64,000 nt of DNA from Balanoglossus misakiensis. Lineage: Eukaryota; Animalia; Hemichordata. Of this stretch, positions 1 through 64,000 are shown one piece after another. The stretch covers positions 4,161,125 to 4,225,124 of the forward strand of contig CM082586.2 in assembly GCA_040954595.2 (NCBI GenBank), written 5' to 3'. Within the stretch, counting starts at the first letter, position 1. Every line of letters begins with the position of its first letter. Made by a program: the position numbers and the translations under genes. The notes under the pieces were generated by a model. That model saw only the letters and a program-made list of their open reading frames with translations. It was not told the origin of the DNA and ran no database searches.

Positions 1-3000
1 CTGGATGATTTTCATGAGCTATAACCCATGCTTTTCATCGAAAAATCACCAGATTTCGAAAATTCGCAAAGTCGAAAAATTGTCATTTCTGGATGATTTT
101 CATGAGCTATAACCCATTCTTTTCATCGAAAAATCACCAGATTTCGAAAATTCGCAAAGCGAAAAATTGTCATTTCTGGATGATTTTCATGAGCTATAAC
201 CCATGCTTTTCATCGAAAAATCACCAGATTTCGAAAATTCGCAAAGTCGAAAAAATTGTCATTTCTGGATGATTTTCATGAGCTGTAACCCATGGTTTTC
301 ATCGAAAAATCACCAGATTTCTGAAAATTCGCAAAGTCGAAAAATTGTCATTTCTGGATGATTTTCATGAGCTATAACCCATGCTTTTCATCGAAAAATC
401 ACCAGATTTCGAAAATTCGCAAAGTCAAAAAATTGTCATTTCTGGATGATTTTCATGAGCTATAACCCATGTTTTCATCGAAAAATCACCAGATTTCGAA
501 AATTCGCAAAGTCGAAAAAGTTGTCATTTCTGGATGATTTTCATGAGCTATAACCCATGCTTTTCATCGAAAAATCACCAGATTTCGAAAATTCGCAAGT
601 CGAAAAATTGTTATTTCTGGATGATTTTCATGAGCTATAACCCATGCTTTTCATCGAAAAATCACCAGATTTCGAAATTCGCAAAGTCGAAAAATTGTCA
701 TTTCTGGATGATTTTCATGAGCTATAACCCATGCTTTTCATCGAAAAATCACCAGATTTCGAAAATTCGCAAAGTCGAAAAATTGTCATTTCTGGATGAT
801 TTTCATGAGCTATAACCCATGCTTTTTCATCGAAAAATCACCAGATTTCGAAAATTCGCAAAGTCGAAAAATTGTCATTTCTGGATGATTTTCATGAGCT
901 ATAACCCATGCTTTTCATCGAAAAATCACCAGATTTCGAAAATTCGCAAAGTCGAAAAATTGTCATTTCTGGATGATTTTCATGAGCTATAACCCATGCT
1001 TTTCATCGAAAAATCACCAGATTTCGAAAAATTCGCAAAGTCGAAAAATTGTCATTTCTGGATGATTTTCATGAGCTATAACCCATGCTTTTCATCGAAA
1101 AATCACCAGATTTCGAAAATTCGCAAAGTCGAAAAATTGTCATTTCTGGATGATTTTCATGAGCTATAACCCATGCTTTTCATCGAAAAATCACCAGATT
1201 TCGAAAATTCGCAAAGTCGAAAAATTGTCATTTCTGGATGATTTTCATGAGCTATAACCCATGCTTTTCATCGAAAAATCACCAGATTTCGAAAATTCGG
1301 CAAAGTCGAAAAATTGTCATTTCTGGATGATTTTCATGAGCTATAACCCATGCTTTTCATCGAAAAATCACCAGATTTCGAAAATTCGCAAAGTCGAAAA
1401 ATTGTCATTTCTGGATGATTTTCATGAGCTATAACCCATGCTTTTCATCGAAAAATCACCAGATTTCGAAAATTCGCAAAGTCGAAAAATTGTCATTTCT
1501 GGATGATTTTCATGAGCTATAACCCATGCTTTTCATCGAAAAATCACCAGATTTCGAAAATTCGCAAAGTCGAAAAATTGTCATTTCTGGATGATTTTCA
1601 TGAGCTATAACCCATGCTTTTCATCGAAAAATCACCAGATTTCGAAAATTCGCAAAGTCGAAAAATTGTCATTTCTGGATGATTTTCATGAGCTATAACC
1701 CATGCTTTTCATCGAAAAATCACCAGATTTCGAAAATTCGCAAAGTCGAAAAATTGTCATTTCTGGATGATTTTCATGAGCTATTAACCCATGCTTTTCA
1801 ACCGAAAAATCACCAGATTTCGAAAATTCGCAAAGTCGAAAAATTGTCATTTCTGGATGATTTTCATGAGCTATAACCCATGCTTTTCATCGAAAAATCA
1901 CCAGATTTCGAAAATTCGCAAAGTCGAAAAATGTCATTTCTGGATGATTTTCATGAGCTATAACCCATGCTTTTCATCGAAAAATCACCAGATTTCGAAA
2001 ATTCGCAAAGTCGAAAAATTGTCATTTCTGGATGATTTTCATGAGCTATAACCCATGCTTTTCATCGAAAAATCACCAGATTTCGAAAATTCGCAAAGTC
2101 GAAAATTGTCATTTCTGGATGATTTTCATGAGCTATAACCCATGCTTTTCATCGAAAAATCACCAGATTTCGAAAATTCGCAAAGTCGAAAAATTGTCAT
2201 TTCTGGATGATTTTCATGAGCTATAACCCATGCTTTTCATCGAAAAATCACCAGATTTCGAAAATTCGCAAAGTCGAAAAATTGTCATTTCTGGATGATT
2301 TTCATGAGCTATAACCCATGCTTTTCATCGAAAAATCACCAGATTTCGAAAATTCGCAAAGTCGAAAAATTGTCATTTCTGGATGATTTTCATGAGCTAT
2401 AACCCATGGCTTTTCATCGAAAAATCACCAGATTTCGAAAATTCGCAAAGTCGAAAAATTGTCATTTCTGGATGATTTTCATGAGCTATAACCCATGCTT
2501 TTCATCGAAAAATCACCAGATTTCGAAAATTCGCAAAGTCGAAAAATTGTCATTTCTGGATGATTTTCATGAGCTATAACCCATGCTTTTCATCGAAAAA
2601 TCACCAGATTTCGAAAATTCGCAAAGTCGAAAAATTGTCATTTCTGGATGATTTTCATGAGCTATAACCCATGCTTTTCATCGAAAAATCACCAGATTTC
2701 GAAAATTCGCAAAGTCGAAAAATTGTCATTTCTGGATGATTTTCATGAGCTATAACCCATGCTTTTCATCGAAAAATCACCAGATTTCGAAAATTCGCAA
2801 AGTCGAAAAATTGTCATTTCTGGATGATTTTCATGAGCTATAACCCATGCTTTTCATCGAAAAATCACCAGATTTCGAAAATTCGCAAAGTCGAAAAATT
2901 GTCATTTCTGGATGATTTTCATGAGCTATAACCCATGCTTTTCATCGAAAAATCACCAGATTTCGAAAATTCGCAAAGTCGAAAAATTGTCATTTCTGGA

Positions 3001-6000
3001 TGATTTTCATGAGCTATAACCCATGCTTTTCATCGAAAAATCACCAGATTTCGAAAATTCGCAAAGTCGAAAAATTGTCATTTCTGGATGATTTTCATGA
3101 GCTATAACCCATGCTTTTCATCGAAAAATCACCAGATTTCGAAAATTCGCAAAGTCGAAAAATTGTCATTTCTGGATGATTTTCATGAGCTATAACCCAT
3201 GCTTTTCATCGAAAAATCACCAGATTTCGAAAATTCGCAAAGTCGAAAAATTGTCATTTCTGGATGATTTTCATGAGCTATAACCCATGCTTTTCATCGA
3301 AAAATCACCAGATTTCGAAAATTCGCAAAGTCGAAAAATTGTCATTTCTGGATGATTTTCATGAGCTATAACCCATGCTTTTCATCGAAAAATCACCAGA
3401 TTTCGAAAATTCGCAAAGTCGAAAAATTGTCATTTCTGGATGATTTTCATGAGCTATAACCCATGCTTTTCATCGAAAAATCACCAGATTTCGAAAATTC
3501 GCAAAGTCGAAAAATTGTCATTTCTGGATGATTTTCATGAGCTATAACCCATGCTTTTCATCGAAAAATCACCAGATTTCGAAAATTCGCAAAGTCGAAA
3601 AATTGTCATTTCTGGATGATTTTCATGAGCTATAACCCATGCTTTTCATCGAAAAATCACCAGATTTCGAAAATTCGCAAAGTCGAAAAATTGTCATTTC
3701 TGGATGATTTTCATGAGCTATAACCCATGCTTTTCATCGAAAAATCACCAGATTTCGAAAATTCGCAAAGTCGAAAAAATTGTCATTTCTGGATGATTTT
3801 CATGAGCTATAACCATGCTTTTCATCGAAAAATCACCAGATTTCGAAAATTCGCAAAGTCGAAAAATTGTCATTTCTGGATGATTTTCATGAGCTATAAC
3901 CCATGCTTTTCATCGAAAAATCACCAGATTTCGAAAATTCGCAAAGTCGAAAAATTGTCATTTCTGGATGATTTTCATGAGCTATAACCCATGCTTTTCA
4001 TCGAAAAATCACCAGATTTCGAAAATTCGCAAAGTCGAAAAATTGTCATTTCTGGATGATTTTCATGAGCTATAACCCATGCTTTTCATCGAAAAATCAC
4101 CAGATTTCGAAAATTCGCAAAGTCGAAAAATTGTCATTTCTGGATGATTTTCATGAGCTATAACCCATGCTTTTCATCGAAAAATCACCAGATTTCGAAA
4201 ATTCGCAAAGTCGAAAAATTGTCATTTCTGGATGATTTTCATGAGCTATAACCCATGCTTTTCATCGAAAAATCACCAGATTTCGAAAATTCGCAAAGTC
4301 GAAAAATTGTCATTTCTGGATGATTTTCATGAGCTATAACCCATGCTTTTCATCGAAAAATCACCAGATTTCGAAAATTCGCAAAGTCGAAAAATTGTCA
4401 TTTCTGGATGATTTTCATGAGCTATAACCCATGCTTTTCATCGAAAAATCACCAGATTTCGAAAATTCGCAAAGTCGAAAAATTGTCATTTCTGGATGAT
4501 TTTCATGAGCTATAACCCATGCTTTTCATCGAAAAATCACCAGATTTCGAAAATTCGCAAAGTCGAAAAATTGTCATTTCTGGATGATTTTCATGAGCTA
4601 TAACCCATGCTTTTCATCGAAAAATCACCAGATTTCGAAAATTCGCAAAGTCGAAAAATTGTCATTTCTGGATGATTTTCATGAGCTATAACCCATGCTT
4701 TTCATCGAAAAATCACCAGATTTCGAAAATTCGCAAAGTCGAAAAATTGTCATTTTCTGGATGATTTTCATGAGCTATAACCCATGCTTTTCATCGAAAA
4801 ATCACCAGATTTCGAAAATTCGCAAAGTCGAAAAATTGTCATTTCTGGATGATTTTCATGAGCTATAACCCATGCTTTTCATCGAAAAATCACCAGATTT
4901 CGAAAATTCGCAAAGTCGAAAAATTGTCATTTCTGGATGATTTTCATGAGCTATAACCCATGCTTTTCATCGAAAAATCACCAGATTTCGAAAATTCGCA
5001 AAGTCGAAAAATTGTCATTTCTGGATGATTTTCATGAGCTATAACCCATGCTTTTCATCGAAAAATCACCAGATTTCGAAAATTCGCAAAGTCGAAAAAT
5101 TGTCATTTCTGGATGATTTTCATGAGCTATAACCCATGCTTTTCATCGAAAAATCACCAGATTTCGAAAATTCGCAAAGTCGAAAAATTGTCATTTCTGG
5201 ATGATTTTCATGAGCTATAACCCATGCTTTTCATCGAAAAATCACCAGATTTCGAAAATTCGCAAAGTCGAAAAATTGTCATTTCTGGATGATTTTCATG
5301 AGCTATAACCCATGCTTTTCATCGAAAAATCACCAGATTTCGAAAATTCGCAAAGTCGAAAAATTGTCATTTCTGGATGATTTTCATGAGCTATAACCCA
5401 TGGTTTTCATCGAAAAATCACCAGATTTCGAAAATTCGCAAAGTCGAAAAATTGTCATTTCTGGATGATTTTCATGAGCTATAACCCATGCTTTTCATCG
5501 AAAAATCACCAGATTTCGAAAATCGCAAAGTCGAAAAATTGTCATTTCTGGATGATTTTCATGAGCTATAACCCATGCTTTTCATCGAAAAATCACCAGA
5601 TTTCGAAAATTCGCAAAGTCGAAAAATTGTCATTTCTGGATGATTTTCATGAGCTATAACCCATGCTTTTCATCGAAAAATCACCAGATTTCGAAAATTC
5701 GCAAAGTCGAAAAATTGTCATTTCTGGATGATTTTCATGAGCTATAACCCATGGCTTTTCATCGAAAAATCACCAGATTTCGAAAATCGCAAAGTCGAAA
5801 AATTGTCATTTCTGGATGATTTTCATGAGCTATAACCCATGCTTTTCATCGAAAAATCACCAGATTTCGAAAATTCGCAAAGTCGAAAAATTGTCATTTC
5901 TGGATGATTTTCATGAGCTATAACCCATGGCTTTTCATCGAAAAAATCACCAGATTTCGAAAATTCGCAAAGTCGAAAAATTGTCATTTCTGGATGATTT

Positions 6001-8996
6001 TCATGAGCTATAACCCATGCTTTTCATCGAAAAATCACCAGATTTCGAAAATTCGCAAAGTCGAAAAATTGTCATTTCTGGATGATTTTCATGAGCTATA
6101 ACCCATGCTTTTCATCGAAAAATCACCAGATTTCGAAAATTCGCAAAGTCGAAAAATTGTCATTTCTGGATGATTTTCATGAGCTATAACCCATGCTTTT
6201 CATCGAAAAATCACCAGATTTCGAAAATTCGCAAAGTCGAAAAATTGTCATTTCTGGATGATTTTCATGAGCTATAACCCATGCTTTTCATCGAAAAATC
6301 ACCAGATTTCGAAAATTCGCAAAGTCGAAAAATTGTCATTTCTGGATGATTTTCATGAGCTATAACCCATGCTTTTCATCGAAAAATCACCAGATTTCGA
6401 AAATTCGCAAAGTCGAAAAATTGTCATTTCTGGATGATTTTCATGAGCTATAACCATGCTTTTCATCGAAAAATCACCAGATTTCGAAAATTCGCAAAGT
6501 CGAAAAATTGTCATTTCTGGATGATTTTCATGAGCTATAACCCATGGTTTTCATCGAAAAATCACCAGATTTCGAAAATTCGCAAAGTCGAAAAATTGTC
6601 ATTTCTGGATGATTTTCATGAGCTATAACCCATGCTTTTCATCGAAAAATCACCAGATTTCGAAAATTCGCAAAGTCGAAAAATTGTCATTTCTAGATGA
6701 TTTTCATGATATAACCCATGGTTTTCATCGAAAAATCACCAGATTTCGAAAATTCGCAAAGTCGAAAAATTGTCATTTCTGGATGATTTTCATGAGCTAT
6801 AACCCATGCTTTTCATCGAAAAATCACCAGATTTCGAAAATTCGCAAAGTCGAAAAATTGTCATTTCTGGATGATTTTCATGAGCTATAACCCATGGCTT
6901 TTCATCGAAAAATCACCAGATTTCGAAAATTCGCAAAGTCGAAAAATTGTCATTTCTGGATGATTTTTCATGAGCTATAACCCATGCTTTTCATCGAAAA
7001 ATCACCAGATTTCGAAAATTCGCAAAGTCGAAAAATTGTCATTTCTGGATGATTTTCATGAGCTATAACCCATGGCTTTTCATCGAAAAATCACCAGATT
7101 TCGAAAATTCGCAAAGTCGAAAAATTGTCATTTCTGGATGATTTTCATGAGCTATAACCCATGGCTTTTCATCGAAAAATCACCAGATTTCGAAAATTCG
7201 CAAAGTCGAAAAATTGTCATTTCTGGATGATTTTCATGAGCTATAACCCATGCTTTTCATCGAAAAATCACCAGATTTCGAAAATTCGCAAAGTCGAAAA
7301 AATTGTCATTTCTGGATGATTTTCATGAGCTATAACCCATGCTTTTCATCGAAAAATCACCAGATTTCGAAAATTCGCAAAGTCGAAAAATTGTCATTTC
7401 TGGATGATTTTCATGAGCTATAACCCATGCTTTTCATCGAAAAATCACCAGATTTCGAAAATTCGCAAAGTCGAAAAATTGTCATTTCTGGATGATTTTC
7501 ATGAGCTATAACCCATGCTTTTCATCGAAAAATCACCAGATTTCGAAAATCGCAAAGTCGAAAATTGTCATTTCTGGATGATTTTCATGAGCTATAACCC
7601 ATGCTTTTCATCGGAAAAATCACCAGATTTCGAAAATTCGCAAAGTCGAAAAATTGTCATTTCTGGATGATTTTCATGAGCTATAACCCATGCTTTTCAT
7701 CGAAAAATCACCAGATTTCGAAAATTCGCAAAGTCGAAAAATTGTCATTTCTGGATGATTTTCATGAGCTATAACCCATGCTTTTCATCGAAAAATCACC
7801 AGATTTCGAAAATTCGCAAAGTCGAAAAATTGTCATTTCTGGATGATTTTCATGAGCTATAACCCATGGTTTTCATCGAAAAATCACCAGATTTCGAAAA
7901 TTCGCAAAGTCGAAAAATTGTCATTTCTGGATGATTTTCATGAGCTATAACCCATGGCTTTTCATCGAAAAATCACCAGATTTCGAAAATTCGCAAAGTC
8001 GAAAAATTGTCATTTCTGGATGATTTTCATGAGCTATAACCCATGCTTTTCATCGAAAAATCACCAGATTTCGAAAATTCGCAAAGTCGAAAAATTGTCA
8101 TTTCTGGATGATTTCATGAGCTATAACCCATGGTTTTCATCGAAAAATCACCAGATTTCGAAAATTCGTAAAGTCGAAAAATTGTCATTTCTGGATGATT
8201 TTCATGAGCTATAACCCATGGTTTTCATCAAAAAATCACCAGATTTCGAAAATTCGCAAAGTCGAAAAATTGTCATTTCTTAATGATTTTCATGAGCTAT
8301 AACCCATGGTTTTCATCGAAAAATCACCAGATTTCGAAAATTCGCAAAGTCGAAAAATTGTCATTTCTGGATGATTTTCATGAGCTATAACCCATGGTTT
8401 TCATCGAAAAATCACCAGATTTCGAAAATTCGCAAAGTCGAAAAATTGTCATTTCTGGATGATTTTCATGAGCTATAACCCATGCTTTTCATCGAAAAAT
8501 CACCAGATTTTGAAAATTCGCAAAGTCGAAAAATTGTCATTTCTGGATGATTTTCATGAGCTATAAGCCATGGTTTTCATCGAAAAATCACCAGATTTCG
8601 AAAATTCGCAAAGTCGAAAAATTGTCATTTCTGGATGATTTTCATGAGCTATAACCCATGGTTTTCATCGAAAAATCACCAGATTTCGAAAATTCGCAAA
8701 GTCGAAAAATTGTCATTTCTGGATGATTTTCATGAGCTATAACCCATGCTTTTCATCGAAAAATCACCAGATTTCGAAAATTCGCAAAGTCGAAAAATTG
8801 TCATTTCTGGATGATTTTCATGAGCTATAACCCATGGTTTTCATCGAAAAATCACCAGATTTCGAAAATTCGCAAAGTCGAAAAATTGTCATTTCTGGAT
8901 GATTTTCATGAGCTATAACCCATGGTTTTCATCGAAAAATCACCAGATTTCGAAAATTCGCAAAGTCGAAAAATTGTCATTTCTGGATGATTTTCA
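1..8996 (+). repeat. 88-bp tandem satellite, left arm (~102 copies, continues past the window start)
   Basis: Monomer CTGGATGATTTTCATGAGCTATAACCCATG(C/G)TTTTCATCGAAAAATCACCAGATTTCGAAAATTCGCAAAGTCGAAAAATTGTCATTT recurs every 88 nt (1, 89, ...), near-identical with scattered 1-nt indels. Confidence 0.99.
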
Positions 8997-11900
8997 CGAT
9001 GAAAAGCATGGGTTATAGCTCATGAAAATCATCCAGAAATGACAATTTTTCGACTTTGCGAATTTTCGAAATCTGGTGATTTTTCGATGAAAAGCATGGG
9101 TTATAGCTCATGAAAATCATCCAGAAATGACAATTTTTCGACTTTGCGGATTTTCGAAATCTGGTGATTTTTCGATGAAAAGCATGGGTTATAGCTCATG
9201 AAAATCATCCAGAAATGACAATTTTTCGACTTTGCGAATTTCGAAATCTGGTGATTTTTCGATGAAAAGCATGGGTTATAGCTCATGAAAATCATCCAGA
9301 AATGACAATTTTTCGACTTTGCGAATTTTCGAAAATCTGGTGATTTTTCGATGAAAAGCATGGGTTATAGCTCATGAAAATCATCCAGAAATGACAATTT
9401 TTCGACTTTGCGAATTTTCGAAATCTGGTGATTTTTCGATGAAAAGCATGGGTTATAGCTCATGAAAATCATCCAGAAATGACAATTTTTCGACTTTGCG
9501 AATTTTCGAAATCTGGTGATTTTTCGATGAAAAGCATGGGTTATAGCTCATGAAAATCATCCAGAAATGACAATTTTTCGACTTTGCGAATTTTCGAAAT
9601 CTGGTGATTTTTCGATGAAAACCATGGGTTATAGCTCATGAAAATCATCCAGAAATGACAATTTTTCGACTTTGCGAATTTTCGAAATCTGGTGATTTTT
9701 CGATGAAAACCATGGGTTATAGCTCATGAAAATCATCCAGAAATGACAATTTTTCGACTTTGCGAATTTTCGAAATCTGGTGATTTTTCGATGAAAACCA
9801 TGGGTTATAGCTCATGAAAATCATCCAGAAATGACAATTTTTCGACTTTGCGAATTTTCGAAAATCTGGTGATTTTTCGATGAAAACCATGGGTTATAGC
9901 TCATGAAAATCATCCAGAAATGACAATTTTTCGACTTTGCGAATTTTCGAAATCTGGTGATTTTTCGATGAAAACCATGGGTTATAGCTCATGAAAATCA
10001 TCCAGAAATGACAATTTTTCGACTTTGCGAATTTTCGAAATCTGGTGATTTTTCGATGAAAAGCATGGGTTATAGCTCATGAAAATCATCCAGAAATGAC
10101 AATTTTTCGACTTTGTGAATTTTCGAAATCTGGTGATTTTTCGATGAAAAGCATGGGTTATAGCTCATGAAAATCATCCAGAAATGACAATTTTTCGACT
10201 TTGCGAATTTTCGAAATCTGGTGATTTTTCGATGAAAAGCATGGGTTATAGCTCATGAAAATCATCCAGAAATGACAATTTTTCGACTTTGCGAATTTTC
10301 CGAAATCTGGTGATTTTTCGATGAAAAGCATGGGTTATAGCTCATGAAAATCATCCAGAAATGACAATTTTCGACTTTGCGAATTTTCGAAATCTGGTGA
10401 TTTTTCGATGAAAACCATGGGTTATAGCTCATGAAAATCATCCAGAAATGACAATTTTTCGACTTTGCGAATTTTCGAAATCTGGTGATTTTTCGATGAA
10501 AACCATGGGTTATAGCTCATGAAAATCATCCAGAAATGACAATTTTTCGACTTTGCGAATTTTCGAAATCTGGTGATTTTTCGATGAAAACCATGGGTTA
10601 TAGCTCATGAAAATCATCCAGAAATGACAATTTTTCGACTTTGCGAATTTTCGAAATCTGGTGATTTTTCGATGAAAAGCATGGGTTATAGCTCATGAAA
10701 ATCATCCAGAAATGACAATTTTTCGACTTTGCGAATTTTCGAAATCTGGTGATTTTTCGATGAAAACCATGGGTTATAGCTCATGAAAATCATCCAGAAA
10801 TGACAATTTTTCGACTTTGCGAATTTTCGAAATCTGGTGATTTTTCGATGAAAACCATGGGTTATAGCTCATGAAAATCATCCAGAAATGACAATTTTTC
10901 GACTTTGCGAATTTTCGAAATCTGGTGATTTTTCGATGAAAACCATGGGTTATAGCTCATGAAAATCATCCAGAAATGACAATTTTTCGACTTTGCGAAT
11001 TTTCGAAATCTGGTGATTTTTCGATGAAAAGCATGGGTTATAGCTCATGAAAATCATCCAGAAATGACAATTTTTCGACTTTGCGAATTTTCGAAATCTG
11101 GTGATTTTTTCGATGAAAACCATGGGTTATAGCTCATGAAAATCATCCAGAAATGACAATTTTTCGACTTTGCGAATTTTCGAAATCTGGTGATTTTTCG
11201 ATGAAAACCATGGGTTATAGCTCATGAAAATCATCCAGAAATGACAATTTTTCGACTTTGCGAATTTTCGAAATCTGGTGATTTTTCGATGAAAACCATG
11301 GGTTATAGCTCATGAAAATCATCCAGAAATGACAATTTTTCGACTTTGCGAATTTTCGAAATCTGGTGATTTTTCGATGAAAACCATGGGTTATAGCTCA
11401 TGAAAATCATCCAGAAATGACAATTTTTCGACTTTGCGAATTTTCGAAATCTGGTGATTTTTTCGATGAAAACCATGGGTTATAGCTCATGAAAATCATC
11501 CAGAAATGACAATTTTTCGACTTTGCGAATTTTCGAAATCTGGTGATTTTTCGATGAAAAGCATGGGTTATAGCTCATGAAAATCATCCAGAAATGACAA
11601 TTTTTCGACTTTGCGAATTTTCGAAATCTGGTGATTTTTCGATGAAAACCATGGGTTATAGCTCATGAAAATCATCCAGAAATGACAATTTTTCGACTTT
11701 GCGAATTTTCGAAATCTGGTGATTTTTCGATGAAAACCATGGGTTATAGCTCATGAAAATCATCCAGAAATGACAATTTTTCGACTTTGCGAATTTTCGA
11801 AATCTGGTGATTTTTCGATGAAAACCATGGGTTATAGCTCATGAAAATCATCCAGAAATGACAATTTTCGACTTTGCGAATTTTCGAAATCTGGTGATTT

Positions 11901-14900
11901 TTCGATGAAAAGCATGGGTTATAGCTCATGAAAATCATCCAGAAATGACAATTTTTCGACTTTGCGAATTTTCGAAATCTGGTGATTTTTCGATGAAAAC
12001 CATGGGTTATAGCTCATGAAAATCATCCAGAAATGACAATTTTCGACTTTGCGAATTTTCGAAATCTGGTGATTTTTCGATGAAAACCATGGGTTATAGC
12101 TCATGAAAATCATCCAGAAATGACAATTTTTCGACTTTGCGAATTTTCGAAATCTGGTGATTTTTCGATGAAAACCATGGGTTATAGCTCATGAAAATCA
12201 TCCAGAAATGACAATTTTTCGACTTTGCGAATTTTCGAAATCTGGTGATTTTTCGATGAAAACCATGGGTTATAGCTCATGAAAATCATCCAGAAATGAC
12301 AATTTTTCGACTTTGCGAATTTTCGAAATCTGGTGATTTTTCGATGAAAACCATGGTTATAGCTCATGAAAATCATCCAGAAATGACAATTTTTCGACTT
12401 TGCGAATTTTCGAAATCTGGTGATTTTTCGATGAAAAGCATGGGTTATAGCTCATGAAAATCATCCAGAAATGACAATTTTTCGACTTTGCGAATTTTCG
12501 AAATCTGGTGATTTTTCGATGAAAACCATGGGTTATAGCTCATGAAAATCATCCAGAAATGACAATTTTTCGACTTTGCGAATTTTCGAAATCTGGTGAT
12601 TTTTCGATGAAAACCATGGGTTATAGCTCATGAAAATCATCCAGAAATGACAAATTTTTCGACTTTGCGAATTTTCGAAATCTGGTGATTTTTCGATGAA
12701 AACCCTGGGTTATAGCTCATGAAAATCATCCAGAAATGACAATTTTTCGACTTTGCGAATTTTCGAAATCTGGTGATTTTTCGATGAAAACCCTGGGTTA
12801 TAGCTCATGAAAATCATCCAGAAATGACAATTTTTCGACTTTGCGAATTTTCGAAATCTGGTGGATTTTTCGATGAAAAGCATGGGTTATAGCTCATGAA
12901 AATCATCCAGAAATGACAATTTTTCGACTTTGCGAATTTTCGAAATCTGGTGATTTTTCGATGAAAACCATGGGTTATAGCTCATGAAAATCATCCAGAA
13001 ATGACAATTTTTCGACTTTGCGAATTTTCGAAATCTGGTGATTTTTCGATGAAAAGCATGGGTTATAGCTCATGAAAATCATCCAGAAATGACAATTTTT
13101 CGACTTTGCGAATTTTCGAAATCTGGTGATTTTTCGATGAAAACCATGGGTTATAGCTCATGAAAATCATCCAGAAATGACAATTTTTCGACTTTGCGAA
13201 TTTTCGAAATCTGGTGATTTTTCGATGAAAAGCATGGGTTATAGCTCATGAAAATCATCCAGAAATGACAATTTTTCGACTTTGCGAATTTTCGAAATCT
13301 GGTGATTTTTCGATGAAAAGCATGGGTTATAGCTCATGAAAATCATCCAGAAATGACAATTTTTCGACTTTGCGAATTTTCGAAATCTGGTGATTTTTCG
13401 ATGAAAACCATGGGTTATAGCTCATGAAAATCATCCAGAAATGACAATTTTTCGACTTTGCGAATTTTCGAAATCTGGTGATTTTTCGATGAAAACCATG
13501 GGTTATAGCTCATGAAAATCATCCAGAAATGACAATTTTTCGACTTTGCGAATTTTCGAAATCTGGTGATTTTTCGATGAAAACCATGGGTTATAGCTCA
13601 TGAAAATCATCCAGAAATGACAATTTTTCGACTTTGCGAATTTTCGAAATCTGGTGATTTTTCGATGAAAACCATGGGTTATAGCTCATGAAAATCATCC
13701 AGAAATGACAATTTTTCGACTTTGCGAATTTTCGAAATCTGGTGATTTTTCGATGAAAACCATGGGTTATAGCTCATGAAAATCATCCAGAAATGACAAT
13801 TTTTCGACTTTGCGAATTTTCGAAATCTGGTGATTTTTTGATGAAAAGCATGGGTTATAGCTCATGAAAATCATCCAGAAATGACAATTTTTCGACTTTG
13901 CGAATTTTCGAAATCTGGTGATTTTTCGATGAAAAGCATGGGTTATAGCTCATGAAAATCATCCAGAAATGACAATTTTTCGACTTTGCGAATTTTCGAA
14001 ATCTGGTGATTTTTCGATGAAAAGCATGGGTTATAGCTCATGAAAATCATCCAGAAATGACAATTTTTCGACTTTGCGAATTTTCGAAATCTGGTGATTT
14101 TTCGATGAAAACCATGGGTTATAGCTCATGAAAATCATCCAGAAATGACAATTTTTCGACTTTGCGAATTTTCGAAATCTGGTGATTTTTTGATGAAAAC
14201 CATGGGTTATAGCTCATGAAAATCATCCAGAAATGACAATTTTTCGACTTTGCGAATTTTCGAAATCTGGTGATTTTTCGATGAAAACCATGGGTTATAG
14301 CTCATGAAAATCATCCAGAAATGACAATTTTTCGACTTTGCGAATTTTCGAAATCTGGTGATTTTTCGATGAAAACCATGGGTTATAGCTCATGAAAATC
14401 ATCCAGAAATGACAATTTTCGACTTTGCGAATTTTCGAAATCTGGTGATTTTTCGATGAAAACCATGGGTTATAGCTCATGAAAATCATCCAGAAATGAC
14501 AATTTTTCGACTTTGCGAATTTTCGAAATCTGGTGATTTTTCGATGAAAACCATGGCTTATAGCTCATGAAAATCATCCAGAAATGACAATTTTTCGACT
14601 TTGCGAATTTTCGAAATCTGGTGATTTTTCGATGAAAACCATGGGTTATAGCTCATGAAAATCATCCAGAAATGACAATTTTTCGACTTTGCGAATTTTC
14701 GAAATCTGGTGATTTTTCGATGAAAACCATGGGTTATAGCTCATGAAAATCATCCAGAAATGACAATTTTTCGACTTTGCGAATTTTCGAAATCTGGTGA
14801 TTTTTCGATGAAAACCATGGGTTATAGCTCATGAAAATCATCCAGAAATGACAATTTTTCGACTTTGCGAATTTTCGAAATCTGGTGATTTTTCGATGAA

Positions 14901-17900
14901 AACCATGGGTTATAGCTCATGAAAATCATCCAGAAATGACAATTTTTCGACTTTGCGAATTTTCGAAATCTGGTGATTTTTCGATGAAAACCATGGGTTA
15001 TAGCTCATGAAAATCATCCAGAAATGACAATTTTTCGACTTTGCGAATTTTCGAAATCTGGTGATTTTTCGATGAAAACCATGGGTTATAGCTCATGAAA
15101 ATCATCCAGAAATGACAATTTTTCGACTTTGCGAATTTTCGAAATCTGGTGATTTTTCGATGAAAACCATGGGTTATAGCTCATGAAAATCATCCAGAAA
15201 TGACAATTTTTCGACTTTGCGAATTTTCGAAATCTGGTGATTTTTCGATGAAAACCATGGGTTATAGCTCATGAAAATCATCCAGAAATGACAATTTTTC
15301 GACTTTGCGAATTTTCGAAATCTGGTGATTTTTCGATGAAAAGCATGGGTTATAGCTCATGAAAATCATCCAGAAATGACAATTTTTCGACTTTGCGAAT
15401 TTTCGAAATCTGGTGATTTTTCGATGAAAAGCATGGGTTATAGCTCATGAAAATCATCCAGAAATGACAATTTTTCGACTTTGCGAATTTTCGAAATCTG
15501 GTGATTTTTCGATGAAAACCATGGGTTATAGCTCATGAAAATCATCCAGAAATGACAATTTTTCGACTTTGCGAATTTTCGAAATCTGGTGATTTTTCGA
15601 TGAAAACCCTGGGTTATAGCTCATGAAAATCATCCAGAAATGACAATTTTTCGACTTTGCGAATTTTCGAAATCTTGTGATTTTTCGATGAAAACCATGG
15701 GTTATAGCTCATGAAAATCATCCAGAAATGACAATTTTTCGACTTTGCGAATTTTCGAAATCTGGTGATTTTTCGATGAAAAGCATGGGTTATAGCTCAT
15801 GAAAATCATCCAGAAATGACAATTTTTCGACTTTGCGAATTTTCGAAATCTGGTGATTTTTCGATGAAAAGCATGGGTTATAGCTCATGAAAATCATCCA
15901 GAAATGACAATTTTTCGACTTTGCGAATTTTCGAAATCTGGTGATTTTTCGATGAAAAGCATGGGTTATAGCTCATGAAAATCATCCAGAAATGACAATT
16001 TTTCGACTTTGCGAATTTTCGAAATCTGGTGATTTTTCGATGAAAAGCATGGGTTATAGCTCATGAAAATCATCCAGAAATGACAATTTTTCGACTTTGC
16101 GAATTTTCGAAATCTGGTGATTTTTCGATGAAAACCATGGGTTATAGCTCATGAAAATCATCCAGAAATGACAATTTTTCGACTTTGCGAATTTTCGAAA
16201 TCTGGTGATTTTTCGATGAAAACCATGGGTTATAGCTCATGAAAATCATCCAGAAATGACAATTTTTCGACTTTGCGAATTTTCGAAATCTGGTGATTTT
16301 TCGATGAAAAGCATGGGTTATAGCTCATGAAAATCATCCAGAAATGACAATTTTTCGACTTTGCGAATTTTCGAAATCTGGTGATTTTTTGATGAAAAGC
16401 ATGGGTTATAGCTCATGAAAATCATCCAGAAATGACAATTTTTCGACTTTGCGAATTTTCGAAATCTGGTGATTTTTCGATGAAAAGCATGGGTTATAGC
16501 TCATGAAAATCATCCAGAAATGACAATTTTTCGACTTTGCGAATTTTCGAAATCTGGTGATTTTTCGATGAAAAGCATGGGTTATAGCTCATGAAAATCA
16601 TCCAGAAATGACAATTTTTCGACTTTGCGAATTTTCGAAATCTGGTGATTTTTCGATGAAAAGCATGGGTTATAGCTCATGAAAATCATCCAGAAATGAC
16701 AATTTTTCGACTTTGCGAATTTTCGAAATCTGGTGATTTTTCGATGAAAAGCATGGGTTATAGCTCATGAAAATCATCCAGAAATGACAATTTTTCGACT
16801 TTGCGAATTTTCGAAATCTGGTGATTTTTCGATGAAAAGCATGGGTTATAGCTCATGAAAATCATCCAGAAATGACAATTTTTCGACTTTGCGAATTTTC
16901 GAAATCTGGTGATTTTTCGATGAAAACCATGGGTTATAGCTCATGAAAATCATCCAGAAATGACAATTTTTCGACTTTGCGAATTTTCGAAATCTGGTGA
17001 TTTTTCGATGAAAACCATGGGTTATAGCTCATGAAAATCATCCAGAAATGACAATTTTTCGACTTTGCGAATTTTCGAAATCTGGTGATTTTTCGATGAA
17101 AACCATGGGTTATAGCTCATGAAAATCATCCAGAAATGACAATTTTTCGACTTTGCGAATTTTCGAAATCTGGTGATTTTTCGATGAAAACCATGGGTTA
17201 TAGCTCATGAAAATCATCCAGAAATGACAATTTTTCGACTTTGCGAATTTTCGAAATCTGGTGATTTTTCGATGAAAACCATGGGTTATAGCTCATGAAA
17301 ATCATCCAGAAATGACAATTTTTCGACTTTGCGAATTTTCGAAATCTGGTGATTTTTCGATGAAAACCATGGGTTATAGCTCATGAAAATCATCCAGAAA
17401 TGACAATTTTTCGACTTTGCGAATTTTCGAAATCTGGTGATTTTTTGATGAAAAGCATGGGTTATAGCTCATGAAAATCATCCAGAAATGACAATTTTTC
17501 GACTTTGCGAATTTTCGAAATCTGGTGATTTTTCGATGAAAAGCATGGGTTATAGCTCATGAAAATCATCCAGAAATGACAATTTTTCGACTTTGCGAAT
17601 TTTCGAAATCTGGTGATTTTTCGATGAAAAGCATGGGTTATAGCTCATGAAAATCATCCAGAAATGACAATTTTTCGACTTTGCGAATTTTCGAAATCTG
17701 GTGATTTTTCGATGAAAACCATGGGTTATAGCTCATGAAAATCATCCAGAAATGACAATTTTTCGACTTTGCGAATTTTCGAAATCTGGTGATTTTTTGA
17801 TGAAAACCATGGGTTATAGCTCATGAAAATCATCCAGAAATGACAATTTTTCGACTTTGCGAATTTTCGAAATCTGGTGATTTTTCGATGAAAACCATGG

Positions 17901-19740
17901 GTTATAGCTCATGAAAATCATCCAGAAATGACAATTTTTCGACTTTGCGAATTTTCGAAATCTGGTGATTTTTCGATGAAAACCATGGGTTATAGCTCAT
18001 GAAAATCATCCAGAAATGACAATTTTTCGACTTTGCGAATTTTCGAAATCTGGTGATTTTTCGATGAAAACCATGGGTTATAGCTCATGAAAATCATCCA
18101 GAAATGACAATTTTTCGACTTTGCGAATTTTCGAAATCTGGTGATTTTTCGATGAAAACCATGGGTTATAGCTCATGAAAATCATCCAGAAATGACAATT
18201 TTTCGACTTTGCGAATTTTCGAAATCTGGTGATTTTTCGATGAAAACCATGGGTTATAGCTCATGAAAATCATCCAGAAATGACAATTTTTCGACTTTGC
18301 GAATTTTCGAAATCTGGTGATTTTTCGATGAAAACCATGGGTTATAGCTCATGAAAATCATCCAGAAATGACAATTTTTCGACTTTGCGAATTTTCGAAA
18401 TCTGGTGATTTTTCGATGAAAACCATGGGTTATAGCTCATGAAAATCATCCAGAAATGACAATTTTTCGACTTTGCGAATTTTCGAAATCTGGTGATTTT
18501 TCGATGAAAACCATGGGTTATAGCTCATGAAAATCATCCAGAAATGACAATTTTTCGACTTTGCGAATTTTCGAAATCTGGTGATTTTTCGATGAAAACC
18601 ATGGGTTATAGCTCATGAAAATCATCCAGAAATGACAATTTTTCGACTTTGCGAATTTTCGAAATCTGGTGATTTTTCGATGAAAACCATGGGTTATAGC
18701 TCATGAAAATCATCCAGAAATGACAATTTTTCGACTTTGCGAATTTTCGAAATCTGGTGATTTTTCGATGAAAACCATGGGTTATAGCTCATGAAAATCA
18801 TCCAGAAATGACAATTTTTCGACTTTGCGAATTTTCGAAATCTGGTGATTTTTCGATGAAAACCATGGGTTATAGCTCATGAAAATCATCCAGAAATGAC
18901 AATTTTTCGACTTTGCGAATTTTCGAAATCTGGTGATTTTTCGATGAAAACCATGGGTTATAGCTCATGAAAATCATCCAGAAATGACAATTTTTCGACT
19001 TTGCGAATTTTCGAAATCTGGTGATTTTTCGATGAAAACCATGGGTTATAGCTCATGAAAATCATCCAGAAATGACAATTTTTCGACTTTGCGAATTTTC
19101 GAAATCTGGTGATTTTTCGATGAAAACCATGGGTTATAGCTCATGAAAATCATCCAGAAATGACAATTTTTCGACTTTGCGAATTTTCGAAATCTGGTGA
19201 TTTTTCGATGAAAACCATGGGTTATAGCTCATGAAAATCATCCAGAAATGACAATTTTTCGACTTTGCGAATTTTCGAAATCTGGTGATTTTTCGATGAA
19301 AACCATGGGTTATAGCTCATGAAAATCATCCAGAAATGACAATTTTTCGACTTTGCGAATTTTCGAAATCTGGTGATTTTTCGATGAAAACCATGGGTTA
19401 TAGCTCATGAAAATCATCCAGAAATGACAATTTTTCGACTTTGCGAATTTTCGAAATCTGGTGATTTTTCGATGAAAACCATGGGTTATAGCTCATGAAA
19501 ATCATCCAGAAATCACAATTTTTCGACTTTGCGAATTTTCGAAATCTGGTGATTTTTCGATGAAAACCATGGGTTATAGCTCATGAAAATCATCCAGAAA
19601 TGACAATTTTTCGACTTTGCGAATTTTCGAAATCTGGTGATTTTTCGATGAAAACCATGGGTTATAGCTCATGAAAATCATCCAGAAATGACAATTTTTC
19701 GACTTTGCGAATTTTCGAAATCTGGTGATTTTTCGATGAA
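8997..19740 (-). repeat. 88-bp tandem satellite, right arm in inverted orientation (~122 copies)
   Basis: Reverse complement of the same monomer (CGATGAAAA(G/C)CATGGGTTATAGCTCATGAAAATCATCCAGAAATGACAATTTTTCGACTTTGCGAATTTTCGAAATCTGGTGATTTTT) from 8997 to ~19740. Confidence 0.99.
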
Positions 19741-20080
19741 AAAAATGAAGAAATTTTGATATTACGGAAAGTCGAAAAATTGTCATTTTTGGATGATTTT
19801 CATGAGCTATAACCCATGCTTTTTTCAAAAAAATGAAGAAATTTTGATATTTCGGAAAGTCGAAAAATTGTCATTTTTGGATGATTTTCATGAGCTATAA
19901 CCCATGCTTTTTTCAAAAAAATGAAGAAATTTTGATATTTCGGAAAGTCGAAAAATTGTTATTTCCGGATGATTTTCATGAGCTATAACCCATGATTATT
20001 TTTAAATGAAGAAATTTGGTGTTTTCGAGGCTCTGAAATATTTTTCTTGGGTTACAGCTCATGAAAACTGTCAAAAATGA
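19741..20080 (+). repeat. Divergent terminal satellite monomers (3 plus-oriented copies and an inverted fragment)
   Basis: GTCGAAAAATTGT..TT..GGATGATTTTCATGAGCTATAACCCATG recurs at 19771, 19859 and 19947 (period 88) with a different second half (TTTTTTCAAAAAAATGAAGAAATTTTGATATTTCGGAAA). An inverted fragment TGGGTTACAGCTCATGAAAA starts at ~20048. Confidence 0.9.
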
Positions 20081-20114
20081 AACATGGTCTTGTGTGAAGT
20101 GGAGAAGCTGGATG

Positions 20115-20190
20115 ACTTACCTCGTAACAAGATGGCCGCCCGAGATGTGCCAGCGACCGTTATCACCGTGCCAATCGTGTGACGTCATCA
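20115..20190. promoter_or_regulatory. Putative bidirectional promoter (CCAAT, CRE, YY1-like motif) with a minus-strand splice donor
   Basis: CCAAT at 20171, palindromic TGACGTCA at 20180-20187, CAAGATGGCCGCC (YY1-like) at 20128-20140, minus-strand GAG|GTAAGT at 20121/20120. The CCAAT and CRE lie 80-100 nt upstream of the Ig gene 1 ATG. Confidence 0.5.
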
Positions 20191-20269
20191 CAAATTCTAA
20201 CCGCTCCCCAACTCTCCGGGTACAGAGTAATGTGCGAACTGTGCGTTTATTTACACAGGGACTTACAAA

Positions 20270-22387
20270 ATGGCGCAGCTTCAGCGGACGGTTTGGCTTC
20301 TTCTGGTGTCTCTGCTGACAGGTGAGATCCACTTGAGGTTCATGTCCAACAATTGGTCTGAAAGTCGTGTTGTCAACTTCACGCATCATGACCTGAAAAT
20401 CTTTTATGCCCATGATGCTTATATTTATTCCAATCAGAATGAACTTATCCGTTACAAGCAATAGTTCCAACAACATTCAACTCCCGCGACGCTGATCACT
20501 TTACGAGAGCCATATACTTTTAAAATACGTTCCTTATCAAATGCCTTGAATCCATATTTTTCATGAGTCAATCATATGTTTTAGCGCTTTCTCATATTTA
20601 TGAGGCTAAATGGTCAACCCTTCCACTAAGGTCATTCGATTCAGGTAACCGTTATAACACACCACACTGAGGCACAATTAAGTATTAAATAAATACAATG
20701 TAGTCCGGTTTGCGAAATAGTTTTTTAATTATCAAAATGTATCGCGTGGAATCTCGTACAACTATACCATGGAATGATATATTTCAATTTCAGACAGAAT
20801 AAAATATGTCAGCCAGAATAAAAATCATGATTTCACGATAAAAATTAGAGTGTAACGACTACGGTATACTGTTGTTAATGTTAATGCGGGACATGGTATT
20901 AACAACCAGGTTGATGTTTAACTCGAATATTTACCGTTATGGAGAGGTCACCAGCAGACAGCGTCGGCAAATTTGCAAATGGCTGCCACCTGAAGTTGTC
21001 GTTCAGGTCGGCGCTACCTGTATTTTGGACATTCTTGCTTTCAACCAAATCATGCGGGGTAAATCTTGGAGCAGCATAGACTTCTTTGTCGTCAACAGAG
21101 CAGTACAAATATGCAAAGTTGAGACTATAATAATCACGGGATTCTAACTGAACGACAGATTGGCCTGTTTGCGATTGCTTGCTCTTTTTTACAAGCACAA
21201 ATGTATATATGTGTTTGTATGTATGTATGGATGTAAGTTTATATTTTGTACGTTGTTCTTTTTTCAGCATTGGATGCTTGCTCAGCGCAGGACGACACGC
21301 TGGACGTAGTGACCGACCCGACGTCGGAAGGGGTTACCGAAGACTCCGTGACGTTGAAGTGTACTTACCACCTGCCGAGCTACTACCAGAAAGAGGTCAT
21401 CATCAGCTGGTACTTTGACCCCACCGACGGGGGAGAAAAGAGCATCATCATGACAAAAACTGATGAAGAAAACCCCATCTATTATGGCAGAGCGTCCGGC
21501 CGACTCGAACACGTCGGCACGCGCGGAGATCTGAAAATCAACCGTCTTGAACTTCTCGACGATGGCGTCTACACGTGTGACGTCAATTTCTATCTGGCCA
21601 AGGAACGGGGGTCCGGCACTACTAAGCTAGACGTGTTCCGTAAGCTTTAGTCCATTATTGATGGAGTCTGGATTTTTTTCTTCTAATTTTTAATAAAAAT
21701 ATACTTTTGATTTTCTGTAGAAATAATTTGAGAGGTTGTCATTGATAAAGCTACACCTCATTTATCTTGGCGCTGCTAATCCGTTGATTTTTACCTCCTT
21801 CTCTGAAAATTTTAGATTTCGTGGATTTTGTTGACATCCTGCAGTACAACCAGGGCGACTACGTGTGGGCCCCGGCGGGCGATGAAGTCTCGTTCGATTG
21901 CAAAGCGACGCGGGCCAAGCCGGAGTCGATTCTAACCTGGTACAAGAACAACGCCGTCATGGACGACGGGGTCTCGCACACCACCTCGAAGAACTCGGAC
22001 GGGACCTATAACACCGAGAGCAGCGTGATCCTGACCCCGACCTTGCAAGACCACAACGCCATCATCAAGTGCGAATCCAAGCAGGACACCAGGTTGCTGC
22101 AAGGGCAGAGAAAAGACGATGCTGTGGTTCTGAACACGAGTAAGCGCATCCCAACTTTAACAGGCCGTCGATCATCTTATGCGCATGTGCCAAACCAGAG
22201 ACTCTCGTTGCGAAAATACGGTCGGACGTATACTAGGCGCGTACAGAAAAGTAACACATTTCTCGGTTTTGAATACTGAAAAAAATATTAACTTTTCTTT
22301 TTTTCGACCACAGGTGGTGTTGTGATAAATACTGGCAATTTCGTTCTCATGGCGCTTACAATATTTCTGCACCACGTGATACAATAG
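20270..22387 (+). CDS. IgSF V-C2 putative GPI-anchored protein, paralog 1 (~273 aa)
   Basis: Exons 20270-20321 (MAQLQRTVWLLLVSLLT leader), 21268-21639 (V-set: TLKC..ISWY..DDGVYTC..GSGTTKLDV), 21816-22139 (C2-like: FDCKATRAKP..LTWY..DGTYNTES..IKCES), 22314-22387 (SGVVINTGNFVLMALTIFLHHVIQ*). All introns GT-AG and phase 1; spliced length 822 nt, in frame. Confidence 0.88.
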
Positions 22388-23995
22388 AAACGGTAAGTCA
22401 TACGTCGTCGGGGAATCACTCCCATCCACCACCTGTCACGTGACGTGTACAATGAACACCTCCAAGATTGCCATCTTTATCGCAGAAGTCCACTTTTAAC
22501 AATTTTCTCATCATTTTCGTGTTGTCCACAGAACAAATACTTTGTACACATGTACATGACTTGACAAGCGGAAAACTGGACGTGTTTGGTATACCATCAT
22601 TATTTTTCTATTTCATAAATTTCAAATACTTTCAGATACCATCAATCAGATGCCAGCCATCTACTCGTAGACTGCCACTCTAAGTAGTTAAACCAGAGAT
22701 TATTATCACGTGATAGCATTCAATGGATACCATTCGTCAGAAGATGTTATGACGTAGTTTATCATCCGTATCCCAGTCTTGCATATTATATTCTTTCAGG
22801 ATAGTTTTGTATTCGCGTATTTACTTTTCAACTAGTTTGGTGAAAGAAGCAGCTTTTCGCATCATGGGTGTGAAGTGGTGATTTTGAATTGGTGAGGAAA
22901 CTCATAACAATGAAGACATCGAAGATATTTAAGGCCAAAAACCCACATCTACGATGTTCAGTCTAGCAGATATGAACGACATTGTCTTTTGTATTTTATC
23001 TTTTCGTTTGACTGACCGACTCAGCTCTTTGTACGAGATTTTTCAAAAAAAAAATCTTCAAATGCAACCAATTTATGTCAATAAATCTTTTAATTTGTAC
23101 AAATATTAACGCGAAATTGTTGTTACTATTTCCTTTCATGTCTTTAAAATACCTGACACTTATACACCGTGTTCACTTGAAGCAGAAATATCCGTCAGTG
23201 ATATATATAGCTACATTGACCTTTGTGTCGACCAAGCTGGCAACTCCGGGTCAGCGTCCTAAACTCTCATTTGAGATTCTTGTAGTTCTCGTAAATCAAA
23301 AGATTTTGTCGTGCACGTCGATGATATGTGCTTGGTACACATTCCAAGCTATTGTTGATCGGACATTTTATTTGAACAACAAGAAAACTTTCAAGCAAAT
23401 CTGTCTGGGTTTATAAGAAAAACTTTGAAAAAACTGGAAATTGTGTCTATATACTGAATATTATATACTTGTTCAGGTGTCTTTTTTTCGATCGCTGATA
23501 GAATACACTGTCTCTGCTTGTGAACATCTGGACTTCAACTGACCCTCGTGTGCGGTCATTTCCATAGCAACATTTGAGTTATATTGATAATGGAGTATAA
23601 CTGGCAAGTCATATAAAGTACAAATAAGCGAGCACCTGTTCGAAGTACCAGGTATTTTGTATGGCGTACCAGTATTCAGCGATCTGCAATAAGTGATTTA
23701 TTTATATACATATACATGTAGGCTACATGTATATATGGAACCGCTATAAGAGTTTATGGATATTAAATATTAACTTTTTAGCCTTTGTGTAAGTAACGGT
23801 TGTGCAACGGCCTGACTGTGCGTAGGTTCGTGACCTGATAAATCACCTTGAACATAAAACGGTGTCAGCCTTACGGGTACCCGGGGGGTTTTGTCAGTGT
23901 GTTTGATCACGTGATCTTTTCAAACCTTCTTGCATATCGGATTCGTAGAACGGAGTTGCTCGATTGTCAAGTTTGTACAGGCAGCTTTGCTGAAT

Positions 23996-25963
<1,968 letters not shown>

Positions 25964-26594
25964 TTCTTTAGTTCTTTCTTCGTTCATCTATCCAAGCTCG
26001 TAGCTGTTGGTTCGTCCGAAATCCCCGAAGTCAACCCATCATCTATTTGACTCAAAGTTTTCGGTCCTCTAACCTTGGAACTGTAAGCAGAACGATCTGG
26101 CCTTGACTTTGAGGTTTTCCGGACACGAGACGTAAAGACCTGATATTAGACTTCGAGACAACCTCCGGTCAGCGGTCACTGTCTGGACAAGGTCACGGCT
26201 TGGATGACCAAGTAATATGTAATTGAAAATCCCAAGTAAAATCCTTCTGAATCGGTTAAATTAGTACAATGTAAATACATTTCCAGCTATTACTTAGTGT
26301 ATGAACAGTTTCGCGAATCTTTCTACAATCAGCATATATGTATATCAACAGTATACAGTTGAATTAAGTTGGTAGCACGGGCTAACAGAAAGTTGCTACC
26401 CAATGTAGATGAGATGCACACTACACTCCGTCAGCTAGGAATGACGGTGAGGAAATGTTAGGCCTATGACAAAATACACAACAAAAGTGTTATATTCGTA
26501 GCAAAAAAACACATTGTTTATCTCTTGGTATTTTTGTACAATAAAAACGAACGTGTCTCTTATCTTAGAGTGTCGGATTTACGTTATGTTAAAG

Positions 26595-26677
26595 GGAGGG
26601 GTGGGGCATCGACAAACAGACAGACAAGCAAACAGACAGACAGGCAGACAGACAGACAGGCAGATAGACAGACAGAC
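26595..26677. repeat. Imperfect (AGAC)n microsatellite
   Basis: acagacagacaagcaaacagacagacaggcagacagacag... Confidence 0.7.
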
Positions 26678-28080
26678 GATGTTTTGGTGCATGGTGTGCA
26701 TTGTGCTGCTCGACTAATGATTAATTTCAGGCACTTCACAGAGGTCAAAGTTCGCGGGTGTGTTATCAGGAGACATCACTGTTTGTTAAGTAACTTGTTA
26801 ATTAAATTAGGAGTGTGAGACATAGCAAAAATCATGGTTATATATAGTAACCTTGGCAATATCATATAAACTTAACTTATTACACATCTAAAACTATGCG
26901 TTCTCAATCAGAATATAATATCCATTGTATAGCTGTTTAAATTTTAATTCATCGTTGACGGCTTCAGTTCATACCCCGGTTACTAAGAAAAATTGAAATA
27001 CATGATGTCATCGGCGTCCATCACAGACTTGTACTGTTAACAGGAACAAACACGTTGCCATTCTATGCCCACACAAATATTGTTTCTATCTCTGAGTAAA
27101 CCCACAACAGTAAATTAATTAATTAATGAACTTTGGCGCTTCTGCTGGAGTTTGGTCCTCACTAAGACCCACATAACAATTGGAAATTTGTGTTGTGGGT
27201 TGAAATGGTGTTGTGTGTGAGTCAGCACCGAGGAATACTGAGGTGGGCGGAAGATGACACCAACAGAAACACTGAGTAAACGGAGGGAGTCATTGTTCGG
27301 TTATTTTCAAACGACCATGACCTTAAAAGGAGACAGCCGCGGCAACCAAGTAGAGGTGTTGAGTCAAACATCCGAGGGGGTGCCGTGGAATCGACAGGAA
27401 TAACCGAGAAAAAATTCCAATCGCGCAGGAACAACATTCAGTGTCAATATAACTCGAGAAAACACCTTGGTGATGGTGTGTTCTGTTTCAACAATTTAAA
27501 TGAAATGGTGAATTGAGCTGAAATGTAAAAATTAGTAGAGAAGTTCCATGGCGATCAAACACCAAAAATTAAAGTAAAATGACAGGCAGCTTTTGAATGC
27601 CGATTAAAATAAATTCAAATTGTGATACGAAAGAAAAAAACATGCATGTAAACCGTTACTTTAGATAAGCTGATTCTAAAAATATGTTACTTATAAATTT
27701 ATAACACATTCAATATTTACACGTGCAGGCAAAAAGGCCTTGGAAAACTTTTGAAAGTTTTGAAAACACGGTCTTGATCATAACCATCGGTGAAAATGCA
27801 TTAAAAATGTTATGAGTGTATGATACATCACCATTTAAAAAAGTTATATCTCATGTAACAAGGTATGAGGTGGACCAGTCACCCAAGGTCGTGAACTTCC
27901 GTACGGTGGGCGACTCGGACGGGTCCAATCAACAGGTGTTTATTTAGGCCCCTTGGTGCGGAGTGATACATTCATTGTTCGTGCAAGTATACGGTAGCGG
28001 TGGTGCACGAGTCGACTCCTTCGCCCCTTCCCTGGATAGAGTAACCGTCAAGCAACACCACCATAAATCAGACAAAGAAG

Positions 28081-30601
28081 ATGTCTAAACTATTCGTGAT
28101 ATTTCTCCTTTCAACAGGTAAGACACGCTTGCCACGGAATTTATAATTAGATGTTTTAATCTCAAGTTTTGTATTCAAAATGGCTGTATTTTGAGGACGG
28201 GTGTAGTTTGGAGGTCTACTCATAGGTGACCACCTGCAAACGACGATATGTTAACCGACTTACACTCATTTCTAGATGGGTGTATGTCTTTACAACCACA
28301 AATATAAAAATATGCAGCATGACCAGAACATGCATCGCACCGGTATATCGGTAGCGTTGTCTGTTTTTGATAATTTCAGCAAACGGAGTCTGTCGTTTGC
28401 ATGGGACATATAAAAGGCGCGGACGCGACAAAGGTGTGGACCTTGTATGTCTACCATAGATATCGCGAAATCAGATAAATCTCGGAGAGAGGTACTATAC
28501 ACATTCAGTAACAGCCTGTAAAGAAAAATCGGTGTGTGTTTTAAGTATGGTTTATTTCCAGAGGCTGTGATCAGCGGGTTTTGCTTTCAGAATGGTAGTC
28601 TTTCTCGTTGTGTGGCATTTTGGCGGCGAGCAACGCTAAAACATTAACTGGACGGATTAAAATTAATGATTGACTTAGAAAAATTAATGTCTACAAAAAT
28701 GGCAGCATTCGTGAAGTGGCGCGGGATGTGTGATTTTTGGAGCACATGGTACATTTTTCTGAAAATTTCTGTACCATGGGTGCCAAAAGCACATAGGTAG
28801 CTTGCAATTTGTAATGTTTACACGCCTAATTAATACATTGAAAATCCAGCGATACTGGGACCACTAAATCTTCATTAGAGTGTGCTGTGTAGTCAAACAA
28901 ACATTTTCACATTGTTTCCACGTCATAGCGAATTCACAGTATTAGGCTAAGTTTATATGAAATGGCACCAACTTCAACTTCGCGTACTTGTTGAAATTTT
29001 CAGGACAATGACTTTTACTTTAGATCGGTTCATATAAAAATCAGTCCGCCGCAAGGCCAGTCTGAGGTCACCAACTGTCACCGCGGATCATATAGCTGGT
29101 GATACATTGACCAACTCTCCTAATATGGACATAGGCATTACGTCACCTTTTTGGTGACGTGGGGACAGGCCACCAAGCGACACATTGAAGTGTATCATTA
29201 ATTATTACCAGAGTCTATCAAACGCTATGCATACCTATATAAGTAGGTATGCATAGCGTTTGTGATAGTAGCGAGTACTATCTATGTTGAGATCTCTTCC
29301 CATCTAATCCTCGCATACCTATCGTACCATAAATGATGAAAACACGGCGAATCGTCTCCCGGCCCACGCATGTTTCTAGCCTACGTTGTTGTTCCCTTCG
29401 TGGAGTGACCGTGCCTTCGTGAAGTGGTACCACGGCATTGTTTTAGATGTGGGGTAGTCTGACTGTGAGTCATCGAAGCGCATGCGTGGGTGACATTGAC
29501 ACCTCCGCGTGTTGATTACACACATAGCTAAAGATGAAAATGTTGGCTGCATTTAATAAATTCTCACCAAGTAAAGAAACTTCGTGACAGTGTATTCATG
29601 TAGTTGTACTGATGTTCTGTGACCTGTATCTTAACAACCAGGTCAATGTACAAGTACAACTTCCATGCTCGGTTTAATTCAACGCTTAAAACGTCTTGGG
29701 ATCCTTGGTGTGCGCGCGTGAGTGCGAGTGTGTGAGTGTGTGTGTGCGGATGTTTAATTTTTTTCAACTTGCGCGACAGTTCATTATTTTATTTCCAAAG
29801 AGCACTAACAAACCAAAATTATTTTGGGACCGGTAACATCCATTAACAATTTCCAAAGAACACTAACAACGCCTTGAACTTAGTCGAATTGACTTTTACT
29901 CCAATTAACGAAACAGATGATACGGTCAAGATTTATTAGAGTAGTACCCTTCCCATAATGAATTTTGGTTTGTTTGTTTGTTCCCAGTTGCCTCCACCGC
30001 ATATGGGTTGAGCGTGACAACGGACCCGCTGCATGAGGGTTTGGAAGACGAAACCGTCACGCTGAAATGCCAGTACACGCCCCCTAGCGAGGGCGGCAGT
30101 CAGTACTCGATAACTTGGAAATTCACCGGCGAATATTCCTCTTCGACGACGCAAGAGATCATTTACGTGCACGAGGGCAGCGGTACCAGCACGGCCTACG
30201 GTCAGTTTGCGGGCCGGGCGACTATCAGCGGGTCTCGCGGTGATCTGCGCATCACCAAGGTGAAAATCGAGGATATCGGGGATTTTGTCTGCGAGGTCAA
30301 CTATTACGTCCTCACCGATCTCGGCTCGGCGTCTACACGGTTGGAAGTCTACGGTAAGTGAAGTTAAGTTTCTATTTATCGTGATAACTTTACTAGAAAA
30401 AAAAGATCCACTGCGAAAGTTGTATGTGCAGAGTTGATAGAGAAACTTTAAAATCTATGTCCCAGACAGCAACTAAATGATTTACCACATCACAACACAA
30501 CACAACACAATACATAACATCACATTATATACCATATAACAGCACAGCATAGCATATCAACAGCCTGAAGATGATGATGATGGTAGTGGTGGTCGTCGTT
30601 G

Positions 30602-30639
<38 letters not shown>

Positions 30640-31283
30640 AATTCGTTTTCACTTCATTGCAGCTGTCGTTGAGAGAGTTGACATCATGGAATACTACACT
30701 GGAGATTACGTCTACGTCAAACCGGGCCAAACGGAGGAATTTACTTGTAAAGCCTATAGAGGACGCCCTCAGGCCAGAATTGTGTGGTACTTCGACAACC
30801 AAGAAGTCTACGGCGGCAGCGAGAACGTGATTGACAACAGGGACGGCACATACGACACAACCTCCATGTACAGATACAATTCCCTGAGAGAAGACCACAA
30901 CAAGATCCTGAAATGCCAGTCTGACCAAACGCCTCAGATAGAATACCGTTATGAATATGACCACATCTATCTCAATACAGGTTGGTGTCAGATTATATAC
31001 TAGTAGTTTCTACTAGGCACAGCTAAATATGATTTGCATATTTAAATCCTGTGCGAAGTCAACACAACCAGAACTCGTCTGAACCACGTGGCAGTCACGT
31101 GCTCCCATTAGTGGTGCACCCATCTCTGACACCTGTCTCCAAGCACATCTTGAAAAATCATACCACAAATCGCCGCGGTCTCCCTAACACAGTCATTTCT
31201 TTCCTCTTACAGCTGGGGCCTCAACGGTGACCCTGAGTATCACAGCTTTCATATTGAGCTTACTTCTTGTTGCTGCAAATTAA
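28081..31283 (+). CDS. IgSF V-C2 putative GPI-anchored protein, paralog 3 (~263 aa)
   Basis: Exons 28081-28117 (MSKLFVIFLLST, donor AG|GTAAG), 29988-30353 (V-set: TLKC..ITWK..DIGDFVC..GSASTRLEV), 30663-30980 (C2-like: FTCKAYRGRP..IVWY..DGTYDTTS..LKCQS), 31213-31283 (AGASTVTLSITAFILSLLLVAAN*). Phase 1; 792 nt, in frame. Confidence 0.87.
29219..29262. repeat. 19-bp perfect inverted repeat (hairpin) in intron 1 of paralog 3
   Basis: CAAACGCTATGCATACCTA-tataag-TAGGTATGCATAGCGTTTG. Confidence 0.85.
30602..30638. repeat. (GAT)n microsatellite, intronic
   Basis: About 12 GAT units just upstream of the acceptor at 30662. Confidence 0.9.
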
Positions 31284-32506
31284 TTCTGAAGGTAATTTCC
31301 ATATTTTTTTTTTCTTCTAGAATTATTCAATCGCTCACGAATAAATTTACTTGCAAACAAATATGGCGAGATAATAAAGATAACCTCGATCGCACCCTTT
31401 GTTACATTTTCTTGACGCCATTCTCTTTTTTTTTCAGTTTCTAGGGTAGTGTTTGGGCCTAAATGAATGCTGGGAAGAGGAAGTTTCAACATCGAAAGGA
31501 AGAGAAGGCTCCAACGAAGTCAGATCGCGAAAAAAAAAATATTGTTTACCCATGATGCATCGCGATCCGTCAGTCCCACCGGGCAATTTTTTATGATGAC
31601 ATAGCTGCCGAACGTTATTGTAATTTTTGAAAGTATTTTTTACAAACCAGGATATTATAAAGGAAACTCTTATTTTAATTAATCCGCGAATATAGTTAGC
31701 GTAGGATTAAATTTGCGAATTCTTGCAAACGCAACGTCCAAGAAAGTTAGTTTCTGGTCGACACAGAGATATTTCATTTTATGTGGACAATGTGACAAAA
31801 GTAACCGAACGCTATGTAATAAGGCATCGTCGCAACCACAACTACACTCATGTACATAATAAATTATGACATAATCGTTTTCAATCAATGTTAGAGTGCT
31901 TGTTCAAACTTTACTGCCTATTATCCCACAGCCCTATATATCCTTGCTGACTTGTATGATACATGTATATGTACTTGTACCCAACTTATTCACCTAAAAT
32001 TTCAATCATTGACGAAGAAAAGTAAATTAAAGATCAAGCCCGAAACTTATGCAGTTACATGACTTTTTCTTATCAAATATTTTCAGTTTACCGGTTTTAT
32101 CTATCGTGTGAGGACAATTTAAAGATTGTTACGTAATGTACTTTTTGTGACAGTTTTTATAATAAACATCGTTTACTATATTTTCTAGCGTCTGGACAAT
32201 ATTTGAGAGAGGGGGGAGGGAGGGAGGGAGGGAGGGGAGACAGATGGAGAGAAATGGAAAGAGATAAGAGATATAAACAGACATACAGACAGACACAGGC
32301 AGACAGACATACATACACAGACACGGACAGAACGTGTAATTGTGTCAAATACATAGGCGATACGTGTGTATGTTTTTGCCGCATCGTGTACGCGTTTTCA
32401 GGGATACAAAAAGATCAGGGGATGGTGCCACGAATTTAAAATCAAGTACTATTCATCTCGCGCGTCTCTTACACATTATTTGAAACACACTTTTCTATTT
32501 TTTCAG

Positions 32507-33640
32507 CTGCTCAGCTGACATTTTGCCAAGACGAAACCCCAACCGAAGGAAGGCTTGTCATAGTGACAGATCCACTTGTAGAAGGGTTGACCGACTCAAC
32601 GGTGACTTTACAATGCGACTACGAGCCACCCGAGACAGACAACACGAACAGCTACCTGATTGAGTGGACTTACGTACCGGAAGCTACAGAAGAGCAAGAG
32701 GCCGTTTTTCGACAAGATGGCGCCGGTGGGGGAGAGCCGCATGGCGATTTCATTGGACGTGCAGCGATAGTTGGCGACAGGGCCGACCTGCAAATCAGCC
32801 GCCTCCAGCTGTCGGACACGGGCGACTTCCGGTGCTCGGTGAGGTACTACATGGATGACATCTACGGCGAGGGCGAAACAAGACTTGAAGTTTACAGTAA
32901 GTTGAAACATAGAACTCCGGGCGAGTCTACGTGATATGTATGTCTCTGACGAAAGCGGGCGCTTTCTGGGTTCTCTGTCCCATTCCCACCGCTGGCTGTG
33001 CTTTAAAAAAACCTATAACTAATTTGAGAGTAACAATGCGAATTTATTCTCTCACCCCGACTCTCTCTCTCCCTCTCTGGCCCTCTCCACCTCTTTCTCC
33101 TTCTCTCCCCCCTCTCTCAGAGCCCGTTGATGCGGCCGACATCATTGGACATGAACGAGGAGCGTACGTGCCGGCCCCGCCAGGTGAACCCCTTACTCTG
33201 ACGTGCGTGACCGGCACTGGGCGCCCGGCATCGGAAATCAAGTGGTACAACAACGAAGCCGAAATTCTCAACCCTTACGAGACTACTTTCATTGATAACT
33301 ACGATGGCACATTCAACAGCACCAGTGTTCTGACATACACGTCGGTCGCAATGGATCATGGGTCGATCATAAAATGCGAATCCGATCAAACGCCGGAAGT
33401 CGCCGACATCTTCAGACACGACACTATAGTTCTCAACACAGGTAAGGTCTTACGCAACCATGTCAGTTGAGATAAATAAACAAAACAGTTTTCAAAGCAT
33501 AATATGGATCTATTATGGATCTAATATGGATCGGTTAAGTTGAAAGTGTACTTTTCTTTATCGCAGATCTCTCCGCTGGTTCCAGAATTTATGTGAGTGT
33601 GGTGCTGCTGCTGATCGGCGCATTGATATCTGTCTGGTGA
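32507..33640 (+). CDS. IgSF V-C2 putative GPI-anchored protein, paralog 4 (leader exon not identified)
   Basis: Exons 32507-32896 (AQLTFCQDETP..TLQC..IEWT..DTGDFRC..GEGETRLEV), 33121-33441 (C2-like: LTCVTGTGRP..IKWY..DGTFNSTS..IKCES), 33567-33640 (DLSAGSRIYVSVVLLLIGALISVW*). GT-AG, phase 1, no stops or frameshifts. Confidence 0.85.
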
Positions 33641-34556
33641 TCAGTCTTACGGTGAGTGATAAGGCACCCGCCGTTTGCATGGGGTTTGAGTACGTTGTAT
33701 AGAGTTTCCCTGGATGTAGTACGTTCATTATTCCCGCATTGTAACTTTGAAACTTTGTCTTTCTAACTCTTCAGGTCTGCTATGGAGTAGAGAAGATATC
33801 TGAAGTTAGTCCTTGCCATTTTAGAGCCATTATGGTGCTTTGTTTCAGAAGAAAAAAAACACCACAAAAATATGCAAACGTAGCTTGCCAAAGTAGCTCC
33901 TTCGAATTTTAAAATTAAATTTACAATCGTTTTTTTTTCAGTAACTTGCCAGATATTTCTGCCCTTAAAACTTTTTTTTTTATCATGACTGACAAGTGGG
34001 GTTTTATTTTTATTTCAAACGCTTAGCGAATGAAAAAAATAAAGTGTTGTCATGACGCATGTTTTGTTGTGGAGAATGCGGTAACTCTGCTTAAATTATC
34101 TTGAAACGTAGTTTTAAGTTCTTCGTGTAGTTTGGTGTAAGCCCTTTATTTTTTTGTTGTGGTCTGTTTTGAACCAGCCATCAAATACAGAATAACGCTA
34201 ATCAAGCTAATCTTTTCTTTCTGGCGTTCTTACGTGTCATTTTTATATTTGCCCATCTTTATGAGTAGTTGGTGAGAATATAGAGTGTATACTTTTACAG
34301 TGTTGCGTTTTTAAAGAGAAAAAAAACCGTAGTTAGACTCGCTGGTTTTGTGCTCAGCTGCTATGGTTGCAGCAACAGTTAGAGTAATTAATTTCTTGAT
34401 CGGATGAGATCTCAGTACCTCGAATTTGTAATTTTGTGAGTTTTCTATTGTTTTCTCTGTTCACAAATCAACAGTGGCAAAGTAAAACTTTGTGATTTTA
34501 ATTAATCGTCCTTGTGTTGTCCACCTTTTTTCTCGATTTCAAACGTCTGTCGTATT

Positions 34557-34596
34557 ACAGACAGACAGACGACAGACAGACAGACAGACAGACGAC
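34557..34596. repeat. Short (GACA)n microsatellite
   Basis: acagacagacagacgacagacagacagacagacagacgac. Confidence 0.7.
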
Positions 34597-37199
34597 AACA
34601 ACAGGTCCCATCCGCTTTCATTTCTAAGTATATACAGACATGTGTGACCGCCACTCCAGGTGCAAGCCTTTAATTAGCAGGTCAATGACCTTGGAAAAAC
34701 AAGGGAACAAACAAATTAATAAAGAAACAGCTCAAGCATGTTAACAGTAAGAACGAAAACTTTTTTTTATTTTTTGTCAAAAGAAACTGCTTTCAATTCT
34801 TTGAAATTTGTTAATGTAACAATCTCTTTTTTGAATTAACATTCAACATTTCTTAAAATTCAAATTTGGCATTACACAGTGTTTCTGTTTTGGCAGTTAC
34901 GATGACAATCAAAATTATTAATAAACATGAGACAAAATATTAACAGTTATCAAGGAGTGTTTGTAGAAAAATACAGCATGTATTAGCTTCATAATAATAT
35001 GAAAACATTCAAATAATCCAATTATAAAATGATTTAAAATAAACATTTCGACAGGATCAGTCCAATTCCTTTTGCGAGTTCGTTTCCATGGTGATATTCC
35101 AATTCGATCGACAGAATAGATGTCAGTCATTGACGTCATAGTCTTTCCAAGTTGTATAAAACGTTTATTTTATACTTGGAAATTGCGTGTACTTAAAAAA
35201 ACGTGGAATTAAAAACGACCCATAATTTATGTCAACGAATACGAAAACACACAGAACAAACTTGGGAAACTGAATTCAGCTTAAACCCTAACAAATCTTG
35301 TAATAATTACATTTAAAAATAAACATGTTACTGCACAGTATTGGTTCTGGGCAGCCTCGTCCTTAAATCGAATAAATACGCATGCGCACTCGATAGACAA
35401 AACACTAAGGTCAGCATCAGGCATGGTGACCTTGTCACTGTTTACAGCCAGCTGGCCAGAGTTGTAGGCTTGTATTATGGGCAAATATTCTATTACACAG
35501 GTACATTTACATTAAGTTTAATTGAGAAAAAAAAACTTTTAAAAATGTCAAAGTATTTGCATTGAAGTAAATAGGTTTTTTTGTGACAAAGCTCAAACTT
35601 TTATACCCAGCTGCAAAACATAATCACGGAAAAATCTTAGACCAGTTGGGTTTTTTGACTGGGCATGCGTCAAAATCAAAGAAACGGTTTTACAAGAAAC
35701 CAAAGATAAATGCCAGTTTTTTTTATAGAAAATGTTAGTCTCTGTCACAAAAGACCTCTGCCGAGCTCCATAATTCTACCCGAGAAGAGAAGCTAAAATC
35801 GAACCATTAGACCAGCCAATCATGTCAGCGCTCATCCCAAACCACGTGATAGCTAGCTCTAGACTGTTCTGGAACCAAGCTAGAGTTTGAGTGGCCAAGG
35901 GCAATTACAAAGATTGTCAAAGCAGGAAAACAGCGAATGCAATTTCATTTTCAAGTTCAAGAGACATGATTAGATTCTGGCTACTATATTTGGCTGTCAT
36001 TTGCATGTACTTGGTCAAGCACCATGACGTCATGGGTGAAAGTGTTTCTTTTTCTGTGCACTCCAACTTTCAACAATATTAATTGCGATTTACTTGTGTG
36101 AAATGTCTGACCTGGACTACATAATCAAATAATTTTGATATGCCTTGAAAGTAGAATTAAAGATAAATTTTCTTTCATAAAATGTCTCTGATAGAAAGCA
36201 ATGCGACGAGAGTTGAATAAAGTCTTTCAAACAATAGAACGCTGAAATAAATACTATCCAATCCACAGTAGTCACTCATTTTCACCAAAATTCCAAATCA
36301 GAAGTTCCTGTCAGGGGGGAGACGTCACGTGATTTAAGGTTTTGCAGGCTCAACTCTAGGCAAGGTAATTTCAAGGCACAGTGACGTGAATTGATATGTG
36401 CATCAGATATACAGTCGGTTTCCATGACAACCGACAGAGACAATAAAGTAAATAAATAACATTAAATATAGTGTTGTATTTACTTCGTTTGTGGACCACA
36501 ACCTGGGACTCGAAACATGGAATTATAAAAATTGGCAGAGACCTGGGTATGTTACGACCAAGTTCACGACGTTCTGATGAGGCGCTATCTTTGTCTAACC
36601 CAAAAATTCCGGCAGAACGTACCTCTCATTTACATTAAATCACTGTCGACACGCACGCGTGTGTAAATTTCATTAAACAATAATTAAAACTATTAATTAC
36701 AATAACCAATGTAAAATTTGCATAAGAACCGACTATTAACATTAATTAACAGTTATGGGTACTGTCAGAAATTCATTCATACATGTATACTAAAAAAGTA
36801 CGTATTTAACTTCCTCGCTGGATCCCAAAAGCAATTTCTAATTATGTACCAATTAGAAAAACTATTGAAAATGCAAATACTAATTGATATTACATGTATA
36901 GTCATTGTAATTTATACTGTAATCTGTGTCTAATTATAGCTTGGCCAAACAAATTCTAAGGTATTATGTAAACAATATTTATACACGGGGCAGAGGATAA
37001 AAAAAACGTCAACTAATTAATATGCTTAAAATGACACGCATGCTCAGCTTCCGGATTGGATTGTGAATTGATCTGACTGTAAATCAAAGGATCCGAAATG
37101 AACCCTGATCAGAAAGTAAAATCCAACCAAGTCTCAAATTTGAATAATGAAGTCCCCTGTTAAACTTATATACCGGACTGTAAGACTTCACATTTGGAT

Positions 37200-39347
<2,148 letters not shown>

Positions 39348-42279
39348 TCAAATTTCTCGCCGCGTAAAATACTGATGCGAACACTGCTCATCCACTCGAG
39401 ATTTGATGAACCAGTGTAGTCTAGTACATGTACACAACAAGGTGCATGTACACACAGTGAATCCCATTATATAATAGAGGGACTGCGATGTACAGTACTG
39501 AACTCTGATATTCTGAATAGAGCGCCCGCTAACGTACTCCACAGCACAGTGTTACAGGCACGGCGTGCAAGTATGCCGCCAATCACTGGCTCTAAGCTTT
39601 ACAGTGCGCGTTTTAAAGTCTACTGAAACGGAAACATTTAGGAGAAAATAGCTAGTTATCCATCAGCGTTTGTAATTTATAGAGGGGTTATGATGACTTA
39701 GTAATAGCACTCTCAGTCTATGAAAGAAAGCGTGAAATTGGCAATACACTAACTACATACAGATCAGCCCATGCAAGCAGTGACCGTCTTCGAACATCTT
39801 AATCAGGCGAAGTCGTTGAACTAAACCAGAAGTAAAGTTGACTGCCACAGCGAATAGACCCTGACACGGATCATTATAAAAGCAGTGCGCCTCAGATCCC
39901 TTCCTTCATCATCGCGTTGCCTGGCAACACGTGAAGTGAATGGGCAACGAAAAAACACGCGAGGAAATTGTGAGTCTGGAGGATACCTTGAGCTATATCA
40001 GTTTGATCATCTGATCTGTCGGTGATGGGAAACCTGAACTGACTGAGGAGGAAGTGGATCACAGGCCCTAAATGATCATTTCCGTCGGATCGATCAAACT
40101 GCAAATCAAAAAACTTGACATGAAATCGCCTTCCGATGTGTATAACGTTACCGCCGAAGAGCGTAGCGTCGCTGGAGAATTCGAATCGGGGGGAAACATC
40201 GGAAGCGTGCGAGTCGATTAGCGGAGTGTCTGAACGCCGCGATTTTTTTACGGCGGATTTCTTGTGGGCGACTAATGAGGTCTTACGGGAGAGTGGGCAT
40301 CAGTCGAGTTTGGAGCTGTAATAATCAACACTCCCTGTGGTAATTCATCAGGTGGTCTAAAGTCTGAACACACTCATCTCTTCCGCGCTGATGAGAGGAT
40401 ATCCACTGAAGGTCAATTTCGGAAACAGAGACAAATTAACATTTTAAGAACAAAAAACAATGGCAAGGTGATAATTTCATCATGCTGTCGAATTATTTTG
40501 CGACGGAGAGGCGTTCTTTAAAAACCTCATCCCCGCGCCGACAGGAATACATGTTCCACTCAACAAGCCTAACCGATAATGGTTTATCGGAAATCGCGCG
40601 GATGTTATATCCGGTGAACAACAACAAAAAAGCGCTTCAGTAGACATCCCAGAAACGTTCACGGAACTGATTGGGGTTACAAGTATCGTTGATCGTCAAG
40701 TCGTGGCAACAAAAGGGCAAATTCTGTTGGCCAAGCACGACACTTAACTTGCCCTGCTTTAGTCTACCCCCCCCCACCTCCCACTCTCCCACACCCCATC
40801 GTCTCTCTTCCTGTCTCTCCGCCCTCTCTCTACTCCCGGTCTCTCTACCCCTACCTATTTTTCGAACAGACTGACGACTACGGACAGACAGTAGTTTTAT
40901 TCTCGGGTCGAAAATTCAGTTCATCTCATTTTTATACATTTATGCTAATATTTAAGAAAATATTTTAAAATTTAAATATTCATATAATGTGGACTCCGCC
41001 CACACCGCCCTCCCCCTCTCAGAAGACAGGACAAACAATACAGTCATGTGAGTTTTACATTCTGGGAGAAAGCTCTTCTCAATTTATGCTTTTAAAAAAT
41101 CTACACCATGAGTGTAATATTTAAGAGGAAAATATATTAACGTGGAATTCGACACGCACAATGAAATTTTGATGTACTCAAATTCGAAAGCGATACCCAC
41201 AGTTCGCCGAATATATCCGACATTCAGTCGACACAAAATTGCCGACGGCCATCGCAGAACGCCCGAGTAAGTCGAAAGGAAAAATCGAGCAGACATTGAA
41301 ATTACACAAAAAACGTCGAAAGCTGTAACCTCAAAAGACAACCGTCATCATCGTTAGTGTACAATTTATTTTTTTGTGAGCACTGCGGTAGCACGAAACG
41401 ATTGGTAGAGACACGGATTCGCTTGCATTCTAGTCAGTACGCATAGAAGGGGGAGAGAAATCGCCAAGATAAGTTTTCTGTCGCTAAGTTCATTCCGCTG
41501 TATTGTAAGCGCGTCTCTCTACAACCAGTTATCGGAGACAATCAGAAGTCGCGCTTCTTTCTCGCGGGCGCTTGCATCGTCGAAATTAGAAGGAGAAAAA
41601 AAATCCGTTGTAAGGAAAGAGAAGAACAGCATTACGCCGTTTATCTATGCAAATGATATTTATTAAGGACAGTGTTGTTTTCCGTTCAATTTGAAATTTG
41701 GCATTAATAGACGATTTAGCGAGTCTCATTCGAGAAGAATACAAGCCTAGCGCTTGGCAGATAAGGCAGAAAATGAAGTCGGAAATCCCGTTCCGCTGAT
41801 ATGAATACCCACTAGGATTGAGGTTGGCGGGTACTGATAGCAATACCCACTAGACGGCCACTGATCACGTCATTTAACCTATGTAATAAGGCCAAGCGGC
41901 GATAAGAATAGCTTAGCTACAGCGCCCAGGTGAATTCAATCGCGGTGCGTGCAATCCCAAACTTCCTATCAAATCAGACACCTTTGGCCTGCTGTTAAAA
42001 AAACAATGAGCGCGTAAAAATACATACGGCTACGAAGGTACAGCTTAACTCTCGGGGATGGCATGATAAACTACCGCGGAATCATTATTTCACATCAGAT
42101 AACAGGACGGTGTCTCAACACTGATTTTTTTCACTCCATACATATGCAGCCAAATAGACTCGATTTAAAAAACACGCTTTCTCTTCAAAATCATTTAGGA
42201 CATGGAACAAGCGCTTTGTGTGAAAATACTTGGAAGTCTCATATTTTGGTGATTATGGGATTTGGGCAAACAAACAAAC

Positions 42280-42461
42280 AATAAATAAATAAATAATAAA
42301 TAAAATAAAATAAAATAAAATAAAATAAAATAAAATAAAATAAAATAAAATAAAATAAAATAAAATAAAATAAAATAAAATAAAATAAAATAAAATAAAA
42401 TAAAATAAAATAAAATAAAATAAAATAAAATAAAATAAAATAAATAAATAAATAAATAAAT
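42280..42461. repeat. (TAAAA)n/(TAAA)n microsatellite in the ERF intron
   Basis: ~145 nt of perfect TAAAA flanked by TAAA units. Confidence 0.97.
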
Positions 42462-45400
42462 ACTAACATGGGAGAAGAGATGGCTGAAACCAGTTCCAAA
42501 ATCCTTACGCGTGAAAAAAATCTTCGCAGGCAACATTTTCATGTCGATGTATTTAACTAAAAAAAACCTCAGGTAAGCCGTGCTTTGGAAGTTGGCAGTA
42601 AACTTTTGACATGTTAGGAGTATTAAATGTCAAACCCTGGCACACAAAGTATTTGGACGCCGTCTCAATATCTTCGCTTTATAGTGAGTCTAGTTACAGA
42701 TTCCCGTGGCGAAACCGAGGCTCTATCTAAATGACACGGCATATAGACCGCGTGTTATCTAGTTTGCAGAATAGCTTTGAACACTGATAGAAATTTAATG
42801 AACCGTGTCGAGTTTAGATTGACCTTTGATAGACTTTTAATAACAGTTGTTATCTAATAAAATAATTCCGTTTCCTTGACGTTTTCCATCACAATACAAT
42901 TTGGCGTTGTCTCGACACGTAGCGGAGTTGATGAGCAGTAGAAATTCCACTATTACCAGAAATCCTCAAGCGTTGATTAACACTCACCGATGCCCGTTCC
43001 CTGCAATAAGGGAGTTTTCATACCGGGGCTTAGTTTGCGATTCGAGTGAGAGAAAAGTACAAATAGATTATTGTACAATCTCCGTTGTATTATTCAATTG
43101 GTATTGTCATTTTTTCCAGACGGGGGTTCTGTCAATTCAAATGTTTGTTCGAAAGAGATATAGGCACCTAGACTATGGTGCAATTTAGACTAGCCTGCCA
43201 ATATTGGACGTATCATGCGCAATGGAAGCATAAAGACAAATGGATCAAACAGAGCATGTTGACGACGCCATGATGGTTCTCTCGATACACTGAACACGGG
43301 CAGCTCGCTGGGATATATACACACATACATCAAAACTTCAATATTTTGCCTTGATTTAAATCACGCAGCGATCAACTCCGGTAAAACACGACCTGGAAAA
43401 AAAATGATAAAGTCGACCTGCGAATGAATAAAGGCCGCGCCGCGAGTCAAACCTCCGCGATTTATTCGGCATATTAAAAGAGAAATTCAAAGAGGTTTAT
43501 GCAACGAGTCAAAGATCTCGATGACAAGTATCTTCTGTTGGTAGATAACAAACGATAACGACGCGAATATTTACGCAAACTTTCATTAAATAGTAAGTCG
43601 AATAGTTCCCGCGGGAAATGATTTACAGAAGTTCTTTTAGTGTCTAGAGTGTCAGCGTGGGGCCTAAATGGTATTGTAACTAGCTCATCTCTAGCCTGCC
43701 GAGGTGACTCTTATCAATGTCTTCTGGGAATCTCCTACTTGACCCTATCGTACACCCTATTCTCTCTAATCATCTTAAAAACTCATTTTCCCCTAACCCC
43801 GCGTTATCTCTGTTGCCTTTCCAAATTTTATTAAACTTTAAGATCGCCAGATTTTCCGTGGAGAACACGCGCTGATTTAACTCTGGGGTTATTCTCCCAA
43901 GTTCTTACGCTGACTTCTCCCCATTCATCCTGTGTCATGCTCTGGGCTATAAACCCAATCTAGTTTTTCTCATATCTCCATTCTTGATTTATTTAATATA
44001 GGTGAGCTGGAAGATAAAATTATAACTTTATATGCTGCTGGAGTGCGCCGAATTCAGCCAAGCGGAAAATCCATCTTTCCGATGCGCCTACGGCTCGGCT
44101 TTTTGATGTGGCGGTAGCGTGTTGCGAGGGCAATAAGGAAATTAACTTCTTAATATAGTTTATCAACTTGGAGAAATATCTGTTTCCACCTTAGGTGCAA
44201 TGATAGCAAAGTTATTTGACAATCTGTTGGATGCGCCTGAAAAGGGTCACCCGTTTACTCGGCGAACCTTTTAGTGTTTTAGCCGTAGTTTGAATGATGT
44301 CACCGACGCTGTCTAATACACGTAAATTGCAAAACTCTCCGGGGTTGCACGGGCCAAATGTAACGGATTGTCGGGCATTGGGATTTGTCAGAGAAAGAAA
44401 AAAAATATTAATTTTCGAGGTGCGCGTAAATTGTCGATCCGGGCGCGATTGGTGGGGATTCTCGATCAACATCAGAATGATGATATAACACTTGTTTTTT
44501 TATGAGTTGATCTTATTGCATACGGATTGGGTGTGGATGGACAGAGTGTGAGAATGTTGGGAAGGAAGAGAGGTGGGCGTCGGGGGATAGAAAACAGATG
44601 GATAAAGACTGGTGAGGAAACTTGGAGATAGACAGACATGCAGTCAGGCAAGCAGCAAGAATAGCAAGAATAAAGGGGGCATACGGAGGGCGTGACTGAG
44701 ACCCCAATCAGAATGACAGATGAAAGCAGAACATATCACCTCTCCGGTTCACGGCTGTATACAAAAAACGATTTAAAACGTGATACGCGGTGTCTTCTCC
44801 CTATAAACTGTATGCATGTAAATTGACTGTAACCCCATCGCGTGAATGGACGCTGCAATAGCCTGTAAACGATATACATGAAACACCACACCGTTGATCG
44901 CAAGACCCATTCTACTGGGTCGTACACCGACTCTCCCCTTCCCTATACGTCTCATATTGCTTTACTATGCGTGATAGAAAACACGCAATGACTTCTTCTG
45001 ACGTGTCAATCGAGACGCTGCCTCATCCGACCTCAGCCTGGCTTGTGTAATTTTTATGTGACTCGTCTGATTACTGGTTCGCAGAAAGGCCGTATTTCAA
45101 AGTTTATTGAGACGGCTATTATTAGCAAAGCACTTAACAAACACGAATTTCGACTTATGAAAGGGGGCAAGATTGGGGGCCGCTAAATTAGCCGTTTTCA
45201 TCAATTGAAAACGGAAATGGGGTGTATGTAAGGATGGCACCATATAAAGCACTATCGGGTGACAATGTTAATACTGTCTTTATTCAGGGGTAAGCTTTTC
45301 TCTCTCAACGTGGGTTGGAGCCGAATCAAGTGGGTTTACAAAGAATAGAGCCATCATACACACTGCTACCGTCAGCTCACATAACACCAACATCCTAAAA

Positions 45401-48400
45401 CCGAATCAAGATTTACCACCAAAGCTTTTCATCACCCTCTAATAATTTTCTGAATGCTATACGCGTTTCTATGACAACCCGAGATTGATTTTTCGTTACA
45501 GTTTCATCATCTCGGCGACTTCATTAGCATTTTGATGACGTTCCTTTCAACTTATCAAAAGTGTGGGTCTCATTGAAAACGTATCGAAATGTATCGTTTC
45601 CACGGCCGTGTTCCATTTCTATTTCAAAGCTCACATTGACAGAGTCAGAAAAAAAATCTTTCATCTCCCAGCCTCTCCTGTCGCAGAATACATCAGGAGC
45701 AATTCACCATTAAATAAATACCTAACTTCAAACGTCATGCATTAGTGATTTCAGCCGCCGGCCCGAGTTTTCGCGAATCCTCGGATAAAACGATAACACA
45801 AACACAAGGCGCTCATCTTTCATACCGCCGTCAGAAATGTTGATAATTTTCACATTTTCTCCACAAAACATTCCGTTTTCAATTCCGCAGTCTGGTCGCT
45901 GTCTTTCCACGAGTCGAGGAAAACGTGAATCCGACAATGCGTTTGCGGGAGGTAACGCGAAAGTGGGGTCATGGGGTCGACCGCGGCTGCCCGGAAAATA
46001 CCCGGATGATTAGCTTTATTACGAATATAAAAACACCCATGTGATTACACGTATGGGACAATGGATGGACAGTGATCGTGGTTATATTGTAATTGATGAC
46101 CTCAGAGTTTAAATTATTCAATCCCATCTCGTTCATGCGCAATTTGCAGTAAATCACACGAGGTAGGCGCTATACGTGGCGAACATCCGACGTGTTCCAA
46201 AGCCCCTCCCGTATACCCCTCCCCCCCCCCACAAGTCCCCAGTTTAATTAAGTAGGCATTTCGTAGCGGTTGCGCTCAAAAGTTGAGACTGCAGTTAACC
46301 CTAACCGCTGATTGGTTAGTAGCGCCCGATGACAAGTTTGAGAACGCGCTGAAAGTCTACGATAAAAAAGATTCGGCGCTTTTCCCGAACAGAAAAACAC
46401 CGAGACGAAATAAAAACTTGCAAAAATAATAAAACTTAGGGAAAAATCACGAAAAGTTTAAAATCTCATTTGGAAACGACACCACTTTTCCTTCGCGGAA
46501 AAAGCATCGCCTCGCCAACGCTGCAGACGGCTGTTGTTATTCTAGTTGGCGTTGGCAAAGTAATTGCAAATGCATGATACAAGTAAATTGATTTGTGCTT
46601 GAACAGTCTTAGCCTACAGACAATCGAGTCGTTCGCAGCGGCAGCGTGATACCTGTAAACCAACCCACCAATAACCGGCTCTAAAAAACTTTAATTGAAA
46701 TAGATAATGGGATATGCAAATAGCCAAGCGGCATCCGATACCCTTACCGGGAAAGGAGGGGGCGGGGTCGAATTCAGAGGGTCAAAGGACATGATCATTA
46801 TTTGGTTTCTGGGGCAACCGTAATTATTACTGTCTTTTTCCGTTGCGGACAAGAAATAAACACCTTGTGGTCTATATACGGGTACTTACGTGGGTCACTA
46901 ACGCTGGGAATAGTGCCTCTTCTCCCGACAACTGAAATCCAGTGAGAAGAAAATGGAAAATGTCATACAAAAACCAAAAAAACAATATTGAGTTTTAATA
47001 CTATCAGGGCGTTATCCCTGTCATGTATAGTCACACTTGCTGTTATTCGCGTTTGCTTTGCAATTGCGCCCTGTACGCGACTGGCCAGGACGGGCGCGCT
47101 CTTTTAACGGTAGCAAAACTGGTATAGCAAACGGACAGATCACATTCAACTGAATAGCAATGGTGATGGGGAATTGCGAACAGTGACGACTGTTAAAAGT
47201 CCATCACTTTGTTCATGCAACGAAGAAATACTATTTTATCTCATACACAAAGCCTCTCGTGTCGTTTCCAACGATTCTGTAGACGTCCAACGAAAACGTC
47301 ACACTCCCATTCTAACCACCCTCATCTAAATTCCATTCGCAAGACGACTTCGTTTTTTTTCACAACTTTCTTTTCCTTTTTAAATTATACATAAAATCGT
47401 CGCTTTAGGACGTGGATTTTAATTACTTCATTGAGCAAACGCCCCATTGTCACGTAAAAGACTGTTCGCTAAAATTCTGAGAAACTCGTCGGAGATAGTT
47501 TGGGGAAAAAACACCGCCCCGGGAAAAGCAATATCCCAAGGAAGGTTTCTTTAACTCCTACCAGGATTACTCCTTGTGATGTGTGAAAAAAACTGCGTTA
47601 ATGCAGAGGCGTTCGATTATCTGAAACAGAATACACACTTATAGCTTTCGAGATTATGCTGATGATAAATTAGCGTGTCGTTGTTGAAATCTCGCTTTCA
47701 CAACATTTTGGTTTCCGACTCAACAATTTAAAGTGAGAAGTTTTTATTTCCATAGAAACTAATACGCGCGCGCATTAATCGAAGCCGGGGAAAAACTCAT
47801 CAAGTGAGGGCGGCTATATCGGCTCGGGAGATTTGTCATATATGTGATCTGTCGTTAAAAAACTACAGGAAATCAGACGTTCGTTTTATAACAGGAGAAG
47901 ACGCCATTTCCTGTACTGTAATTGGAGTTCTCCGAAAATAAATGTTCATTTAGGTGTGTTTATCTCCATTGCAGACACGCTGGGCTGATTTATCACGAAG
48001 GAGCGTCAACCGTATGTTTTTGAAAACTGCGTCCGGGATTTCGGGGTTCACTTATGCAAAAAATACTAAAAAGTGGTCAGTTTTACATTTTGGCACAATT
48101 TTCATTCGGGTATTGAATTTATTATCACTTTCGCATTTTTGACAGTTTACGAGTCCTCAGTATCTCGTAGTACGCAAAATGTCTCTGTTCCTGCTATAAT
48201 CTTTCTCTTGTATAATCGCATTTGGTTAGCTTCCTAGTTTCGTTCGGTGGGCGCCGCTGTTTTAAATTTACCTTGACATGTTAACACGCTCGTTATTTGT
48301 TCAGTATTGAAATCAACGGGAGCGAATGCACGGGCGCATTGCGAAACATAAACACTGAGTTCCGTGGCAGACCAAATCGATGAAGACACCGCGCGCCGGG

Positions 48401-51400
48401 CTTATCAGGATATTCACTGCCGAGCGCGGAGAAATGATGACAAGAGCAAATCAGATTGTTTTATTAGTGACGTGCTCAAGATGTTACTTGGCGTTTCACG
48501 TGTTCCTTTCTGTTGTATCGGTAAGAGCGTTCTGTAGTTTGGGCGCAGTGGGAGACTCTTCCCTGACAGAGAACGCTGATCAGAGTTTCATCTTACGCAC
48601 GTAGCTCGGGAACCAGCGTATGAAAGCAGATCGCCCAGAGCCACGTGTCCTAGCGTGGACTCCCAGATAGCACTCCCAGCTAGGAAAAATACGCTGAGCA
48701 CAATTTCCTATCCTCTCTATTAAAACGGAAACGTCACTTTAGACATAGCATTTCCATGGTAACCGATTCCGACAGTGAATTTCAATTATTTTGTTGTGAC
48801 CTGTGTAGTAATTGCCTATACATGCTAATGGTACGGAACTTTAATGCAGACTGCGCGTCGAAGGCTGAGCGCCGGGGGCTATATACGATATTAACTTCTG
48901 GAGTTAAACTTTGCATCAAACGGTATGATTATGGACTGAATACCAAAAAAACACACACTCCCCTTTGGGTCCGAATCTGTGTTTCATTCCAGCATACCAT
49001 GTCTCCTCTATATGAGTCTGTATCTAATGGACAACCAGAGCCAATGCATTTCTTTCTATTTCTCGCTGATATGTTCAAGGGATGCATGTCTATTGATGAG
49101 TGCATTCCGATGATTACCAATATTTTAGTTGTGATGTAAAACCGAGTAGGGGAAAATATCAGAGCGGGGATGCGATATGGACGGGCCGCTAACGTTGAAA
49201 AGGGCGTTTCAGGCGCTACATAACATACTGTTCCTAAAAATCCAGGAAATCTACCATTTGGAAATAGAAGGAATAAACCATTTACTGCTCTTAAAACAAC
49301 CCAATTAAAACATAAACGAGAAATTATTCCAGACGGGACAGGATTTCTTAAAAATTGCACATAGCTCCTCAAGGTATGAAGAGAATATCTCTAGCGAAAA
49401 TGACTGCGTTTATCAGTCGTCAGCAGCAACGCAGTGCCGTGCCGTGCCGGTGAAAAGTCCCGAATGGAGTCCTTCTCCGGATTTAGTTATTTTATTTCCA
49501 CGACACACGGCGGTAAAATTTCTGTCAAGAAACAAGGGAATTGGTACGCCGTTCGAAATGCCAACAGGTTCAACGGCGCGCGGTGACAGATGTAGGCAAG
49601 ACTCGTAAACGCGCACGGACAGGAGAGAATTACACCTTTTTTTCAATAAATAGCGTGATGGAAATAATACAAGACAAGTAGGAACGGGAAATTGCTATGT
49701 TAGGTCAATTTGCAACATCGGGCGATGAGATCTCCCAAGGTTTATTGGTGAAAATGACCAACTGAATTTGTCAATCTGGTGGCAACACAAACCCCCGCCT
49801 GCGGGCAATTTACTTCATAGGGTCTATCGGAAACAGTACAAGGCAGAAACTGAGAGCAACAAATAGGCATGTGTTTAGGCTGTAATAACTAATTTGCAAT
49901 GTGCTGTGAAGCATAGAATCAGGTATCAAGAGAGCTCTTATCACGGCAGACACATAGCCGATTAGGTCAGTGCACAAAATTGGATGACAAGCGAGGGGGA
50001 TGAGCTCGCCGGGGTGAATCCCTAACAATTCGACGAATACCTGCAAATTTCATCGCTAAAGCACGTAACTTAACTTGGGGTCACACGGCGCTATACAAAC
50101 GGTCCATTAAAACGCCTTCATCAAAAGGCGTTATTTTGTATGGAATAGTGAAAGAAGTCAACGTCACAATCACAGACTGATATAAAAAATGAATGTCACC
50201 CTATACCTAGATTGAGTCAATCATAGGTGTCTCGCGTTTGGTTTACCGAGGGCGACTTTAGCATATTTTACGTCCAAATTGTCTAAAACGGACACCCTGA
50301 CGAAAGAAATATTTTTGCACAATATTTCCACAAAATAAACGCCGATTAATGTCCTATTTTGAGTTTCAAATCGTGCTTACTTCAACCATTATTACCAGGC
50401 TTTGAACAGAATTGAAACACACTATTGACAATTGAGGGAACAAAAACTGGCTAAATTCGCACAAATAGCGGAATCGTTCTGTCATTTCATGGAAAGGGTG
50501 AGAGCAATAGTCGGAATGGAAGGCGAGGGGGGGGTATGATGGCTGAGGGTGGTTTCGGTGGGTACCATTCACTTCAGTGTCGATTTCAACGCAGTAGTTT
50601 TGAAACAGTTTTGTGCGACAGGAAGATACTACATGTACTATGATTTGGCCAACAAACAGTGCTGGTTTATAAAGGCAAATGTTTATCAACGGAAACAACG
50701 GCGGGGAAATAGGGATAAATGAACACCAATCGGATATCGATGAGACGATAAATATGCTGCGAATTCACATATCTTAATTTTTCACGGGTGACATGGTGTA
50801 TGAGACATTTGACGCGCTAGAATTGGATATGGACGTGTGTTTTTTTATATAGAGAAATGCGTCTTCACAGCTGATAAGTCCAAGTCTAATAAATCTGGTT
50901 AAATAACGCAAGAAAAGAAATAAGTTATCCGGTTGCAATAGTTTGACGTTTTTTTATTAGATATTGCCGGTCTTAAATGCCGTTGAATCGGAAAACACAT
51001 GATCGAATTTTCTGATAAAATCTCATAGCTGAAATGCAGTTTTCCGCACACGCTGTTAGAGGAAATACAGCGTAATGTTCCTAACAAGCGACGGGAAGTT
51101 GGAAACACACGGCTGGATTGGCCTATTTCCCGGTTGAATTTGATCAGCCGTGCGGGTGAGTCTAGTCTGTCATATGCCGTACGGAGTATTGGCTATAGAA
51201 AGGCTTAATGGTCTGCGCCATATGCCCGATAAATACACTATTGCTACCGAGTCTATCGACCGCTATCTGCGAAATATCTGTTATTTTTACACAATTGTGG
51301 TCTTATTATCGAGTTTGTCGTCAGCTAGTGGGCCGTGAAATGGGAAGGTGTCGCTGAATTTCAACAGGGATCTCGTGATTTGGAGAGCATAATACGAGCA

Positions 51401-52569
51401 ATGCCGAACATTTACATCTGAATGCGGAATTTACATTTAAACATTTACAGGTTCGCCGTGTTCGAGAGACGCGGCTGACCTCGAAGCGAGAATACGTCGC
51501 ATCCGAGTTTTATCTGAACTGCGTGAACCAGTCAGTTGACGACAAAATGTTGGGTTTCGCGGTAAACACCACAAGAGTTATATAACACACAGACCGTCGG
51601 ATGAGTAGTAACTGAGCTAAACCATCCACGAATGCACAGAGTTTTTGCAAACAAAGAAATGAAAGTCAGACAACTTTCACACTGCATTTGCACATTCCCA
51701 GACTGGGCCGACAATTACTTGAAATCATGAATATGCAAATACCGAACACCACAAACACCCTCGCCTATTGGCAGCTGTGTGATTAATCGTCGGAACTTTT
51801 TAAAATTTACACCAATGAGAGGGGTCGAGAAACGCTTTAAGCTGGTGTCAGGGTTGCCGAAAACAGACACAGCATCCATTGAAATATTCAAATAAACACT
51901 GTTCTATAACGTCCGAAGATTGAGACCGAAAACGGCCACCTGTCTGTATTTGTCAATGCAATGCATAGCGAGACAACCTCTGAGTTTTTGCTGTATTTAA
52001 AATGTAATTTGCAACCGATAGCCATAGATTTGAACACATAGGCCTACTAGTATATTATTGCTGACTTGATTCGAGTGTGTGTTCGACCCTGTCCGAAAAC
52101 TATCCCGAAAACAAATTCCTGACTATTTGCGTCACATTTTACGGGGAACGGCAATAATTATGAATCAAAGACCATATCAGTAAAAGAAAGGATGATTACA
52201 CACGCAAAAATAATAGCAAGCCAACCAAAACGTTACTGTGATAGTCTTATATGCGAAGCTACGCGCCAGCGTTAACGGTGCCCGAACACGCACACACGGT
52301 TGTTTAACTCCGTGAGCGTGCAGGCGACTATTTTTTGTTTAGGCCGATATTGATGGAATTTTTGTTTGTATCGCCAGACCTTGTTTGTCACTAGTTTTAA
52401 CGCTGTGGTTTTTAATAATTTCGCAGTCAGGTAGGAAAAAATACGACACATCCTGTCATTACTCTGTTTGGCGATGCGGTCTATCGGTTATCGGATATCT
52501 CGTAAACAACAACAACGGTAATGATGATAATGAACAAGAACAAAAGGGAGAGTTGAATATGAGCCTCAC

Positions 52570-52895
52570 CTGTTCTCCACATCTGTGGTGGCGGCGGTAG
52601 CTGAGGTGGATGCGGCGGGGGCGGTGGTGGTGGTGGAGGCGGCGGAGGTGGAGCCAGCGGTCCCGGTGCCGCCGTCGTCGGCAGTGACTGCGTCGGGGGC
52701 TTGGGTTCCACGCAGGTACACTGCATCATGCTACGGAAACTATGCGGGTGGGGGCGAAGTGGCGCGGACGGCGGCGCTGCGATGTTGTCGACGCAGAACT
52801 TGGCCCCAGCTGCTGGGTGGCTGCTGTTGTTGGTGCTGCTGCTGCTGAAGCCCTGGCCAACACTCTCGCACAGCGTTGATTGTGTCGGCGCGCTC
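52570..52895 (-). CDS. ERF: Probable upstream coding exon of the ERF/ETV3-like gene (Ser/Pro-rich N-terminus)
   Basis: GC-rich island with acceptor TTACAG| at 52896/52895 and donor ACAG|GTGAG at 52570/52569. The frame is open throughout (…SAPTQST…MMQCTCVEPK…poly-Pro…QMWRT). The phase-1 donor joins in frame to 39277, giving QMWRT-GFAFPEW (cf. ERF ADT-GFAFPDW). The ATG at 52729 may be the start. Confidence 0.7.
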
Positions 52896-55780
52896 CTGTA
52901 AGTTCAATAAAGTAGAAATGAAGAGCATTAAGCTTTCAACAATTAAGAGTCCACAGCCAAAGGTACAATATTTTCATCCTAAAAGACTCGACGTTCGTGT
53001 AAGACCTTCACACATATACACATGTCCCATTTCCCCTAGGCCGCGAATGCACGGAAATAAATCGTATACTAGCAGCACATTTGCGACAGGAGAGCTAATT
53101 AGAGACACAAATATCGGGATACTTCATGTTTGGAACGACGTAATAACCAGCAGAGCTGACGTCAAGAAATTAAACTTTGTTAAAAACACATCTAAAAATA
53201 ATTTTAAAAACAAATAACAATAAGCTGTGTTTTTTTTAAAGTAAACTCACCATACGAAACCAAGACCCAGCCTTGAAAACAACTCATATGTATGCATTTG
53301 ATGAGCCGACAACCAAAACATGGCCCACAGTTTAAGGTGTTGGCTACGACGGCAAATACACACGTGTTGTCAATTCGCAGACTGCGATAAAACTAAATAC
53401 TACACAAAACATCATCTTCGCGACGCCCTCTTGCAAAATTTCCACAACAGATAATGCGTGACGTCACTCACGTGTTCTAACAAGCGCATTTCGGGACACA
53501 GCCCATGCGCCGGTGTGTTTCGTACTAAACGCGCCAATGCTCTCGTAAATTGTATCACATCTTAATGAATTGTTTAATTGTCTAAGTGTGTCCCCGACGC
53601 TGCCCCCATAATACGCATGCCCAGATCTGCCAACAATGTAATTTACAGCGCCATACTCAACCACCGGCCACGACTTGCTTAACATTCTATAATCGTAATT
53701 ACTGTCAATCTCTCGGCGGTCGTGGAATATTTCACTTCCCGCCGCCGCTTTCCATACCCCTCCCACCACAAAATTTAGCATAAACTTAAACACAGCACAA
53801 AAAGGGACTAAATTCTCGGAATTCGCCGCTTTTCGTCGCGCGCAGGCGATTTGCCGCGCCCGTTAAATCCCAACCAGCGCACTGCACTTCCTCAGTGGAC
53901 GAAGGACGTGTAGCAACATTAATAGCGCAGAATTAATCTGAAGCGGTAAATACATTATTTTAAGCGTCGTATTGACATTTAATTTTCCGGGTCAACGACA
54001 TTTCAATCTCACTCCTGTTTGTCTATATTTCTAAAACTGATATTTAAACTCTATAAATAAAGTTCACGCATGCAGACATAGGTTTTCTATCTCCACGGGT
54101 TCTATTGTCTTGGAAGCTATACCGGGACTCGGGACAGCGATACAAATGGTACGTATACGGACTTCCTGTCACTAGGATCGGAGAAGGACGATTACCTTTT
54201 CGAAGTCATTTATCTTAGCGCCGTGATAATGACAAGTAACAAGGTGAAGAGGCTAAACAACGTTGAAAACTGTTCATATTTAGAAAAACAGTAATGATAA
54301 CAATGCTAGACAGTAATTGGAGTACTGGATATTAGCGTTGAGTATCTGGCAAACGCCTCGATACTCTGAGATTAGCCGTGCATACAGACGAAACGACCGA
54401 CCTTGATTCAGAATGACATCAAACAATGAATTGCTTTTGCGGAGTTTTTTTGTGCCGTGTTGTGATCGCGTGGGGTTTTGACAGATCCCGATATCAGTTG
54501 ATGTCATGACAATGATGTTTGACATGAACGGTTCATCTTGCTATTTTGCGCCAAACTGGCAAAGTGGTTCGTTAATAAAAACGACCATCATCTCCAGAAG
54601 TAATTGAAATTGTCAAAAGAATACAAATCCGAAGCTTGCGGTGATAGTTTCGCCCTTGAAATTACACATTTCCCGCCCTAAAACACATTATAAGCAATTT
54701 CCTAATTAGGCGCCGTGCCTGTGAGACAATTTTTTTCGATGATTTTTGTTAAAAAGTAAGATCACCACTGATAAGAATGACAGAAATGCTAATACAGTGA
54801 AATCAAGTAAAGTTGGACCTGTCGGGAACGACTTCAAATACGACATTCTCGCGCGAACACGCTAAACGCAATACATATAGCTAGCAAGAAACACTGATTG
54901 TACTTACATGGCTAAGTTCTTAGAGTGGCTGAGATACAACGATAGCTATAGGTGAGCTAACACTATTCCAGCACCGCGTAACTATATCCACTGCCAAGTA
55001 CTAGCCAACTGTCACTTCCTTGTTTTCTGAGCTTTGAGTATATATATAGTACATTTTGAGTGTATTTATTTCAGGATATCCATAAATATGCAGAACAGTG
55101 TTTATTTTCTTTGCGGTTTTCCTATATTTTCTGAAAATCGGTAGCCTCCAGGCCAAGTCTAGCGAGAGAATCCAATAATTCGTTTCCGCTTTCTCCCATG
55201 TTGTTTTCAATCTCGAGGAAGAAGCGCCCCTAGCCAACACCCGGGTGACCGCAACGCTGCCGTGCGTCTGTTACATCTGTACGGCCCCGCCTGCCGATGA
55301 CGACTGATTGTTTGATCATCGGCGCGGGGTTAGAGGGCCCTGAGAATCGAACATGTCTTATTTGTCACCCGGATGTCTGCTTGTGTTACAAACACACAGA
55401 TCAATGCCACCATTGCCCGCCGTCCTATTTTGCCCAGTGAATCTGTTGTTATTTTCATTCAAATAGGAAGATATCGACGCCTCAAAACGGATGCTTTCTC
55501 TTCATGGTTTAACTGATTTCATCAATTTTGCTCCGTGTTTTTTTGAAATCTGAACAGAGTTCGGAGAGTGTGACAGTTCCCGCCGCCTACTTCCTCACAG
55601 CGACCCCACAATAATATTATGGTCTGGAAATTCATTTGTCGGAAGTTTGTCCATTTGTGACAAAACAAAGTATCTTCAATCACAGCGGGTGAAACAAATT
55701 TGTTATCAGAAAAATAACACTTATCCTTGTTGACAAGACGATTGTTAATTTTTGACATATTGGAATACCTATAGGCCTAT

Positions 55781-55830
55781 ATGTATCTATCTATCTATGT
55801 ATCTATCTATCTACTAATCTATCTATCTAT
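55781..55830. repeat. Imperfect (TATC)n microsatellite
   Basis: atgtatctatctatctatgtatctatctatctactaatctatctatctat. Confidence 0.7.
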
Positions 55831-56145
55831 TGTGGTTGACTAAAAACCGAAAACCTCGTGACTAAATTTCTGTATGGAAGAAATACATCGGCGGCATTCC
55901 AATGTACGCATACATTTACAGTGGTAATCTTCAGGGTAGAAACTAATCAAAATATTCAATAATTCCCAACGAATCATTTTAAAAATGTCTTTTATAGATT
56001 ATTCTCGTCAGTATTCGATCTGCGCATGAGCAAACATGCGCTATAGGCCTGTAGTGATGTCATCAGACGGTCGAAAGGTATAGTGCCGACTTTTTTTACA
56101 AATCACGAAAGATCGTAAAAACAGGTCGACATTGACATTGAACTA

Positions 56146-56282
56146 GTATGTATGTATGTATGTATGTATGTATGTATGTATGTATGTATGTATGTATGTA
56201 TGTATGTATGTATGTATGTATGTATGTATGTATGTATGTATGTATGTATGTATGTATGTATGTATGTATGTATGTATGTATG
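56146..56282. repeat. (TATG)n microsatellite
   Basis: Perfect GTAT run of ~136 nt. Confidence 0.97.
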
Positions 56283-59200
56283 TGTGTGTGTATGTGTGTA
56301 TGTGATTGTATGTATACACTGTATGTGTGAAAAACTGGTCATTATAAATATATAATGGAAAAACTAACAAATGCATGAGATATACACACAAATTACACGA
56401 CATATTTATCCGCATTAAGCATTCACTTTCTTTCTATGCCTTGTCACAAACTCCAGAGAAGGAAAATGACTAAATACCAACACTACTTTGAAACGCGTAG
56501 ATTGTGCAAAGTTAGTGAAATGGGCTTGTATGCAAATCTCGCATTTAAGCGTAATGTACATCATAGCTGTATAGCCGAACACAATAACAGCGTGCATTGA
56601 TTGCTGCGGGCGATTCTATTAGAATACAATTTATACAAAGGAAGAGAATTTCAGGAATAGTCAATCCCGTAAAAACTGGGTAATCTTTCGACTTCATACC
56701 GGGCATTATAATTCCCCCTCGGCGGAGATTTCCGTTTGTGCAGGAGACCGAAGTCAAACAAAAAGGATCCCGAATTGTATAGGAACCACGGCGGATTGTA
56801 TCTCGACTATCAGGAAATGTGACACGGAAATCCCAGCAAAAACACGGAGGTATTTGCCTACAAAATGCATGGATTTTTTCTGGCAATCTTTAAATAGACA
56901 CTTGAAGCAGATGTTGGCGGGAAGGAGTGGAAGATCGGGGCGGCGGGGAAGAAAGAAAAGGCCCGGAAAACCGGCTGACTCTACGGATGTATAAACACGC
57001 CAGCTTTAGAACTTGACTACATGCCCCGGCAACACTGTCTATTTCCCCGCCGTTCGCTGCAAATCGATGCAACAATGCGTGTCCGATTTGCGCGGAACAT
57101 TTGACACTATTTTATCATTGTGTGACGTGACACGGTTCAAATAAAGCTATCGAATTTGGATATTTTTTCGTGAACTCTGAAAAGATGGGGTCGGGGTTTA
57201 GAACAATTGAACATCTATTCTCATTTTAACGTATACGTAAACGACAACAACCGACCAACAATATATGCAAGATTATGAAAGTGTTCCCTCAACTTGGATT
57301 GCCAATCAAACAAATTACACAGGAAATAACAAGGCACATCGATGACAAAACGGCGCAGAGAGTGAGAATTAATTGATTCCATGGAAACGGAGAATTCCAA
57401 ATGACAGACGAAGAAAGTCTACAAACGTACTCAACACCACCCTCCATTCTTTAGAATCAATCACCGCGGCAAACAGTATAATACCGGGATATCCCAGAAC
57501 AGAAACCGTTTCTTCAATTACAAATTATGAAACACCAAACTATCAACAATACCATTGACCGTAAAAGGAAAAAAATCAGAGATTTATTTGCCTGGTCACG
57601 AAGAAATGATTTTCATTCTCATCGTATTCTATAGGTGCAACACATTGTCTCGGGTAAACTATGAAAACGCTGCATTCATTCCACAAGCACGAAATAAATA
57701 TTTATTGAAACTCAGACAAAAATTTGCATATCTCTTCTTATCTTTTTTTTCTCAATAATTATTTGTGATTTTTCAGTACTGTTTTCTTTCACGTTCCCGT
57801 CAACTTGCACGATTCATGATGGAGTGTGGGGTAGGCTTTTTTTCTCCCGCGTTCGCTGAGATCGGTTTTAGGACAGCGGTTTTTACCATTAGTACAATGC
57901 GCGCTAGATTGACATCAGGACGATGTATGCAGGGGTATAGTTTCCATTCAAATGCAGTGTGTACGGAATCTGTAGAACATAAAATCAAATTTTGATACCC
58001 TCTCAATTATTCAGCCGTGGACTCGGGTGAAGTCGACGCATTTTACACGTGTCTGTCGCCAGCTTATAAAACTTTGACGATTTTCCGTCTGACGGCGGCG
58101 CACCGTTCCCATTCGGCTGACCACGAATGGGGACCCAGATAGCCCCAAGTTAAAAAGGTTAGACATAAAGACATCCCCCAAAGCAATAAAACCACGTGTG
58201 TGGAGTGGAAACACTTGGCGTCCAAATGCTATGACCGGCAGCACTTCCCCGACCCCGTTCTATCATTTGAAAAACCTTCCCCATCTCGTCAAATGCTGTC
58301 TGTAAGACGTGTCAACCGATCTCCGATCTGCTGGCACGTTAAGGAGAAAAATGACTGTGTGAGAACACTCCGAAAAGTATCATTGACTGGCTTCTTTATA
58401 CGTGTGGGGTTTTCAGCAAATCGTTCGATTTTGGCGAAGAAAATTTTGGCGAAGAACAAGGAACAATCTGTGTGTACTTTTGTCACCTAGGGTATTTGGA
58501 TTGGTTACGCGTCTATGCCCCTTACATCATTTAATAATCTTCGGTCGGTAGTAGTCTCTCTTACAGACGTAAAACCTGAGCTTTGCCAAAATCAAGACTC
58601 TTGTACACTTATTGAATGACGCGCACGCTTTTGCAAGAGACGAGCTTGACAACGGGCCAGACACAAAGGGAACCACAGTCCCGGTGAACAGCGCCCCCAG
58701 TGATAAGCAACAAACAATAGTCCAAGCAGAATCACAGCTTTCAATGCGATAAGTAAAATCCCCGGATGTTAACGTTGTTTTTCAGCCTCCTTGATTTTTA
58801 CCGGTAAAACTCATGTAAAAAGGAACCCTGCCGACAGCAGTGTAAAAGTGTGAAATTAAATCGGAATGATTTACGTTCAAAACAACAACCATCCTGGTAA
58901 ATATTAAAAAAAAACCTTGGTTTATCATGGAAGTAGACTTTGTTTTCCAGGTGCTATTAAGCCTTTCTTCAAGAACAATATGATCTGTCATCTTCCATGC
59001 GTGAGTTCGTCGCAGGCGCGCTTGAAATTTATTCTGACTATACAAAAAAAGTACGAATCACCATGATTTCTAATCTATTTTCGGAAAGTGGATCCATGCA
59101 GTCGCTAGGCAACGATCGCTGGGCAACGTGCGCGTCGTACACCTAAACGAAGTTATAATGAATGCTGAACTCGTCAAAACTATCTTGCTGTTGTTGTTGT

Positions 59201-62200
59201 TGTTTTTCCAGGATGAACGTCAACATCTGAGCTTCCCGTATGAATGATGCTTTCCATGATCAGAGTCATGGACTAACATGACTAATACATAAGAATACAC
59301 AAATGCATGTGTATTCACTGGAATATTGCATTTCAATTTGGCATTAACGAAGAAGACATTGAACACGTCGTACGTCAGCGCACGACAGGGGGAAATGGAC
59401 GGCACGCCGGGAACACGAGAATTCCAAGAATCGTACTAAATCAAAACCAGAAATCCTACAATATGACAACAACAGATTCCACGTATGCCAACAATCCTCC
59501 AAGTCTGTTCGCCAGACTATGCGACGGCCCGAAGAAATTCTCTCAGAAACATGGCCCCTATAAAACTGGGCACAATTAAAGAAATCTACTACAGGTACTA
59601 AAATGATGGATGTTACTAAAAACTAACAGAACGTGAGAAACAGTATTATAGTAAGGTTGCTTGAGCTATTTAAGTTGCTTAACGGCCTTCAAATCTATTA
59701 CCGAAATGAAATGGATATTTTAATTTCCGTGGATTAGGATCACCTCGCTGAAAGTAATTCTGATATTAGACACATTAAGATCTCGATTTGCCATCATTAT
59801 CATTTTTTTTTGCAAAACAACTATTTCATAACGATGGCGTCGCATCGTAATTAGTCTAACAGAACTTGAAAGTATTGTAAAATAATGGCGGCTGGTGCTG
59901 TTTTGTGCACGACGGGATTTCGCCACAATTGAAATCTTGCGCTATTTTGTAAAGTTTGCATCATGTTTCAGAAGAAAGTGTCTGGTAAGAAAGTGACGAA
60001 AACGCAGGTGATATGAAATCTATAAATTCCATTTTTGTGGTGTCAATGTGCGATTATCTTGTCAGAAATCGCGGTGACGAAAGAAATATACAGTTTCATA
60101 CACTTACGACCAATGGTCAAAAAATTTGCCTGGCTGCAACCGCTGTCAGAATGTAGATTACATACTAGTATTCACGACACGTAATGTCAAAGGTATCGCA
60201 CTTCGGACCAATTATATATTATTTTCAGATAATGAACAGCGTTACCACATCTACATACAACGGGATCACCATAAAACGAGCAAATACAGGCATTTTAGCG
60301 AACAACAAATACAATTACAATTACAAGAACGGAAAAACTGTACCTTCTCTGAAGTGGGAATTTTATAGAGCCCGCCTAAGTAGCCGCCGTATGATCTTGG
60401 CTTTGAGACATCATTACAAGAAATGAAACCGATACTGTGAAATAATTGACCACCAACCGTGCCTTGGTCACTGGCACTGACTTAAGGGGTCAAGATGTCA
60501 TAGGGGATTTGGAATCATCTGCAGTGTCCGCGCTAATCGGTAAAGCCCACTCGATCGGCAGGATAATCGTGGGATTAAAATCACGGCCTGACAAACGAGT
60601 GACTCAAAATTGCGCAATAACGTTTACCGTTAATTAACCCATTTTATAAGTTTCGACGGCATAAAAGCCATACGCGTAATCGCGGTTTTCTTGAATGCAT
60701 TCTTGTTTCTACACAAACCACTAAAAACCTTGCGACACGTTACGGAGGTACTCCTGAGAATTTCTTACTGCATTTCTGTAAGAAAATAGTAAGGGTTTTT
60801 TAAACATCACGAACAGACGCGAACTCGATTCGGTCTTGAAATTTAATGCTCGCGTCAGGTCATCTCATCGCGCCAAAAATGGGCAAAACCTTACAAATTG
60901 CTATAAAAACAGGAAAACTGGAGTTATTTCTGGACAAAACAGGACATTGGTCGTGCTGATTAGCAGCTAGAATGGGCAGTAATTACATAAATCAGACGAC
61001 AGTGCCCTTAAACTTTGTCCATATTTTAAAGCTACCTATGACAGGTGTCCCCAATTAATAACGATCATTTGCACGACGAAAACAACAACACAATGGTCAT
61101 TGTGATAATTAGGGTACGATGACGCGATGCCTCGTGGCCACTGTGGGTTGCCTTGGTAACCGACACCCAAGGTTGTGTGTCCTTTTTGGTTCCAAGATCA
61201 GTTTCTTTAACGACATCCCATAGGCATACATGTCTTGCAATTACACGGCAGATAACCCAGTAACGGTGTTACATCTACTTATGAAACTGCATTAGCTGTA
61301 CTATTTTTGCTGAGCTTTTTTTATCTATCTACTGCAGTTTCTAGTTCAAATCCACGCAGCAGAATGGAACGCCAAGTATTAAGGTTGTCTTTTCACAAAT
61401 TTGCGACGCTGCATGTTGTCCATAAGCGTCTGAGAGCGAAGTGTTACAATACAATACAAAGCAGTAAAGTCATATTTGCAGATATTGGCATAAAACACGC
61501 CCCAGTCGGCACTTAGCGCCACTGTTCCAAACCACAGTCCCTCACACCACAAAGAGATATATCTACGGGAGAGATACTTGTCAATAGCAATATACAAGTA
61601 GTAATTATATAAAAAGCAGTTAAGTTTACTCTTGGTGTCGGGGATGAAATATGGCGCGTTGCTGGTAGGTGGGCGGACACGGTGTGTGTGTGCGTTGAGC
61701 GACACTCGACGTTAACTGTACGGTGAGATTAGTTTCATTGTGGCGGGTATGTTGGACACCTCTTTAGAGAGTGCTGCAAAGTGAAGCAATCAAAACGGTA
61801 CGGAGCTCAGTACGCTAACATAAAGATACAGCCAAGAATGATCGTCAGTGGCTAATTCAATAATACAGCTGCGTTGACCCTATTTGCCGGTCAGGACCTA
61901 ACATGATCGGATGGTATTGGAAAAGTCAGGCCACTGAGACTACCACGACCGCTCGGTTTCATCAAACAAGATGAATAGAAACATTCAAATTTACAGATAT
62001 TTATTTTATTTTATTTTATTTAATTGGCTGGAAGCTAATCGGTGACGATGGGTAATCAGTCTTTCGATTCCGACAATAATTCTTTCGAGAAGTGTGAATC
62101 ACGTGACGTCACCACCCGCGCTCAGCTGCAGGCATGACAAGTTATCTGAATATCATCATTATCAAAATTTCGTCGTAAAAGAGTACAGCGCCGGCCACGC

Positions 62201-64000
62201 TAAACACGTCACTCGAGTTTTTGTCCAATTCATTGCACTAAAAAACTCCGGTGTAACCGCGGCCGCGATAATCACCGTCCATGTTTGTCGACATCCATGA
62301 AAGTGTGACTAACGGTGCTATTACACGGTAATCATAGCGTACCTGCATTTTACGGCGTTATGAAAACACCACAAAGCAGGAAATCAACACTAATTTTGCC
62401 CACCGATCATTGCGAAAAATAAATTGAAAAATTTACGAGGGGTCACCCGGGGTCAATGCAGACCGACACGTTATGAAAACGCCTGTCGTTTCTCACAAAC
62501 AATCTAAATATATCATAATTTGAACCCTGACCCCGGCAAAGTATCCGGCTCTTAGGCATCGCAAAGGTTAGCATTTTACTCAGATACCGTGTTGCGCACC
62601 ACTTTTTTATGGCATCGTTAAAGCCGAGAAAATTAGAGAGAGAAAAAAGCCATCGCGGCTAAATGGAAGTGCAGCGCTTGGTGCGGCTAATGTGAACCTA
62701 GCCTAGGTTTACTCGAACGACTTTATGATACTACCGAACGTCGACATGTGGAAAATGTACGGGTTAAAAATAATGGGGGGAAAAGGCTAGGGTAGAAAAA
62801 AAAAACTTTCGTCGGTTACAAGATAGGGATGACCTTATAAGGGTAGACTTATTAAGAGCGATTCTGTGTGACATATGACGCCACGAAATGGATGATTTGG
62901 GAAACGCAGATTGTTTCGACGACTTTTCTGTAGCAGAAAACATCGGTGCGTTTGTAGAGGATAGATCTTCTATGCAACCTCATTTAGCGGACGATGCGAT
63001 GAAAACCCATTGGTGTCATTTCGCGAGCTTGTCGCGGCCAGTTTTTCAGAAATGGCACGAAGTTGCCTGGGGGCTGGAGTAATGAAATGACGAGTAAACT
63101 AGCAAAGCGACACGATCACACGCTTAGGGTCTTCAATTTGACGCAGATTTTTAACTAGTGCTTTGGAGTATTAATTGCAACTGTCATTAAATGAGACGAG
63201 ATGAGATAGTCTTATTCTCAGGGTTTACAGCCCAAGGCGCTACGCTTTCTGCCAAATGTACTGCGTCTACCAGTCGCGATAAATTTGGTTAATCATAAAG
63301 TATTAGGAGTTGGGAGAATGACACCCAATACGGCTCTAAAATGACATATTTAGAAGCGAAATCAAACGCGAAAGGTGAAACATTTTTAATGAGAATCTCA
63401 AGTTCTATTGGCGACTAAATACTCGTCGCTGAGAGCTTCTCTCTTCGGAGACTAGCGTCTGGTGGACGAGGAAATCACCGGCGTTGAGATGTGTCAAAAT
63501 CAATGCCCTTCTGACAGGCAGACAACGAGAAGGGGGTAAAGCAATCGTTATTTCAAACAGACAGTGACGGGATAAGAACAAAAGACGTAGCCGTTGAGTG
63601 TCTCAACACCGCGGCCTTACTCGGCCCTAAACGACGCATTTCTCGAACGATAGAAACAGATTATGCGATGCGTTTGTCTGAGAATTTGAACATTTAACAA
63701 ACATGAATGGAGGACGCGTTAACGAGTTTTGTCATCATATCGTGTGTCACACACACTTCAAGTTAAGTTTGTGACAAAGGAAATATTATAATAATATAAT
63801 ATCGATTATGAATGGTCCGGTCTATACAACATAGCACTGATAGCGGAAACCTCTTTGTTCTCTAGCACGAAATAAAATCAAATAAAAATATTGAGAAGAA
63901 AAATCTAACGTCTGCACATATTTTTTGCGAAGAGTGGACAAAACCGTTTAATAGTCCACTCACTATCATTGGTTCTTCCGACAGACAAAATGAACCTTTA

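What the first reader, a model, noticed from the sequence alone, without database searches (positions are those of the whole stretch)
20270..33640. Tandem cluster of four diversified V-C2-GPI immunoglobulin-superfamily genes with J-like G strands
Seen: four paralogs with the same one-domain-per-exon, all-phase-1 layout. Each V exon has C..W..DxGx(Y/F)xC followed by a J-like strand ([36 protein letters not shown]). Framework residues are kept, while the loops equivalent to CDR1 (YHLPSYYQKEV / [11 protein letters not shown] / YTPPSEGGSQY / YEPPETDNTNSY) and CDR3 (NFYLAKER / DYYVEGDA / NYYVLTDL / RYYMDDIY) differ strongly. All four end in a small-residue stretch plus a terminal hydrophobic segment, with no cytoplasmic tail. 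Known: V-C two-domain layouts define the CTX/JAM, B7 and Beat families, and germline VJ-type domains are proposed precursors of antigen receptors. Inference: this is a lineage-specific, possibly undescribed family of GPI-anchored recognition receptors (immune, allorecognition or neural wiring).
Basis: partly seen in the sequence, partly recalled or inferred. Interest (0 to 1): 0.8.

Follow-up and report, generated by a model that had tools for sequence, protein, structure and literature searches.

The report
Acorn-worm two-domain Ig surface-protein cluster
This is a cluster of four two-domain immunoglobulin-type units from an acorn worm, predicted to be lipid-anchored on the cell surface; two units likely share one start exon, and each has a conserved counterpart in another acorn worm, so it likely serves as a fixed cell-recognition code, not as antibody-like variable receptors.

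Summary
The four V–C2–hydrophobic-tail units are real: intact, GT-AG, all phase 1, Pfam V-set and C2-set_2 above cut-off in 8 of 8 exons. Three corrections. (1) There are probably three genes, not four. Unit 4 has no leader exon of its own, and its Ptychodera flava orthologue is annotated as a splice isoform sharing unit 3's 12-residue leader. (2) The G strands are not J segments: 0 of 17 family members fit the J consensus, and the glycines lie one residue off register. (3) The loops differ between paralogues but are largely kept between orthologues. Each unit pairs one-to-one with a P. flava protein (63–77% identity). Loop identity is 66% against 75% for the rest of V (p=0.10), V evolves no faster than C2, and the FG hairpin length is fixed in 17 of 17. 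All named relatives are from acorn worms (Ptychodera, Saccoglossus), under automatic names only. Best reading: an old acorn-worm family of predicted GPI-anchored recognition or adhesion proteins with fixed, paralogue-specific identities, working like Beat, IgLON or nectin codes but belonging to none. GPI anchoring, partners and expression are untested. It lies beside an ERF-type ETS gene, a lead towards the vertebrate 19q13/1q23 Ig clusters.

The parts
20270..20321 (+). Gene 1 leader exon (signal peptide start), phase 1 donor
   Evidence: ATG, hydrophobic, GTGAG donor
21268..21639 (+). Unit 1 V-set exon
   Evidence: Pfam V-set E 1.7e-14; orthologue XP_070534956
21816..22139 (+). Unit 1 C2 exon
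   Evidence: C2-set_2 E 1.3e-12
22314..22392 (+). Unit 1 tail exon: predicted GPI signal, stop ends 22387, splice donor 5 nt later
23996..24038 (+). Gene 2 leader exon
   Evidence: ATG, phase 1, GTGAGT donor
24748..25107 (+). Unit 2 V-set exon
   Evidence: V-set E 3.3e-8; orthologue XP_070534955
25257..25571 (+). Unit 2 C2 exon
   Evidence: C2-set_2 E 2e-8
25881..25963 (+). Unit 2 tail coding stretch: predicted GPI signal, stop; no donor right after the stop
28081..28117 (+). Gene 3 leader exon (12 codons + 1 nt), likely shared by units 3 and 4
   Evidence: best match in the window to the leader shared by P. flava isoforms X1 and X2, 9 of 12 identical, score 41 vs 17 for the best site between units 3 and 4
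29988..30353 (+). Unit 3 V-set exon
   Evidence: V-set E 1.9e-12; orthologue XP_070534954, isoform X2; AlphaFold pLDDT 93.5
30663..30980 (+). Unit 3 C2 exon
   Evidence: C2-set_2 E 1.5e-11
31213..31291 (+). Unit 3 tail exon: predicted GPI signal, stop ends 31283, donor 8 nt later
32507..32896 (+). Unit 4 V-set exon; begins with the end of a signal peptide; no leader exon of its own
   Evidence: V-set E 6.2e-12; orthologue XP_070534952, isoform X1
33121..33441 (+). Unit 4 C2 exon
   Evidence: C2-set_2 E 1.5e-11
33567..33651 (+). Unit 4 tail exon: predicted GPI signal, stop ends 33640, donor 11 nt later

Best explanation
Three acorn-worm genes likely make four two-domain (V + C2) surface proteins, predicted to be GPI-anchored, which likely act as a fixed recognition or adhesion code between cells. 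Shown: the exon anatomy, the V and C2 folds, tails that end at the stop codon, one-to-one orthology with Ptychodera flava, and slow, even evolution of V and C2. Strongly inferred: gene 3 has one leader exon and splices it either to unit 3 or, skipping unit 3 and its 3' end, to unit 4, so one promoter gives two receptors only about 40% alike. Inferred from known families: the signal peptide leads into the ER, the tail is swapped for a GPI anchor, C2 acts as a spacer, and the outer V domain binds another Ig protein on a facing cell (a family member or a transmembrane Ig partner). Paralogue-specific residues kept across species would set which pairs bind. With no cytoplasmic part, any signal would need a co-receptor. 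Tissue and partner are unknown; nervous system or epithelium is a guess.
For: Orthologue pairs 68, 67, 77, 63% identical vs 34-42% among paralogues; 4 of 4 pairs are sister rows with 99-100 bootstrap in the full-length tree; one clade of window units rejected. Units 2 and 3 also group with Saccoglossus V domains (93/95 and 98/97), so these types predate the two acorn-worm families. V 73% vs C2 70% identical between orthologues; CDR-like stretches 56/85 vs 277/370, p=0.10; F-to-G spacing 15 residues in 17 of 17. 34 of 115 V positions differ among paralogues but are kept in at least 3 of 4 orthologue pairs. Closest solved V folds: MPZ (Z 17.5, rmsd 1.8, 112 aligned), B7-H6 (17.1, 1.5, 107), VSIG4 (16.6), nectin-3 (16.5), B7-H3 (16.4), VCBP3 (16.3), CAR (16.1), largely tied; two-domain model: Lutheran/BCAM, Rst/SYG-1, nectins. 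Shared leader; residue 13 is V in isoform X2 and A in X1, exactly as the window's split codon predicts. GPI-like tail in 4 of 4 window units and 14 of 15 full-length family rows.
Against: No expression, ligand or binding data. Only one close species gives orthologue pairs; no alleles were seen, so polymorphism within species is untested. CDR-like stretches are still somewhat less conserved than the rest of V (66 vs 75%). By my hand count on the table the paralogue-specific positions are not enriched on the predicted GFC face (7 of 17) over the BED face (3 of 8). B7-H3, B7-H6, VSIG4 and VCBP3, all immune proteins, match the fold as well as the adhesion proteins do. The P. flava isoform names come from automatic annotation; I could not see its transcripts or DNA. 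No GPI predictor was run, and the omega site would sit directly after the last C2 strand. One Saccoglossus model (XP_006816785) ends in a Thr-rich, non-hydrophobic tail.
Confidence: 0.55

Rival explanations
1. Innate immune or barrier proteins: GPI-anchored receptors or shed decoys on gut, gill or skin epithelium that bind microbes, like GPI-linked CEACAMs or amphioxus VCBPs.
For: V + C2 + GPI layout parallels CEACAMs (PMC2832619 passages); VCBP3 among the top fold and sequence matches; V loops differ more than framework among paralogues; a 4-gene poly(I:C)-raised cluster in Saccoglossus is enriched for CADM1-linked terms (PMC10210618), and some family members carry automatic 'cell adhesion molecule' names, but the paper's genes could not be identified.
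Against: Stable one-to-one orthology; V not faster than C2; no length variation in FG.
Confidence: 0.22
2. B7-like self ligands: each unit is a conserved ligand read by transmembrane inhibitory or activating Ig receptors of coelomocytes.
For: Conservation of the V surface fits a host ligand.
Against: Identity to B7-H3 is only about 24-25%; no CD28-family homologue was found in Saccoglossus (PMC11599192 passage); no partner tested.
Confidence: 0.13
3. The proteins are not GPI-anchored but tail-less membrane-anchored or secreted; the role may still be adhesion.
For: The best 19-residue hydropathy is 1.6-2.1 in the window units; AlphaFold builds a 21-residue helix at the end of the P. flava protein; almost no linker before the predicted omega site.
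Against: 0-5 residues follow the hydrophobic run and at most one basic residue lies in the last 12 of the window units; small-residue omega candidates 19-27 residues from the end in 4 of 4.
Confidence: 0.12
4. Polymorphic allorecognition locus or a germline VJ precursor of antigen receptors.
For: Tandem V-domain cluster in an invertebrate deuterostome; GxG present in 10 of 17 G strands.
Against: 0 of 17 fit the J consensus, register shifted; loops conserved across species; no signalling tail.
Confidence: 0.05

Closest known systems
Ptychodera flava XP_070534952/954/955/956 and XP_070534881; Saccoglossus XP_006824347, XP_006824349, XP_077861489, XP_006823638, XP_006816785, XP_077865566
   Same: Same family; four are direct orthologues. 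Already in RefSeq.
   Different: Only automatic, inconsistent names (CD276-like, CADM3-like, nectin-1-like, BCAM-like, VSIG1-like, uncharacterized); no family description found in my searches.
Drosophila Beat family (ligands: Side)
   Same: Two Ig domains, clustered paralogues with orthologues kept across species, specificity code (PMC5578738, PMC10084454 passages). The Atlas's nearest feature cluster is a 267-aa, mostly arthropod V-set cluster, score 0.97, not named as Beat.
   Different: Beats are reported only from arthropods; orthology not shown; no Side-like partner tested.
IgLON / Dpr-DIP (Wirins)
   Same: GPI-anchored Ig proteins with homo- and heterophilic codes and no cytoplasmic domain.
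   Different: IgLONs have three Ig domains; here two, V + C2-set_2.
Nectin / Necl (CADM)
   Same: V followed by CD80-like C2; close folds.
   Different: [quoted passage not shown]
B7 family (CD276) and CTX/JAM/CAR/MPZ group
   Same: V-C ectodomain; G strand in the same non-J register as CD276; top sequence and fold matches.
   Different: 17-25% identity; no transmembrane-plus-cytoplasmic part; only two cysteines in C2, without the extra CTX disulfide (recalled).
GPI-linked CEACAMs (CEACAM5-8)
   Same: V + C2 + GPI signal; GPI exon arose from a transmembrane exon by a new stop (PMC2832619); three of four tail exons here keep a homologous donor 5-11 nt after the stop.
   Different: CEACAM1-like genes turn over fast and their binding domain diversifies; the CEACAM N domain lacks the disulfide (recalled), which is present here.
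Amphioxus AmpIgVJ-C2 and other joined-VJ receptors
   Same: Invertebrate deuterostome V + C2.
   Different: Defined by a J-like G strand with a beta-bulge (PMC7916673 passage); the J consensus is absent here.

Membership tests
Joined-VJ receptors (AmpIgVJ-C2, NITR, NKp30 type) | J consensus FGxGTx(L/V)xV in strand G (PMC11599192) | tested here: not met
   0 of 17; glycines one position before those of a light chain. The same pattern test does fire on 5 of 1001 F-strand motifs among the fetched proteins, in 3 vertebrate proteins.
Joined-VJ receptors (AmpIgVJ-C2, NITR, NKp30 type) | Beta-bulge in strand G | tested here: inconclusive
Antigen-receptor-like variable receptors | Hypervariable, length-variable CDR3 | tested here: not met
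   F-cysteine to G-strand threonine is 15 residues in 17 of 17; 28 of 40 positions kept between orthologues.
Nectin / Necl | Three Ig domains, transmembrane helix, cytoplasmic PDZ or ITIM motif | tested here: not met
   Two domains, stop at the end of the hydrophobic run; definition.
IgLON / Wirins | Three Ig domains plus GPI anchor | tested here: not met
   Two domains.
CTX / JAM | V-C2 with transmembrane and cytoplasmic tail; extra C2 disulfide (recalled) | tested here: not met
   Two cysteines per C2; no tail; the V tree keeps the 17 family rows apart from the VSIG4-, MPZL1- and other vertebrate rows, with weak support 84/58.
B7 (CD276) | V-C ectodomain | tested here: met
B7 (CD276) | Orthology by phylogeny or synteny; CD28-type counter-receptor | not tested
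   No B7 sequence was in my trees; identity about 24%.
Beat | Two Ig domains, clustered paralogues | tested here: met
   definition
Beat | Orthology to arthropod Beats; binding to Side proteins | not testable with these tools
   No named Beat among the hits I looked up; the Atlas lead has no alignment.
GPI-anchored proteins | Signal peptide, small omega residues, terminal hydrophobic run, no cytoplasmic tail | tested here: met
   By hand rules in 4 of 4 units; SignalP/NetGPI not available.
GPI-anchored proteins | Anchor actually attached (PI-PLC release) | not testable with these tools
   Needs experiment.
Enteropneust V-C2 family (this report) | One-to-one orthology with P. flava units | tested here: met

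The most novel reading that the evidence does not exclude
The cluster is a surviving, GPI-converted branch of the ancestral deuterostome V-C2 receptor array that sat beside the ERF/ETV3 gene and gave the vertebrate nectin/CEACAM/JAM clusters of 19q13 and 1q23. Acorn worms use it as a combinatorial recognition code, in which one promoter picks whole V-C2-GPI cassettes, and perhaps mixes V and C2 exons across cassettes, by alternative splicing.
Probability: 0.15. Interest if true: 0.75.

Novelty: new variant of a known kind. Interest (0 to 1): 0.42.

Why it matters
Little is known about Ig-superfamily recognition proteins in hemichordates, a close outgroup of chordates; nectins have been traced only to tunicates and Beats only to arthropods. 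A small, stable, closed family (4-6 members per genome, all two-domain, easy to express) is a ready test of whether a Beat/IgLON-like code arose independently in acorn worms. The shared-leader switch between two receptors that are 40% alike, kept in two species, is an unusual way to couple two specificities to one promoter. The ERF neighbour offers a synteny test for the origin of vertebrate leukocyte and adhesion receptor clusters. It is not evidence about the origin of antigen receptors.

Tried and rejected
No whole genome held for the window, so members elsewhere in this genome were not counted. No RNA holder listed for 20200-30199; this says nothing on expression, and no reads were laid. 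Homodimer prediction of the unit 3 V domain: no verdict (0.40, one control 0.37). Metagenome scans: nothing for the unnamed transcript-like protein P0019; one 19-residue match for V3 (L001), treated as chance and not examined. Homologue search with the six-protein profile returned only 3 of its own 6 rows, so the word-based search is insensitive; the exon-length search added nothing beyond two proteins already seen. Of 150 listed representatives I looked up names for 20; absence from echinoderms and amphioxus therefore rests on the score gap, not on a genome-by-genome test. A private leader for unit 4: the only candidates (32049-32105 or 32059-32107) have weak donors or weak hydrophobicity and no likeness to orthologous leaders; rejected. 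Relic cytoplasmic reading frame after the post-stop donors: none evident among the acceptors my pattern found. Recent gene conversion between units: blastn finds only simple repeats and one 66% V match. Clade of units 3 and 4 with their orthologues is rejected weakly (p-AU 0.019), so sharing a leader does not mean they are sister duplicates. dN/dS not possible: no orthologous DNA. AmpIgVJ-C2 was not among the listed fold matches; that excludes nothing. Paper searches for a description of the family and for the synteny idea found none; the library lacks most subscription journals. The supplement of PMC10210618 that I could search held none of six terms; its data tables were not held and may list these genes. 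Earlier-findings look-ups by sequence, place and words were blank.


Full report
Observation. Exon models: gene 1 leader 20270-20321, V 21268-21639, C 21816-22139, tail from 22314; gene 2 leader 23996-24038, V 24748-25107, C 25257-25571, tail from 25881; gene 3 leader 28081-28117, V 29988-30353, C 30663-30980, tail from 31213; unit 4 V 32507-32896, C 33121-33441, tail from 33567. All junctions are GT-AG and phase 1, and no Ig exon has a stop. Pfam V-set and C2-set_2 pass their cut-offs on 8 of 8 exons. A family profile finds these eight exons at E below 1e-38 and nothing else below 0.04 among 3089 six-frame pieces. The feature is real and far beyond chance.

Origin. The C2 profile retrieved five Ptychodera flava proteins and one Saccoglossus kowalevskii protein among its top 8 of 11 hits. 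The V profile against 1.84 billion representatives added further members, named as Saccoglossus or Ptychodera except one unnamed 273-aa protein on a 1118-base contig. In all I hold 17 family V domains, 4 from the window. They score 102-161 bits; the next are 57 (a Saccoglossus V-C protein with a transmembrane segment and tail) and 45 (lizard VSIG4). The window is therefore from an acorn worm closer to Ptychodera than to Saccoglossus, and not P. flava itself. The family looks restricted to acorn worms in these databases; I looked up names for only 20 of the 150 listed hits, and the family branch in the V tree has weak support (84/58).

Three genes, four cassettes. No convincing leader exon lies between the stop of unit 3 and the V exon of unit 4; AATAAA/ATTAAA hexamers run up to 32161, about 350 bases before that exon. 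The P. flava orthologues of units 4 and 3 are named 'CD276 antigen-like isoform X1' and 'X2' (XP_070534952, XP_070534954). They share their first 12 residues and nothing else. The best match to that leader in the window is 28081-28116 (9 of 12 identical, score 41; best site between units 3 and 4, 17). The split codon gives V at residue 13 with unit 3 and A with unit 4, as in X2 and X1. So gene 3 very likely uses one leader with two alternative V-C2-tail cassettes, in two species. This rests on DNA anatomy plus an automatic annotation; I saw no transcripts. Since all phases are 1, mixed forms are possible in principle; none appeared among the hits.

Old fixed paralogues, not hypervariable receptors. 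Orthologue pairs are 68, 67, 77 and 63% identical; paralogues 34-42% (the unit 4 row includes the shared leader). Each window unit is sister to its P. flava protein with 99-100 bootstrap, and a clade of the four window units is rejected (p-AU 9e-8). V domains of units 2 and 3 group with Saccoglossus V domains, so these types predate the split of the two families (some 370 million years, recalled). Among paralogues the CDR1- and CDR3-like stretches are indeed more divergent than the rest of V (26% vs 42%), while comparable C2 loops are not (40% vs 36%); the CC'C'' region is more divergent still (19%). Between orthologues the same stretches are 66% identical against 75% (p=0.10), and V (73%) is as conserved as C2 (70%). 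The distance from the F cysteine to the G-strand threonine is 15 residues in 17 of 17, with a near-invariant tyrosine (16 of 17) at the hairpin; 34 of 115 positions differ among paralogues yet are kept in at least 3 of 4 orthologue pairs, 20 in strands or helices and 14 in loops. By hand count they are not enriched on the predicted GFC face (7 of 17 vs 3 of 8 on BED). Allelic variation is untested.

The G strand is not a J segment. The J consensus is FGxGTx(L/V)xV (PMC11599192, passages). It is met by 0 of 17; 10 of 17 have GxGxTxLxV and 7 have no GxG in that frame. Against an antibody light chain the first glycine falls on the J phenylalanine and the second on the x; against CD276 the strand aligns without shift. 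The confident V model (pLDDT 93.5) is closest to MPZ (Z 17.5, rmsd 1.8, 112 aligned), B7-H6 (17.1), VSIG4, nectin-3, B7-H3, VCBP3 and CAR (16.1-16.6); the first antigen-receptor domain scores 15.2 (Foldseek agrees on MPZ, CAR, MPZL1). The two-domain model of the P. flava unit 3 orthologue (pLDDT 77) matches Lutheran, Rst/SYG-1 and nectin-1 first. A shared fold shows no function.

Tails. In 4 of 4 units the hydrophobic run ends 0-5 residues from the stop, with small-residue omega candidates 19-27 residues from the end and at most one basic residue in the last 12; 14 of 15 full-length family rows look the same. This is a GPI-signal pattern by hand rules, not by a predictor. In units 1, 3 and 4 a splice donor follows the stop by 5, 8 and 11 bases at a homologous place (exons of 79, 79 and 85 bases). 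Primate CEACAM GPI exons arose from transmembrane exons by new stops (PMC2832619, passages); a like origin is possible here, but I found no relic cytoplasmic frame.

Mechanism. Most likely (0.55): GPI-anchored cell-surface proteins whose outer V domain binds another Ig protein on a facing cell, each paralogue with its own conserved specificity, with a splice choice between two specificities in gene 3. This is how Beat/Side, Dpr/DIP/IgLON and nectins work through their first Ig domains (PMC10084454 and PMC5578738, passages). Anatomy, orthology and conservation are shown; anchor, partner, tissue and role are inferred. Rivals: microbe-binding or decoy proteins (0.22), B7-like ligands for paired receptors (0.13; an unreviewed note reports such a receptor cluster in this genome), a non-GPI anchor (0.12, not exclusive), allorecognition or VJ precursor (0.05). 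In Saccoglossus a four-gene cluster raised by poly(I:C) is enriched for CADM1-linked terms (PMC10210618; passages and first part of Results); I could not tell whether it holds a member of this family.

Membership. It fails defining features of nectin/Necl (three domains, tail; PMC7286890 passages), IgLON (three domains), CTX/JAM (tail, extra disulfide recalled) and joined-VJ receptors such as AmpIgVJ-C2 (PMC7916673 passages). Orthology to B7 or Beat was not tested. The RefSeq names are automatic best-hit labels and disagree with one another.

Neighbourhood. Tail to tail, 3.5 kb after unit 4, lies an ETS gene whose domain is far closest to ERF (E 1.6e-36 vs 4e-23 for ERG). Human ERF lies in 19q13 among CEACAM, PVR/nectin-2 and CADM4 genes and ETV3 in 1q23 near KIRREL1, CADM3 and nectin-4 (recalled). 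1q23-24, 11q23 and 19q13 are regarded as paralogons (PMC4536121, passage). One neighbour is a lead, not a synteny test; three searches found no paper on it.

Verdict. Real, intact and apparently undescribed as a family, though its orthologues are in RefSeq. A new variant of a well-known kind: a V-C2 recognition family of acorn worms with predicted GPI anchors and a conserved shared-leader switch. The antigen-receptor angle falls away. Interest 0.42.

Noticed in passing
window 37203-39290 and about 52570-52900, - strand: ETS gene of the ERF/ETV3 type (best solved match ERF), tail to tail with the cluster; ETS domain split by an intron near 39036-38894; a proline-rich upstream exon ends in a donor near 52570 that fits the acceptor near 39277.
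   Followed up: partly
window 1-20006: 88-bp satellite, about 224 near-identical copies, that reverses direction at about 8990 and ends with three variant copies 260 bases before the ATG of gene 1.
   Followed up: partly
window 22393, 31292, 33652: Homologous splice donor 5-11 bases after the stop codon in three of four tail exons; absent in unit 2.
   Followed up: partly
P0005, P0014, P0024 (Saccoglossus): P0005 and P0024 have nearly identical V domains but different C2 domains; P0005's C2 groups with unit 3 (85/86) while the V-only model P0014, on a contig of the same length, has the unit 3-type V. V/C2 shuffling, alternative V exons or an annotation error. P0024 is also named 'isoform X2'.
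   Followed up: no
P0008, P0015 (Ptychodera flava): A fifth full-length member (XP_070534881) and a V-only copy of the unit 2 type on another contig (XP_070555379) have no counterpart in this window.
   Followed up: no
P0019: Unnamed 273-aa unit 4-type protein on a 1118-base contig; too short for introns of the size seen here, so probably a spliced transcript, and it also ends in the hydrophobic tail.
   Followed up: partly
window 25604-25722, 42298-42460, 56146-56315: Long simple repeats (TC, AAATA, GTAT); the TC run lies in the last coding intron of gene 2.
   Followed up: no
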